64,000 nt of DNA from positions 16 through 64,015 of the forward strand of contig CATLPG010000011.1 in the NCBI GenBank assembly GCA_950054195.1, written 5' to 3'. The notes beneath the pieces were generated by a model. The model saw only the letters and a program-made list of their open reading frames with translations, was not told where the DNA came from and made no database searches. The stretch is from an uncultured Saccharospirillaceae bacterium (GTDB lineage Bacteria; Bacteroidota; Bacteroidia; Flavobacteriales_D; CAJJDF01). Of this stretch, positions 1 through 64,000 are shown one piece after another; the first letter of the stretch is position 1; every line of letters begins with the position of its first letter. The position numbers and the translations under genes were made by a program.

Positions 1-212
1 AATATTTATCATGGGGAGCAGGTCCAAGAGCTTCTCAAAATTTAATCATTGGAGCAAAGTGCCATGCTGCAATTAATGGAAAATATTCTCCAGATATTGA
101 AGATGTTAAGGCCGTAGCAATTCCAATTTTAAGACATCGTATCGTTAGAAATTACATAGCTGAAGCAGATGGCTATACTGTTGAGCGAATAATTGATGAG
201 TTAATGGATTAA
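1..212 (+). CDS. MoxR-family AAA+ ATPase, C-terminal part (gene starts before window)
   Basis: Frame from nt 3 reads YLSWGAGPRASQNLIIGAKCHAAINGKYSPDIEDVKAVAIPILRHRIVRNY...*, the typical MoxR lid (WGAGPRA, LRHR). Confidence 0.85.
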   Translation, partial: YLSWGAGPRASQNLIIGAKCHAAINGKYSPDIEDVKAVAIPILRHRIVRNYIAEADGYTVERIIDELMD

Positions 213-275
213 TTTAGTTAATCTCTCAACAATTATTAAAGTACTTTCACCTTCATATAATCAACCTTTATTAAA

Positions 276-305
276 GCAACCAATTGGGTGTGTTTTTCGT
301 TATAT
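276..305 (+). promoter_or_regulatory. Putative ECF-sigma promoter GCAACC-N16-CGTTATAT
   Basis: AAC/CGT ECF-type elements directly before ATG 310; near-identical motif at 48240-48268. Confidence 0.45.
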
Positions 306-309
306 ATAT

Positions 310-2940
310 ATGTTGAGGTATCTAATAATAACGTGTATATTACTAATTACTAGTACGCCTTTCATTTTTAGCCAATGTGGAACATCTATTGACTATAATC
401 AATGGAGTCCAGTAGGAAACAATGATGCAGAGTGGGCAGTGTCTACCGATGGATTAACTGTAACTCAATCTGAAAATACAGGAGCAAGTGCTTTTTTAAG
501 TGATGAAATCCTTTACAATGTAAAAATATCTGGAACTTTCCGATCCGATAATGGAGATGATGATTACTTAGGGTTTGTTATGGGCCATCGAGGAGTTACT
601 CCTTACAGCATGTACCTTTTTACTTGGAAGCAAGCACAGCAAGGTAGTAATCCAGAAGGATATTCCTTTTGGAATTTAACAAATAGATATGCACCAATAG
701 ATTACAATGTAACAACCCCTCCAAATAGTATTTTATTAGATTCTAGCTATGGAGTTGGAAAAGGATGGACGAGAAGCTTTGATCATAATTTTGAGATGCT
801 TTATACAGCTACTAATTCAACAATATTAATTGATGGAGATACTATTTTTGAGGTAGAAGATTGTTTTAATCCAGGAAGTTTTGGGTTTTATAATAGCTCA
901 CAGGCATCCTGTACATACTCGAACTTTAATTTTGAAATATTAGCTAACTTTTTTATTGAAAAAGATACGATCTGTTTAGGAGATTCTGGAAGTTTTAGGA
1001 TATTCTGTGACGAAATAGCCCCTAATTACTACGATTCTATCGTTTGGGATTTTGGAGATGGATCTCCTTTGAATATAGGAAGTAATAATCATGCTGTAAA
1101 ATATAAATATCCAGCCGTAGGAACATATACCGTAAATCTTTTTTTGAGACACAGAGGCTCAGGATGTACAGCATCTACAACTAAAACAATTGTAGTTGAA
1201 GATCAATTTCAAGCCACGCTAGGAAACGATACAATAATTTGTCCTAACACATCCACCTTATTAAATGTAAATACTTCTTCTGAAAATACAATTACTAGTT
1301 ATTTATGGAGTGATAGTTCTACGAACAGTAGTATTATAGCAGATAGTACTGATTCTTATCATGTGGAAGTATATAATCAACATGGATGCGTAGATAGAGA
1401 TACACTGTTTTTAAATGTGCAATCCCCCTTTATGATTGACTATGACACAGTAGATGCTACTTGTTTTCAATCAGCAGATGGAGAACTAAATATACTTTCT
1501 CCCTTAGGTAATTTCGACTATCAAATTAACAGTGATCCTTTTGTTACAACTCCTATTTTTTCTTCTTTAACCGCTGGAAATTATAGTTTGACTGTTAGGG
1601 ATTCAGTTGGTTGTACCCAAGATACGAGCTTTGTAATTAATGAACCTCAGGCTTTGGATGTAAGTTTACTATCAACAAAAGAGGTAAGATGTTTTGGTTT
1701 ATGTGATGGAAGAGTGCAATTGACAGCAACCGGAGGAAGTTTTCCTTATGGTTTTTACGTTCAAGGAAATCAATTAAATGATACGGTTACATCACCACTT
1801 TGTAGTGGAGTTTATAAGGGAATTGTTATTGACTCAAATTTCTGTGTAGATTCAGTGGATTTTACAATTAATGGTCCTTCTCCTATAACAATATCTACAA
1901 ATGATGATAGCATTTGTATTGGAGAACCAACAACGCTATCAGTTAGTGCTGGTGGGGGAAGTTTAAATCCGGGAAGTGATTATACTTATAACTGGAATAA
2001 CGCAGGAAGTGTACAAGGTGAAAATTTATCAAATGTTTATCCTTTAGAGGATACGATTTATCAAGTATACGCTTTAGACGATAGTTTATGTTCTTCAGAT
2101 ACCATATCTCTTAGAATAAATTTAAATCCAGTCTTTGATTTTAGTGCAACTGTAACCAGTGATTGTCCTATATTAACAACCGAGTTTATTCCTGATCTAC
2201 AAAATAACATAGCCATTAGCACTGCCTTGTGGGATTTTGGAAATGGGAGTACTTCAGATAATTATAATGACAATATAGTATCTTATTCAGAAGATGGTTT
2301 GTATACTCCAAGCTTAACTGTTACTTCTGATAAAGGATGTGTAGGTACAGTTACCAAAAATGATTATATAGAGGTTTTTGTTGAGCCTATCGCAGATTTT
2401 TCCTATTCTCCTTATCCAGAAAACGCAACGGTTCTTAACCCAGATTATTACTTTACAAATACAAGTTTGGATGCAGATAGTTACATATGGGATATGGCTG
2501 GATTAGATACGTTGACAACTGATAATCCTTCTTTTAGATTTAGTGAATTAACTGAAAAATCTTATTTAATTACACTTATTGCAAATACAGATAATGGTTG
2601 TTCAGATACAGTTTCAAAAACCGTTATCGTTGAAAATGAGTTTTTTGTGTATGTGCCTAGCGCTTTTTCACCCAATGGAGATGGAATAAATGATCTTTTT
2701 AAGCCTACTACTAACGGAATTACTTTTGATAGTTATGAGTTTTTAGTGTTTAATAGGTGGGGACAAGTCATTTTTTCTACAAATCTCCAAGATCACCCAG
2801 GCTGGGATGGTACATTTAATAATGAATCTCCGGTTGCTGGAATATATTCGTGGAGGTTAGAAGGAATAACCTATTTAGAATATGGAACAGGTATTGAAAG
2901 TGAAGTTCTTTATAATGGAACAGTTACTCTTTTAAAATAG
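310..2940 (+). CDS. T9SS type B cargo: thrombospondin C-terminal-like lectin domain + PKD + SprB-like repeats + gliding-motility CTD
   Basis: Signal peptide; GTFRSDNGDDDYLGFVMG...FTWKQ (TSP_C-like); WDFGDG/WDFGNG PKD motifs; C-terminal YVPSAFSPNGDGINDLF...FNRWGQ...WDG...GTVTLLK. Confidence 0.85.
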   Translation: MLRYLIITCILLITSTPFIFSQCGTSIDYNQWSPVGNNDAEWAVSTDGLTVTQSENTGASAFLSDEILYNVKISGTFRSDNGDDDYLGFVMGHRGVTPYSMYLFTWKQAQQGSNPEGYSFWNLTNRYAPIDYNVTTPPNSILLDSSYGVGKGWTRSFDHNFEMLYTATNSTILIDGDTIFEVEDCFNPGSFGFYNSSQASCTYSNFNFEILANFFIEKDTICLGDSGSFRIFCDEIAPNYYDSIVWDFGDGSPLNIGSNNHAVKYKYPAVGTYTVNLFLRHRGSGCTASTTKTIVVEDQFQATLGNDTIICPNTSTLLNVNTSSENTITSYLWSDSSTNSSIIADSTDSYHVEVYNQHGCVDRDTLFLNVQSPFMIDYDTVDATCFQSADGELNILSPLGNFDYQINSDPFVTTPIFSSLTAGNYSLTVRDSVGCTQDTSFVINEPQALDVSLLSTKEVRCFGLCDGRVQLTATGGSFPYGFYVQGNQLNDTVTSPLCSGVYKGIVIDSNFCVDSVDFTINGPSPITISTNDDSICIGEPTTLSVSAGGGSLNPGSDYTYNWNNAGSVQGENLSNVYPLEDTIYQVYALDDSLCSSDTISLRINLNPVFDFSATVTSDCPILTTEFIPDLQNNIAISTALWDFGNGSTSDNYNDNIVSYSEDGLYTPSLTVTSDKGCVGTVTKNDYIEVFVEPIADFSYSPYPENATVLNPDYYFTNTSLDADSYIWDMAGLDTLTTDNPSFRFSELTEKSYLITLIANTDNGCSDTVSKTVIVENEFFVYVPSAFSPNGDGINDLFKPTTNGITFDSYEFLVFNRWGQVIFSTNLQDHPGWDGTFNNESPVAGIYSWRLEGITYLEYGTGIESEVLYNGTVTLLK

Positions 2941-3047
2941 TAACAATATAAAAATCAATGAATAGAAGCCTTAAATAGATATTTTAAGTGTTTTTACTTA
3001 GTTGATTTATGTATATTTTTATTATACTTGCGGGACAAGTTAATAAT

Positions 3048-5258
3048 ATGTTAAAATTTTCTTTGCCAATAGCTTTATCACTGGCAATTTCAGTCACCTT
3101 CGGTCAAAATTATAATTTAAGTAATACCTACAAACCCTTATCCTGTAAAGGGGAGATACCATCTGATTTTTTCAAAACTTTTTCAGAAGAATTTGATAAA
3201 GATATTACAGAGCTAAGAGCAAGTGGAGATTCTCGTAAAGAAAAAAAAATCAAAGAAAAATTTTATTTAAGAGTAAACTTTGATTTAGATAACTTGCTGA
3301 ATAGCGGTTATGTTTTGTTTGGTGATACGTTGTCTACTTATATTCAAAAGGTAGGAGACCGTGTGTTGTCATCAACTAAGCTGAACGAAAAAATTAGATT
3401 TTACATATTAAAGAGTAGTGAGGTTAATGCTTTTGCAACTGATAAAAACATTGTTTTTGTTACCGTTGGTTTATTATCGCAAGTAGAAAATGAAGCTCAG
3501 TTGGCTTATATATTAGCTCATGAGGCTTCACACATAATTTTTAAGCATAGTATTGAGCGATATGAAAGAAGTGTAAATGAAAAAAATAATGTAAGAAAAG
3601 GAAGAGAATCCTATGAAGGGCTAGTTGAAAAGCTGAGTGATTTTTCCCAAGAAAATGAATTTGAAGCAGACCGTAATGCACTTAAAATAATCAAAGAAGT
3701 TGGATATAATGAAAAGGCTAGTGTTGAATCGATGTATGTTTTAAAATATTCTCATTTACCTTTCGATGACGTTAAGTTTAATACAGATTATTTCAATACA
3801 AAAAACTTTACTGTTGCAGATTCTCTTTTTAAACCTATTAAAGAGGAAACTGAAGAAGAAATTGAATCAGGAATAGAATATAGAACTCACCCAGAGATTG
3901 ACGATAGAATTACCGAGTTAAGGGATCGTTTAACTGATAAGCCTGGAAAAACATTTTTATTATCGGAAAGTGATTTTAACAGTATTCAAGAAATAGCAAG
4001 GATGGAAAACCTAAGATTAAACTTGCAAAGTAGGAGTTTAATTAGGGTAGTATATGAAGGAGCACTATTAGAAAAAAAGTATCCAAATAATCAATACGTT
4101 AAGGATTGTATTTCTAAAGCTGTTTATGGTATAGCAAAACTAAAAGTAACTGGTAATTCAGATAAATTTGATGAAGGTCTGATAGAGGATTATACAGAAT
4201 ACTATAAATTATATCAATTCTTTTATGATCGTTTAGATAAAGACAACGCGATGGCATTAAGTGTTTTGCATTTGTCAAAAGCAAGTCTTGATGACAATGA
4301 AAGAAAAGCTTTTATAAAAGATCTTGCTTCAAAATTTAAGTCTAAATACAGTATTACTTATAACGATTTTTATGATTGGACTCCAAAAATAGACTCAGTT
4401 AATGAGGCAATTGACACGACAAAATCATTATCAAAAGTTGAAAAGCTTGAACTTAAGAACAAGAAAGAAATAGTTGAGACTAATTCATTTGTTTACGCTG
4501 CTTTAAAAGAAAGTGTAAATGATTCACTAACAAAATTAGTTTTTGAGGAAGTTCAAGCCTACAGAGATACTGGAGATGACGGGGTAATAAGCCTTGATGG
4601 AATGTCATATGATGAGAGGTTAAAGTTTTTAAATAAATACAATAAAAAAAATAAAGTAGGTATCGATTCTTTACTTGTTCTAGAGCCAACAGTATTTTAC
4701 ATAAAAAACAATGTGAAAAAATCGCTGCTAGCATCTGAAAAGAAAAAACAAGTATTCGAAAAAAACCTTCGAACAAACCTTTCAAAAACAAACCTTAAAA
4801 TTAAGTATATCTCTCGCTACGGTTTAGATACTCTTGATATTTCAGAATACAACGCAACTATGCTTATTAAAGAAACGTTGATGGAAATATTTGATGCAGA
4901 ATCAGATGAAATTCTACCCCTTACCAAAAATCGATTGAATGATTTGCCTTCAGCTTATCAGGGATATAAAAATATTCTTATTAGTGGGTTTTATTCAGAA
5001 AAGGAAACTTTATATGAAGATCCAACATGGACACTAAATGTCGTTAAATATATATTTTTGGCTGTATATAACCCCTTAACAGTACCTGCTGCAATAGCTA
5101 CAGGTTATGGTAAATCAAGATGGAATTATTACTATTTAAGTATTTATGACGTTGAAAATGACTATACAATTTTTATAGATGAGCGTGTCACTAAGGGAGC
5201 TACAAGTAGTCAAACTCAAAGCAATGTATTAAGCCACACATTATCACCATTAAAATAA
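3048..5258 (+). CDS. M48-family zinc metalloprotease with large C-terminal extension (copy 1)
   Basis: EVNAFA, QLAYILAHEASH (HExxH), QENEFEAD, THP motifs; signal peptide starting at Met 3048 (ORF track starts 3009). Confidence 0.85.
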   Translation: MLKFSLPIALSLAISVTFGQNYNLSNTYKPLSCKGEIPSDFFKTFSEEFDKDITELRASGDSRKEKKIKEKFYLRVNFDLDNLLNSGYVLFGDTLSTYIQKVGDRVLSSTKLNEKIRFYILKSSEVNAFATDKNIVFVTVGLLSQVENEAQLAYILAHEASHIIFKHSIERYERSVNEKNNVRKGRESYEGLVEKLSDFSQENEFEADRNALKIIKEVGYNEKASVESMYVLKYSHLPFDDVKFNTDYFNTKNFTVADSLFKPIKEETEEEIESGIEYRTHPEIDDRITELRDRLTDKPGKTFLLSESDFNSIQEIARMENLRLNLQSRSLIRVVYEGALLEKKYPNNQYVKDCISKAVYGIAKLKVTGNSDKFDEGLIEDYTEYYKLYQFFYDRLDKDNAMALSVLHLSKASLDDNERKAFIKDLASKFKSKYSITYNDFYDWTPKIDSVNEAIDTTKSLSKVEKLELKNKKEIVETNSFVYAALKESVNDSLTKLVFEEVQAYRDTGDDGVISLDGMSYDERLKFLNKYNKKNKVGIDSLLVLEPTVFYIKNNVKKSLLASEKKKQVFEKNLRTNLSKTNLKIKYISRYGLDTLDISEYNATMLIKETLMEIFDAESDEILPLTKNRLNDLPSAYQGYKNILISGFYSEKETLYEDPTWTLNVVKYIFLAVYNPLTVPAAIATGYGKSRWNYYYLSIYDVENDYTIFIDERVTKGATSSQTQSNVLSHTLSPLK

Positions 5259-5267
5259 ATTTAAAAC

Positions 5268-5948
5268 ATGAAATTACTGACCACACATTCTCTCATCTTT
5301 ACTTTTATTTTCTTTTTATCATTTAATAGTAATAGTCAATCTATATCAAAAAAAATATCAACATTTACAATAAATACATCTTTTAAACCAAGCCCTTTGT
5401 ATGGATTGAGTCTAGGATACACTCTTTATGATGAGGACCCTAGCCTTGCTCCATTTGTAACCTTAGAGTTAGATTATAAAATTAAACTATCTAGAAAAGT
5501 AGCATTTGGGATTATCTACACCAGAAGTTCACATAGTTTAGCACCAGAGGATAATGGATCAATACCAAAGTTTGCTCTTAATGAATTTGGAGGAAGCATA
5601 AATTATTATCTAAGGGGCAATTTTGCTCCAGTAGGTAACTACTTTAGTTTTTTTATGAAATACTCTAATGCTTCAATAGAAGGTATTAGAGGATATAAGA
5701 ATAATCAATTCATAGATGGAGACTATAAACACAATGCTTTAGCATTTGGAGTTTCATGGAATGGCATGTGGTTTTTTACAGATAATTCTCCTTTATACCT
5801 AAACTATGGATTTGGTTTTGCCTACAGAGATTATACTTCTGATCATTATTTTAATGAAAAAAAAACAGACGAATTTTACAATGTTGCATTTCAATTAGCA
5901 ATAAGAGAGTCTGTTTTTGCTAATGTTGGCTTAGGAGTCTGGTTTTAA
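5268..5948 (+). CDS. Outer-membrane beta-barrel protein, unknown function (copy 1)
   Basis: Signal peptide, alternating amphipathic strands, C-terminal VGLGVWF beta-signal. Confidence 0.7.
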   Translation: MKLLTTHSLIFTFIFFLSFNSNSQSISKKISTFTINTSFKPSPLYGLSLGYTLYDEDPSLAPFVTLELDYKIKLSRKVAFGIIYTRSSHSLAPEDNGSIPKFALNEFGGSINYYLRGNFAPVGNYFSFFMKYSNASIEGIRGYKNNQFIDGDYKHNALAFGVSWNGMWFFTDNSPLYLNYGFGFAYRDYTSDHYFNEKKTDEFYNVAFQLAIRESVFANVGLGVWF

Positions 5949-5959
5949 AATCAATTTTA

Positions 5960-8140
5960 ATGAATAATTTTTTATATACACTAGTACTAGTCGTCTTTTT
6001 TAGTTTTTCAGGGTTTCAGCAAGCTCAAAACTTATCTGATAACTATAAACCTCTTACTTGTAAAGGCGCGTTAAGCACTGATTTGTCAACCGACTATATG
6101 GTTTTGGCTAATAAAGAAATTGATATTGCTCAATCAAAAGGAATGTTAATTACTGCAGATGTGAGAGATTTCTTTGTTGGTAATAATGCCGATCTAAATA
6201 ATTTGTTTTTTAGTGGTAAAGTACTTTTTGGAGATGAAGTAACAAAGTATGTACAATCTGTTGGGAACCGAATTTTAGAAAAAAATGACATTAAAAGAGA
6301 TATTAGGTTTTATGTTTTAAAATCAAGTGAGGTAAATGCATTTGCAAATCAAAATAATATCATTTTTATAACTATTGGCTTGCTTACTCAGTTAGAAAAT
6401 GAAAGTCAGTTAGCGTTTGTACTTGGTCATGAAATCACCCATATTGTTAAAGATCACAGTATTGTTGGCTATCAGCATACACAGGATAAAAGTAGAGACT
6501 TTGCTAATGGTTTATCTACTTATGATGACCTTGTACAAAATTTGAGTGATTATTCTCAAGAAAATGAGCTTGAATCAGATAAAATGGGGTTGGAATTAAT
6601 CAATAAAGCTGGTTATACTTCATCAAGTTCTGTAGGTGTAATTAAAGTGCTAAAGTATGGATTACTCCCTTACGATGAACAAGTATTTGATCGTTCGTTC
6701 TTCAATACGAGTAACTTTACTCTCGAAGAATCCAACTTTGCTAAAAATATTGAAGTAGTTCCTGATAAAGAGAGTGATTTTGAAACGCACCCGGAAGAAA
6801 ACGAACGAATTAATAAGCTAGAAAAAATGATAAAAGCTGATAATGGAGAAGAATATATGATCTCTAAAGATCAGTTTTTATACATCCGTGATCTGGCAAG
6901 GTTCGAAAACCTTAAGGTTAATCTTTTAAAGAAAGAATTTATTCGATCATTATATGAATCCTACTTGTTACAACAAACATATCCTAACAATGAGTTTGTT
7001 AAAGATGTTCAAGCTAAATCAATATATGGTATTGCTAAAGTTATGAATTCTATTGATGAAGACATACTCGAAGAGTCAATCACCAAAGAATTATCTGTTA
7101 GTGAATACTATAATTTATATAGTCTACATTATTATAACCTAGAAGACAAAGAGCAGTTAGCCTTAGCCATATCTTATTTAGCACACCAAAATGATAGTGA
7201 CTATAATAAGTATATTGAAGATCTAATTGTTGATTTGAAAACTGAACATGAAGTTGTTTATAGTGATTTTAAATGGGCAATTGATAAAGACAAAAAGAAA
7301 GAAGAAAAGGAGGAAGTTGATGAATCAAAATTAAGTAAAGTAGAAAAGCTAGAAAAACTCTCCTCAGAATCAGTAGAAAAAGAGAATAGCATGATGGTAG
7401 CTGCTCTAGCAGCAAGTACAAAGAATAAGGATGTACTAGACTTATTTATTGATGTCCAAGATAGGAAGATTGACAAGGAATCAAAGTCAAATAAAAAATC
7501 TAATTTAACTAGCGCTGCAGAAAAAAAAGAAAGAAGAAAGAAAAATAGAAAGTTATCCCTTTCTGTTGATTCCCTTTCTCTAATAGATCCCTTCTTTTAT
7601 TCGGATAAAAAGTCACTTGAACAAACGTTAGTTGGAAGTCGTAAACGAAAATCTGAATTTGTGGCCATGTTTAAGGATCAAATGGATGATATGGATATTT
7701 ACGTAAAATCTTACACCAAAGAAGACATTTCAATAGGTAATATAGATGACTTCAATGATCATGTAGTAAAGCGAGAGTATTTAAAAGAGTTCTTTGATTC
7801 AAAAGACTTCGACATGATACCATTGTTTAAAGAAGAACTTTTAGCCTCAATTAAAGACAACAACCAGCCTACTAAATTTATGTTAACAGGTGCTGTTTCC
7901 TATAAAAATAATACACCAAATGCCACAGGGTTATTATTAGGTATTCTTAATCCAGTAATGGGGATAATGGCAGTAACAGTTCAAAATTCACATTTTTACA
8001 AAAGTAATTATTATTACCTAGCTCTTTATGATATTGAAAAGGAAGATTTTGTCTTTTATGATGAATTGTATCTGGCGGGAAGACCAGACTATTTTAAAGA
8101 ATTAAATATGTTACGAAATGTTTTGGAACCATTTAAATAA
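5960..8140 (+). CDS. M48-family zinc metalloprotease (copy 2, paralog of 3048-5258)
   Basis: EVNAFA, QLAFVLGHEITH, QENELESD, THP; collinear with copy 1 (YKPLxCKG, LSKVEKLE, YYYLxxYD). Confidence 0.85.
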   Translation: MNNFLYTLVLVVFFSFSGFQQAQNLSDNYKPLTCKGALSTDLSTDYMVLANKEIDIAQSKGMLITADVRDFFVGNNADLNNLFFSGKVLFGDEVTKYVQSVGNRILEKNDIKRDIRFYVLKSSEVNAFANQNNIIFITIGLLTQLENESQLAFVLGHEITHIVKDHSIVGYQHTQDKSRDFANGLSTYDDLVQNLSDYSQENELESDKMGLELINKAGYTSSSSVGVIKVLKYGLLPYDEQVFDRSFFNTSNFTLEESNFAKNIEVVPDKESDFETHPEENERINKLEKMIKADNGEEYMISKDQFLYIRDLARFENLKVNLLKKEFIRSLYESYLLQQTYPNNEFVKDVQAKSIYGIAKVMNSIDEDILEESITKELSVSEYYNLYSLHYYNLEDKEQLALAISYLAHQNDSDYNKYIEDLIVDLKTEHEVVYSDFKWAIDKDKKKEEKEEVDESKLSKVEKLEKLSSESVEKENSMMVAALAASTKNKDVLDLFIDVQDRKIDKESKSNKKSNLTSAAEKKERRKKNRKLSLSVDSLSLIDPFFYSDKKSLEQTLVGSRKRKSEFVAMFKDQMDDMDIYVKSYTKEDISIGNIDDFNDHVVKREYLKEFFDSKDFDMIPLFKEELLASIKDNNQPTKFMLTGAVSYKNNTPNATGLLLGILNPVMGIMAVTVQNSHFYKSNYYYLALYDIEKEDFVFYDELYLAGRPDYFKELNMLRNVLEPFK

Positions 8141-8840
8141 AATAATAGTATTGATATTGTTGGTGTGTTCATTATCGAGCACAGCACAATTTAACTTAGC
8201 TAAAAGAACGACTTTAGAGGCTCACTTAGGTGTTCGAGCACATGGATATTTATATTCTGATTTAGAAGAAGGTATTATACCAGAAAGATTTTTTAGTATC
8301 TACCCAGAAGTGCAAATTAAAACTAGAGTTTCCCGTAAAGTAGCTATAGGAGCTTTATACGGTTATAGTAAAAAGAAAGTATTACAAGCGGATCGATTTA
8401 GAGAAGTTGTGCCTTCTAGTGACCATACTATTTCATTAGTGGAGTATGGGGTTACATTAAGTTACTTTACTCAAGATAATTTCGCACCCATTGGGAATAA
8501 TATATCATTTACCTACAAGCAATCAAATGCAACAATTGTAGATTTGGAAGTTTATGATATAAACACTAATACTACTACAAAAGCAGATGTAGTTAATAAC
8601 ACTTTTGCCTTAATACTATCGTATAACGGTATGCGTTTTCTTTCAAAAAAAGCACCTATCTATTTTCATTATAGTTTAGGGGTTGGATATCGGAATTTAT
8701 ATTCTGATGTAAGATTTGGAGGAAAGCTAATAGAAGAAGACGACAACACCGAAGTGGAAGACGCAGTATTACCCATCAGAGGACTATTATATAAAAAACA
8801 ACTTTTTGAGGCTAAACTAGGTTTAGGATATTGGTTTTAA
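8118..8840 (+). CDS. Outer-membrane beta-barrel protein (copy 2, paralog of 5268-5948)
   Basis: Signal peptide; SRKVAxG and NFAPxGN shared with copy 1; ends LGLGYWF. Confidence 0.7.
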   Translation: MFWNHLNKIIVLILLVCSLSSTAQFNLAKRTTLEAHLGVRAHGYLYSDLEEGIIPERFFSIYPEVQIKTRVSRKVAIGALYGYSKKKVLQADRFREVVPSSDHTISLVEYGVTLSYFTQDNFAPIGNNISFTYKQSNATIVDLEVYDINTNTTTKADVVNNTFALILSYNGMRFLSKKAPIYFHYSLGVGYRNLYSDVRFGGKLIEEDDNTEVEDAVLPIRGLLYKKQLFEAKLGLGYWF

Positions 8841-9410
8841 ATCTTGTATTAATTTTAATACTTGCGGAATAACTAATTCATCCCCTTCATTGTTAATGAT
8901 ATAATCAGCTAATTGAATTTTCTTCTCTTGTGACCACTGGTTAGCCATGCGGCTTTCAACTGCCTCTCTAGTAGTTTGATCTCGATTAATTACACGCCTA
9001 ATTCGCTCTTCTTTAGAAGCCGTTACAAGTATCGTTTTATCAAAATATTTGTCAGAGCCGGTTTCAAATAAAATAGCGGCTTCTTCAAAAACAATTGAAC
9101 TATCTTGCCTTGTACACCAAAGTTTGAAATCTCTTTTAACAGCTGGATGAACGAGCGAATTTAATTTTTCTAACGCCTTTTTATCTTTAAAAACAATAGA
9201 TGCAAGTTTTTGACGATCAATAGTTCCATTAGATGAATAGATGTCTTCACCAAACACTTTTTTTATTGAAGAAACAAGCTCACTATCCTTAACCATGAGT
9301 TCTTTGGCTCTGGTATCAGCAATATAAACAGGATAACCTAACGCTTGGAATATTTTGGCTACAGTAGATTTTCCCGAGCCAATACCACCTGTTAGTCCAA
9401 CTTTAATCAT
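8823..9410 (-). CDS. coaE: Dephospho-CoA kinase
   Basis: GLTGGIGSGKST P-loop, LNSLVHPAV, EAAILFE. Confidence 0.97.
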   Translation of the reverse strand: MIKVGLTGGIGSGKSTVAKIFQALGYPVYIADTRAKELMVKDSELVSSIKKVFGEDIYSSNGTIDRQKLASIVFKDKKALEKLNSLVHPAVKRDFKLWCTRQDSSIVFEEAAILFETGSDKYFDKTILVTASKEERIRRVINRDQTTREAVESRMANQWSQEKKIQLADYIINNEGDELVIPQVLKLIQDLKPIS

Positions 9411-9426
9411 TTTAATAATGATTGAA

Positions 9427-9744
9427 CTATCGCTTAGATTGTATGTGCTCGTTAAAGTTACTAATAAGTGCAGTTTTCTCTACTCTCATGGTTGCTCCAC
9501 TTTCTACTTTAATAGTAACCGTTGAATCACTCATAGAAGTGATTTTACCGTGTATTCCTCCAATAGTAACAACTGCTGAACCTACAGCTAATGCTTCTCG
9601 GTATTGCTTTTGTTCTTTTTGCTTTTTTAACTGCGGACGAATAAAGAAGAAGTAAAAAACTAGAATAATAGCAACTATAAATAAAATATTTGATAGTCCA
9701 CCACCGCCCATAGCTGATTGTAATAGTATATAAGATGTATTCAT
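9427..9744 (-). CDS. yajC: Preprotein translocase subunit YajC
   Basis: TM helix + YFFFIRPQ...VVTIGGIHGKI. Confidence 0.95.
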   Translation of the reverse strand: MNTSYILLQSAMGGGGLSNILFIVAIILVFYFFFIRPQLKKQKEQKQYREALAVGSAVVTIGGIHGKITSMSDSTVTIKVESGATMRVEKTALISNFNEHIQSKR

Positions 9745-9756
9745 TTTCTTTTTTGT

Positions 9757-10191
9757 TTAATTTTTTTGTATTTCAGGTCCAACCACTGTTCCTTCTATAA
9801 AAGCTTGAACCGAAGTTGGGTTAGTATTTGCTTTAATATCGATAGATTTTTTTACAATTCCTACTCGATTTTCACTGTTAAACACAACGTCAATCTGTCC
9901 TTTTTCACCTGGCTTTATAGGTTTTTTAGGCCAGTTTTTAGGAATAGTACAGCCACAAGATCCATTAACAGATCCTATCACTAATGTGCCCTTCCCTGTG
10001 TTAGTAAAAACAAAAGTATGTTTAACCACATCACCTTCTATAACCGTACCAAAGTTATAGGTTTGCTCATCAAATGTGATTTCAGGAGGATATTCTTGAT
10101 CGATAATTTCTGCGTAATTATCATCAGTTATTGTTTTACCACCACAAGAAATAACTGACAGGAAAAATGTTGCGTAAAGAAAATATCTCAT
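9757..10191 (-). CDS. DUF1573 Ig-like lipoprotein
   Basis: Lipobox VISC after Met 10191 (ORF track 10239); FTNTGK...SCGCT...PIKPGE; usual position between nusB and yajC in Bacteroidota. Confidence 0.85.
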   Translation of the reverse strand: MRYFLYATFFLSVISCGGKTITDDNYAEIIDQEYPPEITFDEQTYNFGTVIEGDVVKHTFVFTNTGKGTLVIGSVNGSCGCTIPKNWPKKPIKPGEKGQIDVVFNSENRVGIVKKSIDIKANTNPTSVQAFIEGTVVGPEIQKN

Positions 10192-10277
10192 GTGCTTAGA
10201 AAAATAATTGGTTCGTAATGTACTTTTTATTTTGTTCATAGCAGTAGGTATACCTATTTATTTCAACCCAATTGGGT

Positions 10278-11240
10278 TTACTTGATGCTTTTGTTTATTA
10301 AGCCTCTTCCAGCTTTATTGATTCTTCCTGATTGTTTTAATTCGTTAAATACTTTGTCCAATAATCCGTTGATGAACTGTTTACTTTTAGGAGTACTATA
10401 AAACTTTGATATTTCAATGTACTCGTTAAGTGTAACTTTAATTGGGATTGAAGGGAAGTCAAGAGCTTCTGTGATTGCCATTTGCATCAAAATTAAATCT
10501 GATTTTGCAAAACGGTCCAAGTCCCAATTTTCGGCTTGTGTATGAATCAATTTGGAACATTCTTCTTCATTTGCTAAGGTTCTCCTAAATAACTTTTTAG
10601 CAAAAGCTAAATCTTCTTCTCCTTTATATAAAGGGCGAAGTTTATAATGGGAATCAGTATCTGCTCCAATACCATCAATAGTAGAGGATATAGAAGAAAG
10701 TATGGTTTCTAAATCATCATTCCAATAGATACTTTTGTCCTCTAAAATGTCATAGAGTAATTCGTTTAAAGCAATATGATTTTTAAATATCCAAATTAAA
10801 AACTGTTTGTCCTCGTGTAAGCTATCCATCCCACTATTCATATACTCACGATACTCATCCGAAGCTTTAACACCTTGCCAAATTTGTTTAATAATATTAA
10901 AATCAGCCTCAGTTTCCCACCTTATTTTTCTCTTCTTAATGAAGTTGTTTAATTCAAGATTTTCTTCAAGAACACCAAACACCTTGTTTTCTACAAACTT
11001 CATGTTTGGATTTAACTCATCTTCAGTAGGGAAGTTTTTATTTTTCGCATCTTCAATTTTTTGAAGAGCAAAATCTCTTATTTCCTTGAATATAGTTAGG
11101 TAAGTAAGATAAAGCTCATGCGTCTTATCTAAATTAAATACCAGTTCTTTTTCTCCAATATGAACTTCTGTTTTATGAGAAAAAATATAGGCATAAACAG
11201 TTTGAAAAACCTTAATTCGAATATGTCTTCTTGTTAGCAC
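10278..11240 (-). CDS. nusB: Transcription antitermination factor NusB (long Bacteroidota form)
   Basis: LTRRHIRIKV start; IPIKVTLNEYIEISKFYSTPKSKQFINGLLD. Confidence 0.95.
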   Translation of the reverse strand: MLTRRHIRIKVFQTVYAYIFSHKTEVHIGEKELVFNLDKTHELYLTYLTIFKEIRDFALQKIEDAKNKNFPTEDELNPNMKFVENKVFGVLEENLELNNFIKKRKIRWETEADFNIIKQIWQGVKASDEYREYMNSGMDSLHEDKQFLIWIFKNHIALNELLYDILEDKSIYWNDDLETILSSISSTIDGIGADTDSHYKLRPLYKGEEDLAFAKKLFRRTLANEEECSKLIHTQAENWDLDRFAKSDLILMQMAITEALDFPSIPIKVTLNEYIEISKFYSTPKSKQFINGLLDKVFNELKQSGRINKAGRGLINKSIK

Positions 11241-12331
11241 TAATAAGAAAGTTTAATTTTCCCGATTTGTTCAATACGTTCTTCAGCAAGTTTATTTGCA
11301 GCCAAATAGGTAGGAACACTGTCCTTTTCAGCCTTATCGAATATATTTAATGTAGTATCATAGATGTTTTCGGTTAATCCCATCACATGATTTTTATCGT
11401 AACCAATTAATTCTGAGTAACAATTAATAACTCCACCTGCATTAATCAAATAATCAGGAGCATAAATAATGTCACGGTCAATTAAATCTTGACCATGTTT
11501 TGATTCAATTTTTAATTGGTTGTTAGCTGCTCCAGCAATAATTTTGCATTTTAATCGATCAATCGTGTCATCATTAATCGTAGCTCCCAAAGCACAAGGC
11601 GAATAGATATCTACATCTAAGTCATAGATTTCATCAATTCCAACAATGTCTACTGGATACTCTTTTGAAATTCGTTCTAGCGTAGGCTCATATATGTCGG
11701 TTACATACACATTTGCACCTTCGTTAACTAAATGCTGAATAAGATATTCTCCAACATGTCCAGCTCCTTGAACGGCAACCTTTCTTTTTCCTAATGAATC
11801 GCTCCCGTATGCTTTTTTAGCAGCTGCTTTCATCCCCATGTAAACACCATAAGCGGTTAGGGGAGAAGGGTCACCACTAGTTCCAGGTAATCCAGTAACG
11901 TGTTTGGTTTCTAAACCAACCCAGGTCATTTCTTTTGGAGATACACCAACATCTTCTGCAGTAATGTATTTTCCATTTAGACTATTTACAAATTTCCCAA
12001 ACCTTCTAAAGAGGGCTTCTGATTTATCTTTTCTGGAATCTCCAATAATAACAGCTTTACCGCCTCCTAAGTTTAATCCAGAAATAGAAGACTTGTATGT
12101 CATTCCTCTTGATAAACGTAAAACATCAGTAAGTGCTTCTTCTTCAGAGTTGTAATTCCACATTCTTGTACCTCCTAAACTAGGGCCAAGAACTGTGTTG
12201 TGAATAGCTATTATAGCTTTTAAACCAGTCGATTTGTCATTACAAAAAACAACTTGCTCGTGCCCCATCTCTTCCATTTTAGAAAGCAAAAATCCATGTT
12301 TTTGGGCTTTTTCTTCAACTATATTTTCCAT
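11240..12331 (-). CDS. Glu/Leu/Phe/Val dehydrogenase (leucine dehydrogenase-like)
   Basis: LGGTR, RGMTYK, GGGKAVI, TAEDVG, QGAGHVG, GAANNQL, NAGGVI. Confidence 0.93.
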   Translation of the reverse strand: MENIVEEKAQKHGFLLSKMEEMGHEQVVFCNDKSTGLKAIIAIHNTVLGPSLGGTRMWNYNSEEEALTDVLRLSRGMTYKSSISGLNLGGGKAVIIGDSRKDKSEALFRRFGKFVNSLNGKYITAEDVGVSPKEMTWVGLETKHVTGLPGTSGDPSPLTAYGVYMGMKAAAKKAYGSDSLGKRKVAVQGAGHVGEYLIQHLVNEGANVYVTDIYEPTLERISKEYPVDIVGIDEIYDLDVDIYSPCALGATINDDTIDRLKCKIIAGAANNQLKIESKHGQDLIDRDIIYAPDYLINAGGVINCYSELIGYDKNHVMGLTENIYDTTLNIFDKAEKDSVPTYLAANKLAEERIEQIGKIKLSY

Positions 12332-12489
12332 ATGGTAAGAACTAACTATGTCAAATTAGATAGCTAAAATACTATAATTATTATGGATTAAATTGATTTT
12401 GAAAGAATATTTAGTATTCGAATTATTACTAGGTTGGTATACTTCATTAATTGAATTGATTTAAAAGATATTAGTAAATGAAGGGCTCA

Positions 12490-13113
12490 TTAAAATTTAA
12501 ATAAATATCTCGTTACACCAATACGAAATGTTACACGATTAAACCAAATGCTGTAGTTAATATCATTTCCACCAACAACAGAAGTTTGTGATCCGTTTGT
12601 TTTTAGATTATATTGGTTCACTTCAAAAAAGTAATTCATTTTTCTACTTGTTTTAAGGGTTAAGCCTAAACCAGCTTCAAGCATATAGCTACTATTTATT
12701 TCATTGAGGTTTTCATTTACTGAGTTATTGTAAGAACCATATCCAGCTGCAACTTTTGCGTACGGCATCAACCAACCATTAACAAAAAAGTATTTACCAG
12801 ATAAGTAAACAGGAGTGCTTGTAACCATTACTGTTTCTTCAGAATTATTTATGGGAAGTAATAGCTGATTTCCGTGAGCACCTGTACCAATAGCAATTTC
12901 AAACCCTTTGGGAAAGCGATAACCTAATTCACCATTCAAACTTGCATGATTTTTTCTCCATCCATAAGAGCCTGTTACTATTAATCCTTGTTCAAAATTA
13001 TTGCTTCTTTGAAAGATAGGTCCTTTTGGTTCATAATCTAAGTCGTCTAGCTGGCTAACTAAATGAAAATTAATGAATAAAAGACATGCTGTAAGTATAG
13101 TAAAAGTTTTCAT
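12490..13113 (-). CDS. Outer-membrane beta-barrel protein (array paralog 3)
   Basis: Signal peptide from Met 13113 (ORF track 13128); PYAKVAAG, EAGLG, WFNRVTFRIG; C-terminal Phe. Confidence 0.7.
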   Translation of the reverse strand: MKTFTILTACLLFINFHLVSQLDDLDYEPKGPIFQRSNNFEQGLIVTGSYGWRKNHASLNGELGYRFPKGFEIAIGTGAHGNQLLLPINNSEETVMVTSTPVYLSGKYFFVNGWLMPYAKVAAGYGSYNNSVNENLNEINSSYMLEAGLGLTLKTSRKMNYFFEVNQYNLKTNGSQTSVVGGNDINYSIWFNRVTFRIGVTRYLFKF

Positions 13114-13137
13114 AGTATATGATTTCATAATAGAAAA

Positions 13138-13153
13138 TACAAATACTATGCCA
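13138..13153 (-). promoter_or_regulatory. Putative sigma54 -24/-12 promoter TGGCATAGTATTTGTA
   Basis: GG-N10-GT spacing, close to TGGCAC-N5-TTGCW, in a short intergenic gap. Confidence 0.55.
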
Positions 13154-13167
13154 TAGATGAATTAAGT

Positions 13168-13785
13168 TTAGTACAAGTAAATTGAAACACCTATTCGGTA
13201 TAATAAAAACTCACTATATGTGCGGTAAATAAACTCGTTGCCATTACTCAAGGTATGTCTTCCTCTTAGGCGCATTACATGTTGATTTGCTTCAAAGAAT
13301 ATTGAGAAAGTTTCTTTGGGTGTAATCATAATTCCTAATCCTACCTCAGCAAAATCAGAGCCGTTGGTGTTACTATCTAGATAGTTGTCATTAACTAAAG
13401 AGGAGAAACCAATACCAGCTCCTGCTCTTATATAGGGTGAAACCGGACCATCAAAAAAAGTATATTTTATTCCTGCGTTTAAATGGGCATTGAAAAAATG
13501 TGCATTCCTGTCTAAATTACTTAAAGGTATCTTGGTAATATTGTACATTAAACCAAAACCCATGTAGGGCTCTAATCCTTTATTGAACCTGTAAGATATT
13601 GTTGCCATATCCAGTTGAAAGTTACGCTTATTAAAGGCAAAAGAAGCATTGAAAATTGGTCCTGGAGTAAAGTTGTTTTTTGAAAATAGGCGTTTGCGAT
13701 CTTTAAACTCTAAATCTGGTAAATCTTGGGCAATAGAATAAAGACTAAAAAAGGAGAAATAAAGTAAAAAATAACGCTTTAGCAT
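13168..13785 (-). CDS. Outer-membrane beta-barrel protein (array paralog 2)
   Basis: Signal peptide from Met 13785 (ORF track 13791); PYIRAGAG, EVGLG, FFEANQ; ends YRIGVSIYLY. Confidence 0.7.
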   Translation of the reverse strand: MLKRYFLLYFSFFSLYSIAQDLPDLEFKDRKRLFSKNNFTPGPIFNASFAFNKRNFQLDMATISYRFNKGLEPYMGFGLMYNITKIPLSNLDRNAHFFNAHLNAGIKYTFFDGPVSPYIRAGAGIGFSSLVNDNYLDSNTNGSDFAEVGLGIMITPKETFSIFFEANQHVMRLRGRHTLSNGNEFIYRTYSEFLLYRIGVSIYLY

Positions 13786-13808
13786 AGACAAGAAATTTGT
13801 TTATGTAA

Positions 13809-13824
13809 AGCAAATATCAAGCCA
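13809..13824 (-). promoter_or_regulatory. Putative sigma54 -24/-12 promoter TGGCTTGATATTTGCT
   Basis: Exact GG-N10-GC spacing with TTGCT -12 box, in a short intergenic gap. Confidence 0.6.
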
Positions 13825-13827
13825 GAT

Positions 13828-14595
13828 TTACTTGCCAAAAACAAAGCCAAACCTTAACATCAAACGGTTGAGCCAGATGTCAAATTCTGTTATAGGAGCT
13901 ACTCCTTGATTGGTATTTACATTGTCAGTAAAAGTGCCGTTAATCTTCATGTTATACTGCGTTAATTCTACATACCACTTTGTTCTACTTTTAGATGAAA
14001 ATGTGTAACCTAGTCCAAATTCAAGTACTGCGCTATTCTTAATAGTGGTATTCCCAGCAAAGTTTGGAATTGAGTTGCTTGCATGACCAACAGAAGCTTT
14101 CACGTAAGGTCTTCTTAACGATGTTTGAAGTGGATAATATTTTATTAAACCAGAAACGGTAAATGAACTAACGTCAAGCCACACCCAGTTTGTAATAGCA
14201 GAAAAATCTACGAAATTTAAATGTGATCCTATATTCATGCCATATTCTATGCCGTGAAAATTTGGGGTATAGGTCACAGAAAGATTGCTGCTAACATGAT
14301 TAATACCAGAAGTAGCTTCCAGTCCAAATAGAAAACCTTTTTTGTAATTAAACTTACCATTAGAAAAAAGATAGATTTCTTCTGGCAGATATGCTTTCAG
14401 TGCATCGTATTTACTAAAGCTTAATACAGTTTTATTATATAAAGTTAAATGGTAAGCTGTATCAGAAACAAATAATTGTCCTTTAACTGTATTGTCTCCT
14501 GGTAAATGGAATATAGCTCCATTAGGGATTTGACTAAAAGAAACAAATTTGGCTCCCATAAGGAGCCAAATAAGTAATATAAATTGTTTTTTCAA
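13828..14595 (-). CDS. Outer-membrane beta-barrel protein with small N-terminal domain (array paralog 1)
   Basis: Signal peptide; PYVKASVG, EFGLG, VELTQYN, WLNRLMLRFGFVFGK. Confidence 0.7.
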   Translation of the reverse strand: MKKQFILLIWLLMGAKFVSFSQIPNGAIFHLPGDNTVKGQLFVSDTAYHLTLYNKTVLSFSKYDALKAYLPEEIYLFSNGKFNYKKGFLFGLEATSGINHVSSNLSVTYTPNFHGIEYGMNIGSHLNFVDFSAITNWVWLDVSSFTVSGLIKYYPLQTSLRRPYVKASVGHASNSIPNFAGNTTIKNSAVLEFGLGYTFSSKSRTKWYVELTQYNMKINGTFTDNVNTNQGVAPITEFDIWLNRLMLRFGFVFGK

Positions 14596-14604
14596 GGCAA
14601 ATAG

Positions 14605-15870
14605 TTATGGTAAATCAACGTTACTTAACTCAACTAGTGTATTAGTGTTTGGGTTAAACTGATATTGCTTTAAACCTGAGTTACCAGTTACTAAAATTAC
14701 ATCATTTAGAGAAGGGTGCTTTAATACATCGTATGCCTTAATTGAAGTATAAGTTACCAGTTTTACAGGGTTTGATGCATTTGTTACATCTAGTATGCTA
14801 ATTCCATTATTTCCTTCACCAACAAATAAGTGATTATCTAACATGGTCATACCGTAAGGACTAGCCATTGTTACATCTCCAATTTTCGTTGGGTTATTTT
14901 TATTTGTAATATCTATTACCTCTAAAAGGTTTACAAATCCATTACACCCATCAGCCTGTACAGATCTTAAAGTTAAATAAGCAATGTTTCCATTAGGTAA
15001 TACAGGGTCACAAGAAACTTCGTGTGTATATCTACCGCTAACAGTAGGAGAACTTGGGTTACTATTATTAACTACAATCATAGAAGATTTCGTTCCAACA
15101 TATAAGTAGTCGCCTTCCTCGTAAATAGTTTCAATATCTGATCCAATTTCTTGCTCATTTACTTTAGACATGCTACCACCATTTTCTTGGAAAGTATATA
15201 GTTCTTCTCCACCAACAACATAAACATGAGAATTATCTAAAGCTATCTTGTTAATTGTTCCTTTTTCTTTTCTTCCACTACCAATGAATGATGAAGGAAC
15301 TTCGCTTACCGGTATTAATTTATCTTGATAATCATAGTACAGCTTATTGTTTTGTCTTAACATTTCCTCTTCTGGACTATTTAATTTAAACTCTTCAGTT
15401 ACTACCTCATAAGTGAATCCCATTAAAATTCTTCCTTGATTATCTTTAATAGGAGTTCCAAAAGCATTATCTAATCTAGATTCAACTACTGGATTTGCTA
15501 AATCAGAAATATTGATTTTAACTAAATCATAATGTGAAATTGCGTATATCTGATTTCCATGTACATAAAACTCATTAGTGTAAGGTAAGTCAATAAATGA
15601 AACATTTACAGGATTACTCGGATTTGAGTTGTCAAAAACGTGTATTCCTTTATTTGGTTCACCAATTAATAAAACTGCATTTCCAAAATAAATTTTACCA
15701 GCTTTCTGAATGTTTTTAGCTGGAGCAGCAACTGCAGTATTTCTTACTTCATTAATATCTGCATATTGGGCCGTAGCTTTATTGTAGGTATGCGTTATAG
15801 TACCACTGTTTTTATTACAAGATGCTAATAAAATAGCGGCTGATGCGAGGTAGATAAAGTTCTTCTTCAT
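14605..15870 (-). CDS. LVIVD-repeat beta-propeller lipoprotein
   Basis: Lipobox LLASC; repeats GIHVFDNSNPSNP, LVKINISDLANP, LEVIDITNKNNP, ISILDVTNASNP; IET and SCDPV motifs. Confidence 0.8.
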   Translation of the reverse strand: MKKNFIYLASAAILLASCNKNSGTITHTYNKATAQYADINEVRNTAVAAPAKNIQKAGKIYFGNAVLLIGEPNKGIHVFDNSNPSNPVNVSFIDLPYTNEFYVHGNQIYAISHYDLVKINISDLANPVVESRLDNAFGTPIKDNQGRILMGFTYEVVTEEFKLNSPEEEMLRQNNKLYYDYQDKLIPVSEVPSSFIGSGRKEKGTINKIALDNSHVYVVGGEELYTFQENGGSMSKVNEQEIGSDIETIYEEGDYLYVGTKSSMIVVNNSNPSSPTVSGRYTHEVSCDPVLPNGNIAYLTLRSVQADGCNGFVNLLEVIDITNKNNPTKIGDVTMASPYGMTMLDNHLFVGEGNNGISILDVTNASNPVKLVTYTSIKAYDVLKHPSLNDVILVTGNSGLKQYQFNPNTNTLVELSNVDLP

Positions 15871-15906
15871 TTTTTTTAAAATTTAATTCTTTGATACAGT
15901 TTGTAA

Positions 15907-15922
15907 AACAACTACCATGCCA
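15907..15922 (-). promoter_or_regulatory. Putative sigma54 -24/-12 promoter TGGCATGGTAGTTGTT
   Basis: GG-N10-GT spacing about 37 nt upstream of the LVIVD gene start. Confidence 0.5.
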
Positions 15923-16054
15923 AAGTCTAGTTTTTTGAATGTTTTTTTAACAGATAATTAACTAACGTAAATCATTATTAAAAAGTATTCTATTCATATA
16001 CAATTTACTAAAAAAACATTAGCTATTTGATTTTTAGTAAGAAGAATTAAGATC

Positions 16055-16819
16055 TTATATTTCTGAAATGTCCTCTTGTTTAATCCAACCTTCGGAGGAT
16101 CCAAAACGAATATTTATCCAGCCATCTTTTTCTCCAAGTAAAACAACTTTGCTGCCAGCGTGTAATACTCTAATGCTTTCTGAGCTATAGTCGGCAGAAG
16201 ATTTAATTGTACTTGCTGTTACCATAACAATTCCAGAAAAGCTATTTTTAGATATATAGTATTTGATGCTAGCTAAACCTGTAAAAACAAGAAATAAACT
16301 TAAAAATATAAATGCTTTAGCATTAGCCAATTTGTATAAAAACATGTTAGTAATTAAGGGTTTAACCACACGAGCAATAACAAAAAATAATAAACTTAAA
16401 ACTCCTAATATTGCCCAGAAGTCAAAGGTGTAGCCCACAAAAGATGATATCCAGTTAAAAAAGCCAGCTCTAGTTTTTTCGGGTTTGTCGGTAATACGCT
16501 CTTGCGCTAGTTGGATATTATTATTTATTTTTTCTGATAGGGGAGAAGCTACTTTTTTTGCTTTTTCATAATAAAGTATAGCACGTGCATAATCATGAAG
16601 TTGAAAAGCAGTATTACCAGCATTATAATAAATCTCTTTTGAATCATATCCCTGCTCTAATAGCGTTTTAAAAAGCTCGTCTGCTTGTCGATAATTGGTA
16701 GAATCGTAAGCATTAATCGCTTCGTTAAAAGTGTTTTCTGGGCTAAACGTTTGACCAAAAACATTAAGCGATAAAATAAGAATAAATGATATGTTTAGTA
16801 ATATGTTCATTTTAAGCAC
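16055..16819 (-). CDS. batE: BatE-like TPR + TM + SH3 protein
   Basis: TPR (YYNAGN...AILYYEKA), two TM helices, SH3-like LHAGSKV...GWI; follows batD. Confidence 0.85.
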   Translation of the reverse strand: MLKMNILLNISFILILSLNVFGQTFSPENTFNEAINAYDSTNYRQADELFKTLLEQGYDSKEIYYNAGNTAFQLHDYARAILYYEKAKKVASPLSEKINNNIQLAQERITDKPEKTRAGFFNWISSFVGYTFDFWAILGVLSLLFFVIARVVKPLITNMFLYKLANAKAFIFLSLFLVFTGLASIKYYISKNSFSGIVMVTASTIKSSADYSSESIRVLHAGSKVVLLGEKDGWINIRFGSSEGWIKQEDISEI

Positions 16820-18611
16820 TAATTTCCTGATCTATTCTTTCGATTGTTTGAATGCATTTATCATAAGTATTTTCACTAGCGTCAACAGAAAATGGTGCGA
16901 ATTGAGCCATTTCACAGTTTTCTATCAAGGCAATAAGTTCTTTTGCAGAAGATTTGTTAACACGCTTTGCAATTAGCTGGTTTTGTATAGCTTGTTTAGA
17001 TAGTTCAGCAGTTTGAATGCCTATCTTATTTTCAAGATACTTATAGATGCAGTTCAAGGTAATGCTGTAAAATTTATCTGTTTGATTTTGATCTAAAGCT
17101 GTTTTAGCTTGTTCAAATTGTTGTAAAGCAACTTTTTTTGCTCTTTTTTTTCTGTTTTCTTCTGTGTCAGCAGTTGCGTTAGAAATTTTTGTTCGTACAA
17201 ACACAAAGGCAAACATTCCTAGAATTATTCCTCCAATAGATACATAGTAAAGTGGCGATAAGAAAAAAGCTTTCTTTTTATTATCAAAGGTTGTTGATGT
17301 TTCAAGATTAGCTAATGATAAACGACTTTCATTCTTTTCAGAGCTTATTATATTTTGATTATTATCTTCATCAATTGAACCATCTTGTTTTAATACAGTT
17401 ATTACAAAACGATCAGTGCTTAATGTTATATATTCTTTTTTATTTGGGTTAAAGTAAGTGAATTCGATTGGATCAATAACATATTTTCCAGAATGTCTAG
17501 GGATTAACAAATAAGAGGTGGTTTGACTACCAGATACTCCACCACCAGATACACTAATATTGTCTTTTATTTGAGGATCATAAGCTTCAAAATCTGAAGG
17601 AAATTGAACATCAAAACCACTCAGTTGCTTTAAATTACCACTTCCTTGAACAATTAGCTTTAAGTCTATCGATTCATCTACTTTAACAGTATCTTTTGAT
17701 AAATTACCCTTAAATATATATGAACCAACCTGATTATTGAATGAAGATGGAGCAGGTTGAGGTAATTCTTTTACTTGAATTGTCCCTCCATTACTAGTGA
17801 TTTCTTTTTTTACTCCAGGACTAAAGAATGATCGGTTAATGATGCCTGTTACACTAAATGGCTTAATTGTTAAAGCTCCAGATTTTTGAGGAAATAACAC
17901 TTCTTTTTTTAGCGTGTACACTTGGTATTGTTTACCATCCAAAATCTCAGTTTTAGGTACTAGTTGCTGTGGAAGTTCAATATTCTCTGCCCAAAAGTTT
18001 TCCTGTGTAGGAAAGTCATAATCATTTAATGAATTGATAGGTAGATTTCTAGAGTATATTTTATAAGAAGCTACTATTTGTTCTCCTGGATAAACATTTT
18101 GTTTAGAGAATGTGATTTTAGCAAAAAAGTCTTCATCGGTAATTTGTTGAGGTTGCTGTCTTGTATTGCCAAAAAAATCATCGAAATCATCGAAAGGACT
18201 TCTTCTTCGCTGTTTTTGTTTAATTAATTTACCTTGAACAACAGTTAGTTGAACCGATTTAGATTCGTAAGTAGCATTTCCGATTTTAAGTTTTGCTCCC
18301 GGAATTAAAAAAGTACCAGTTTGTTTTGGCTGGAGAGTATAAGTAAATGACTTTTCCATGCTCTGAGTCATTTTACCATTAACTATGTTTATGCTTGAGC
18401 TAGAGCTTTGAAATGGACCACTAACAACATTAAAATCTTTAAACGTTGGCTGTATGAAACTACCATCCTTATTGGTTGAGTAAGTAACATTAAATACATC
18501 TTCAATACCAATTTTTGAGTAACTCACCTTAGTGTTAAAGTCTACTTGAGCATAAAAACTTACACTCACGATGCAAAGTAAAAAGTACAATATGTATTTA
18601 TTCAAAATCAC
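16812..18611 (-). CDS. batD: BatD oxygen-tolerance family protein
   Basis: SGPFQSSSSSINIVNG, LFPQKSG, GSGNLK, YLLIPR, YFNP; C-terminal TM and CEMAQFAP. Confidence 0.9.
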   Translation of the reverse strand: MILNKYILYFLLCIVSVSFYAQVDFNTKVSYSKIGIEDVFNVTYSTNKDGSFIQPTFKDFNVVSGPFQSSSSSINIVNGKMTQSMEKSFTYTLQPKQTGTFLIPGAKLKIGNATYESKSVQLTVVQGKLIKQKQRRRSPFDDFDDFFGNTRQQPQQITDEDFFAKITFSKQNVYPGEQIVASYKIYSRNLPINSLNDYDFPTQENFWAENIELPQQLVPKTEILDGKQYQVYTLKKEVLFPQKSGALTIKPFSVTGIINRSFFSPGVKKEITSNGGTIQVKELPQPAPSSFNNQVGSYIFKGNLSKDTVKVDESIDLKLIVQGSGNLKQLSGFDVQFPSDFEAYDPQIKDNISVSGGGVSGSQTTSYLLIPRHSGKYVIDPIEFTYFNPNKKEYITLSTDRFVITVLKQDGSIDEDNNQNIISSEKNESRLSLANLETSTTFDNKKKAFFLSPLYYVSIGGIILGMFAFVFVRTKISNATADTEENRKKRAKKVALQQFEQAKTALDQNQTDKFYSITLNCIYKYLENKIGIQTAELSKQAIQNQLIAKRVNKSSAKELIALIENCEMAQFAPFSVDASENTYDKCIQTIERIDQEISA

Positions 18612-18631
18612 TCGTATGCATTTGTTTTAAC

Positions 18632-18663
18632 CAAAAGTATTGGCTTCTATTTTTACTTGCAAA
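18632..18663 (-). promoter_or_regulatory. Bacteroidota primary-sigma promoter for batD-batE (TTTG-N20-TACTTTTG)
   Basis: Matches the -33 TTTG / -7 TAnnTTTG consensus with 20-nt spacer. Confidence 0.65.
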
Positions 18664-18688
18664 AAAGAGGGGGCGTTTTTAACAAAAT

Positions 18689-19402
18689 TTAATTTTTCCG
18701 TTTAGGCTCTGCAAAGAAGTAATAATCACTATTTTCTTCATAAACCTTAATAAAGTCACCTTTGCTTAATGCATTTTTCTTTTTTAACCAATTATCTAGA
18801 AGGTATAAATTATATTGAGAAGACTCGAAAAAATCATAAACATCAGTAGGTGAAGTATTATAATATTCACTAGCACCTAAGCCACATTCAAATAAAATTG
18901 AGGGAGTATATTTTTCGATGGTTTTTTTAGCACCCTCTAAAACTTTCAGTTCAGCACCTTCAACATCAATTTTAATAAAAGATACTGGAGATGTTATTAT
19001 ATTATCCAAGCGTTCTACGCTAACATTAATTTCTTCTATTTCAGGGTTTTTAGTGGCATATTTCCTGTTTTTTAAACCACTGTAGGCAGGAGCATTTTTA
19101 ACATATTGGAAACTAGTTGATCCCGTTTCGTTTGAAAGGGCATAATTAAGGATGTGATGATATGAATATTTGTTTTTTAGGCACTGGTAAAATGATGGAA
19201 TTGGTTCAAAACCGTAATGCTTTTCAGAAGATTCACTAATAAATAAGTCTAAAATTTCGCCTTTATGACACCCTACATCAACACAAACATCTCCCTCCTT
19301 AACCGATGTTTTTATCACTTCTCGAGTTAATCGATCATACTTGATGTTTTTTGTTACATCAAGTTTCAGGTTAATAAAGATATTTCTTAAAACTTCTTTC
19401 AT
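18689..19402 (-). CDS. FkbM-family SAM-dependent methyltransferase
   Basis: VDVGCHKG, GFEP, FIKIDVEGAE. Confidence 0.9.
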   Translation of the reverse strand: MKEVLRNIFINLKLDVTKNIKYDRLTREVIKTSVKEGDVCVDVGCHKGEILDLFISESSEKHYGFEPIPSFYQCLKNKYSYHHILNYALSNETGSTSFQYVKNAPAYSGLKNRKYATKNPEIEEINVSVERLDNIITSPVSFIKIDVEGAELKVLEGAKKTIEKYTPSILFECGLGASEYYNTSPTDVYDFFESSQYNLYLLDNWLKKKNALSKGDFIKVYEENSDYYFFAEPKRKN

Positions 19403-19412
19403 CTAAGGGCTA

Positions 19413-19420
19413 CAAAGTTA
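19413..19420 (-). promoter_or_regulatory. -7 promoter element TAACTTTG for the FkbM gene
   Basis: Matches TAnnTTTG, 11 nt upstream of ATG; CTTG 19 nt further upstream. Confidence 0.55.
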
Positions 19421-19491
19421 ATTTTATTCGTAAATCTATCAAGTAAAACTGTAGGGCAACTTTGCATTAAAACAAAAAAATGAAATTTTTA

Positions 19492-19520
19492 AAATCCGAA
19501 GTTTGGTTTATAGCGTTTAT
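19492..19520 (+). promoter_or_regulatory. Putative autoregulatory ECF promoter AAATCC-N16-CGTTTAT
   Basis: ATCC/CG elements resemble SigK-type ECF promoters; directly upstream of the ECF sigma gene. Confidence 0.45.
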
Positions 19521-19562
19521 ATCATGAAGCAAAAAATATATTTGTTATCTTCGCTTCCGGAA

Positions 19563-20093
19563 GTGAAAAAACAACAAGCAGACATATTAAAGCTGGTATC
19601 CTTGTTAAAGCAAGGCAACCAAAAGGCTGTATCTAAACTTTATGATGCTTACAGTGAAGCTCTTTATGGGGTGATCTATAAGATAGTAGGCAGAGAAGAT
19701 GTGGCACAGGATATTCTGCAAGATACTTTCGTTACCATCTGGAAGAAAATTAAAGCTTACGATGAAACAAAAGGTAGTTTTTTTACGTGGATGATGAATA
19801 TTGCTCGTAATAAATCAATTGATCAAATTAGAAAGAATAAACGAATTAATGATGGTCAAGATAGATTTAAAAATGAGTTGAAGAATGGAAGTGGAGAAAG
19901 TAGTATTAATATTAATACCATTGGGTTAAAAGAGTTAACCAAGGAAATTGATAAAGACCGATTAGATATATTAGAGTTGGTTTATTTTAAAGGTTATACG
20001 CAAAAAGAAGTTTCCGAAGAGTTAGAAATACCTCTAGGAACTGTTAAGACACGTGTAAGATTAGGGTTGAAGGAATTAAGAAAGTTTTTTTAG
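19563..20093 (+). CDS. ECF sigma factor (SigK-like)
   Basis: Region 2 AQDILQDTF...FFTWMMNIARNKSID, region 4 YFKGYTQKEVSEELEIPLGTVKTR; start uncertain (GTG 19563, ATG 19524 or ORF-track 19503). Confidence 0.92.
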   Translation: MKKQQADILKLVSLLKQGNQKAVSKLYDAYSEALYGVIYKIVGREDVAQDILQDTFVTIWKKIKAYDETKGSFFTWMMNIARNKSIDQIRKNKRINDGQDRFKNELKNGSGESSININTIGLKELTKEIDKDRLDILELVYFKGYTQKEVSEELEIPLGTVKTRVRLGLKELRKFF

Positions 20094-20101
20094 TTTAATT
20101 T

Positions 20102-20935
20102 TTGGATATAAAAGAATACATATCATCTGGAATACTTGAAACTTATGTTTTAGGAGAAGCTACTGAGCAGGAAAGGGCAGAGGTGGAGCAAATGGCAGCT
20201 AAGCATCCTGAAGTAAGTCAAGAAATTGCTAAAATAGAACAGCAAATGGAAGCTTATGCGTTTAGTATTAGTAAACCAATGCCAGTTGATTTGAAAGCAA
20301 AAGTTTTGACTAAAATTAAAGAGACTAAACAAGATAAATCTTCATTGAAAGTGGTAAAAAATAGTAGTTCAAAAAAAGCATCGAAAAAATCAGGAGGATT
20401 AGTCTACAAGCTTAGTTTGGCTGCCTCAGTTCTTATATTATTAGGTGTTGGGTTTCTTTTTTACATGGAAATGGAAAAAGTGAAAGAGTTAAACAATGAA
20501 TTAGCTGAAACTAAGAAAACTTATAAAAAGGAAGCTGAAGCTAATGCAACTAAGTTTAAAGAAGTTGAAGCTGAATTGGCAATTTTAACAGATAAGCAAA
20601 GATTAATCATGGGAGAATCTACCATCAAAACCTTGTTGGTGCCTACTGATTTTCGTCCAGAAGCTAAGGCTGAGATATACTGGGAGCCTAAAGAAAATAA
20701 AGCTTTATTGGTCAGAAAGGATTTGCCAGGACTAAAAGAAGATCAAGATTATCAGTTATGGGCAATTGTGGATGGAAAACCACTTGATTTAGGAACGTTT
20801 GATATGTCAAGTGATCAATCAGAAATCGTTCGCGTTGAAATGACTAAAGTAGACGCATTTGGTATTACTGTTGAACCTAAAGGTGGAAGTCCAGAACCTA
20901 GCCTAGAGCAACTGGTTGTTATAGGGAATGTTTAA
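20102..20935 (+). CDS. Anti-sigma factor, RskA family
   Basis: YISSGILETYVLG N-terminus, single TM, coiled coil, DYQLWAI...GITVEPKGGSPEP. Confidence 0.92.
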   Translation: MDIKEYISSGILETYVLGEATEQERAEVEQMAAKHPEVSQEIAKIEQQMEAYAFSISKPMPVDLKAKVLTKIKETKQDKSSLKVVKNSSSKKASKKSGGLVYKLSLAASVLILLGVGFLFYMEMEKVKELNNELAETKKTYKKEAEANATKFKEVEAELAILTDKQRLIMGESTIKTLLVPTDFRPEAKAEIYWEPKENKALLVRKDLPGLKEDQDYQLWAIVDGKPLDLGTFDMSSDQSEIVRVEMTKVDAFGITVEPKGGSPEPSLEQLVVIGNV

Positions 20936-20954
20936 TAATCATTTTAGTTAGGTA

Positions 20955-20977
20955 TTAACGCTTTTTTATAGCGTTAA
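20955..20977 (+). terminator. Possible weak intrinsic terminator after anti-sigma gene
   Basis: 8-bp stem TTAACGCT/AGCGTTAA followed by a T-rich tract. Confidence 0.35.
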
Positions 20978-21042
20978 ATTTATTCTTTTGATATTGCTTT
21001 TAGATCATTCTGTTCTTAATTGCAAATCCATCCTGTTTTCAA

Positions 21043-21050
21043 TACCTTTG
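21043..21050 (+). promoter_or_regulatory. -7 promoter element TACCTTTG for rocD
   Basis: Matches TAnnTTTG, 30 nt upstream of ATG; ATTG 20 nt further upstream. Confidence 0.6.
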
Positions 21051-21079
21051 TAGTAATTATAATCATTTAATATTTATAT

Positions 21080-22348
21080 ATGACTACAGATACACTTACT
21101 TCAGAAAGTTTAATACAAATAGAAGATCAATACGGGGCTCACAATTACCATCCATTGCCTGTTGTATTATCCAAAGGAGAGGGAGTGTATGTATGGGATG
21201 TAGAAGGAAAAAAATATTTTGATTTTTTATCAGCCTATTCAGCAGTTAATCAAGGTCATTGCCATCCAAGAATTATTGGAGCTCTAGAAAAGCAAGCTAG
21301 GAGGTTAACATTAACCTCACGAGCATTTTATAACGACAAACTTGGAGAGTTTGAAAAGTTTGCTTCAGAGTTATTTGGTTTTGATAAACTTCTTCCTATG
21401 AATACAGGAGCTGAAGCTGTTGAAACTGCTCTTAAAATTGCTCGTAGATGGGGATACGAAAAGAAAGGTATAGCTGAAAATGAAGCACAGATTATTGTTT
21501 GTAAGAATAACTTCCATGGAAGAACTACAACTATTATTTCTTTTTCTAATGATCCTGTTGCAAGAAAAAATTTCGGGCCTTATACCAATGGCTTTATAAA
21601 AATTGAATACGATAATATCGCTGATTTAGAAGATGCCATTGCTAATAATAAGAATGTAGTAGCCTTTATGGCCGAGCCAATTCAAGGTGAGGCAGGAGTT
21701 TATGTTCCTCAAGAAGGATATTTAGCTAAAGCAAAACAAATTTGCGAGGAAAACAACGTTCTTTTCATCGCAGATGAAGTACAAACAGGTATTGCCAGAA
21801 CGGGTAAGTTATTAGCTACTTGTGGAAACTGTTCTTGTAATGTTAGCTGTGAAAAGAAGCCAGAAGTTAAACCTGATATTTTAATATTGGGTAAAGCAAT
21901 AAGTGGAGGAGTGTATCCAGTATCAGGAGTTTTAGCTAATAATGATATTATGAATGTAATTACTCCTGGATCTCATGGTTCTACTTTTGGAGGTAATCCA
22001 CTGGCTGCAGTTGTAGCTATTGAGGCTTTAAAAGTTATTCAAGATGAGAAATTAGCAGAGAATGCAGCTCGTTTAGGAGAAATATTTAGAAGTGAACTTA
22101 ATGCATTTATTGAAACCTGCGATTTAGTCAAATTAGTAAGAGGTAAAGGACTACTTAATGCTATTGTAATTAATGACAGCGAAGAAAGTGATACAGCTTG
22201 GAATATCTGTTTAAAACTAAGAGATAACGGTTTATTAGCTAAACCAACTCATGGAAACATTATTCGTTTTGCTCCACCTCTTGTAATGACAGAGGATGAG
22301 TTAATGGAATGTATAGCTATTATTAAAAACACGCTTTCTTCTTTCTAA
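21080..22348 (+). CDS. rocD: Ornithine aminotransferase
   Basis: [45 protein letters not shown] (PLP Lys), HGSTFGGNP. Confidence 0.96.
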
Positions 22349-22352
22349 ATCA

Positions 22353-23624
22353 TTGAAAGAAGACTTTCTACATTATTGTTGGAAATTTAAAAAATTCTCT
22401 TCACTAGTTTTTGAATTGACTACTGGAGAGAATTTACATATTATTAGTTTTGGTATTCATAATCATGATCAAGGCCCAGATTTTTTAAATGCAGAAATTG
22501 AAATAGAAGGCATTAAATGGATTGGTAATATTGAAATCCATGTGAATTCTTCGGATTGGAACAATCATAATCATCATCACGACTCGAAGTATAATAATGT
22601 CATTTTACACGTTGTGTTTAATCATAATAAAGACATCATCAATTCAAATGGAAGTCAAATCCCAACTTTAGAGCTTAAAAACTATATAGATAGTTCACTC
22701 ATTGATTCTTATAATGAGTTTATTAAACCTAGCTTACCTTGTGCTTCATTTTTACCAGAGATAGATCATTTAACTTTGCTTCAGTTTAAAGATAGATTTT
22801 TTGTAGAGCGTTTAGATTATAAGTCAAAGCTAGTTAACGAACTTTTAATAGAGAATAATGGTGACTGGCTAGAAACTTTTTTTCAGTTGTTAGCCAAGTC
22901 TTTTGGAATTAAAGTAAATCAACAAGCTTTTTTAGAGTTATCACAAACTGTATCCATAAAAATAGTGCAAAGATTAGGAGATGAATTCAAAACTGAAGCT
23001 GTTTTATTGGGTAATTCAGGATTGCTAAATGTTTCTTCTGATGATAGCTATATTAAAGATTTACAAAAAGAATATAATTATCAAAAGGGGAAATTTTCGT
23101 TTTACTGTATGCCCTATGATACATGGAAATTTTCTAAAATGCGACCATCTAACTTTCCTACAATAAGAATTGTTCAATTAGCAAAACTAATTACTTCTTC
23201 TCAAAATTTACTTGATGACTTGGTGATATCAAAGCCCAGCTATGAAAAGATATTTTCTAGATTAAATATAGTTATTGAAGAAGGGTATTGGTTAGATCAT
23301 TATACAATAGATAATATAAGTAAGCCAGCCCCTAAAAGTATAGGTAAACAGATGGTAAATTCAATAATTATCAATACAATCGTGCCCTTTGCATATTGGT
23401 ACGGCAAGCTAAATAAAGTTGAGTATTTAAATTGGATAGACTCAGTAATGGAAGAGATTAGCTATGAAAATAATAAGGTTACTCGTTTGTTTTCACAGAT
23501 ACAGTTAGAACATGCTAAAGATTCACAAGCAGTAATACATTGTTACAATACGATGTGCATAAACAAAAAATGTTTGGATTGTGTTATAGGATCAAACATA
23601 TTAAGAAAAAAGCAAGATCAATAA
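22353..23624 (+). CDS. DUF2851 family protein
   Basis: MKEDFLHY start, GPDF, GNIEIH..SSDW..H.H..D, VILHVV, RPSNFPTIR, C-terminal CxxxxCxxCxIG. Confidence 0.9.
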   Translation: MKEDFLHYCWKFKKFSSLVFELTTGENLHIISFGIHNHDQGPDFLNAEIEIEGIKWIGNIEIHVNSSDWNNHNHHHDSKYNNVILHVVFNHNKDIINSNGSQIPTLELKNYIDSSLIDSYNEFIKPSLPCASFLPEIDHLTLLQFKDRFFVERLDYKSKLVNELLIENNGDWLETFFQLLAKSFGIKVNQQAFLELSQTVSIKIVQRLGDEFKTEAVLLGNSGLLNVSSDDSYIKDLQKEYNYQKGKFSFYCMPYDTWKFSKMRPSNFPTIRIVQLAKLITSSQNLLDDLVISKPSYEKIFSRLNIVIEEGYWLDHYTIDNISKPAPKSIGKQMVNSIIINTIVPFAYWYGKLNKVEYLNWIDSVMEEISYENNKVTRLFSQIQLEHAKDSQAVIHCYNTMCINKKCLDCVIGSNILRKKQDQ

Positions 23625-23967
23625 GCCGGGTTCTGTATACGCTAAGCGTACTCTATCATTTATCTAGGTTAGCAATCGCTCACTAACTCAATCAACCTAC
23701 CCGCTAAAATAAGGCGAGCAGCCCTCAATTTTTAGCCTATTTGGTCTTTCAACTCATAAGGTTTACCCATTAATTATGTTACCATAATTAATTGTGAGCT
23801 CTTACCTCACATTTTCACCCTTACCACGCCAAAGGAGTGGCGGTAATTTTCTGTGGCACTTTCTGTCGTTTATATGAAACGCCTTCCCGTTAGGAAGTAT
23901 GATGCTCTGTGTTGCCCGGACTTTCCTCTTGCTAGAAAAACTAACAAGCGATAGAGTAATCTTGCTT
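23610..23967 (-). ncRNA. rnpB: RNase P RNA (class A)
   Basis: Minus strand has GAGGAAAGTCCGGGCAAC near the 5' end and ACAGAACCCGGCTTAT near the 3' end; P1 helix AAGCAAGATT/GATCTTGCTT closes the ends. Confidence 0.96.
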
Positions 23968-23999
23968 AATTAAATATATGTGTAAAATTCTTCTGGGAA

Positions 24000-25301
24000 T
24001 TATAAACGGATAGTTACATCTCCAACATAAGGATCTACACCTGGAATCCCTAAATCAATTACGTAAAAATAAGTTCCTGAAGGTAAGTAGTCGCTACCTA
24101 ATACAACGTTAGCTCCTTTGTTAATATTTGCTTTACCAACAAAAACATTATTTACGTTATCATATCCTTCCATTTCGTATACGATATTACCGTAACGATT
24201 GAATATTTGTACTTTGTTTTCAGGGAAGTAATCTATATTCTCGATATCCCAAAAATCGTTAAGACCATTCATATCCTCTGGTGTTAAGAATTGAGGAATT
24301 TGAACCATATCTTTCACATCAGATAAAATAAAACCATCATGAACAAAATCATCAACACTTTCTTTAGAAACTTTCATGTCTACATTAGAAAATGAGGCTG
24401 GTAAGGGATCTGTGTTATTTACAATAGCAAACAATGCATCCTCCCAAGAAGGAGTTCCATTTTGCCATGAAGTAGAAGAATCTTGCCACTGAGCCATAGT
24501 TTCAAAGTCTCCGTCATTGCTTTCATAGTACATGCTAATATCAACTGGAGTTGCACCAGATAGTCTATAAATGTTGTGATAATAATTATCATTTAAATTA
24601 TCTAAAACATCAGATTTAGCTGATCTATCATAAGCTCCGTTGTATCCTGACATAGAAATACCGAAATCATTAGATGCATCAATACCAGCTAAACGAACCG
24701 CATATTCATTTACATTAGCATCGTTGGGTCTAAGAGAAACTGGACGGTAATTTCCTGCACCAGTTATGTTTTGCGATCCTACAGGATACCAGTATAAAGA
24801 ATCATAGGAAGTAACTCTTGAGAAATAACCTCCTTGAAAATCACTAGAAATGTAACCATCAGCAAAAGTTAATGAACTAGGCAGAGGATTTCTTAAACGC
24901 ATGTTGTTACCCCAAGTTTCTAGTTGATCATTTCTTAGATCCAATAGATTAGTAACTTCTGAATTAACTTGAAGTTCTTTACGGCCGTAGTTCCCATCTA
25001 AAATTAGCGTATAAAATTCAGTAAGGTCGAGTCCTCCAATAACCTGACTAGGACCGTTGAGAATAACATCTCCAGGTCTGCCATTGATTAAAGCAGTGTT
25101 TCCTCCGTTGTTAGTCCAATCGCCACCAACGTATATTTGTCCAGAGTTTTCAATTGTTCCTCCAGTCTCATTTGTAAGGTATGCTTCAGAATAAACTATT
25201 GCCCCTGCATCAACAACAACAGCTGCTCCATCAATAGTTATTTGTGCTTGAGTACCTATTGCTAAGGCTACACCAATGCTTGTTAAAATAAAACGTTTCA
25301 T
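24000..25301 (-). CDS. Secreted T9SS type B cargo (adhesin-like) with gliding-motility CTD
   Basis: Signal peptide MKRFILTSIGVALAIGTQAQ from 25301; CTD IPQFLTP...NGLND...IFNRYGN...LPSGTYFYVI. Confidence 0.85.
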   Translation of the reverse strand: MKRFILTSIGVALAIGTQAQITIDGAAVVVDAGAIVYSEAYLTNETGGTIENSGQIYVGGDWTNNGGNTALINGRPGDVILNGPSQVIGGLDLTEFYTLILDGNYGRKELQVNSEVTNLLDLRNDQLETWGNNMRLRNPLPSSLTFADGYISSDFQGGYFSRVTSYDSLYWYPVGSQNITGAGNYRPVSLRPNDANVNEYAVRLAGIDASNDFGISMSGYNGAYDRSAKSDVLDNLNDNYYHNIYRLSGATPVDISMYYESNDGDFETMAQWQDSSTSWQNGTPSWEDALFAIVNNTDPLPASFSNVDMKVSKESVDDFVHDGFILSDVKDMVQIPQFLTPEDMNGLNDFWDIENIDYFPENKVQIFNRYGNIVYEMEGYDNVNNVFVGKANINKGANVVLGSDYLPSGTYFYVIDLGIPGVDPYVGDVTIRL

Positions 25302-25433
25302 AATACGGTCAGTATAATTTAGATACAAGATACAAACTTTTCGCCTCTTGTTCAAACAATTATACGTGTTATTGCGTAAAAAAGTTCTCAAAAAATTGAT
25401 GTTAAAAAATATGCAGACCATTATATTTACACC

Positions 25434-26234
25434 ATGAAACGAATTACAGAAACAGAATCCCTGCATATAAATCTTGAAAACAAGTCTGTTAACGAGTTGT
25501 TGTTAGGTATAAATCAAGAAGACAAGAAGGTTGCGTTAGCAGTAGAAAAAGAAATAACGTCTATTGAAAACCTAGTTAATCAAATTGTTAAAAAGATGAA
25601 AGCTGGCGGAAGATTATTTTATCTTGGAGCTGGAACAAGTGGTCGGTTAGGTGTGGTTGATGCATCTGAGTGTCCTCCTACTTTTGGTGTTGAACATGGT
25701 TTAGTTGTTGGGATTATGGCTGGAGGAGATCAAGCAATTAGAAAAGCTGTTGAATTTGCAGAAGATGATATCAATCAAGGGTGGAAAGATCTTCAGGGGT
25801 ATAACATCACAAAAAATGATGTTGTTATTGGAATTGCAGCATCAGGAACTACTCCGTATGTTATTGGTGCATTAGAGAAATGCAACATTGAGGGAATAAT
25901 CACAGGAGGAATTACCTGTAATCCAGGTAGTCCATTAAGTCAAGTTGCTAGCTATCCTATTGTTCCAATCGTAGGACCAGAATTTGTTACAGGAAGCACT
26001 AGAATGAAGTCTGGGACTGCTCAAAAATTAGTGCTTAATATGATCTCTACAACTGTAATGATTAAACTTGGGAAAGTGAAGGGTAATCGTATGGTGGATA
26101 TGCAGTTAAGTAATGATAAGTTAGTGGATAGAGGAACTAAAATGGTTCAAGACCAAACAGGACTTTCTTATGAAAAATCAAAAGAGTTGCTATTGAAGTT
26201 TGGTAGTGTTAGAAAGGCTGTTGAGAGTTTGTAA
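25434..26234 (+). CDS. murQ: N-acetylmuramic acid 6-phosphate etherase
   Basis: GAGTSGRLGVVDASECPPTFG, GIAASGTTPYV, GPEFVTGSTRMKSGTAQK. Confidence 0.97.
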   Translation: MKRITETESLHINLENKSVNELLLGINQEDKKVALAVEKEITSIENLVNQIVKKMKAGGRLFYLGAGTSGRLGVVDASECPPTFGVEHGLVVGIMAGGDQAIRKAVEFAEDDINQGWKDLQGYNITKNDVVIGIAASGTTPYVIGALEKCNIEGIITGGITCNPGSPLSQVASYPIVPIVGPEFVTGSTRMKSGTAQKLVLNMISTTVMIKLGKVKGNRMVDMQLSNDKLVDRGTKMVQDQTGLSYEKSKELLLKFGSVRKAVESL

Positions 26235-26340
26235 ATTATAATACAGTTTTTATTGTTTTCTATGTATTTAAAGTTAAAAGCACTTACTCTTTTTAAAGCG
26301 TTCTCCAATTAATAGCGTATGTTTTTATGACCTAAGCGAA

Positions 26341-26988
26341 TTAATCACTAATTTTTCGTGCTATCATTAGTCCGTCTCTAATAGGGAACAGTATGTTTTC
26401 TACTCTAGGGTCATTTTGGACCTTTTCATTAAATGCTACTAATGCTTTAGTATCAGGATCAGTGTTAGCTTCCTCTGTTGTTACTTTTCCGCTCCACAAT
26501 ACATTGTCAGCTATAAAGTATCCTCCTTTTGATAGCTTATTAAATGTCAAATCAAAATAGTTGCTATAGTTTGTTTTATCAGCATCAATAAAAATTAAAT
26601 CAAATGTTTCGTTTAGTGAGGGAATAATTTGAGTTGCATCGCCTACTACCATCTCAATTTGACTATCATAACCAGCTTTTTTGAAATAGGATTTGGCCAT
26701 AGTTTCTAACTCTTCATTTTTATCGATTGTAATGAGTTTTCCATCTTTTTGCAATCCTTCGGCCATACAAATTGCAGAGTAGCCTGTATAAGTGCCAATT
26801 TCTAAAATATTTTTTGGCTTTATCATGTTGGAAAACATATTTAATGCTTTTCCTTGTAGGTGTCCGCTAAGCATCCTTGGGATAAGCACTTTTAAATGAG
26901 TTTCGCGATTTAATTCCTTTAAAACATCAGATTCTTCTGATGTGTGATTTTCGCTGTATTTTTCTATTTCTTTTGGTAAAAATTCCAT
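26341..26988 (-). CDS. O-methyltransferase (caffeoyl-CoA/Methyltransf_3 family)
   Basis: LEIGTYTGYS, FIDADK, ADNVLWSG, PIRDG. Confidence 0.92.
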   Translation of the reverse strand: MEFLPKEIEKYSENHTSEESDVLKELNRETHLKVLIPRMLSGHLQGKALNMFSNMIKPKNILEIGTYTGYSAICMAEGLQKDGKLITIDKNEELETMAKSYFKKAGYDSQIEMVVGDATQIIPSLNETFDLIFIDADKTNYSNYFDLTFNKLSKGGYFIADNVLWSGKVTTEEANTDPDTKALVAFNEKVQNDPRVENILFPIRDGLMIARKISD

Positions 26989-26998
26989 CTTAAATTAG

Positions 26999-27454
26999 TT
27001 ATTTGATAAATCTTTTCATACTCATAATATACCCTAAATGTAAACCTTCATGAAAATCATTGAAAGAAATGGCATCGTGGATTGTATTTAAGGCGACACC
27101 GAGCGTATTAGTATATGATTGGTAGGAAGTGAAAATTCCTGATTGTAAATCTTTTTCGAATTGAGTGATTGTTTCTTTAGCTAAAAGTTCAATTTCTTTT
27201 TTATCTGCTTCCGTGTAGGTTTTAGAAGGAACTGTCCCTTTTTTATATTCTTCTATAAAATTAACAGGTATAGTCATTTCTAAGCCAGAAAGTTTATAGC
27301 ATAATAACTGTTGTGTCACAACTATATGTCCGTAATTCCAAAGTAAATTATTTTTAAACCCGGTCGGGATGTAATTAAGTTGCGCTAACGAATATTGGTT
27401 TATTATTAACGAGAAGTTTTCGCGTGTTTTTTTTAGGATATCTATATCAATCAT
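26999..27454 (-). CDS. DinB-family protein
   Basis: NNLLWNYGH and FHEGLHLG His triad. Confidence 0.88.
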   Translation of the reverse strand: MIDIDILKKTRENFSLIINQYSLAQLNYIPTGFKNNLLWNYGHIVVTQQLLCYKLSGLEMTIPVNFIEEYKKGTVPSKTYTEADKKEIELLAKETITQFEKDLQSGIFTSYQSYTNTLGVALNTIHDAISFNDFHEGLHLGYIMSMKRFIK

Positions 27455-27460
27455 AAGTAT

Positions 27461-27937
27461 TTAGTTGACATCAGCTAAAATCACAGAAATAAATAAGCTG
27501 AAATAAGTTATTTGAGACCAGACCTTATCTTTTTTAAGACTAAAATAGTTGCGGTTAAAAGAATAAAGTAGGATGGAAATCAAAAAAAAGCTGAAAGGTA
27601 TAATAATGTCTAAAATATCATAAGTACCATCAGTGATGGCTAAGTATTGTAATATTTCTAGAATAACAATAAAGCTTAAAGGGGCTAAAAAAAATAGCAA
27701 ACGCAACTTTTGAATATTAAAAGAGATTAATGTGAGGCTAAACACCCATAATCCAGCAGGCAAATTATAAATAATAATATCATTTTTGATCCAATGAAAC
27801 GATTGATGAATATGTAGAAATTCTTTTGCTAATGTTCCAGATGGTCTAAAAAATAAAGCAATCAAACAACAAAATAGGAAGGGAGCAAAAATGCCGAAAT
27901 AATATTTAAAAGGACTGTATGTTAAAGCCCTTGTCAT
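27461..27937 (-). CDS. Hypothetical integral membrane protein
   Basis: Several TM helices; YNLPAGLW, EILQ, GTYDILD motifs; overlaps the yggS stop. Confidence 0.65.
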   Translation of the reverse strand: MTRALTYSPFKYYFGIFAPFLFCCLIALFFRPSGTLAKEFLHIHQSFHWIKNDIIIYNLPAGLWVFSLTLISFNIQKLRLLFFLAPLSFIVILEILQYLAITDGTYDILDIIIPFSFFLISILLYSFNRNYFSLKKDKVWSQITYFSLFISVILADVN

Positions 27938-28590
27938 TTACGAGAACCAAATATTTTACTGCCAACTCTAATCATTGTACTTCCTTCTTTGATAGCTATA
28001 TCATAATCGCCACTCATTCCCATAGATAACGTATCTATATGAGGCCATTTATTCTTTTTTAGTAAATCGAACACTTGTTTTAAGTTACGAAATTCTTCTT
28101 GGACTTGATTTGTATTATTAGTGAAAGTAGCCATGCCCATAATACCTTTTATATGGACGTGCTTAAGATTTAATTCATTTATTTTTTCTGCTAGTTCAAT
28201 GGCATCATTAGGTAAAAAACCATATTTGCTTTCTTCTTCCGCAATATGAAATTGGATTAAGCAATCAATAACTCTATTGTTTTTCTCAGCTTCTTTATTA
28301 ATAACCTTTAGAAGTTTTATTGAGTCAACAGAATGTATTAATGAAATAAAAGGAGCAATGTATTTCGTTTTTTTTGATTGTAGATGACCAATCATGTGCC
28401 ACTCAATATCTTTAGGTAATGCTTCGTGCTTGTCTACTACCTCTTGAACCCTGTTTTCCCCAAAGGTGCGAACACCAGCGTTGTATGCTTCTAACAACTG
28501 TTCAGTGGGCTTTGTTTTTGATACAGCTACTAAAGTAACATCATTTGGAATGCTAGATTTTATCTGTTGATATGCCTTTTCAATGTCCAA
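27934..28590 (-). CDS. yggS: YggS/PROSC PLP-homeostasis protein
   Basis: LVAVSKTKP, FGENRVQE, WHMIGHLQ, LSMGMSGD, GSTMIRVGS. Confidence 0.96.
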   Translation of the reverse strand: MDIEKAYQQIKSSIPNDVTLVAVSKTKPTEQLLEAYNAGVRTFGENRVQEVVDKHEALPKDIEWHMIGHLQSKKTKYIAPFISLIHSVDSIKLLKVINKEAEKNNRVIDCLIQFHIAEEESKYGFLPNDAIELAEKINELNLKHVHIKGIMGMATFTNNTNQVQEEFRNLKQVFDLLKKNKWPHIDTLSMGMSGDYDIAIKEGSTMIRVGSKIFGSRK

Positions 28591-28596
28591 GCTAAG

Positions 28597-30384
28597 TTAA
28601 TTTTTATCAAATTGAATGTTATAGAGTTGGTGATAGTACCCCTCTTTTTTTAATAACTCGTCATGAGAACCTTGCTCAATAATTTCTCCTTTATCTAAAA
28701 CAATGATTTTATCAGCGTTTTTTATTGTTGATAAACGATGTGCAATAACAATAGAAGTCCTTCCTTTTGTTAATTTGTTGATAGCATTTTGAATGAGTTC
28801 TTCCGTTTCAGTGTCAATGGATGATGTGGCCTCATCTAGTATTAAAATCTTTGGGTTAAAAACATAAGCTCGTAAAAAAGATAATAATTGCCTTTGACCA
28901 GTACTTAGCACACTTCCTCTTTCTTTAACATCAAAATCATAATCACCAGGAAGTTTGGATATGAAATCGTGTACGCCTACAATTTTAGCAGCCTCAATAA
29001 CATCATCTTTTGTAATATCCTTGTTGTATAACGTAATATTGTTATAAATACTGTCAGAAAAGAGAAAAACATCTTGTAAAACAACTGAAATAGAGTTTCT
29101 AATAGAATCAATAGAGTAGGAGCGGATATCTTTCCCATCTACTAAAACTTCTCCTTTTTGAAACTCATAAAACCGCCCTAGAATATTAATGATAGTAGAT
29201 TTACCAGCACCAGTAGCACCTACAAAAGCAATAGTTTCTCCTTCTTTTATGTCAAAAGAAACATCTTTTAATACATACTCAGGTTCGTTGTAAGCAAAAC
29301 TTACATGTTTAAAAGATAATTCCCCTTTGAAATCTTTAACAAGCGTTGCTTCTCCATCATCGTGTATTGTTTGCTCGTCATCAAGCACACCAAATATATT
29401 TTTTGAACGAACAATTCCTCTTTGTAGTACGTTGAACTTATCTGCTAACATACGTATAGGACGATAAAGCATTTGAACCCATAAAATAAATGTAAACAAT
29501 TGACCTCCACTTACTTCGTCAACAGGGTTGTCAATTAGTTGATAAGTAGCATAAAAAATAATAAATGCGATTGATATACTGCTTAATATCTCTACGATAG
29601 GAAAAAAGATAGAGTATGCCCAAACTGTTCTAATATGAGCATTTCTATGTTCTCGATTTATCTCAGTAAACTTTTTGTATTCGATAGATTCTCTGGTAAA
29701 AAGTTGTACCAAATTCATACCAATAATTCGCTCTTGAACGAAAGTGTTAAGTCTTGAAACCTGTTTACTTTCCGTTTGATAAGCCTTTTTTATAGCATTT
29801 TTAAAAACCTTTGTTGCGTATAACAGCAAAGGTATTGGTATGAGTACGAGTAGTGAAAATTTCCAGTTTAATACAAACATGAAAACTATCACAACCACTA
29901 GCATGAGTATGTCTCCAATGATATTGATAATACCATCTGAAAATATTTGGGCAAAAGCTTCTGTGTCTGAAACCAATCGCGTAACAACTCTTCCTATTGG
30001 ATTTTTGTCGAAATATTGTGTTTTGAAACTTTGGAGTTTACTAAAAAGCTTTCTACGTATATCTTGAATGATAACCTGTCCTAAGAAGTTAGAATAATAA
30101 ACAACAACGAACCTTAAAGCAGCTTCAAAAATTAAAGTAACGAGTGCTACAATTGTCCAATACAAAAAGCCATTTTCTGAAGTGAAATAGGTGTTGTCTA
30201 TAGAGTTTAGTAGATGATTACTATCAACAAACGTTGAACTCATGATGTACTTATCTACCATAAAACCTATAATCAAAGGTCGTACGGTTGGGATCAAAGC
30301 TAAAACGATTGTACTTATTAAAGTAAATACAAAAATACCTTTATGAGGCCCAATAAATGATAATATCCGTTTAAAATCTTTCAA
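28597..30384 (-). CDS. ABC exporter, fused permease/ATPase (MsbA/Sav1866-like)
   Basis: N-terminal TM domain; Walker A GATGAGKS, signature LSTGQRQ, Walker B ILILDEATS, IAHRLST. Confidence 0.93.
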   Translation of the reverse strand: MKDFKRILSFIGPHKGIFVFTLISTIVLALIPTVRPLIIGFMVDKYIMSSTFVDSNHLLNSIDNTYFTSENGFLYWTIVALVTLIFEAALRFVVVYYSNFLGQVIIQDIRRKLFSKLQSFKTQYFDKNPIGRVVTRLVSDTEAFAQIFSDGIINIIGDILMLVVVIVFMFVLNWKFSLLVLIPIPLLLYATKVFKNAIKKAYQTESKQVSRLNTFVQERIIGMNLVQLFTRESIEYKKFTEINREHRNAHIRTVWAYSIFFPIVEILSSISIAFIIFYATYQLIDNPVDEVSGGQLFTFILWVQMLYRPIRMLADKFNVLQRGIVRSKNIFGVLDDEQTIHDDGEATLVKDFKGELSFKHVSFAYNEPEYVLKDVSFDIKEGETIAFVGATGAGKSTIINILGRFYEFQKGEVLVDGKDIRSYSIDSIRNSISVVLQDVFLFSDSIYNNITLYNKDITKDDVIEAAKIVGVHDFISKLPGDYDFDVKERGSVLSTGQRQLLSFLRAYVFNPKILILDEATSSIDTETEELIQNAINKLTKGRTSIVIAHRLSTIKNADKIIVLDKGEIIEQGSHDELLKKEGYYHQLYNIQFDKN

Positions 30385-30387
30385 TGG

Positions 30388-31746
30388 TTAAGCTAAAGCT
30401 TTGATAATGTCTTGTTTTGTTATGATTTGACGCTGGTCTTCATTTGTTTTAACTATAACAGCTCCATTTTCTTTGTTGATGAGTTTAGAAATGTCTTCTA
30501 TGCTTGTAGTAGTGTTAACTTCAGGAAAAGGAGGATTCATAATCGATGATATAACTTCTTTTCTCTTATCTGGATGCTCAAATAAAAAGCTAAAAATTTT
30601 TGATTCATTAACTGAACCTATAATTTTTCCGTCTTCGATAACAGGCATTTGAGAGATATCAAAATTTGTCATTCTTTCAATCGCACTTTGTATGGTGTCA
30701 TTCGAATCTATTGTTATTAATTTATCATTGGCATGTTGCATGATGTCAATGGCAGAGGATGGTTTAGTATCAATAAAACCTCGATCTCGCATCCAATCAT
30801 CATTAAAAAATTTACCAACATATCTACTTCCATGATCGTGAAACAAAACTACTACAACATCCCCTTCTTTAAATTTATCTTTCAATTGCTTTATTCCGCA
30901 TATAGCTGCACCTGCTGAATTTCCAACAAATATACCTTCTTCTTTCGCTAGCTTTCGAGTGTAAATAGCTGCGTCTTTATCGGTCACTTTCTCAAAATGA
31001 TCAATAATATCAAAATCAACATTTTTAGGTAAAATGTCTTCTCCAATACCTTCGGTTATGTATGGGTAGATTTCATTTTCATCAAAAACACCCGTTTCGT
31101 GGTATTTTTTGAATACAGAACCATAGGTGTCTATACCTATAATTTGAATATTAGGATTTTTCTCCTTTAAGTATTTGCCAACTCCAGAAATAGTTCCTCC
31201 AGTACCTACACCAACAACAAAATGTGTTATTTTACCTTCTGTTTGTTCCCATATTTCAGGACCAGTACTTTCATAATGAGCAGCTCTGTTAGATAAATTG
31301 TCATATTGGTTCACATACCATGAATTAGGAATCTCAGTCGAAAGTCTTTTAGATACAGAGTAATATGATCTAGGATCTTCTGGTTCTACAGCAGTTGGAC
31401 AAACCACTACTTCAGCTCCAACAGCCCTTAAGATATCCATTTTCTCTTTGGATTGCTTGTCGCTTAAAACACAAATAAGTTTATATCCTTTAATGATGCA
31501 TGCTAAAGCAAGTCCCATTCCTGTGTTTCCAGATGTTCCTTCGATAACCGTACCTCCTGGTTTTAATAAACCAGCTTTTTCTGCATCTTCAATCATACGA
31601 ACAGCCATACGATCTTTTACAGAGTTACCAGGATTAGTAGTTTCTACTTTAGCTAATATAGTTGCTGATGTGCCACCATGTAGCTTGTTAATTTTAACTA
31701 AGGGAGTATTCCCTATGGTTTCTAAGATATTATTGTAGTACTTCAT
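30388..31746 (-). CDS. cbs: Cystathionine beta-synthase with C-terminal CBS domains
   Basis: IGNTPLV, NPGNSVKDR (PLP Lys), TSGNTG, GVGTGGT, EGIG; C-terminal CBS pair. Confidence 0.88.
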   Translation of the reverse strand: MKYYNNILETIGNTPLVKINKLHGGTSATILAKVETTNPGNSVKDRMAVRMIEDAEKAGLLKPGGTVIEGTSGNTGMGLALACIIKGYKLICVLSDKQSKEKMDILRAVGAEVVVCPTAVEPEDPRSYYSVSKRLSTEIPNSWYVNQYDNLSNRAAHYESTGPEIWEQTEGKITHFVVGVGTGGTISGVGKYLKEKNPNIQIIGIDTYGSVFKKYHETGVFDENEIYPYITEGIGEDILPKNVDFDIIDHFEKVTDKDAAIYTRKLAKEEGIFVGNSAGAAICGIKQLKDKFKEGDVVVVLFHDHGSRYVGKFFNDDWMRDRGFIDTKPSSAIDIMQHANDKLITIDSNDTIQSAIERMTNFDISQMPVIEDGKIIGSVNESKIFSFLFEHPDKRKEVISSIMNPPFPEVNTTTSIEDISKLINKENGAVIVKTNEDQRQIITKQDIIKALA

Positions 31747-31848
31747 AGATTAATTTTCAAAGTGTTATCATAAATCAAGCTTAAAAAATAGAGCTTTAAT
31801 GTAAAATAATTCATCTATTTTATGCCTATGAGTATGACAACTTCTAAC

Positions 31849-31879
31849 CAAAGATACAAGTAAAGCCGATAGTATCAAA
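31849..31879 (-). promoter_or_regulatory. Primary-sigma promoter for the cbs operon (TTTG-N19-TATCTTTG)
   Basis: Full match to the Bacteroidota -33/-7 consensus; implies a 5' UTR of about 100 nt. Confidence 0.65.
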
Positions 31880-31993
31880 CCAGATCAGAAGTCAAAAGTT
31901 ATAAACCGAAAAAAAACAAAAAAAACTTTAACAAGATTTAGGAATAAACTTTCAAATCTTTACTTTTACTCAATAATTTTCGAGTAAAACTCT

Positions 31994-33334
31994 ATGGGTA
32001 AAACAATACGTATTCGAAAAGGTCTGAATATCAATATTAAAGGACAGGCCAAGGAAGATATAGTAGAAACATCGTTGCCAACTAAGTTTGCAATAAAGCC
32101 AGAAGACTTTCCTGGTTTAATTCCAAAACTAGTAGCAAAAGAAGGTGAATTAGTTAAAGTTGGTTCTGTCTTATTCTATGATAAAGGAAGAGAAGAAATA
32201 AAATTCACTTCTCCTGTATCTGGTAAGGTTTCAGCGATAGTGCGAGGGGCTAAAAGAAAGATTCTAGCAATTGAGTTGGAATCAGATGGAGCTTTCACTC
32301 CTGTTTCTTTTGATACAAATAAAGACATTAAGGAATTGTTGCTTTCGTCTGGAATGTGGACATTTATAAAACAAAGACCACTAGATAAAATTGCAAATCC
32401 AGCAGTAGCACCCAAAGCTATATTTGTTACAGGATTTAATTCCGCTCCTTTAGCTCCTAACTACGAGTTTCTACTTAAAGGAAAAGAAAAAGAAATTCAA
32501 AAAGGAATTGAAGCACTAAAAACACTTACTAAAGGTAAAGTTCATGTTACTGTTGAACATGCTAACGGAAGTGCAGGAGTTTTTTCAAAGGTTTCTGGGA
32601 TTGAATTGCATAAAATAGCAGGTAAACATCCTAAAGGGAATGTAGGTACTCAAATTCATCATATAGACCCTGTCAATAAGGGGGAGACTGTTTATACATT
32701 AAATGCACTAGATGTTGCTAGAATTGGAGATTTCATACTGACAGGTCAAACTAATTTTGATCGAGTATTACCTGTTACAGGTTCAGAAGTTAGTGCCCCA
32801 CAATATGTGAAAACTAAAGTTGGTGCTCAAATGAGTTCAATTATTAGTGGAAATGTATCATCAAATCATGTAAGAATTATATCAGGAAATGTGCTTACAG
32901 GTAAAACATCTAGTGAAGATGATTACCTCGGTTATTACAGCGATCAAGTTACTGTTATTCCAGAGGGTGATAAACATAAGTTTTTTATTACTGAAGGTTG
33001 GTTAGCACCAGGCTTCAATAAGTTAAGTGCGAATCCAGTGTTTCCATCTGCTTTATTCAAGAATAAAAAGTTTGATGTAGACACGAACACAAATGGAGAA
33101 GAAAGAGCATTTGTAATGTCGGGTCACTATGAAAAAGTTTTTCCATTTGATATCTATCCAGTTCAATTGTTAAAAGCAATTATAACAAATGATATTGACG
33201 GAATGGAAAATTTAGGTATATATGAAGTAGCTCCTGAAGATTTTGCTTTATGTGAGTTTGTATGTGTGTCTAAAATCAATTCTCAGCAAATCGTTAGAGA
33301 AGGGTTAGCAGTAGTTGAAAAAGAATGTATGTAA
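31994..33334 (+). CDS. nqrA: Na+-translocating NADH:quinone reductase subunit A
   Basis: IRKGLNI, TSPVSG, HPKGNVG, ISGNVLTG, EDFALCEFVCVSK. Confidence 0.96.
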   Translation: MGKTIRIRKGLNINIKGQAKEDIVETSLPTKFAIKPEDFPGLIPKLVAKEGELVKVGSVLFYDKGREEIKFTSPVSGKVSAIVRGAKRKILAIELESDGAFTPVSFDTNKDIKELLLSSGMWTFIKQRPLDKIANPAVAPKAIFVTGFNSAPLAPNYEFLLKGKEKEIQKGIEALKTLTKGKVHVTVEHANGSAGVFSKVSGIELHKIAGKHPKGNVGTQIHHIDPVNKGETVYTLNALDVARIGDFILTGQTNFDRVLPVTGSEVSAPQYVKTKVGAQMSSIISGNVSSNHVRIISGNVLTGKTSSEDDYLGYYSDQVTVIPEGDKHKFFITEGWLAPGFNKLSANPVFPSALFKNKKFDVDTNTNGEERAFVMSGHYEKVFPFDIYPVQLLKAIITNDIDGMENLGIYEVAPEDFALCEFVCVSKINSQQIVREGLAVVEKECM

Positions 33335-33351
33335 TTTATTAGGAAAGTATT

Positions 33352-34548
33352 ATGATAAAAGGACTAAGAAGAGTATTTGATCATTTATACAAAACGGTTG
33401 ATCATAAATATCACCCGGTAGTAGAATCGTTTGATACAATTCATTTTACACCAAATTTGATTACAAAATCTGGTTCTCATATCCGTGATGCAGCGGATTT
33501 AAAAAGAACGATGATGTTTGTGATTTTTGCGATGATTCCATGCTTATTATTTGGAATGTGGAACGTTGGAGATCAACATGTACAAGCAGCAATGGCTAAT
33601 GGTGCTGAACTTGAAGGGTGGATTTTACCAACCTTCGGCAGTGGTTTCTGGGGCAAATTCTTATATGGAGCTTCTGGAGTGTTACCGCTTGTAATTGTAT
33701 CATATGTTGTTGGTTTAGCGGTAGAATTCGTTTTTGGAATTATTAAAGGGCACTCATTACACGAGGGATATTTAGTTTCAGGTTTATTAATTCCTTTAAT
33801 CATGCCAATCGAAGTTCCTCTATGGCAAGTAGCAATAGCTGTTATCTTTGCAGTTGTAGTAGCTAAAGAGGTTTTTGGAGGTACAGGAATGAATGTGATT
33901 AATGTGGCCTTGACAGCTAGAGCATTTATCTTCTTTGCTCATCCAAATTCAATGATTGGAGACAAGGTTTGGGTAGATGGTTTCTCAGGTGAAACTTCAT
34001 TAGGTAAATTAGCAACTAAAATAAATGATTCCGCAGCTCTCGAGCAATTTTCAAATGATACTTTTATGAGTACAATCTTGGGGGTTGAAGCAGGATCAAT
34101 AGGAGAAACCTCTGTTGTGGCAATTTTATTAGGAGCAGCATTTCTTCTGATCACAGGTGTTGGAAGTTGGAGAATAATGTTGTCATTCTTTTTAGGTGGA
34201 CTTTCATTAGCTTACATCTTCAACTTAGTAGGGCCAGGTATTGATAACTACTACATGCAGTTGAACCCTTTCCATTTATTATTCCTTGGAAGTTTCATGT
34301 TTGGAATGGTATTCATGGTAACAGATCCTGTATCAGCTGCTCAAACTAATACTGGAAAATATATTTATGGCTTTTTAGCAGGTTTCTTATCCATCTTAAT
34401 AAGAGTATTAAACCCAGCTTACCCTGAGGGAGTTATGTTAGGTATTTTAATCGCTAATGTATTTGCTCCAACAATCGATCACTATGTGATTCAAGCGAAC
34501 ATTAATAAAAGAAAAAAACGTGCAAAATTAGCTGCTACAGCAGCATAA
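33352..34548 (+). CDS. nqrB: Na+-NQR subunit B
   Basis: HIRDAADLKRTM, KEVFGGTG, SGET (FMN Thr), TDPVS, NPAYPEG. Confidence 0.96.
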   Translation: MIKGLRRVFDHLYKTVDHKYHPVVESFDTIHFTPNLITKSGSHIRDAADLKRTMMFVIFAMIPCLLFGMWNVGDQHVQAAMANGAELEGWILPTFGSGFWGKFLYGASGVLPLVIVSYVVGLAVEFVFGIIKGHSLHEGYLVSGLLIPLIMPIEVPLWQVAIAVIFAVVVAKEVFGGTGMNVINVALTARAFIFFAHPNSMIGDKVWVDGFSGETSLGKLATKINDSAALEQFSNDTFMSTILGVEAGSIGETSVVAILLGAAFLLITGVGSWRIMLSFFLGGLSLAYIFNLVGPGIDNYYMQLNPFHLLFLGSFMFGMVFMVTDPVSAAQTNTGKYIYGFLAGFLSILIRVLNPAYPEGVMLGILIANVFAPTIDHYVIQANINKRKKRAKLAATAA

Positions 34549-34560
34549 ACTATTACAATA

Positions 34561-35586
34561 ATGAATAAAGAAGGTAACGTTTATACGATCATATTTGCTT
34601 CTATTATGGTAATTATAGTAGGAGGTTTGTTAGCTTTCATAGCTTCGTCACTTAGACCAGCTCAAATTGGTAACGTTAAGAACGAAAAAATGAGAAATAT
34701 TCTTGAGGCTATTGATCCATCATTTGAAGGAGATGAATTGGCAGCAATGAAAAGAAAGGAAGTAGAAAAACTATTTTCTCAACATGTGAAGAAAAGAATC
34801 ATTCTTAACGCAAAAGGAGAGGTTGTATCTGAGCTCAATAGTGAAGACCCAATTGAAAAAGGAAATGAAAAAGATGCTTTTAATCTTAACCCTAGAGATC
34901 AATACGCAAAGATTTCTAATATTAAAAAGGAATGCGAAGGTGATGATGAGTGTGTAACCCAAAAGTTAATTGAACAAGAAATTCATGCTCCAATGTTTGT
35001 TTGTGAACTTAAAGGAAAGAAAATTTATGTCGCTCATTTCAGTGGAAAAGGTTTATGGGATGATATTTGGGGATATGCAGGTATAAAACCAACAAGAAAT
35101 ATTAATGCAGCGGTGTTTGACCATAAAGCTGAAACGCCAGGTTTAGGATCAAAAATTACAGAAGATTGGTTTCAAAATCAATTTATTGGTAAAACCATGG
35201 CAAATAAGAAAGATGAGTATAAGCCAATTAGTGTAAAAAAGCCCGGTTTAGAAACAAACAAATACGAAGTGAATGGAATTAGTGGGGCTACTTTTACAGG
35301 TAATGGTGTAGCTGAAATGATGGCTAGGGCCTTGAAAGCAACACATAACTACATGGAAAAAAATGTAGAGCCAGTTGAATCTCCATACAAGGCAGAAGAA
35401 ACAGAAAAAAGTTTGTCTGTAAACTCAGATAATATTCAAGGATTTTCGTTATCAGGAGGTTATACCCTTAAAGGAGATACTTTATTGTGGGGAGATGGAA
35501 CTTATGCTGTTGTAACATACGTTGACGAAAACAGATTGTTAGTTAAAGAAGAAGGAAAAGAATTTACAACGGTTTACACAAAGTAA
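34561..35586 (+). CDS. nqrC: Na+-NQR subunit C (with C-terminal extension)
   Basis: N-terminal TM, GKGLWDDIWG, ETPGLG, ISGATFTG FMN site. Confidence 0.93.
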   Translation: MNKEGNVYTIIFASIMVIIVGGLLAFIASSLRPAQIGNVKNEKMRNILEAIDPSFEGDELAAMKRKEVEKLFSQHVKKRIILNAKGEVVSELNSEDPIEKGNEKDAFNLNPRDQYAKISNIKKECEGDDECVTQKLIEQEIHAPMFVCELKGKKIYVAHFSGKGLWDDIWGYAGIKPTRNINAAVFDHKAETPGLGSKITEDWFQNQFIGKTMANKKDEYKPISVKKPGLETNKYEVNGISGATFTGNGVAEMMARALKATHNYMEKNVEPVESPYKAEETEKSLSVNSDNIQGFSLSGGYTLKGDTLLWGDGTYAVVTYVDENRLLVKEEGKEFTTVYTK

Positions 35587-35607
35587 AAAGAATTTAATTG
35601 AAACAAA

Positions 35608-36267
35608 ATGGCTGAAAGAGAAGCATTATTTTCGAAAAAAAATAAAAAGTTGATCACAGATCCGATCAATTTTAACAACCCTGTTACCATACAAGTATTA
35701 GGTATCTGTTCTGCACTTGCAGTAACTGTACAGATGGACAATGCTATAATTATGTCGTTAGCCGTTATTTTTGTAATGGTTATTGGAAACTTGGTTGTGT
35801 CTTTAATGAGAAATATCATACCAAGTAGGATTAAGATTATTGTACAGTTAGTTATTGTAGCATCACTGGTTATTATAGTTGATCAGGTTCTGCAGGCTTA
35901 TGTGTATTCTGTATCTAAGCAATTATCCGTTTTTGTAGGATTGATTATTACAAACTGTATTATCATGGGACGTTTAGAGGCTTATGCGTTAGGTAACAAG
36001 CCATGGGGCTCTATTCTGGATGGTTTAGGTAACGGTTTAGGTTATGGGTTGGTTCTATTAGTGGTTGCTTTCTTTAAAGAAGTTTTTGGTTCTGGAACTT
36101 TAACTATTCCAGGTTTAGGCAAAATGACTGTAATACCACCAGCAGTTTACGAGGCAGGTTATGAGAATAACGGATTAATGTTATTGCCTCCATCATCACT
36201 AATTATTGTTGCTATTTATATATGGGTACAAAAGAGTAAAAACCCAGAATTAATAGAAGATCACTAA
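35608..36267 (+). CDS. nqrD: Na+-NQR subunit D
   Basis: NPVTIQVLGICSALAVT, GLIITNCI. Confidence 0.96.
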   Translation: MAEREALFSKKNKKLITDPINFNNPVTIQVLGICSALAVTVQMDNAIIMSLAVIFVMVIGNLVVSLMRNIIPSRIKIIVQLVIVASLVIIVDQVLQAYVYSVSKQLSVFVGLIITNCIIMGRLEAYALGNKPWGSILDGLGNGLGYGLVLLVVAFFKEVFGSGTLTIPGLGKMTVIPPAVYEAGYENNGLMLLPPSSLIIVAIYIWVQKSKNPELIEDH

Positions 36268-36296
36268 TAAATAATTAAAAGTTTAAATAAAGTATA

Positions 36297-36935
36297 ATGG
36301 AATTATTAAATCTATTTATTAAAAGTGCTTTTGCTGAGAACATGGTATTTACCTTCTTCTTTGGTATGTGTTCTTACTTGGCAGTATCTAAAACTGTAAA
36401 AACGGCAGTAGGTTTAGGAGCAGCGGTAATATTTGTATTATTAATTACAGTTCCCGTTAACTATTGGTTGAACTACTATATCTTATCTGATGGAGCATTG
36501 TCTTGGTTGGGAGATAAAGAAGGTATTGGGTTATTACCTCAAGCAGAAGCGAGTGCAATCAATTTAAGTTTCTTAAGTTTTATCATGTTTATTGCTGTGA
36601 TTGCAGCCATGGTTCAACTTGTGGAGATGGTAGTTGAAAAATTTGCACCAGCACTTTACGGTGCACTTGGTATTTTCTTACCATTAATAGCAGTAAACTG
36701 TGCTATTCTTGGGGGGTCTTTATTTATGCAACAAAAAAACTTTCCTAATGGAGGTTATGCTGCTGTCTATGGACTAGGTTCTGGTTTTGGATGGTTTTTA
36801 GCTATTGTTTTAATTGCAGCTATTAGAGAGAAAATTAGATATTCAAACGTACCAGGTCCACTTCGAGGAGTAGGTATGGCATTTATTTTAACAGGTTTAA
36901 TGGGACTAGCGTTCCTTGGATTTTTAGGATTTTAA
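36297..36935 (+). CDS. nqrE: Na+-NQR subunit E
   Basis: [28 protein letters not shown]. Confidence 0.96.
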
Positions 36936-36965
36936 AAAAAAAAACTATAAAGTAAAAACTATCGT

Positions 36966-38264
36966 ATGGAAGTTATTTTAACCATTGCATTTTTCTTATT
37001 TGTAATCCTTTTATTGGTGGCATTGCTTTTATTTGTTAAGGCAAAACTATCACCATCTGGGAAAATTAAAATCTCCATTAATGGAGGTGAAAGAGAACTT
37101 GAGGTTGATGGAGGAAACACCTTGTTAAACACATTAGGAGCTGAGGGAATATTTTTACCTTCTGCTTGTGGTGGTGGTGGAACTTGTATTCAATGTATTT
37201 GTCAAGTACATGAAGGCGGAGGTTCTATTTTACCAACTGAAGAACCACACTTTTCAAGAAAGGAAATTGCCACAAATCATCGTCTTGGTTGCCAAGTTAA
37301 GGTGAAAGAAGACATGGAAATTGAAATCGAGGAAGAAATTCTAGGTATAAAAGAATGGGAAGCAACTGTAGTTTCAAATTATAATGTTGCAACTTATATC
37401 AAAGAGTTTGTTGTGGAAATTCCTGAGGATATGGATTATAAGGCTGGTGGATACATTCAAATTAAGATACCACCATGCGAAGTTAAATATTCTGAAATGG
37501 ATGTTACAGCACATCCTAAAGATCATCCAGGTGAACCTAAAAAGTTTGAAGATGATTGGGCTAATGGACCATTCGCTATTAGAGGGTTAGTAATGAAAAA
37601 CCCAGAAGAAGTTGTAAGAGCTTATTCAATGGCTTCTTACCCTGCAGAAGGTAGAAACGTAATGTTAAACGTGCGTGTGGCTACACCACCTTTTGATAGA
37701 AAAGCTGGTACTTGGATGAATGTTAATCCTGGTATTGCTTCGTCTTATATTTTTAACCTCAAACCAGGTGATAAGTGTACTATTTCTGGTCCTTATGGTG
37801 AATTCTTCATTAACCACTCAGATGCTGAGATGCTGTATATTGGTGGAGGTGCCGGAATGGCTCCAATGAGATCTCATTTATATGAGCTTTTTAAAACATT
37901 AAAAACGGATAGAAAAGTAACGTATTGGTATGGAGGACGTTCTAAAGCAGAACTTTTTTACATTCACTACTTTAGAGAGCTAGAAGAAAACTTTCCTAAT
38001 TTTAAGTTTTATATGGTTCTTTCTGATGCAAAACCTGAAGATAATTGGGTTCCTAAAAAAGATATCCATGATGAAAAAGGGGATGGATTTGTTGGATTTG
38101 TACATAATGCAGTAATTAATGAATATCTTGAAAAGCATGATGCTCCAGAAGATTTAGAAGTTTATTTTTGTGGACCTCCTTTGATGAATCAAGCAGTTGT
38201 AAAAATGTGTGATGATTGGGGAATTCCAGACGAGAATGTACGTTTCGATGATTTCGGAGGTTAG
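36966..38264 (+). CDS. nqrF: Na+-NQR subunit F
   Basis: 2Fe-2S CGGGGTCIQC...C, RAYSMAS (FAD), GGGAGMAPMRS, CGPP, FDDFGG. Confidence 0.97.
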   Translation: MEVILTIAFFLFVILLLVALLLFVKAKLSPSGKIKISINGGERELEVDGGNTLLNTLGAEGIFLPSACGGGGTCIQCICQVHEGGGSILPTEEPHFSRKEIATNHRLGCQVKVKEDMEIEIEEEILGIKEWEATVVSNYNVATYIKEFVVEIPEDMDYKAGGYIQIKIPPCEVKYSEMDVTAHPKDHPGEPKKFEDDWANGPFAIRGLVMKNPEEVVRAYSMASYPAEGRNVMLNVRVATPPFDRKAGTWMNVNPGIASSYIFNLKPGDKCTISGPYGEFFINHSDAEMLYIGGGAGMAPMRSHLYELFKTLKTDRKVTYWYGGRSKAELFYIHYFRELEENFPNFKFYMVLSDAKPEDNWVPKKDIHDEKGDGFVGFVHNAVINEYLEKHDAPEDLEVYFCGPPLMNQAVVKMCDDWGIPDENVRFDDFGG

Positions 38265-38280
38265 TCTATAATATAATTTT

Positions 38281-38306
38281 AAAAGTCAGCATTTGCTGGC
38301 TTTTTT
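38281..38306 (+). terminator. Intrinsic terminator of the nqr operon
   Basis: AAAAGTCAGC-ATTT-GCTGGCTTTT hairpin followed by T tract. Confidence 0.8.
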
Positions 38307-38312
38307 AGTTTA

Positions 38313-39737
38313 ATGACCATTTGTAAAATGTCTATAAGGTTCATTTATTCTCTCATTTTCCTATATACTTTAGGCTTAAATACACTCTTTGGACAAGATT
38401 ATGAAGAGATATATAACCTAACATCACAAAAAATTGATTTTTATTGGTCATTACGTACAGGTAAAAAAGAAATAAAAGATAATGTTCTAAAATACATAGA
38501 CACTGTTAGTAATACTGAAAAGTTATCTCCTCAAGAAAAACACCTACTTCAATTAAATGCAAAAGCAGAAATTGAGTTTATTTTTTCAAATAAAAATGAA
38601 GCTCATAAACTACTTTTAGAAGCAGTAGTCTACTCTGATAAGAATAAACTAAACCCTTTAAGTATGGTGAACATTTACCAATTACTATTTGGGATTAATG
38701 TTTCTATATTCAACTTAGATAAAGCAAAATTATACTCAGACAAACTCAACCAAAATTTTGATTTATACTCATCAGGTAGGTACAAGTTTGCAGCTTGTAA
38801 ATCAAGAGAAATTTTGGGAAGATTATCTAACGATACTACACTTGTATTGAAAGCTTTTAAGCAAAGAGCTTCTATTGATATTACAGACTCGTCACTTTAT
38901 TACGATGTACAACTTGACAAGTTTATATTTTTAAATAATAAGGACTCTGTTTCAAAATATACTCATTTAGCTTTTAGAACTACAGATTCAAGTATTTTAA
39001 TGACTAGATATATGAGGCTTCTTAAATTTTATTCCCAAAATGAAGAGAATGACTCAGCTTATAAATATGCTTCACTTTTGCTAAATGATGAATATGCTAA
39101 ACAGGTTGTTAAATATCAAGAAAAGTCTTTAGAAAAGCTCATAGAAGTAAAAATTGAAAGAGGAGATACATCCAAGTTAAAACAGCTCCAATCTAAGTTA
39201 AAAGACTTAAAAAAAGGTATATCCAAAAAACAAGCAATCGATATCGCTAACAGAGAAACAAAATATAATAATAGCACTAATACAATACCGTTTTGGTTTT
39301 ATCTAGTATTGACTATTTTTATTTCAATAGTTTTAGGAGTGATTTTCTTCAAGTCTAATAAGAAAATAGAGAAAGAAGAGTTTAAAAGGTATATAATCCC
39401 TAATGAACATGAGGAAAAAATTAAAGAAGCTCTAAATAAATTGAAAGCCGATTACTTCTATCTAAATAGAAATATATCTTTAACTAGTCTTGGAGAAAAA
39501 TATGGAATTATTAACGTAAATTATATCAGTAAATATATTAGTAACAACTTCTCTGACAGCTTTCCTAATTGGATCGCTAAACTTCGATTAAATTATTTTT
39601 TAACTCATAGAGAAGAGTTTAGAGATTGTGATGAAGATGAAGTTTCTTTTAAGTTAGGTTTTGGGTCAGTTAGAACCTTTAGAAAGCATCTTAAGCTAAA
39701 TGGTTATGAAACTTTTGATTCCTTATCAAGGAAATAA
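38313..39737 (+). CDS. Membrane-anchored AraC-family regulator with periplasmic helical (TPR-like) sensor
   Basis: Signal/TM, helical region, TM (FWFYLVLTIFISIVLGVIFF), then YLNRNISLTSL...YISKYIS...SFPNWIAKLR...LGFGSVRTF HTH. Confidence 0.8.
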   Translation: MTICKMSIRFIYSLIFLYTLGLNTLFGQDYEEIYNLTSQKIDFYWSLRTGKKEIKDNVLKYIDTVSNTEKLSPQEKHLLQLNAKAEIEFIFSNKNEAHKLLLEAVVYSDKNKLNPLSMVNIYQLLFGINVSIFNLDKAKLYSDKLNQNFDLYSSGRYKFAACKSREILGRLSNDTTLVLKAFKQRASIDITDSSLYYDVQLDKFIFLNNKDSVSKYTHLAFRTTDSSILMTRYMRLLKFYSQNEENDSAYKYASLLLNDEYAKQVVKYQEKSLEKLIEVKIERGDTSKLKQLQSKLKDLKKGISKKQAIDIANRETKYNNSTNTIPFWFYLVLTIFISIVLGVIFFKSNKKIEKEEFKRYIIPNEHEEKIKEALNKLKADYFYLNRNISLTSLGEKYGIINVNYISKYISNNFSDSFPNWIAKLRLNYFLTHREEFRDCDEDEVSFKLGFGSVRTFRKHLKLNGYETFDSLSRK

Positions 39738-39762
39738 TTTTTTTTCAAAATAATCACCTGAA

Positions 39763-39775
39763 AATCAACCAATTG
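39763..39775. promoter_or_regulatory. Possible IHF-like site AATCAACCAATTG
   Basis: Matches WATCAANNNNTTR, between the AraC regulator and its likely targets; AT-rich background makes a chance match possible. Confidence 0.25.
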
Positions 39776-39890
39776 TTTTTTTTTGTGATGATTGGCTTTT
39801 ATGGGCTATAATCATTATTTTTATAGAACTTCATATTTATATCATTCGTGAAATAAGTGGTGAATTACAATAATTTAAACATAATGTCTT

Positions 39891-41672
39891 ATGAAAACAT
39901 GGTTGTCGTTAATTGCTATTAGTTTTTTTAATTTTGCTGTAATTGCTCAAAATATTGGTGTAGGTACAACAACCCCTACCAACTTTTTTCATGTGAGCCC
40001 TTCTGGGCCAGGTAATCCTGTAAGAATCGAAGGGTTGCAAATTACAAATAATGAGAGAGATATATTAATAACTGATGCATCTAATGGAGAATTAAAATAT
40101 ATTCCTATTAATCAATTAGCCGATAGTATAGCTGCTAGCATAGGGGGGCTTTTTACAGACAATCAAAACATAGACAGTATAACTCTTAATGGAACAACAT
40201 TAACAGTTTATATAGAATCTGGTTTGAGTTCATCTGTCAACCTACAATCATTAATTGATTCTGCTGTAGCCAATACACCATCTGGAGGCGATGACAATCA
40301 AAATTTAACCGTGCTTGGAGGTACACCTACGTCAAGTGTAATAGATATTGAAGATGGAGATAGTATTATCATCCAGGCAGGATCAAACATAAATCTGTCA
40401 GAAAGTGGTAATACAATTACTATCTCTTCTACTGGTGATGGTACTGGAACTGACGATCAAAATTTAGATAGTTTAACATTAAATGGAACAATATTGACAG
40501 GCTATATCGAATCTGGTGCTAGTGCTTCTATCGATTTACAGCCAATTATCGACAGTGCATCAAATAGTGCAGGTAATGCATGGTTGATAAACGGAAACTC
40601 TAATACAAATTCAACTGTAAACTTTTTAGGAACTACTAACAATGAAGAGTTAGTTTTTAGAACAAACAACGTTTTTTCAGGAATCATAGGTCTTGGATCA
40701 AACGGTAATTTATATCTCGGACAAAGAGCTAATTTTTCACAAAGTGGAACAGGAGGTTCTCGTAATATAGGTATAGGATATGAGGCTTTGCATGGCCCAA
40801 CAACAGGATTAGGAAATATTGCTTTAGGTAGATTTGCCTTAAGAAATAGTGCAGGAGGTAGCAGTAACATAGCTATAGGACTAAATGCAATGTATGAAAA
40901 TGCAGGAGGAAGTGATAATATTGCAATAGGAGAAAATGTTTTATATAATATAGGTGTTTCAGGTGGGGGAGCATCTAGGAATGTAGCTATTGGTAATGGA
41001 GCAATGATTAATACTGGAACAGGTGGTGGTGGACCGATAAGAAACGTTGCTATTGGTCAAGATGCTTTCCCTGATTTAGGAATTGGGGGTGCTGGCCCTA
41101 TCGGATCCACTGGAGTAGGAGGACAAGTTGTAGCTACAGGTAACCCAAGTAACGCTATGGCCTTAGGTTATCAAGCAACAGTGAATGCTTCTAATCAGGT
41201 AAGGGTTGGAAATGCTTCTGTTTCTTCAATTGGAGGTTTTGCCAACTGGAGTAATGTTTCAGATGTTAGATTTAAGAGAAATATAAATGAAAATGTACCA
41301 GGATTAGAGTTTATTCTAGGATTAAAACCAGTTACTTATACATTAGATATTGATAAAATTAACCAGCATTTAGGAGTAGAAGATGCCTTTGATAACAAGG
41401 AAAAGAAAAAACAAATTCAGTCGGGTTTCTTAGCACAAGATGTTGAAGACTTAGCTCAAAAAATAGGTTATGACTTTAGCGGTATCGATAAACCTCAAAA
41501 TGAACATGGGCACTACGGTTTAAAATACGCTGAGTTTGTAGTTCCTTTAGTAAAAGCAATGCAGGAGCAACAAGAAGAAATACAAAATTTGAAGAAAAAA
41601 CTAGCCGAACAAGAAGCTATATTTAAGGCAGAATTAGATGAAATAAAGTTGTTGATTAAAGAAAAAGAATAG
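39891..41672 (+). CDS. Secreted tail-fibre-like protein with C-terminal peptidase S74 intramolecular chaperone
   Basis: Signal peptide + NIGVGTTTP; DNQ/DDQ stalk repeats; 14-aa NIAIGxxAL beta-roll repeats; SDVRFKRNI...LKPVTY...GFLAQDVE...coiled coil. Confidence 0.85.
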   Translation: MKTWLSLIAISFFNFAVIAQNIGVGTTTPTNFFHVSPSGPGNPVRIEGLQITNNERDILITDASNGELKYIPINQLADSIAASIGGLFTDNQNIDSITLNGTTLTVYIESGLSSSVNLQSLIDSAVANTPSGGDDNQNLTVLGGTPTSSVIDIEDGDSIIIQAGSNINLSESGNTITISSTGDGTGTDDQNLDSLTLNGTILTGYIESGASASIDLQPIIDSASNSAGNAWLINGNSNTNSTVNFLGTTNNEELVFRTNNVFSGIIGLGSNGNLYLGQRANFSQSGTGGSRNIGIGYEALHGPTTGLGNIALGRFALRNSAGGSSNIAIGLNAMYENAGGSDNIAIGENVLYNIGVSGGGASRNVAIGNGAMINTGTGGGGPIRNVAIGQDAFPDLGIGGAGPIGSTGVGGQVVATGNPSNAMALGYQATVNASNQVRVGNASVSSIGGFANWSNVSDVRFKRNINENVPGLEFILGLKPVTYTLDIDKINQHLGVEDAFDNKEKKKQIQSGFLAQDVEDLAQKIGYDFSGIDKPQNEHGHYGLKYAEFVVPLVKAMQEQQEEIQNLKKKLAEQEAIFKAELDEIKLLIKEKE

Positions 41673-41750
41673 TAACTTGTAGTTCATTGATATAAAAAAT
41701 TATAGACGTTTTCAAATTTTCATCTTCCTTTACTAATAATAGATTTATCT

Positions 41751-44318
41751 ATGTTGAGAATCCCTATTTTAATTACCATAATATTATTACTAACTCATAA
41801 TGGACATACACAGTATGGATTTGGTACAAACACACCAAATAGTAATGCTGTAGTTCATTTTACTTCTTCTGATAGTACAAAAGGAGTTTTATTACCTGTT
41901 ACAACAACAGCAAAACTTCCTATAGCAGCTAATGCTTTAAAAGGAATGGTAGTATATAATTTAGACGAAAACTGCTTTCAGTTGTGCAATGGAACTAATT
42001 GGAAATGTTTAACAATCAATGATAGCAGTGAATGGGTGGATGGTAGTTTGGTAGGATTAACAGCTGGTAATATTTATGCACGACAGTCACTAACACGAGG
42101 AGATACAGTAACTATTGATACTAATGGTAAATTTGGAATTGGAACTAATACTCCTTTACAAAATTTAGAGGTTTCAGGAACAGGAACAGTGGTAGCTCAT
42201 GTTATGACTAAGGATTCAACAGCGTCAGATAGAGCTGTGTTTGGAATCAAAAGAGGAACCAAACTTTGGGATTTAGGAATAAATACTCAGTTAAATAATA
42301 ATAATAATTTAAACTTCAGAGAAGGAGCAATCATACGATTTACCATGGCAGAAGGAGGAAATGTGGGGGTTGGTACTAATGCTCCTACTTTTCGTTTAGA
42401 TGTAGATTCAGCTATTAATGCAGGTTACCATTACTACCAAAAGGGAGAAAGAATAGTAACTGCTATACCTAATAATACAGCTATAGCAAGCGGTAATGTT
42501 GCTGTTGGAGTAAATACCTTAAGAAATGTTTCAGGTATATTAAATACAGCAGTTGGTAATTTAACATTAGATAGCAATACAACTGGTAATTTAAATACCG
42601 CAATTGGAGCAAGCTCATTAAGATCTAATTTAACAGGATCATTTAATACCGGGGTTGGATATAATACGTTAACTAGTAATAGTTCAGGTGATGATAATAC
42701 AGCAATGGGAAGAAGTGCATTATCTCAAAATACTATCGGAGATTCAAATACTGCTGTTGGTGTTGTTTCGTTAGGAGATAATATTAATGGTAGACTAAAT
42801 GTCGCTTTAGGAACTGGAGCTCTAGCAAATAATATTAGTGGAAATGGAAACACTTCAGTTGGTACAGATGCACTTCGTTCATCACTTAACGGGAATAATA
42901 ATATAGCTATAGGAGTAGATGCTGGGGATAACCTATCTGCTGGTGACAATAATATTATTATTGGTTCTAATATCGACTTTCCAAGTAATACTAACAGCTA
43001 TCAGTTAAATATAGGAAATATTATATATGGGACAGATATAGATGGTTCAGGTAGCACATTATCGACAGGAAATATTGGAATAGGGACGACCACTCCATCA
43101 GCAAAATTAGATGTTGAAAATATAGTAGATGGTGATACATCTGAAATTACAACAGAGTTAAACACATATACAACTGGTGCTACCCTAACGCAAAATAGAA
43201 GCCATACACCACTTTCAATAACTTATACAGCTAATAACGTTGTAGGTGCTCAAACCAATGGTCAAAGGCACACAGTTTTAGGAATTAATAGCCGAGTAAC
43301 AGCTTCTGGTACCACAAGAGGATATAGCTATTCTAGTTTGTTTGGTCGTACCATTCATAATTCATCTGGAGATATGACAGATATGTTTGGATCATATAGC
43401 TTAGCTGAAACTCAAAATGCAGCAACGAGCTCAGGAAATATTGATAACTTAAGAGGTATCTATGGAGGAGCCACCATAAACTCAGGTAGTACTGGAGTTG
43501 TAAACAGTGCAGTTGGTGTCAGGGCCAATGCTTTGAATAACAATAATAATAATACGCTAAATAACTTAACAGGTACATCTAGTCAGGCTAACAATGATAA
43601 TGGAGGAACTGTTATAAATGCTTACGGAAGTAACAACCTTGTTTTCAATAACGATGCAAGTACAATTTCTAATGCTTATGGAAATTATTCACGAATTATT
43701 CAAGACGATGCAGGAGGTACCATAAACAACTCCTATGGTTACTATTCATATATTGATCATGATGCAGGTACTTCAACAAATGGTTATTTATTTAGAGGTG
43801 ATTATGATGGTATACATACGAATAAATGGGGAATTTATTTAACAGGTGAAGATTCTTCTTACTTGTCAGGTTCACTAGGAATTGGGACGACAAATATTAC
43901 AGAAAAGCTGGATGTTAATGGAAATATAAGAGCCAGCGGTAATTTTATTTCTGGAGCTACAACTTTAACTGTACCTGATTATGTTTTTGAAAAATATTAC
44001 AAAGGAGAGTCTAAACTTAAAAAAGATTATACCTTTTTAAGCCTTGAGGAAATTGAGAGCTTTACTCGTGAAAACGGTCACTTACCAGGTGTTACTTCTG
44101 CTGGCGAGGTAAAGAGTAAAAATCAATTTAATATAACACAATCCTCACTAACCAATCTAGAAAAAATAGAGGAACTTTATTTGCACGTAATTGAAGTGAA
44201 TAAATCAAATAAAAGCTTGATCGAGCAAAACAAAAAGCAACAAGAGTTAATCAACTTATTACTTGAGCAAAATCAATCATTAAATAAGAGAGTAGAAGCT
44301 TTAGAAAATAAAGAATAA
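41751..44318 (+). CDS. Secreted tail-fibre/adhesin-like protein with PDYVF-type chaperone C-terminus
   Basis: Signal peptide; GIGTxxP repeats; NTAVGxxxL beta-roll repeats; VPDYVFE...HLPGV...LEKIEELYL + coiled coil. Confidence 0.82.
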   Translation: MLRIPILITIILLLTHNGHTQYGFGTNTPNSNAVVHFTSSDSTKGVLLPVTTTAKLPIAANALKGMVVYNLDENCFQLCNGTNWKCLTINDSSEWVDGSLVGLTAGNIYARQSLTRGDTVTIDTNGKFGIGTNTPLQNLEVSGTGTVVAHVMTKDSTASDRAVFGIKRGTKLWDLGINTQLNNNNNLNFREGAIIRFTMAEGGNVGVGTNAPTFRLDVDSAINAGYHYYQKGERIVTAIPNNTAIASGNVAVGVNTLRNVSGILNTAVGNLTLDSNTTGNLNTAIGASSLRSNLTGSFNTGVGYNTLTSNSSGDDNTAMGRSALSQNTIGDSNTAVGVVSLGDNINGRLNVALGTGALANNISGNGNTSVGTDALRSSLNGNNNIAIGVDAGDNLSAGDNNIIIGSNIDFPSNTNSYQLNIGNIIYGTDIDGSGSTLSTGNIGIGTTTPSAKLDVENIVDGDTSEITTELNTYTTGATLTQNRSHTPLSITYTANNVVGAQTNGQRHTVLGINSRVTASGTTRGYSYSSLFGRTIHNSSGDMTDMFGSYSLAETQNAATSSGNIDNLRGIYGGATINSGSTGVVNSAVGVRANALNNNNNNTLNNLTGTSSQANNDNGGTVINAYGSNNLVFNNDASTISNAYGNYSRIIQDDAGGTINNSYGYYSYIDHDAGTSTNGYLFRGDYDGIHTNKWGIYLTGEDSSYLSGSLGIGTTNITEKLDVNGNIRASGNFISGATTLTVPDYVFEKYYKGESKLKKDYTFLSLEEIESFTRENGHLPGVTSAGEVKSKNQFNITQSSLTNLEKIEELYLHVIEVNKSNKSLIEQNKKQQELINLLLEQNQSLNKRVEALENKE

Positions 44319-47300
44319 TTATCGGATAACATTTACATGTCCGATCAGTTTTTGGTTAGTGCTATTAACATCCGAATAAGTAATCTTCCATACATAAGTG
44401 TCCATCTTTACTTTTTCACCTTTGAAGTTGCCATTCCAGCCAACAGCTATATCTTCAGTTTCAAAAATTAACTGTCCCCAGCGATTATAAATACTCATTT
44501 CAAACTTGGTTAGGTCTAAAGCATTCACTTTAAAAACATCATTAACGCCATCACCATCAGGAGTAAAAGAATTAGGTACATAAATAACTCCATCTAAACT
44601 TATTGTAACACTGTCTCTAGCAATACAACCATAATGATCCAATATATTAGCATAAAACGTGGTAGTAGCTTCTGGAAAAGCAGCTGTGTTTTCACAACTT
44701 AAACAATTCAAGTAAGCAGACGAATCCCAAAAGAATGAACCACCACTGTGTGTTGCACCTAAGGTTACATCTTGCCCATAGATAATAATTTTATCTTCTC
44801 CAGCATCTATTGTAGGTATAGGAAAGTAGCTAATTGAAGTATTTGCAGTATCTGTACATCCCAACGAGTCTGTAACGATTACATAATACTCTTGGGGTTG
44901 ATAAGGAAAACCTAAAGTAGAATCATTTAATGGACTTGCTAAATTATTTTTTGGAAACCAGTTATAACCAACTCCACCAGATGCAGTTAACAAAAAGGTG
45001 TCGTTATAACAAATAGTTAGAGGTGGAGATGCTATAGCAGTAGGTTTAATGATCTCAACTGTTACGTTATCAGTTACGGTTCCACATGCGTTTGTAAAAT
45101 CTACAGAATAGGTAGTTGTTTGTTGAGGAGTAGCAATAACATTATTTCCTGCATTAGTATCTAATGTTGAACTAGGGTTCCATAGATATGACCGTGCTCC
45201 ACCAGCAAGTAAAGGCATACTTTCTCCATTACACATGGCTGTGTCATTGGTTAACGTATTGATGGGTAATGTTTGGTCAACTGCTATGTAAACCGAATCC
45301 ATTGTAGGGCAACCATCAGGTGTTATTATACTAACATAATATTGTGTACTCTGATTAGGAAAAGCCCCAGTGGAGCCATTATTTGGTTGAGTAACAAAGT
45401 TAGCAGGACTCCATGTATAAGTACCACCACCAGTAGCAGTTATAGGAACTGTATCTCCTAAGCAAACAATCGTATCTGCTGTTGCGGAAGTAGTAATGTC
45501 GAAAATGCCTATGGTTACTTCAGCAGTATCAGCCCCACATTGATCGGAAACAATTACTTGGTAGGTTGTATTAGTTGTACCTGGAGAGGCTACTGGATTA
45601 GCTATAGTAGCATCACTCAAAGAATTAGCAGGAGACCACAAATAAGATGTTCCACCAGAAGCATTTAACTGTATTGTTTCATTTGGACAAATGAAAGTTG
45701 TTGGTGTTACTTGTGCTTGTATTGGGTTGTACAACTCAATAGTAATAGTATTTGAGTCTGGTAAAACACATCCTGTGGAATCAGAAACAACAAGCTTAAC
45801 TTGATAAGTTCCTCCAGAGGCATAAGCATGAGTAGGTTCAAAATCTGTAGAAGTATTACCATCTCCAAAGTCCCAGAAATAGGTGTTTCCACCATTACTT
45901 TGATTATCAAAAGTTACAGGAGCAGGCCAACAATAAAAAGCTTGAGGAGTACTTGCAATAGCATAAACAATTTCTACATTGAATTTAAATATAGCTAAGT
46001 TACATCCAGTACTGTTATTCGTATTTGACCAAACACCAGCAGTGGTTGGAAAATCAGAGTTACCTCCACACCCAGCACAAACCGCTTGATAAACATTCCC
46101 ATCTTTATCAAACCTACTGGTTCCTCCATCAACATGTTCAGAAGATGTACCTCCACCAAAGAAGGTTCCATATAGTAGATTTTGTGCATCTCTTGAAAGC
46201 ACCATCAAGTAAAAATCATCACCATCAGTTGTTGCTTGAAAGGCATCATTAGTAACAGGTAGTCCAGAAGTTGTACTCGTTGGTATATTTCCTGTATTTG
46301 AGGAACCTCCCCAACCACATACATATACCAATCCACAATCATTTACTAAAAAGGCGGTCAATGAAATATCAATATTCCCCGAACTTCTTCCAAAAACAGT
46401 ACTCCATTCCATCGTAGTAATAGTATTGTCAAATTTTTGAATAAACTGACCACTGTTAGGATTATTATATTTACCTGGTGTAACAGGCATACTACCCCTT
46501 GATTGCCCCACTACATATACATCGTCATAAATATCTACTTGAATTAAAAACGTTTGATCATAGGCTCCAGTACCTATATGTCGTGAGGTTAATAGACTTC
46601 CATTAGGATCATACTTGGCAATATATCCATCAACTCCACCATTTCCACTAGTTGAAGCACTTGGTAAGCTAACGCTTGTTGAACCTCCAGTAACAAAAAT
46701 ATTATTACTACCATCCAGTTGTATACCATAACCACTTTCACTACCTGTACTACCAAAGTAAGTACCCCATAAGATGTTACTTAAATTAGCGTTCATTTTA
46801 AAAAATACGGCATCTACATTTCCAGCAAGTGAAGAACCATCAGTTACTGGGAAATTGGATGAAGTTGAGCTTGTACTGATATAACAATTATCATTATTGT
46901 CCACTATAATTTCTCCCCTAAACCAATCACCATAATTCATGGTTAAACCTGAAGGATTTAAAGTGCCATCGTCCCCTGATCCACCAACATATGTAGAACT
47001 TAGCATTGTTGTTCCTGTAGCATTTAGTTTACTTATGAATATATCTGTACCATTAGGATGCTCAATAGCTGCTCCAGCAATTCCAATATTTCCCCCTCCA
47101 TTAAATGTACCGTCATAAGCACCTGCAGTTGTTGGAAAATTAGATGATCCAGTAGAACCAAAAATATACAGTTCGTAATTATCGTTCACAACTAAACTTT
47201 GAGGAGTTTCTGCCAGAGAACCTCCTATGTAAGTAGAGTATATGAGTGCTCCTCCATTTGCATTAAATTTACTGATACCTACATCAGGGTGAGCTAATCC

Positions 47301-48227
47301 GTAAATCGAAGTTCCTGAACCATTAAAAGTAACATCATAAGCTCCAGAGGTTGTAGGATAACCTGTTCCAAAAATAGTTCCAGCAGCATATGTATTTCCA
47401 TCGATATCATAAGTTGCCGTTGAACCAAAATTGTTGGCTGTTGACCCTGTATAGGTTGAAAATATAAGAATAGGGTCTATAATTAAAGGGTGATTTTTAT
47501 CGTAACCTTCGGGAAATTCAAAAGAAACTTCATTTCTATTAAGAACGAAATTGCACGAAACTGTTACTTTTTGACCATCAATTTCTTGATAAGCAACAGG
47601 TTTTTGTTCAATAACATCGGATATGGATGTTTTTACCACTAACATCCCATGTTTTATTTTCAGTTTATCAGCTCCCTCATAATCCAAAATGATCTTTGTG
47701 GGATCTCCACTAGGTTGGATGATAAAGTCGTATTTTAAATTTCCATCTTGTTCGTAGATACTAAAATCGATGTTGTCATAAACATTCTGATAATATAATT
47801 CGTGGTATGCTCTAACATTAGAAGCCCACTTGGAAGAATCATTTCCAATAAAGTAGTTCTCATAAGAAATTGAAGCATGTTTTTTTGAAATGGATGGATT
47901 TTTATTTGCTCCCTTAAATTTCATTTTCAACCCATGCGCTTTAATTTTCTTAGGAAACTTTTTTCTAGTTCCAACATGTAGTTCACTAATAAATGAACGA
48001 TCTACAAAGTGGTAAGTTAATCCTGTTTTTTCCAAAAAAAGTGCTCCTTGTTGTAAATCGACTTTAAATTCACAGTTTGGATGCCATTGACCTTTGTTTT
48101 CTTTAAATAAATATGCAGGGAATAAAGCTTCTTCATTATGGTCGTGCATATGATCATGCTGACTATTGAGAGGGAGGAAATTCAACATCCATGCACTAAA
48201 CAAAATTATATGTAATTTATTAATCAT
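44319..48227 (-). CDS. T9SS type B cargo: SBBP beta-propeller + PKD + Ig-like repeats + gliding-motility CTD
   Basis: FKENKGQW, LIIDPILIFSTY, NFPTTAGAY, STYxGG repeats, EHVDGGTSRFD, WDFGDG; CTD YVPNSFTPDGDGVND...YNRWG...GHVNVIR. Confidence 0.88.
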   Translation of the reverse strand: MINKLHIILFSAWMLNFLPLNSQHDHMHDHNEEALFPAYLFKENKGQWHPNCEFKVDLQQGALFLEKTGLTYHFVDRSFISELHVGTRKKFPKKIKAHGLKMKFKGANKNPSISKKHASISYENYFIGNDSSKWASNVRAYHELYYQNVYDNIDFSIYEQDGNLKYDFIIQPSGDPTKIILDYEGADKLKIKHGMLVVKTSISDVIEQKPVAYQEIDGQKVTVSCNFVLNRNEVSFEFPEGYDKNHPLIIDPILIFSTYTGSTANNFGSTATYDIDGNTYAAGTIFGTGYPTTSGAYDVTFNGSGTSIYGLAHPDVGISKFNANGGALIYSTYIGGSLAETPQSLVVNDNYELYIFGSTGSSNFPTTAGAYDGTFNGGGNIGIAGAAIEHPNGTDIFISKLNATGTTMLSSTYVGGSGDDGTLNPSGLTMNYGDWFRGEIIVDNNDNCYISTSSTSSNFPVTDGSSLAGNVDAVFFKMNANLSNILWGTYFGSTGSESGYGIQLDGSNNIFVTGGSTSVSLPSASTSGNGGVDGYIAKYDPNGSLLTSRHIGTGAYDQTFLIQVDIYDDVYVVGQSRGSMPVTPGKYNNPNSGQFIQKFDNTITTMEWSTVFGRSSGNIDISLTAFLVNDCGLVYVCGWGGSSNTGNIPTSTTSGLPVTNDAFQATTDGDDFYLMVLSRDAQNLLYGTFFGGGTSSEHVDGGTSRFDKDGNVYQAVCAGCGGNSDFPTTAGVWSNTNNSTGCNLAIFKFNVEIVYAIASTPQAFYCWPAPVTFDNQSNGGNTYFWDFGDGNTSTDFEPTHAYASGGTYQVKLVVSDSTGCVLPDSNTITIELYNPIQAQVTPTTFICPNETIQLNASGGTSYLWSPANSLSDATIANPVASPGTTNTTYQVIVSDQCGADTAEVTIGIFDITTSATADTIVCLGDTVPITATGGGTYTWSPANFVTQPNNGSTGAFPNQSTQYYVSIITPDGCPTMDSVYIAVDQTLPINTLTNDTAMCNGESMPLLAGGARSYLWNPSSTLDTNAGNNVIATPQQTTTYSVDFTNACGTVTDNVTVEIIKPTAIASPPLTICYNDTFLLTASGGVGYNWFPKNNLASPLNDSTLGFPYQPQEYYVIVTDSLGCTDTANTSISYFPIPTIDAGEDKIIIYGQDVTLGATHSGGSFFWDSSAYLNCLSCENTAAFPEATTTFYANILDHYGCIARDSVTISLDGVIYVPNSFTPDGDGVNDVFKVNALDLTKFEMSIYNRWGQLIFETEDIAVGWNGNFKGEKVKMDTYVWKITYSDVNSTNQKLIGHVNVIR

Positions 48228-48239
48228 ATACTACCAATA

Positions 48240-48268
48240 ATATAACGCAACAATTAAGCCAAGGATGC
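48240..48268 (-). promoter_or_regulatory. Putative ECF-sigma promoter GCATCC-N15-CGTTATAT
   Basis: Near-identical to the motif at 276-305; 13 nt upstream of ATG 48227. Confidence 0.45.
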
Positions 48269-48347
48269 CTTTTTAAGTAAAAAAATAACCTTTATTTTTA
48301 TTGTTAATTATTATAAGGGTGTTTCACTTAAATGTACGATTAAATAC

Positions 48348-49364
48348 GTGGAAATTTTAACAAACCAATCTGTTTTTCAATACAATACTTTTGGAATAGA
48401 TGTAAAAACAAAATATTTAGCTTCTTTTAAAAATATTGAAGAGTTAAAAGAGTTGCTGCAAAGCCCACTAATTCAAGAGGAGAAAAAACTTATTATTGGA
48501 GGAGGAAGCAATGTTTTGTTTACAAAGAATTATGAGGGCGTAATTTTAGTCAATAAAATTACTGGTATTGATATAGTTGAGGAAAACGAAGAGCATGTTT
48601 TAGTTAAAGTTGGAGCGGGTGAAAATTGGCATGAATTTGTTATGTGGTCTATCAATAATCAATATGCAGGAATTGAAAACCTATCATTAATACCTGGGAG
48701 TGTTGGTGCTAGCCCGATGCAAAATATTGGAGCTTATGGTGTAGAAATTAAAGATGTGTTCCATCAATTAGAAGCAGTAGAAATAAAAACAGGCAATACT
48801 CAAGTTTTTAATCACAAAGAATGTGCTTTTGGTTACCGTGAAAGTGTGTTTAAAAATGTACTTAAAGATCAGTTTGTTATTACTTCAGTGACCTACAAGC
48901 TAAATAAGAAACCAGTTTATAACATTTCTTATGGAGCAATTAAACAGCAATTAGAAGAAAACAATGTGGAAGATTTAAGCATAAAGGAAGTAGCTAATGC
49001 TGTTATTCAAATAAGACAAAGTAAACTACCCGATCCTCAAAAAATTGGAAATGCAGGTAGTTTTTTTAAAAATCCTATAGTATCCCAAGCTAAATTTGAA
49101 GAGTTAAAACAGAAATTTCCAGAAATAGCTCATTACCTATTACCAGATAGTACAGTCAAACTCGCTGCAGGCTGGTTAATTGATAATTTGGGATGGAAAG
49201 GAAAAAGGGTTAACAATCATGGTGTTCATAGCAAACAAGCATTGGTTCTTGTTAATTACGGAGGAAGCAGTGGAGAAGATATATATAATCTTTCAGAAGA
49301 TATCATTGCTTCAGTAAAGGAAGCTTATGGAGTAGAGTTAGAACGAGAAGTTAATATTTACTAA
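48348..49364 (+). CDS. murB: UDP-N-acetylmuramate dehydrogenase
   Basis: IGGGSNVLF, IPGSVGASPMQNIGAYG, GNAGSFFKNP, QALVLVN, LEREV. Confidence 0.97.
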   Translation: MEILTNQSVFQYNTFGIDVKTKYLASFKNIEELKELLQSPLIQEEKKLIIGGGSNVLFTKNYEGVILVNKITGIDIVEENEEHVLVKVGAGENWHEFVMWSINNQYAGIENLSLIPGSVGASPMQNIGAYGVEIKDVFHQLEAVEIKTGNTQVFNHKECAFGYRESVFKNVLKDQFVITSVTYKLNKKPVYNISYGAIKQQLEENNVEDLSIKEVANAVIQIRQSKLPDPQKIGNAGSFFKNPIVSQAKFEELKQKFPEIAHYLLPDSTVKLAAGWLIDNLGWKGKRVNNHGVHSKQALVLVNYGGSSGEDIYNLSEDIIASVKEAYGVELEREVNIY

Positions 49365-49366
49365 AT

Positions 49367-49978
49367 ATGATTTTACCAATAGTTTATGCAGGGAATATCG
49401 AATACTTTTCGTTATTACTTAATAGTGAATCACCGATATTTTTAGATGGTTATGAGCATTTTGTCAAACAAACTTATCGTAATAGAACAGAAATTTACGG
49501 AGCAAATGGGAAATTGTCTTTAATTATACCATTAATTAAACGTAACAAACGTACTCCAATGAATGAGGTGCTCATAGATTATAGTCAAAATTGGCAAAAA
49601 TTACATTGGAAATCGTTTGAATCAGCTTATCGTTCTTCAGCTTATTTTGAGTATTATGAACATCAATTGATTGCATTTTACAAAGAAAAAAAGTATCAAA
49701 AATTAGTTGATTTTAATTTAGCCTTGCTCGAAAGAATATTGACGTTATTAAAACAAGAGGTAAATATAGGTTTCACAACAAGCTATACTGAAGTAGAGGG
49801 AACTGATTATCGTAAAGAAATAAATCCCAAAAACTCAAAAACCAAAAACTATCCTAAAAAGGATTATTTTCAGGTATTTGATTCGAGACATGGGTTTATA
49901 CCTAACCTTTCAATTTTTGATTTATTATTTAATGAGGGACCTAATGCTATAAATATGATTAATCATGGAAAAAATTAG
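49367..49978 (+). CDS. WbqC-family protein
   Basis: KQTYRNRTEI, HWKSFESAY, YFQVF, NLSIFDLLFNEGP. Confidence 0.9.
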   Translation: MILPIVYAGNIEYFSLLLNSESPIFLDGYEHFVKQTYRNRTEIYGANGKLSLIIPLIKRNKRTPMNEVLIDYSQNWQKLHWKSFESAYRSSAYFEYYEHQLIAFYKEKKYQKLVDFNLALLERILTLLKQEVNIGFTTSYTEVEGTDYRKEINPKNSKTKNYPKKDYFQVFDSRHGFIPNLSIFDLLFNEGPNAINMINHGKN

Positions 49979-50819
49979 AGTAGGAGGAGTACCAGAGCAT
50001 TTTAATTTGCCTTGGCATTTAGCAATAGAGAATAATTTATTCGCTAGCCAAGGATTAGAGATTGAGTGGGTTGTTTTTAAAGGGGGAACAGGAGCGATGA
50101 CTCAAGCCCTTAGAAATAATGAGATTGATGTTTGTATTTTGCTTACCGAAGGTATTGTAGCAGATATTGTTAATAGTAACCCAAGTAAAATCATCGGGCA
50201 GTATATCAAAACTCCTCTTATTTGGGGAGTATTTTCGGGGGCTAAAAACCCAATTAGTCACTACGGAGAGATATATAAGAAGCAATATGCAATTAGTAGG
50301 TATGGTTCTGGGTCACATCTAATGCCACAGGTAGATGCTTTTAATAAAGGTCTTAGATTAAATGATGATCAATTTACTATTATCAAAAACTTAGACGGTG
50401 CATTGAAATCATTAAGTAATATAGAAACAGATGTTTTTTATTGGGAAAAGTATACTACAAAACCGTATGTTGATCAGGGTATTTTAAAACATTTAGGTGA
50501 TTACGTAACACCTTGGCCGTGCTTTATGATTACAGCTACTGATGATGCAATAGCAACAAAAGAAGATGCTTTATCCAAAATGTTAGATGTTATTTATTTT
50601 ACCACTAAACAGTTTATGAGTGCTGTTAATACGATTGAAGAAGTTTCAAAAAGATACAATCAGAAAATTGAAGACGTTGAGAATTGGTTTTATAGTACCG
50701 AATGGGCAATTGATAGAAAAGTAAGTACTAAAATGGTCGACAATGTACTTTACACATTAAAAAAAGCGGGAATTATTGAACAAACTGTACCAATTAAAGA
50801 AATTCTTAAACTTGTTTAA
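49965..50819 (+). CDS. NMT1/THI5-like type 2 substrate-binding-fold protein, no signal peptide
   Basis: VGGVPEHFNLPW, GGTGAM, LTEG, ISRYGSGSHLM, WEKYTTKP, TPWPCF. Confidence 0.8.
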   Translation: MEKIRVGGVPEHFNLPWHLAIENNLFASQGLEIEWVVFKGGTGAMTQALRNNEIDVCILLTEGIVADIVNSNPSKIIGQYIKTPLIWGVFSGAKNPISHYGEIYKKQYAISRYGSGSHLMPQVDAFNKGLRLNDDQFTIIKNLDGALKSLSNIETDVFYWEKYTTKPYVDQGILKHLGDYVTPWPCFMITATDDAIATKEDALSKMLDVIYFTTKQFMSAVNTIEEVSKRYNQKIEDVENWFYSTEWAIDRKVSTKMVDNVLYTLKKAGIIEQTVPIKEILKLV

Positions 50820-50852
50820 CAATCAAAAAGTGTTAAGGAAAGTTACATGCAT

Positions 50853-50885
50853 AAAAAAAGACCATCTGGAAGATGGTCTTTTTTT
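50853..50885. terminator. Bidirectional intrinsic terminator
   Basis: A7-GACCATCT-GGA-AGATGGTC-T7 between convergent genes. Confidence 0.88.
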
Positions 50886-50904
50886 GTATATGAATAATTA
50901 TTAA

Positions 50905-51669
50905 TTAGTCTAATCTAAATTCTACTCTTCTGTTTCTGGCTCTACCTTCTTCTGTATCATTAGTAGCTACAGGCATTGTTTCTCCATACCCTTTCTTCGT
51001 TAATCTGCTAGCATCAATACCTTGATCTGTAATGTATTTAACAACTGAAGCGGCTCTGTCTTCTGATAATTTTTGATTGTAAGCATCTTCTCCTTGGCTA
51101 TCGGTATGTCCTCTAACTTCAAATTTTACAGTAGGGAATCTTTTCATGAAAGCAACTACTTCATTCAACTCATCATAAGATGATGTTTTAATCACAGCTT
51201 TATCTAATTCAAAATATAAATTTTCAATTTCAAAAACTTCTCCTCTATATAATTCAATGTCATCCTCAGTCATTTTTGACCAATAAACAGAACTAGATCT
51301 ATAATCAACATCTTCTTGATCAAATGCTTTCCATTTACCTGTTTGATGATCAACTATCATTGGAATCCAACCAAAAGCAACAGCTCCCATAAAGAAATCT
51401 CCTGCTACATATTTTGGCTGTATACGCCCTTCTAATTCAAATTTGTTAGGTAAATATCCTCTTTTCGTATATTTTACATCGTAAGTTTCTCTTGAATCTA
51501 ATTCTAAAGTTACCGGAGTAACACCTTTGTATTCTCCATTTATATATAAATAAGCTTCTTTTGGTTCAACAGAAGCAAAAGTAATTTCCTGTGTAAATTC
51601 CTTTCTTACTAATGTAGCACAACTAGTAAATACAAGCGTAGCTAATGATAATGTAATAATTTTTTTCAT
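50905..51669 (-). CDS. Lipoprotein with PEGA domain and OmpA-like peptidoglycan-binding domain
   Basis: Lipobox FTSC; YINGEYKGVTP (PEGA); GHTDSQG...NQKLSEDRA...GYGE...NRRVE. Confidence 0.88.
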   Translation of the reverse strand: MKKIITLSLATLVFTSCATLVRKEFTQEITFASVEPKEAYLYINGEYKGVTPVTLELDSRETYDVKYTKRGYLPNKFELEGRIQPKYVAGDFFMGAVAFGWIPMIVDHQTGKWKAFDQEDVDYRSSSVYWSKMTEDDIELYRGEVFEIENLYFELDKAVIKTSSYDELNEVVAFMKRFPTVKFEVRGHTDSQGEDAYNQKLSEDRAASVVKYITDQGIDASRLTKKGYGETMPVATNDTEEGRARNRRVEFRLD

Positions 51670-51742
51670 TGATTTAATATTTAAAGACTTATCTATCTAA
51701 TATAGAAGACCCTTTTGTTAAAGCTTTCTTTTTTTGACTCGA

Positions 51743-51750
51743 CAAAATTA
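51743..51750 (-). promoter_or_regulatory. -7 promoter element TAATTTTG for the OmpA gene
   Basis: Matches TAnnTTTG with TTTG 18 nt upstream; divergent TAAATTTG at 51790-51797 on + strand. Confidence 0.5.
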
Positions 51751-51801
51751 GCTAAAAAAAAGAATCTTCAAAAAGAATGGATTTTTAATTAAATTTGATT
51801 T

Positions 51802-52653
51802 ATGACAAAACAAATGTTGATAAGCTTAACTTCGTTAGTGTTTTTTTGTTCATTAACTAACAAAAGCATAGGTCAAGAAGAATCAAAAAGATTGAGATTG
51901 GGCTTAACAATGGGCGCATTTTTGCCCTCTAAGGCTTATGCACGCTTCTTAGATGGGTCTCATCCTAATGGAGTAAATCGTGTTTTAACAGACCCTAATA
52001 TCCGTCCTCAACTCGAAGAGCTGTTTGGATATGAAATTATTAATTGGACATATCCAGGTAACATGCGGTATGACATCAACTTATATTTAGGAGGGCACTT
52101 TTCATTAAGAATGGATGAGGATTTTTCATTTATTATGAATGTGAACTTGATGAAAACAAGTGTGAATCAAGTTTTACTTATTTCGTTAAACAATCCTCAA
52201 AACATAGGAGGGACATTTGAACAAGCCATGATTAATGCAGTAGAACAACGATTTGATTTAATGTTGGGTTTAGAAAATGAATTTGGAGATTATCAAGGCA
52301 TTGAATTTTATGCAGCTGGAGGCGGACTGTTTAATTATAATCAATTAGAAAGGCATCAGCTTGTAATAAGAAATTCTTTAAGGTATGACATCATGAGGCC
52401 TCAATTTATTGGAGGACAAGGCCAAAGACAGCGATATAACGGTTACGGTTATGGTTTTTTTGCTAACCTTGGTTTGAGATACCCCGTTAGTCAAAAATTT
52501 ACTTTGGATTTAGGAGTTGAAGTAAACCTAACTCAAAACAAACAGTATGTAAGCGATTTAGTTGAAAATACAGGTTATCCAACAGCTTGGGCCGAAGAAG
52601 CTGGAGGATTTAAGTTAAATGGAGGAGCTTATTTACGAATGATTTGGAATTAA
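51802..52653 (+). CDS. Outer-membrane beta-barrel protein, unknown function
   Basis: Signal peptide, amphipathic strands (GYGFFANLGLRY), terminal strand GGAYLRMIWN. Confidence 0.65.
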   Translation: MTKQMLISLTSLVFFCSLTNKSIGQEESKRLRLGLTMGAFLPSKAYARFLDGSHPNGVNRVLTDPNIRPQLEELFGYEIINWTYPGNMRYDINLYLGGHFSLRMDEDFSFIMNVNLMKTSVNQVLLISLNNPQNIGGTFEQAMINAVEQRFDLMLGLENEFGDYQGIEFYAAGGGLFNYNQLERHQLVIRNSLRYDIMRPQFIGGQGQRQRYNGYGYGFFANLGLRYPVSQKFTLDLGVEVNLTQNKQYVSDLVENTGYPTAWAEEAGGFKLNGGAYLRMIWN

Positions 52654-52662
52654 TACATTTTT

Positions 52663-53247
52663 ATGAAACATAATTTAAGTGACATTACTAGCTTAATTAA
52701 AGATAGAAGAACCATCTATCCAGAGCAATATACAGAACGGAAAGTCCATCGAGAAATAGTTGAAGATGTACTAAAAAATGCTATTTGGGCACCAACTCAT
52801 GGAAAAACTGAACCTTGGAGGTTTCAAGTGTTTTTATCCGAAGATTCTAGAGAAAAACTATCCGAATTTCAATCAAAGTGGTATAACGATAATACTACCG
52901 AAGAAACTTTCAATCAAATGAAATTCAATAAATTAAAAAACAGACCATTGATGTCATCGGTAGTTATTGCTGTTAATATGATTCCTGATCCCAAAGGTAG
53001 AATTAGTGAAATTGACGAGATTTCAGCTGTTTCATGTGCTGTGCAAAACATGTATTTAACGGCTACTGCTTACGGAATAGGGGGCTTTTGGGCAACACCA
53101 AAAATTATTTACACAGATGAATTTAAGGCGTTTTTAGGTATTGAAAAAAACGATAAATGTTTAGGATTGTTTTACATGGGATATCCTTCCATTGATTGGC
53201 CTAAAGGACATAGAAAACCGATTGAGTACGTTACCCAATGGCAATAA
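52663..53247 (+). CDS. Nitroreductase family protein (YdjA-like)
   Basis: RRTI, WAPTHGKTEPWRF, AVQNMYL...GIGGFW, GLFYMGY. Confidence 0.92.
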   Translation: MKHNLSDITSLIKDRRTIYPEQYTERKVHREIVEDVLKNAIWAPTHGKTEPWRFQVFLSEDSREKLSEFQSKWYNDNTTEETFNQMKFNKLKNRPLMSSVVIAVNMIPDPKGRISEIDEISAVSCAVQNMYLTATAYGIGGFWATPKIIYTDEFKAFLGIEKNDKCLGLFYMGYPSIDWPKGHRKPIEYVTQWQ

Positions 53248-53579
53248 TTGACTATTTACCTAATTATAAAGAGCATCCCACAAAGGATCATTATTTAATC
53301 TTTTCCTTTACCAAAAGGCAAACTGCTGCTACGTTTGAAGATAATCTTAATCAGAATAATATACCTTTTGAAAAGGATGAAGACGAGCATGGAGTTGAAG
53401 AAGTGTTTTTTTATGCTATTAGAACCTATTACAGGAAAGAGGCTGTTAAACAAAACTTATTAGCGCTAGCCAAACATAGGAAGCCTCTAATAGCCAATAA
53501 AATATTAAAGTACGTTATACTAGCTATATTCTTTTTACTACTTTTGGGCGTAATTGTAGGAGCTATTAGTAAAAGTTAA
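53238..53579 (+). CDS. Hypothetical protein with C-terminal TM helix
   Basis: Fills the gap in an operon, overlaps upstream stop, hydrophobic C-terminus. Confidence 0.65.
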   Translation: MAIIDYLPNYKEHPTKDHYLIFSFTKRQTAATFEDNLNQNNIPFEKDEDEHGVEEVFFYAIRTYYRKEAVKQNLLALAKHRKPLIANKILKYVILAIFFLLLLGVIVGAISKS

Positions 53580-53589
53580 TTACCCCATT

Positions 53590-54567
53590 ATGAATACACC
53601 TATTGAACTATTAGAAGTAACTTCAGAATTAGGAGCAGGCACTAGAGGCGCAGCATTAGGAGTAGGCGCACTAAAAGTAGCTGCATATAATCAAAAGTCT
53701 GATTTTTTTAGTAGATACCCTATCGTACATGTTAGGGATTTTAATGAGTTTTTATTTCAACCGTACACCACAAAAAATGCTATTCGTATAGAGCATATCC
53801 TCAAAGAGTTTGTACAAATTTCAGGATCTGTTTGTTCTACGATGGAAAGAGGTATGTTTCCATTTTTATTATCAGGAGACCATAGTACTGCTGCAGCAAC
53901 TATTGGAGGAATCAAAAAGTATAATCCAACCTTGCGTTTAGGGGTTGTTTGGATTGATGCTCACGCAGATATTCATTCTCCTTATACTTCTCCAAGCGGA
54001 AATGTTCATGGTATGCCTTTAGGTATTGCTACGCAAATAGATAACCTAGATAAAAAAATTAATGATATCACTCCAGAAACAAAAGATTATTGGGAAAAGC
54101 TTAAGAAGATTGGAGGGAGAGAACCAAATGTTAAACCAGAAGATATTGTTTATGTTGGAGTTAGAGATACTGAAGCTCCAGAAGATTACTTAATAAAAAA
54201 GCATAACATAAAGCTTATCTCTGTTGATGAAGTAAAAAAATCAACCACAGCATCAATAGTAGAACAAATAACCAATTATTTAACTGATTGCGATTTAATT
54301 TATATTTCGTTTGATGTGGATTCAATGGATCCTAATGAAGTTTCTCACGGTACAGGTACACCAGTTGAAAATGGACTACCATTAAACAAAACACAAAGTC
54401 TTTTAAACCAGTTAGTAGCAAATGAAAAAGTATGTTGTTTCGAAATTGTAGAGATCAACCCTTGTTTGGACAACAAACGAAATAAAATGGCAGAAACTGC
54501 GTTTAACATAGTCGATTCGGTAGCTAGAATCATAGAAACTAAGTCAAATACTTACAACCTTTCTTAG
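53590..54567 (+). CDS. rocF: Arginase
   Basis: SGDHS, WIDAHAD, SPSGNVHGMP, SFDVDSMDP, GTPV, VEINP. Confidence 0.93.
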   Translation: MNTPIELLEVTSELGAGTRGAALGVGALKVAAYNQKSDFFSRYPIVHVRDFNEFLFQPYTTKNAIRIEHILKEFVQISGSVCSTMERGMFPFLLSGDHSTAAATIGGIKKYNPTLRLGVVWIDAHADIHSPYTSPSGNVHGMPLGIATQIDNLDKKINDITPETKDYWEKLKKIGGREPNVKPEDIVYVGVRDTEAPEDYLIKKHNIKLISVDEVKKSTTASIVEQITNYLTDCDLIYISFDVDSMDPNEVSHGTGTPVENGLPLNKTQSLLNQLVANEKVCCFEIVEINPCLDNKRNKMAETAFNIVDSVARIIETKSNTYNLS

Positions 54568-54580
54568 TTTTTACCGTATA
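54554..54580 (+). promoter_or_regulatory. Putative ECF promoter ACAACC-N15-CGTATA
   Basis: Same architecture as motifs at 276 and 48240; about 20 nt upstream of the next gene. Confidence 0.4.
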
Positions 54581-54598
54581 AGCTAAAAAAAGAGATTT

Positions 54599-55135
54599 GT
54601 GATGAAAGAATTTGTATTCCGAGTATTGATAGATACTGTTGATGATACAGACGTTTTTAGAGATATAAGTATTCGATCAACTGATACCTTTGAATTATTA
54701 CACAGAGCTATAATTAATGCTTTTTCGTTTGAAGGAGGTCAAATGGCTTCTTTTTACATGAGTGATGAGGAGTGGAATAAAGGTGATGAGATTGGTTTAC
54801 TAGATATGAGCGGGGAAGATACTGGTTTCCAATTGATGGAACAAACCATTATTGGTGATAAAGTAGAAGAAATAGGTCAAAAACTAATCTATGTTTACGA
54901 TTTCTTAAATATGTGGTGCTTTTATGTAGAGCTAAATAAAATTAACGAAGTCTCCTCAGAAAAATTATATCCTAACTTAGAATTATCTTTTGGTAAAGCA
55001 CCTCAAGAATCATCAAAGAGTATCATGGATGATATTGATTTTCCTACTATCGATGAAGATGATTATGGCATTGAAGATGAATTTGATGAATGGGAATCAC
55101 ACCAGTTCGAAAATATTGATGATTTAGACATCTGA
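54599..55135 (+). CDS. pRiA4b ORF-3-like / IS1096 passenger TnpR-family protein
   Basis: VFRDI...LHRAI...ASFY...YVYDF..MW.F.VEL; acidic tail. Confidence 0.8.
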   Translation: MMKEFVFRVLIDTVDDTDVFRDISIRSTDTFELLHRAIINAFSFEGGQMASFYMSDEEWNKGDEIGLLDMSGEDTGFQLMEQTIIGDKVEEIGQKLIYVYDFLNMWCFYVELNKINEVSSEKLYPNLELSFGKAPQESSKSIMDDIDFPTIDEDDYGIEDEFDEWESHQFENIDDLDI

Positions 55136-55224
55136 TCCGTTTAAGGTTTAATTTATTCCTTAAAATAAAACAAGTGCATCACTTCTAGTTTCTTTTTATA
55201 TACTTGTTTTATAACTAGCCAATA

Positions 55225-56883
55225 ATGAAAAAATTATTTTACTCTCTTATTTTAATACTATTTATTTTTTCAGCTTATAGTCAAGAAAACTATCTGAAAG
55301 GAGAAGTTTTAGTTATGCTTAACAAGGATGTTAAAGCAACAACTTTTATAGAAAGTTTGAATCAAGAAACTTCATACGATTTTTCTTTAGTAGAAAACCT
55401 ATCTAAAAATTTAAATATTGCTAGAATGTCATTTGATGTAGCTTATTCAAATGATGAAGTATTAGATTATTTATTTAAACAGGAAGAAGTTATAAATGTT
55501 CAAAATAATCATACAAATGTAGTGTTGCGAGATAGCTGTATAAACGACAGTTTATTTGCTTCCAATCAATGGGCATTGGAAAATACAGGGCAAACAGGCG
55601 GAACAATCGATGCTGATATTGATGCTTGTGAAGCTTGGAGTTTTTATGCACCTGACGATCAACCAGATTCTACAGCTTTAGGAGATGAGATTGTAGTAGC
55701 AGTGATTGATGCAGGATTTGACTTAAATCATTCGGAACTTAACTTTTACACAAACAATCAAGAAGTACCAGGCGATAGTATAGATAATGACGGGAATGGT
55801 TTTATAGATGACGTAAGTGGATGGAATTTTTATTCTGGCTCAGGTAATGTTACACCTGTTGCTCATGGTATGCATGTAAGTGGTATTGTTGGAGCAAAAG
55901 CAAATAATGGTACAGGGGTTTCAGGAGTTGCTCCAGGTGTTAAAATTTTACCTGTTCAAGGATCTTCAACACTTGAGTCTATTGTTATTCAATCGTACGA
56001 TTATGTACTCACGATGAGAAAGTTATATGATTCCACCGATGGAGCAAAAGGAGCATATGTTGTTGTTACTAATTCTTCCTTTGGTGTTGATTTTGCTTTT
56101 GAAAGTGATGTCCCTCTTTGGTGTGCATTTTATGATAGCTTGGGGAAAGCAGGGATACTAAATGTTGGAGCTACAGCTAATGCTAATAGAGATGTTGATT
56201 ATTTAGGAGACATTCCCTCTCAATGTTCTAGTGATTATTTGATTATGGCTACTACTACAAACAATAATGATATGAAAACAGCAGGAGCAGCCTTTGGTGA
56301 CACTACCATTGACATTGGAGCTCCAGGAGTTGCTATTTTGTCAACGGGAGTTTCTAATGGTTTTTATACTTCATCTGGCACATCAATGGCAGCACCATTT
56401 GTTGCTGGTGCAATTTCTTTCATGTATGCAGCAGCTTGCGAAAATTTCATTAATAGCTATCAGCTTAATCCAGACAGTGTAGCATTAGCTGTTAAAGATT
56501 TTATTTTGAATAATGGTGACCTCAATACCTCCTTAGAAGGAATTACCTCTTCAGAATCTAGATTAAATGTATACGAATCAGTTAATGCATTGATGAGTAG
56601 TGGTTATTGTGTATTTACAGATATAGATGAAACTAAGCATAAATTCAGTTTAAAGTTATATCCCAACCCAAATCAAGGACAGTTTACTTTAGAATTAACT
56701 TCTCTTGATCAAGAAAGTAAATATGTAACGATTTACAATAGTTTAGGAGAGGTTGTGTATAATGAAAGTACATCTAACAAGTCAATATCTATAGATTTAC
56801 AGCAGAAACCATCAGGTGTTTATTTTTTATCTGTACAAAATAATCAAGGTAAAATATATTCTACTACCTTTATAGTAGAATGA
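55225..56883 (+). CDS. Subtilisin-like S8 serine protease with T9SS type A CTD
   Basis: Triad VAVIDAG, HGMHVSG, SGTSMAAP; CTD LYPNPNQG...IYNSLGE...PSGVYFL. Confidence 0.93.
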   Translation: MKKLFYSLILILFIFSAYSQENYLKGEVLVMLNKDVKATTFIESLNQETSYDFSLVENLSKNLNIARMSFDVAYSNDEVLDYLFKQEEVINVQNNHTNVVLRDSCINDSLFASNQWALENTGQTGGTIDADIDACEAWSFYAPDDQPDSTALGDEIVVAVIDAGFDLNHSELNFYTNNQEVPGDSIDNDGNGFIDDVSGWNFYSGSGNVTPVAHGMHVSGIVGAKANNGTGVSGVAPGVKILPVQGSSTLESIVIQSYDYVLTMRKLYDSTDGAKGAYVVVTNSSFGVDFAFESDVPLWCAFYDSLGKAGILNVGATANANRDVDYLGDIPSQCSSDYLIMATTTNNNDMKTAGAAFGDTTIDIGAPGVAILSTGVSNGFYTSSGTSMAAPFVAGAISFMYAAACENFINSYQLNPDSVALAVKDFILNNGDLNTSLEGITSSESRLNVYESVNALMSSGYCVFTDIDETKHKFSLKLYPNPNQGQFTLELTSLDQESKYVTIYNSLGEVVYNESTSNKSISIDLQQKPSGVYFLSVQNNQGKIYSTTFIVE

Positions 56884-57260
56884 TTAAACTTGTTCAATTA
56901 GGAATAGCTAGTTTATTAATCATTTTTTTATTTAATCTATTCACTCCCAGTGGTATTTGGTTGAATTTTAAAATGAATCAGTCATTCATTGCTAAAAATC
57001 TTTGTGTAAAAAAAGAGATTAAAGAAAACACATGTAAAGGAAAGTGTCATCTTAAAAAAGAGCTAGAAAAAGTTCAAACACAAGAAAATCATCAAGATAA
57101 AGAGCCTTCTTTCCCAGTAAATACGTTAGATCATTTATTTAATCAAACGGTTGAAAAGTTTAACTTTTTAATTGTGAGAAGAATAAATTCTCACCACAAT
57201 AAGACCTTTAACATACTTAAAGGTTTTACCCAAATCACAAATCCACCACCGCAAGTTTAA
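56880..57260 (+). CDS. Small Cys-rich leader protein ending in polyproline (putative metal-sensing uORF)
   Basis: N-terminal hydrophobic helix; IAKNLC-x9-CKGKCHL; C-terminal NPPPQV; first gene of the MbnP cluster. Confidence 0.7.
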   Translation: MIKLVQLGIASLLIIFLFNLFTPSGIWLNFKMNQSFIAKNLCVKKEIKENTCKGKCHLKKELEKVQTQENHQDKEPSFPVNTLDHLFNQTVEKFNFLIVRRINSHHNKTFNILKGFTQITNPPPQV

Positions 57261-57311
57261 CTGTTTATAGAAAAGCTGTAGAAGCAGTATAAATAAAAAT
57301 TAACAGTTAAA
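57256..57311 (+). promoter_or_regulatory. Intergenic stem-loop joining the uORF stop codon to the downstream initiation region
   Basis: Perfect 10-bp inverted repeat TTTAACTGTT (57256-57265) / AACAGTTAAA (57302-57311); no U tract; next ATG at 57322. Confidence 0.55.
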
Positions 57312-57321
57312 AAATCATAAA

Positions 57322-58272
57322 ATGAGCAACTCTATTTTGGTTGTGTTCGTTTGTATGTGTGTAGAGCTAATGGCTTGTGATATATGCAATATGGACATCA
57401 ACCTGATACCAGAGAATAATAAAAATACACTTTCGCTTACTTACAGAAGTAGATTTACTTCGGGAAGGTACAATGCATTTGGTACAATGATGGAAAGTCC
57501 GTACCGTATGTTTATGCACACAGGGCCACAGTCAAGAAATCATTACAATAAAACGGTGAATGAAGTATTTGAAGTGTATACATTAAGTGGAAATTATTTC
57601 GTTTCTGAGCGTTTAAATATAAATGTCCGTTTGCCATTCTCTCATAATGTACAGTATATGGATAACCAAAAAACGGTGGAAACACATGGTGTTGGTGATC
57701 TAATTTTATTGGGTAATTATGAAATAATCAATACCAAAAGAATAGAAAATTCTCTAACTTCTTTTCGTTGGACAATAGGAGGAGGTGTTAAACTTCCTCT
57801 AGGAAAATGGAACCATAAAAAGGAAGAAGAATTTCTTGATATTGATTTACAAAACGGAACAGGTAGCACCGATGCAATACTTACTTCTGAATATACGTTG
57901 AGGTATAATAAAGTAGGAATGTTAGTTTCAACTAATGTTAAATTCAACACAACAAATAGCAGAGGCTATAAGTATGGTAATTCATGGAATCAGCAACTAA
58001 CATTATTTTACTTACAAAAAATAGGTAAAATAAACGTAATGCCTCATTTGGCTTTGTATCATGAAATAGCAAGGCAAGATGTTGAAAATAAGCAGCTATT
58101 GTTACAAAGTGGAGGGGAGGTAATGCTTGCTTCTGGTGGACTAAATTTGTATTTTAATAAAATAAGAATTGATTTTACCTACCAACACGGTGTAAGAAAT
58201 AATTTAAACGGAATCACACAATTAAACACAACACATCGATGGTTAACAGGACTTGTTTACTATCTAAATTAA
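57322..58272 (+). CDS. Outer-membrane beta-barrel transporter with N-terminal CxxC (putative metal channel)
   Basis: Signal then ACDICN; GVGDL, GGGVKLPLG, LQNGTGSTD, YKYGN; Met/His-rich loop; terminal GLVYYLN. Confidence 0.75.
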   Translation: MSNSILVVFVCMCVELMACDICNMDINLIPENNKNTLSLTYRSRFTSGRYNAFGTMMESPYRMFMHTGPQSRNHYNKTVNEVFEVYTLSGNYFVSERLNINVRLPFSHNVQYMDNQKTVETHGVGDLILLGNYEIINTKRIENSLTSFRWTIGGGVKLPLGKWNHKKEEEFLDIDLQNGTGSTDAILTSEYTLRYNKVGMLVSTNVKFNTTNSRGYKYGNSWNQQLTLFYLQKIGKINVMPHLALYHEIARQDVENKQLLLQSGGEVMLASGGLNLYFNKIRIDFTYQHGVRNNLNGITQLNTTHRWLTGLVYYLN

Positions 58273-58327
58273 AAATAAAGCCCATCAGGGAATTAAATAA
58301 AGACTTTAAGAATTAAATTTTAATAAA

Positions 58328-59095
58328 ATGAAAACAATAAATAAATTTTTAGGAATAGCACTTTTACTTAGTTTGTTTATTATAGGGTGTAAAAAAGAAA
58401 AAGCAGATGATCCTAAGGATGAACATGATCATCACCATTCTGATGGAACAGGAACAGTTTCATTGGCAACTACTTTTAAGGTAGGAACAAATCCTTATTC
58501 AACAGATTCAACTTACACGAATGGATTTGGAGATGATTATAAATTTACATTTGTTCGTATCTATCTATCAGGATTTAATTTAACGGATCATGATTCTGTT
58601 GAGCAAGCATTACCAAATCAGTACCTATTGGTTGATCCTCAAACAAGTTCTTATGGCTTAGGAACAATAGATGCTGGTCATTACCATGATTTCAACTTAA
58701 CGATAGGTATTGATAGTGCTACTAACCATTCAGATCCTAATACATATCCTATTGAAAGCCCATTATATCCACAATCACCAGCTATGCATTGGTCTTGGAA
58801 CTCTGGATATATCTTTTACAAGTTAGAAGGAGTTGCTGATACTAACAATGATGGTACATTCGAAACTACTTTTTCTTATCATATAGGAATGGATGCGCTT
58901 AAACGTCAAGTATCTAAAACTATTCATAAAGACGTGATGAAAGATCAAGATAACCCAATTCAAGTAACTATTGATTTAGGAAAATTCTTGACAAATGTTG
59001 ATTTTGAAACCGAGAGAACTACGCATACAATGAATGATATGCCTTTGGCTACAAAAATTGCAGATAACGCTGTTACAGCTATTGAGATACAATAA
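58328..59095 (+). CDS. mbnP: MbnP-family copper-binding lipoprotein
   Basis: Lipobox IIGC, His tract HDHHH, IGIDSATNH, MHWSWNSGYIF (WxW), YHIG; adjacent di-heme enzymes. Confidence 0.85.
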   Translation: MKTINKFLGIALLLSLFIIGCKKEKADDPKDEHDHHHSDGTGTVSLATTFKVGTNPYSTDSTYTNGFGDDYKFTFVRIYLSGFNLTDHDSVEQALPNQYLLVDPQTSSYGLGTIDAGHYHDFNLTIGIDSATNHSDPNTYPIESPLYPQSPAMHWSWNSGYIFYKLEGVADTNNDGTFETTFSYHIGMDALKRQVSKTIHKDVMKDQDNPIQVTIDLGKFLTNVDFETERTTHTMNDMPLATKIADNAVTAIEIQ

Positions 59096-59101
59096 TTAAA
59101 A

Positions 59102-60115
59102 ATGTCACACAGGAATAAATATGTATTATTTTGTATTCTTGTGTGGCTATTTTCTTGTTCACAACCGAAGAAAGATGTAAAAGATAAGCCACATACATTT
59201 CACATCCCTGTAGGTTTTAAGCATCCAGATCTTTTAGGTGTTGATAGCATAACTGATTTTAAAGTTAAGATTGGAAAGCGTATGTTTTTTGATAAAAACC
59301 TATCAAGTACAAAAGAGCTTTCGTGTGCATCTTGTCATATTCCTAGTCAGGCTTTTTCGGATACGATAGCCATTAGTGATGGTGTTTTGGGTAGAAAGGG
59401 ATTTAGAAATGCTCCTAGTTTGGCAAATGTAGCCTACCAACCAGTTATGTTTGTTGATGGAGGATCTCCAACGATAGAAATGCAAGTTGTAGCACCAATT
59501 ACTGATTCGAACGAAATGAATATGGACTATTTAGAAGCTATTAACTATTTGGCAAATGATTCTATTTATCGTTCATGGAGTATGGTTGCTTATGGGAGAG
59601 TTCCTGATGCTTATGTGTTTACGCGTTCGATAGCAGCATATCAACGGACATTACTGTCGGGAGATGCTAAGTATGATCAAGTAGTGCAAGGGGATGCTTC
59701 CTTTACAGAAGAAGAGCAGAGAGGTTATGACCTGTTTTTCAGTGATAAAACGAATTGTAGTAGTTGCCATTCGGGCAATTTATTTACGAATTACACGTAT
59801 CAAAATATAGGGTTGTACACTACTTATAGTGATTCAGGCAGAATGAGAATCACATTAAATGAAGAAGATAGGGGAAAGTTTAAAGTTCCATCACTTAGAA
59901 ACGTAGCATTAACATATCCATATATGCATGATGGATCAAAGGCAACTTTAGAGGAAGTAGTTTCGTTTTTTGATAGAGGAGGAAAAGATCATCCCAACAA
60001 AAGTGAATTAATTAAACCACTGCATTTAACAGAACAAGAACAAAAAGATATTGTATCATTTTTGCATACATTAACAGATAAAAAATTTATAGAAAGACAT
60101 GCGGTTAATTATTAA
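59102..60115 (+). CDS. Di-heme cytochrome c peroxidase/MauG/MbnH-like lipoprotein (paralog 1)
   Basis: Lipobox LFSC; CASCH and CSSCH; RNAPSL, FKVPSLRNV, PYMHDG; MFVDGG at the usual FWDGR position. Confidence 0.88.
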   Translation: MSHRNKYVLFCILVWLFSCSQPKKDVKDKPHTFHIPVGFKHPDLLGVDSITDFKVKIGKRMFFDKNLSSTKELSCASCHIPSQAFSDTIAISDGVLGRKGFRNAPSLANVAYQPVMFVDGGSPTIEMQVVAPITDSNEMNMDYLEAINYLANDSIYRSWSMVAYGRVPDAYVFTRSIAAYQRTLLSGDAKYDQVVQGDASFTEEEQRGYDLFFSDKTNCSSCHSGNLFTNYTYQNIGLYTTYSDSGRMRITLNEEDRGKFKVPSLRNVALTYPYMHDGSKATLEEVVSFFDRGGKDHPNKSELIKPLHLTEQEQKDIVSFLHTLTDKKFIERHAVNY

Positions 60116-61172
60116 CATATTAGTAGCACTGTTGGCTGTTTTTATGTTTAGTTGTAAAGAAAAAGAAGACAACATTACTCAAACAACTAAACAACCTCAA
60201 GGCTATACACCAACGCCTTATCAGCTAAACTTGCCACAGCATTTTCCACAGATGCCTTTACCAATGGATAATCCATTAACAGAAGAAGGAGTGGAGCTTG
60301 GAAGGTATTTATTCTACGAAAAGAAATTGTCAGGAGATAATACCATGTCATGTGGTTCTTGTCATAAGCCAGATGCTGGATTTTCTGATGATCGACAATT
60401 TAGTATAGGAATTGACGGAATGCAAGGTAATAGACAAGCAATGCCTATTGTAAATTTAGGGTATGCACAAAAATTCTTTTGGGACGGTCGATCTAACTCA
60501 TTAACCGAACAGGCTTTGGAACCGGTTAGAGATCCTATTGAATTTCATGAAAATTGGGTAAATGCAGTAAGTGAGTTGCAAGCGGACCCATTGTATCCGC
60601 CTATGTTTGAGAAGGCTTTTGGAACTTCTACGATAGATTCAATTTTAGTGGCAAAGGCAATAGCTCAATTCGAATTAACGATGATTTCTGGAAATTCTAA
60701 ATTTGATCAATGGATTAAGAGGGAAGTAGCTTTTACAACGGATGAGTTGAATGGATATAATCTTTTTAACGCTTTAGGAGGAGGAGATTGTTTACACTGT
60801 CATGGCGGTACATTAACAACAGATCATAGTTTTCAAAATAATGGTTTAGATGAGTTTCTTACAGATTTAGGTTTGGGAGCAGTAACTGGAGATCCGTCCG
60901 ATAATGGGAAGTTTAAAGTCCCATCATTAAGAAATATAGCTTTAACAGCACCGTATATGCATGATGGAAGATTTAACACGTTGGACGAAGTGATTGATTT
61001 TTACAGCACGGGAGTTCACGCTAATTCACCTAACATTAGTCCAAACATGGAGTTTGCTGCTGATGGAGGGGTTAACTTAACTCCTCAAGAAAAGGTTGAG
61101 TTAAAAGCCTTCTTGTTAACGTTAACCGATACAAGTTTTATCAATAATCCAGACTTTCAAGATCCGCATTAA
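60099..61172 (+). CDS. Di-heme cytochrome c peroxidase/MauG/MbnH-like lipoprotein (paralog 2)
   Basis: Lipobox MFSC; DNPLT..GVELGR.LFY; CGSCH and CLHCH; FFWDGR; FKVPSLRNI; PYMHDGR. Confidence 0.9.
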   Translation: MRLIINILVALLAVFMFSCKEKEDNITQTTKQPQGYTPTPYQLNLPQHFPQMPLPMDNPLTEEGVELGRYLFYEKKLSGDNTMSCGSCHKPDAGFSDDRQFSIGIDGMQGNRQAMPIVNLGYAQKFFWDGRSNSLTEQALEPVRDPIEFHENWVNAVSELQADPLYPPMFEKAFGTSTIDSILVAKAIAQFELTMISGNSKFDQWIKREVAFTTDELNGYNLFNALGGGDCLHCHGGTLTTDHSFQNNGLDEFLTDLGLGAVTGDPSDNGKFKVPSLRNIALTAPYMHDGRFNTLDEVIDFYSTGVHANSPNISPNMEFAADGGVNLTPQEKVELKAFLLTLTDTSFINNPDFQDPH

Positions 61173-61684
61173 AGACTTTGCTTGATGCTTTCTATTTGTT
61201 TAATGTGATGGTTGATATGGTGCGCCATAAACGAAAGCGTCTGCTTAATATTTAAATAGCCAACTCTTGGATGTTTAAACAATTGCTTTTTATGAGCACT
61301 TTTTGGAAGCTTTTCGATGACTGATAAAAACCTTTTTCGAGTTTCTTCCCATCGCTGTGTTAATTCTTCAAATGATTCGGTGTTGGGAGGGCTTGAAACT
61401 ACTTTAGGAGCTTTAAACTTTTTATCAGACTTTAAATTTTTGTTTAGTTGATAGCTCATAAAGCTATTTTTGATACCAGTATTCTTTAATTCATCTAACT
61501 CTTGAGACTTCTTGTGAATGTATTTGCTAATGCCAGTTTCAGAATCAATAAGGTGTGCTACAACTTGAGTTAATGACCACTCATCCTCACTAGGTTTCTT
61601 AGTGAGTTTATCTTTGTCAATACCTTTTATAAGATTGATTATTTCTTCTTTAGATTGGTTGAAAAGTGCTAGTTCTTTTTCCAT
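61169..61684 (-). CDS. DinB/YfiT-family protein (possible bacillithiol S-transferase)
   Basis: WSLTQVVAHL, HP..G.L, AHHINHH His triad; directly downstream of bshC. Confidence 0.82.
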   Translation of the reverse strand: MEKELALFNQSKEEIINLIKGIDKDKLTKKPSEDEWSLTQVVAHLIDSETGISKYIHKKSQELDELKNTGIKNSFMSYQLNKNLKSDKKFKAPKVVSSPPNTESFEELTQRWEETRKRFLSVIEKLPKSAHKKQLFKHPRVGYLNIKQTLSFMAHHINHHIKQIESIKQSL

Positions 61685-61694
61685 AATTTTTATG

Positions 61695-63236
61695 TTATAG
61701 CTCGATTACATTTAAGTTGTAGTCAAATGGGGTAAATCTTTTTAGAAGTAAATCTATTAAATCTTCATCATAGTAGTTTAGTAGATTATCATGTCGTTCT
61801 TGGGGAGTATCATCAGGAAAGAGAGTGTCTTTAATCGAAGATAATTGATTAACTAACGTCTCATTGTTTTTCTTTTCAGCTCTAATAGCTTTAGATTTTA
61901 TTTGCTGAATTGCATTTTGTGCCTTTTTTAGCTCTGCAATAACCGTTTTCTCTAAAGAGAAATCAATATTAACTACTTTTTCTTTAGCCAAAGAGAATAC
62001 TTCCTCTAGTCCTTTTATCTCTTCATCAAAGGTTATTTCAGAGTTTTCAACGATATACTTTTTAATTAAAGCATCTTTATCTAAGAAAATATCTTCTGGA
62101 GAAATACCTGTTTTTTCTATCTTTTTTTGAATGTAAGAAGGAATCAATAAACCAAAATTTCTTGGGATTACTATTGGATAAGGAATTTTATATAAATCAA
62201 ACGTAGGTTTTAATTGAAGCCAGTAACTTATTTCTCCTGGTCCGCCAATATAAGCTATGTTAGGAAGAATTGTTTCCTGATAAACTGGACGTAACACAAC
62301 ATTCGGACTAAAACGTTCAGGGTTGTTCTCTAATTCCTTTAAAATTTCAGACTCTGAAAATGTTAGGTCTGTATTCAGTACTTTATACAAATCATCTTCA
62401 AATATAATTCGCTCTCTAATGTTTCCTTTTAAATAAAAGAGATTAATTTCTCTTGGGTGTACAAGTGTTTTATGGTCTAATTCATCTAGCTTATGGGAAG
62501 CTTCATTTACTTTCTCAACACTTTCTCTTTTTAGAAGTTCATTCTTGAAAATGGGGAGCATTAGCTTTTTGAGATCTTTACTATCTCCATCAATGACTAC
62601 TATTCCTTTACTTTCAAATAAGTGATAAACTAGCTTTTGTGTTGCTTCAGTAAGTGTTGCTGAGTTTTCGTAAATGGCTATTAGTTTTGAAACTTCTGTA
62701 GGAATTTCTCTATAGCTATCTTTTATTTCATCTAAAAAAGGAGCAATATCAGAAAGGTTAAACCTTCCAACAGCTCCAGTTTGATCTGTATTCCAAGTGA
62801 TTTTTTTCCCGAATAGGTAAACATGATCAACTTCCTCTTTATCATGATCTTCACTGGCCATCCAAAATACCGGAACAAAGTTTTTGTCGGGATATTCTGC
62901 ACTTAGTTTTTTAGCAAGATTAATGGTGCTAATAATTTTAAATACAAAATATAGAGGACCTCCGAACACCCCTAACTGATGACCAGTTGTTACAGTATAC
63001 GTATTAGACTTTTCAAGTAGGTTAATGTTTTTAATTACTGAAGGGTGAGTTGAAGAGGTTTGTTTTTTTAAAGCTTCAATAAGCTCTTTGCGATAAATAA
63101 AATCCCTAGAGATGTTTTTAAAGGAAGAGAGTTTTGGAGTGTTTGTATAGAGCTGTTTTAATTCAGGTTTCTCAGCAATATAGTCTTCAACCAACGTTGG
63201 AAGATGATTAGTTATGTCTTTAGAAATTTCAATCAT
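61695..63236 (-). CDS. bshC: Bacillithiol biosynthesis cysteine-adding enzyme
   Basis: VTTGHQ...GGPLY..FK, VPVFWMASEDHD, FSPNVVLRP, YIGGPGEISYW, PQER. Confidence 0.95.
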   Translation of the reverse strand: MIEISKDITNHLPTLVEDYIAEKPELKQLYTNTPKLSSFKNISRDFIYRKELIEALKKQTSSTHPSVIKNINLLEKSNTYTVTTGHQLGVFGGPLYFVFKIISTINLAKKLSAEYPDKNFVPVFWMASEDHDKEEVDHVYLFGKKITWNTDQTGAVGRFNLSDIAPFLDEIKDSYREIPTEVSKLIAIYENSATLTEATQKLVYHLFESKGIVVIDGDSKDLKKLMLPIFKNELLKRESVEKVNEASHKLDELDHKTLVHPREINLFYLKGNIRERIIFEDDLYKVLNTDLTFSESEILKELENNPERFSPNVVLRPVYQETILPNIAYIGGPGEISYWLQLKPTFDLYKIPYPIVIPRNFGLLIPSYIQKKIEKTGISPEDIFLDKDALIKKYIVENSEITFDEEIKGLEEVFSLAKEKVVNIDFSLEKTVIAELKKAQNAIQQIKSKAIRAEKKNNETLVNQLSSIKDTLFPDDTPQERHDNLLNYYDEDLIDLLLKRFTPFDYNLNVIEL

Positions 63237-64000
63237 AATTTGGTATCGTAAACCAATCCATCGATTATATATTCATAAATGGAGTGGTTACCTTTTAAAT
63301 TTGGGGTTTGAAAACAGCTTGTAATGTATTTAGGTTGATTCAAATATTCTCGATCAATCATTTCTACGATGGTGTTGTAGTATTTTGTTGAGGTTTTTCC
63401 AATTAATAGAGGCTCTAAATCATAACCCGACTTCCACTTGTGATAAATTTCGGTAAATCCAGCTAGGTATAGGTAGTCCTTTGTAAAACCACCACCTCTA
63501 AAAACACGAGCAACTAAATTGAATGTTTCTCTTTTATCTTCTTTGTAATCGTTAAGAATGGTGTTGTAAACTTCAACAAAATCAGCACCTAAACACATCA
63601 TATCTATCGCAATAACTCGAAGGGCTAAGGTTCTTAATCGTCTTAATGTAATGTTTCCTGATAAATATTCAGCTAATACGGCCAGTCCTTCTTGGGTTTT
63701 TGTATTAACGGGTAAACCAAGATTAAATACTTTTAGAGGTTGATCAATAGAGTTCATGGTTGTAACCATATGCACGCCTATTTCATGGTGAACTAAATAA
63801 TTTAACTCTTTGATAGAAAACTTAGAGTTTCTCTTTATTAAAACCTTTTTTTCACTATTAATAACCATTACATCAGAGGCCATATCTGAAGTAACTCCAA
63901 TTTTAGATCCTTTAAAACCATAATCCTTAAAGCTTCTTTGAAAAGCTTCTTTGGCTTCCTTAACACCTACTTGAAGGTTAACTGTTTTGTCAGATGGAAT
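63233..64000 (-). CDS. DUF1704/QEGLA-motif metallopeptidase (MATCAP-like), 5'-truncated by window end
   Basis: HHEIGVH and TQEGLA motifs, RVFRGGGFTKDYLY; frame stays open from 63883 to 64000. Confidence 0.85.
   Translation of the reverse strand: MPSDKTVNLQVGVKEAKEAFQRSFKDYGFKGSKIGVTSDMASDVMVINSEKKVLIKRNSKFSIKELNYLVHHEIGVHMVTTMNSIDQPLKVFNLGLPVNTKTQEGLAVLAEYLSGNITLRRLRTLALRVIAIDMMCLGADFVEVYNTILNDYKEDKRETFNLVARVFRGGGFTKDYLYLAGFTEIYHKWKSGYDLEPLLIGKTSTKYYNTIVEMIDREYLNQPKYITSCFQTPNLKGNHSIYEYIIDGLVYDTKL

Follow-up and report, generated by a model that had tools for sequence, protein, structure and literature searches.

A candidate metal-sensing leader gene with a conserved proline tail upstream of copper-type acquisition genes in Bacteroidota

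Organization of the locus

The window, a 64,000-nucleotide stretch of DNA with a G+C content of 33%, carries a small open reading frame (ORF), hereafter the leader, followed on the same strand by four genes for a barrel-type exported protein, an MbnP-family protein and two di-haem peroxidases. The features are as follows:

56880..57260, + strand: leader ORF, 126 aa, from the ORF list; member of an uncurated Bacteroidota family
56886..56969, + strand: hydrophobic N-terminal helix (approximately residues 3-30), signal-anchor or signal-peptide-like
57003..57050, + strand: Cys motif C42-x9-C52-x-G54-x-C56-H57, proposed metal site
57078..57227, + strand: linker (residues 67-116), coil, variable in sequence (entropy 3.45 bits) and constrained in length
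57243..57251, + strand: codons CCA CCA CCG for P122-P123-P124, proposed arrest site
57256..57268, + strand: 5' arm of an RNA helix, containing the stop codon (57258-57260)
57299..57311, + strand: 3' arm of the helix, at -23..-11 of the next ATG, inside an A-rich initiation region
57322..58272, + strand: 316-aa exported protein of an outer-membrane-barrel family (BLASTP to relatives), proposed first controlled gene
58328..59095, + strand: MbnP-family protein (PF20243, 1.2e-34, 120 bits, above cut-off; NCBIfam TIGR04052 below cut-off)
59102..60115, + strand: MauG/MbnH-like di-haem peroxidase (PF03150, 6.1e-46, 157 bits, above cut-off)
60099..61172, + strand: second MauG/MbnH-like di-haem peroxidase (PF03150, 1.2e-54, 186 bits, above cut-off; TIGR04039 259 bits, below cut-off)

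The leader protein, as read from the sequence, begins MIKLVQLGIASLLIIFLFNLF. Structure modeling with AF2 revealed a helix at residues 2-32 (pLDDT 88-94) within a helical region spanning residues 1-71 (pLDDT 82-94), followed by coil at residues 72-120 (pLDDT ~60). An earlier sequence-only reading of this DNA had described a 126-aa ORF with an export-like hydrophobic N-terminus and a C-x9-C-x3-C-H pattern, all of which are directly legible in the sequence, with C42 encoded at 57003-57005, C56 at 57045-57047 and H57 at 57048-57050. The C-terminal PPP that it reported is present as P122-P124, but not at the very end: Q125, V126 and a TAA stop (57258-57260) come after it, placing the prolines three codons ahead of the stop. 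The protein has no match in Pfam (PF11162 included, E≤0.1) or in NCBIfam, and a sequence-profile search against solved structures gave a best E of only 0.24.

Without a Pfam match of its own, the 316-aa protein, whose mature N-terminus begins C-D-I-C, was placed by BLASTP hits to a 315-aa protein matching PF13557 (7e-22) and to the corresponding gene in a genome of the same order (6e-27). Further downstream, the MbnP domain protein adjoins a MauG-like di-haem enzyme, and the NCBIfam MbnP/MbnH equivalog models rank top at sub-cut-off scores; for 59102-60115 the best model is the MbnH family TIGR04039, with 248 bits against a cut-off of 363.

The leader had been placed at the head of an MbnP/MbnH operon. 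MbnP and two MbnH-like genes do lie downstream, but the barrel gene comes first. The head position is a presumption for the window, as the leader ATG overlaps the stop codon of the preceding S8 peptidase gene (ATGA) and no promoter motif was found. The Bacteroidota -7 promoter consensus, TAnnTTTG, is absent from the + strand of 56400-57400, and a sigma-70-type promoter scan of the region returned fewer matches than shuffled sequences. In an RNA-library run, contigs cover 56500-56881 and 56907-57057, and a 4114-nt contig extends from 57396 on; none bridges the leader 3' end and the intergenic region, so the run is uninformative about transcription units. A relative with 95-99% DNA identity differs at nine positions within 57116-57632, and none of the eight listed falls in 57205-57461; coming from a single contig at depth 4.4, this difference-free segment is at most a weak hint of constraint.

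A Bacteroidota family with fixed Cys-to-proline spacing

The leader family comprises 2240 cluster representatives at E≤1e-3 (clustering at 50% identity) and was found in 127 of 401 sampled Bacteroidota genomes, approximately one third. No Pfam or NCBIfam model consistently covers it among the 137 members searched. Weak contacts with the DAN cystine-knot model through CxGxC (19/137 members) and a single contact with the CopL model (one of 137, at 0.0035) were judged spurious. A candidate family name, 'HYC_CC_PP', was dropped, as it is absent from the literature searched and has no NCBIfam match. In the ESM Atlas, the 30 clusters nearest to the leader are Bacteroidota hypotheticals without a name; among named clusters the closest (score 0.89), which serve as leads only, are DUF6769 (labeled 'DUF2946 domain-containing'), DUF6660 and CzcI.

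Family members have in common a transmembrane (TM) helix, the C-x9-C-x-G-x-C motif, a linker of variable sequence and fixed length, and a near-terminal Pro-Pro (PP). The hydrophobic N-terminal helix was detected in all 137 members (best 19-residue hydropathy window, median 2.06), and the positive-inside count weakly favours an N-in/C-out orientation (67 versus 30, with 40 ties). All 161 family sequences carry the Cys motif, and among the 153 that also have PP the residue after the third Cys is His in 100, Gln in 29 and Tyr in 16. The Cys segment is the most conserved part of the family, with an entropy of 1.68 bits versus 3.45 for the linker and 2.25 for the tail.

The terminal prolines, whose conservation the sequence-only reading had suggested as a check, are conserved. 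Of the 161 family sequences, 153 contain PP; in 150 it is found 1-11 residues ahead of the stop, and 43 of 44 genomic loci also keep it. The usual tail is F-[H/R/Q]-P-P, and the form seen in the window, x-P-P-P, occurs in at least 20 members. In all but one of 153 sequences (152), the third Cys and PP are separated by 62-72 residues, with a mode of 67.

These features can be weighed against the possibility that the leader product is a small, stable metalloprotein, anchored in the membrane, that belongs to the uptake machinery and might, for instance, handle copper together with the barrel, the receptor or MbnP. The RNA helix described below would then be ordinary translational coupling, and the PP tail would have no sensing role, serving the protein or merely slowing termination. 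The first 70 residues show good conservation and are modeled with confidence, as for a protein with its own function, and genomes contain several paralogues, each tied to its own transporter unit. However, a coil linker of ~50 residues that is near-random in sequence yet fixed in length sits poorly with a folded partner protein. We consider a metalloprotein role of this kind unlikely.

Gene context across loci

The next gene lies on the same strand as the leader in all 44 loci. Metal-type genes (TonB-dependent receptor, MbnP/MbnH, YtkA-like, SCO1/PCuAC/YHS, or MetA-type/outer-membrane barrel) are among the next three in 33 of the 44, including TonB-dependent receptors in 18 loci and MbnP in 11, in agreement with the suggested position before metal-transport genes. 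The genes that follow the leader family thus appear to serve metal acquisition at the outer membrane or in the periplasm, and most are copper-type. Where the downstream start was curated (40 loci, 14 of them with start codons set by eye), gaps between leader and next gene range from 31 to 339 nt (median ~100 nt).

Pairing of the leader stop with the next start region

In the window, an exact 10-bp inverted repeat with two G-C pairs joins 57256-57265 (TTTAACTGTT) to 57302-57311 (AACAGTTAAA) and extends to 13 nt at 92% (57256-57268 / 57299-57311). The 3' arm ends 11 nt ahead of the ATG at 57322, in an A-rich stretch without a Shine-Dalgarno-like run. Both earlier claims about this hairpin, that the stop codon lies in the 5' arm of a perfect 10-bp repeat and that the 3' arm covers the A-rich region 11-20 nt before the ATG (-20..-11), hold at these positions.

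The fold of the whole region is ordinary (MFE -16.6, z -1.5), with 17 of 200 shuffles folding equally well. The duplex between the stop and start regions (-9.7 kcal/mol) was reached by 0 of 200 shuffles (p 0.005), while a comparison with 62 other 39-nt windows from the locus found about four that pair equally well (p 0.079), and the cross-locus cognate test gave 0.10 / 0.05. Taken alone, this weak, A-U-rich helix of 10-13 pairs is only moderately unusual; it gains its weight from the recurrence of the pairing in relatives. Close relatives suited to testing covariation at the window helix were absent from genome contigs and limited to a single 32%-identical locus in metagenome contigs, so covariation was sought in another clade.

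Across the family, the leader 3' end pairs with the next start region in 16 of 40 loci at p<0.05 versus shuffles, and in 10 of 40 under a within-locus control using other windows of the same locus (binomial 2e-5). Among 40 candidate partners, the cognate one came first at 13 of 40 loci (permutation p 5e-5). Control same-strand gene junctions pair in 3 of 118 cases, versus 10 of 33 for the family when the same crude gene starts are used, and a positional scan places the energy minimum at offsets -12..0 from the leader stop. In one clade, pairing was found in 11 of 13 loci, where helix sequences differ yet complementarity is kept; cognate pairs there reach -10.9 kcal/mol versus -6.3 for non-cognate ones (permutation p 2e-5). 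The covarying hairpin over the stop that had been suggested as a check thus recurs in 16/40 loci and covaries in this clade (f32). Overall, a helix over the next initiation region that a ribosome at the proposed arrest site could reach is found in ~25-40% of loci in the phylum sample.

This recurrence bears on the reading of the window hairpin and prolines as a coincidence in an A+T-rich genome, with the ORF having no regulatory tie to the genes downstream. The z of -1.5 for the whole-region fold, the two G-C pairs and the within-locus p of 0.079 are all compatible with chance. Nevertheless, the PP tail, its position and the gene context are conserved family-wide, and the pairing is recurrent and covarying, which makes coincidence very improbable.

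Modeling a ribosome footprint on the PP codons raised the predicted P(unpaired) of 57302-57311 from 0.17 to 0.73. The model places the start codon itself in another local hairpin, one that a ribosome upstream would leave closed (P(unpaired) 0.11 to 0.04). By geometry and by the model, a ribosome terminating at the leader stop would melt the 5' arm unaided, so arrest is not required to explain the pairing. This point counts in favour of the metalloprotein alternative, as does the fact that the helix is not significant at the remaining 24 of 40 loci (~60%).

Comparison with known arrest peptides

CruR of Bordetella pertussis (Bp2923; DUF2946, PF11162) undergoes arrest at RAPP, three residues ahead of its C-terminus. 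Like members of the leader family, it is the 120-145-aa first gene of a copper-acquisition operon and has a Cys motif at a conserved distance from a Pro-Pro near the stop, about three residues away in CruR; its N-terminal export signal would correspond to the hydrophobic helix of the family. The CruR paper lists TBDT, PepSY_TM, Sco, PCuAC and MbnPH-like genes after DUF2946 genes, at long intergenic distances, so the long intergenic region and the downstream gene repertoire are also alike. The two differ in Cys motif (CXXC versus C-x9-C-x-G-x-C), in tail (R-A-P-P versus F-[HRQ]-P-P or x-P-P-P) and in Cys-Pro spacing, which is 45 residues in CruR versus ~67 here, with a DUF2946 tolerance (±1-2) narrower than 62-72. 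CruR depends on Rho-dependent termination, whereas the recurring RNA feature here is a helix that covers the start region of the next gene.

The CruR precedent raises the question of whether the leader acts transcriptionally, with arrest at PP shielding the transcript from Rho or an attenuator and the helix being secondary. CruR is the closest functional precedent for uptake operons and works through Rho-dependent termination between leader and receptor; intergenic regions in the leader family are likewise long (median ~100 nt), and loci without the helix need another device. However, no intrinsic terminator was found in the leader-barrel intergenic region, the G+C content of the window is 33%, and specific, covarying stop-to-start pairing points to initiation control. 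A transcriptional mode is therefore improbable in our view. Proteomics of B. pertussis detected peptides of the two downstream proteins and none from the CruR leader, which speaks against a stable metalloprotein, an alternative that is itself compatible with the leader reading.

Sequence comparison separates the family from DUF2946. None of the 137 members matches PF11162 at E≤0.01, the genome of the window contains no match, and hhalign of the family against six Bacteroidota DUF2946-like sequences gave a probability of 2%. This supports the earlier view of an analogue with a different Cys motif rather than a DUF2946 member. Its statement that it knew of no characterized example in the phylum agrees with the literature searched, which was limited in coverage.

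CutF of Rhodobacter capsulatus (DUF2946) stalls at a C-terminal PPP, melting a stem-loop over the ribosome-binding site of the next gene. The window leader shares a C-terminal PPP, which with its two following residues resembles the CutF end, and the proposed stall would likewise melt an mRNA stem over the next initiation site; as in CutF, sensing would take place through the Cys motif during co-translational export. Its C52-x3-C56 has the CXXXC spacing of CutF in a differing surrounding sequence, and CutF shows no sequence homology to the leader family. CutF regulates a multicopper oxidase that serves detoxification, and it is copper-induced, whereas the window genes are uptake-type, so the opposite sign would be expected. 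Moreover, the CutF stem covers a Shine-Dalgarno sequence, while Bacteroidota lack Shine-Dalgarno-led initiation.

Peptides of the RAPP/RGPP class (SecM, ApdA, ApdP and the small proteins of Fujiwara et al. 2025) are also small secretory or membrane proteins with a Pro-Pro near the C-terminus, and their genes precede transport or metal genes. The leader family contains no RAPP; it has an aromatic or aliphatic residue in place of the essential Arg, and His, Arg, Gln or Pro in place of Ala/Gly. R[AG]PP is absent from the 2716 crude ORFs of the genome to which the window belongs.

Proposed mechanism

We propose, with a probability of about 0.6, that the 126-aa ORF acts in cis as a sensory leader and, though unrelated in sequence, fulfils in Bacteroidota the function of the proteobacterial CruR/CutF upstream ORFs. 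The leader-gene reading as a whole has strong comparative support; its inferred parts are ribosome stalling, the binding of metal, the topology of export and the sign of the metal effect. While the nascent chain is being inserted or exported, the Cys motif would already be outside the ribosome, and probably beyond the membrane too, when the prolines are reached. The metal state of the motif would then determine how long the ribosome stays at the PP and stop codons. A ribosome held there would keep the helix open and allow the next gene to initiate; upon its departure, the helix would re-form and close the start region. Bacteroidota initiate without Shine-Dalgarno pairing and tune initiation through mRNA structure. 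Scarce copper would lead to arrest and expression, and bound copper to release; this CruR logic is expected because the controlled genes are uptake genes. Against the leader reading, F-H-P-P is not a described arrest motif, and the surveys consulted treat RAPP-like motifs.

To our knowledge, copper sensing by nascent exported chains (CruR, CutF) is a recent discovery confined to Proteobacteria and DUF2946 proteins. If the leader reading is correct, a second major phylum either evolved the principle on its own or carries a version too diverged to be recognized, in which the metal and arrest motifs differ from the proteobacterial ones and the RNA switch fits ribosomes that make no use of Shine-Dalgarno sequences. 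Thousands of proteins now annotated as hypothetical (2240 clusters) would thereby gain a function, and DUF6660 one of the same kind. The reading would also account for the lack of Cu-related leader ORFs from Bacteroidota in a RAPP-based survey, and would offer many natural helix and linker variants for studying the coupling of arrest, export and initiation.

DUF6660 and a possible wider class

DUF6660 (PF20365), an uncharacterized Bacteroidota family, resembles the leader family in its TM helix, Cys/His-rich segment and PP tail. A [W/L/F]-[Q/H/E]-P-P-x(1-3)-stop tail ends the protein in 31 of 31 loci, and stop-to-start pairing with the next gene was found in 21 of 30. The Cys pattern differs, and 0 of 137 leader-family members match PF20365 at E≤0.01; moreover, DUF6660 precedes CusA/CzcA-type RND efflux genes (28/31 loci) instead of uptake genes. 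That an unrelated family has a PP tail equally far from the stop and the same RNA pairing argues against the metalloprotein alternative.

Tentatively, and at somewhat less than even odds, we suggest that a Bacteroidota arrest-motif class, [aromatic/aliphatic]-[H/Q/R/P]-P-P shortly ahead of the stop codon, takes the place of RAPP in at least two unrelated families, one linked to copper uptake and the other, DUF6660, to CusA/CzcA efflux, with arrest and stop codons pairing with the next start region. Such a class, if real, would couple a transmembrane ligand signal to translation initiation independently of Shine-Dalgarno sequences. The genome of the window contains one DUF6660 copy, and further members may include its His-rich, acidic, PPP-tailed small membrane ORFs that precede a TonB receptor/HupE unit and a SulP transporter.

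A candidate leader ORF with a cysteine motif and a proline tail precedes barrel, MbnP and MbnH-like genes

Direct reading confirmed the leader ORF, its motifs and the inverted repeat at its end, for all of which the sequence-only reading had given correct coordinates. The leader and the genes behind it are arranged as follows:

56880-57260, + strand: leader ORF (from the ORF list), 126 aa, with the hydrophobic N-terminal stretch MIKLVQLGIASLLIIFLFNLF...
57322-58272: first gene after the leader, a 316-aa exported protein related to MetA-type outer-membrane barrels
then: MbnP (PF20243, 1.2e-34)
then, 3' of MbnP: two MauG/MbnH-like di-haem peroxidases

The leader contains C42, C52, C56 and H57 in a C-x9-C-x3-C-H arrangement and ends in ...T-N-P122-P123-P124-Q-V-stop; the PPP described earlier as C-terminal is thus present near the end but is followed by two further residues. 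The MbnP and MbnH-like genes expected downstream are likewise present, although the immediate next gene encodes the 316-aa protein rather than MbnP. The interpretation of this ORF as a stalling leader is consistent with every comparative test that we ran, and we assign the proposed mechanism (ribosome arrest, metal sensing, topology and sign of regulation) a probability of roughly 0.6.

On the upstream side, the leader ATG overlaps the TGA of a T9SS-sorted S8 peptidase gene in an ATGA at 56880-56883; the corresponding gap has a median of 113 nt in 43 other family loci. No promoter-like or terminator-like signals were found around the leader (promoter motif scan, 56400-57400).

The leader belongs to a widespread family with conserved architecture

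A phmmer search of 1.84 billion representatives returned 2240 proteins at E<=1e-3, nearly all of 105-145 aa, and a 13-member profile gave matches in 127 of 401 sampled Bacteroidota genomes, covering 64 of 180 genera and frequently with two or three copies per genome. Pfam-A and NCBIfam hold no model for it, the window protein having no match and 137 members no consistent match.

Motif counts over 161 sequences (160 matches plus the window protein) revealed C-x9-C-x-G-x-C in all 161 and a downstream Pro-Pro in 153, several of the remaining eight being truncated. The distance from the third cysteine to PP is 62-72 residues in 152 of these 153 (mode 67), and the tail after PP comprises 1-11 residues in 150. 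The two residues preceding PP are mostly F-H (59), F-R (17) or F-Q (9), while at least 20 sequences share the x-P-P-P form of the window protein. Alignment columns have an entropy of 1.68 bits in the Cys domain and 2.25 in the tail, against 3.45 in the linker and 3.54 after PP. AlphaFold2, run on a 137-sequence alignment, predicted helices at residues 2-32, 34-46 and 55-71 (pLDDT 82-94) and coil at residues 72-120 (pLDDT about 60). Positive-inside counts over the 137 members weakly favour an N-in/C-out topology (67 versus 30, with 40 ties).

Genes for metal acquisition usually follow the family

The survey of gene context covered 40 loci, each from a different genome and spread over many families; together with the window these yielded 44 family ORFs. 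The next gene lies on the leader's strand in all 44, and a Pfam scan identified metal-acquisition genes among the next three genes in 33, including TonB-dependent receptors (18/44) and MbnP, usually with a MauG-like enzyme (11/44). YtkA-like, SCO1, PCuAC, YHS and PepSY_TM proteins and MetA-type barrels also occur at these positions; the remaining 11 ORFs precede unnamed exported proteins, a cation-efflux gene, COX1 or a contig end. The window's gene order recurs in one genome of the same order as leader, barrel (with an A-C-D-I-C N-terminus), MbnP and MbnP.

Barrel-like proteins of ~300-350 aa, often encoded 3' of the leader, carry A-C-D-x-C-(G-C) directly after the signal peptide. This cysteine cluster is conserved in the window's barrel-like protein (57322-58272) and in the downstream genes of five fetched loci (L031, L045, L051, L052 and L063), and would sit on a putative outer-membrane protein; the PF13557 model misses most of these proteins.

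The leader stop region can pair with the next gene's start region

In the window, the leader stop codon (57258-57260) lies inside TTTAACTGTT (57256-57265), whose exact reverse complement occupies 57302-57311, 11-20 nt before the ATG at 57322; a repeat search lengthens the inverted pair to 13 nt at 92%. Taken alone, this helix exceeds chance only moderately. The 111-nt region folds with a z-score of -1.5, and 17 of 200 shuffles were equally stable. The duplex between stop and start regions (-9.7 kcal/mol) was matched by none of 200 shuffles, and equally good pairing occurs in about 4 of 62 other 39-nt windows taken from this locus (p 0.079). Placing a modelled ribosome footprint on the PP codons raised the unpaired probability of the 3' arm from 0.17 to 0.73, while the start codon, predicted to lie within a separate local hairpin, stays closed despite that ribosome.

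A DNA relative of 95-99% identity, from a single contig of depth 4.4 in the coded sequencing run X7, differs at 9 positions across 57116-57632. None of the eight listed differences falls within 57205-57461 (257 nt), an interval that takes in the PP codons, the helix and the intergenic region as well as codons 1-46 of the next gene.

Across the family, 40 of the 44 junctions entered a pairing analysis in which the leader 3' end (-24 to +14 of the stop) was matched against the next gene's start region (-30 to +9). Of the four excluded, one has a gap of 1205 nt, in two the next gene is unclear and in one the leader lacks a PP tail; among the 40 analysed, the downstream start was re-set by eye from signal peptides in 14. 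Pairing was better than 95% of shuffles in 16 of 40 loci (11 of 40 with a 24-nt window), and when the 5' window was slid along each locus, the energy minimum fell at offsets -12 to 0 from the stop. A within-locus window control left 10 of 40 at p<=0.05 (binomial 2e-5). In a comparison across loci, 13 of 40 leaders had their own start region as the top-scoring partner among all 40, and none of 20,000 permutations was as extreme as the observed mean (p 5e-5). Control same-strand junctions from the same loci scored in 3 of 118 cases, compared with 10 of 33 family junctions under the same crude gene calls.

A further sample of 13 loci, drawn from two genera of one family with tails of the form S-P-P-P-[QKR]-x-stop, contained the helix in 11, always including the stop codon, across gaps of 50 to 247 nt. 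The two arms change together (GGUUAAC/GUUAACC, UCUUAGU/ACUAAGA, AGUUAGU/UCUAACU), and cognate pairs average -10.9 kcal/mol versus -6.3 for non-cognate pairs (permutation p 2e-5). The covarying hairpin over the stop that the sequence-only reading had asked for is found in one clade but is not universal, being missing from 24 of the 40 loci of the broad sample.

A ribosome with P123 in its P site would contact only the first 4-6 pairs, whereas a terminating ribosome would contact the entire 5' arm. What the pairing shows is therefore a coupling between translation at the leader's end and initiation at the next gene; by itself, stop-to-start pairing does not show arrest.

In several loci (L037, L038, L046 and L035), UUUCAU, which encodes F-H, is complementary to AUGAAA (Met-Lys) of the next gene, and in some from non-Bacteroidia classes (L050, L058, L062 and L064) a GGAGG-like run ahead of the next start can pair with the Pro codons CCUCC. 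The masking strand at such loci would consist of the arrest codons themselves.

The proposed logic resembles that of CruR and CutF in an unrelated sequence family

Bordetella CruR is a DUF2946 protein with an export signal, a CXXC motif and RAPP three residues before its end, at a spacing of 45 +/- 2 residues. Its gene is the first of a copper-repressed receptor operon, where copper relieves the arrest and Rho then terminates; in vitro demonstration of the arrest came later. The CutF report describes another DUF2946 member: binding of copper to its exported Cys motif makes the ribosome stall at a C-terminal PPP, and in stalling the ribosome melts a stem-loop that covers the ribosome-binding site of the gene behind it. 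The whole logic would be common to these leaders and the present family, but the sequence is not: PF11162 (DUF2946) has no match in the family, and hhalign gave 2% against six Bacteroidota DUF2946-like proteins, which do possess CxxC and R-[A/G]-P-P tails. The gene repertoire that the CruR paper reports behind DUF2946 genes is the same as that behind this family. Initiation in Bacteroidota is described as SD-independent and tuned by mRNA structure, which makes a helix across the start region plausible as a switch.

The RAPP surveys consulted report RAPP/RGPP small proteins before TonB and copper genes and state that Bacteroidota lack those related to copper; tails of the H-P-P type go unmentioned in them ('HPP', 0 occurrences in either of two papers). 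The text of the CruR paper does not list Bacteroidota, and the largely open-access literature searched (DUF2946; arrest peptides/Bacteroidetes/copper; MbnP/MbnH; DUF6660) contains no description of the family. The present case would extend CruR/CutF logic to a phylum with no characterised case, in a sequence family and with a tail motif that are both new.

A few Bacteroidota (L071, L073, L076, L078 and L080) encode small DUF2946-like proteins that combine a His-rich stretch and CxxC with R-[A/G]-P-P 3-5 residues before the stop. PF11162 scores above cut-off in 4 of 401 genomes.

DUF6660 and other ORFs with proline tails

Neighbours in the ESM Atlas led to DUF6660 (PF20365), which is represented in the window's own genome:

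contig C9, L084:1375-1695, - strand: DUF6660 protein, 107 aa, with a TM helix and a Cys/His-rich stretch

This protein ends in ...V-W-H-P-P-S-I-G-stop, and its gene lies after that of a Fur-like regulator and 68 nt before a CusA/CzcA RND efflux gene. DUF6660 occurs in 66 of 401 genomes of the phylum sample, and all 31 loci share the tail [W/L/F]-[Q/H/E]-P-P-x(1-3)-stop; the gene that follows encodes an ACR_tran pump in 28, a TonB receptor in two and a P-type ATPase in one. Stop-to-start pairing was detected in 21 of 30 loci against shuffles and in 11 of 30 by the positional control, many of these loci being close kin; the helices span 12-16 bp and differ in sequence.

The two families are unrelated and have the tail and the RNA device in common, DUF6660 preceding efflux genes and the present family uptake genes, a split that mirrors CutF and CruR. 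Because both elements recur in unrelated families, the PP tail would serve arrest and not simply belong to a particular protein fold; we consider this sharing the strongest indirect argument for that role.

Among 2716 crude ORFs of >=70 aa in the window's own genome, R-[A/G]-P-P is absent. PPP occurs 46 times, four of them within 10 residues of the C-terminus, all in small TM ORFs. Three such ORFs, which have no Pfam match, are:

contig C104, L115:4414-4869, - strand: small TM ORF ending in x-P-P-P plus 2-4 residues
contig C3, L116:3794-4129, - strand: small TM ORF ending in x-P-P-P plus 2-4 residues
contig C16, L117:3587-3970, - strand: small TM ORF ending in x-P-P-P plus 2-4 residues

One of the three encodes a His-rich protein and is followed by the genes of a TonB-dependent receptor, a His-rich lipoprotein and HupE/UreJ. 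Another encodes an acidic protein, with a SulP-family transporter gene 56 nt further on, and the third ends 1 nt before the gene for an unnamed 310-aa protein.
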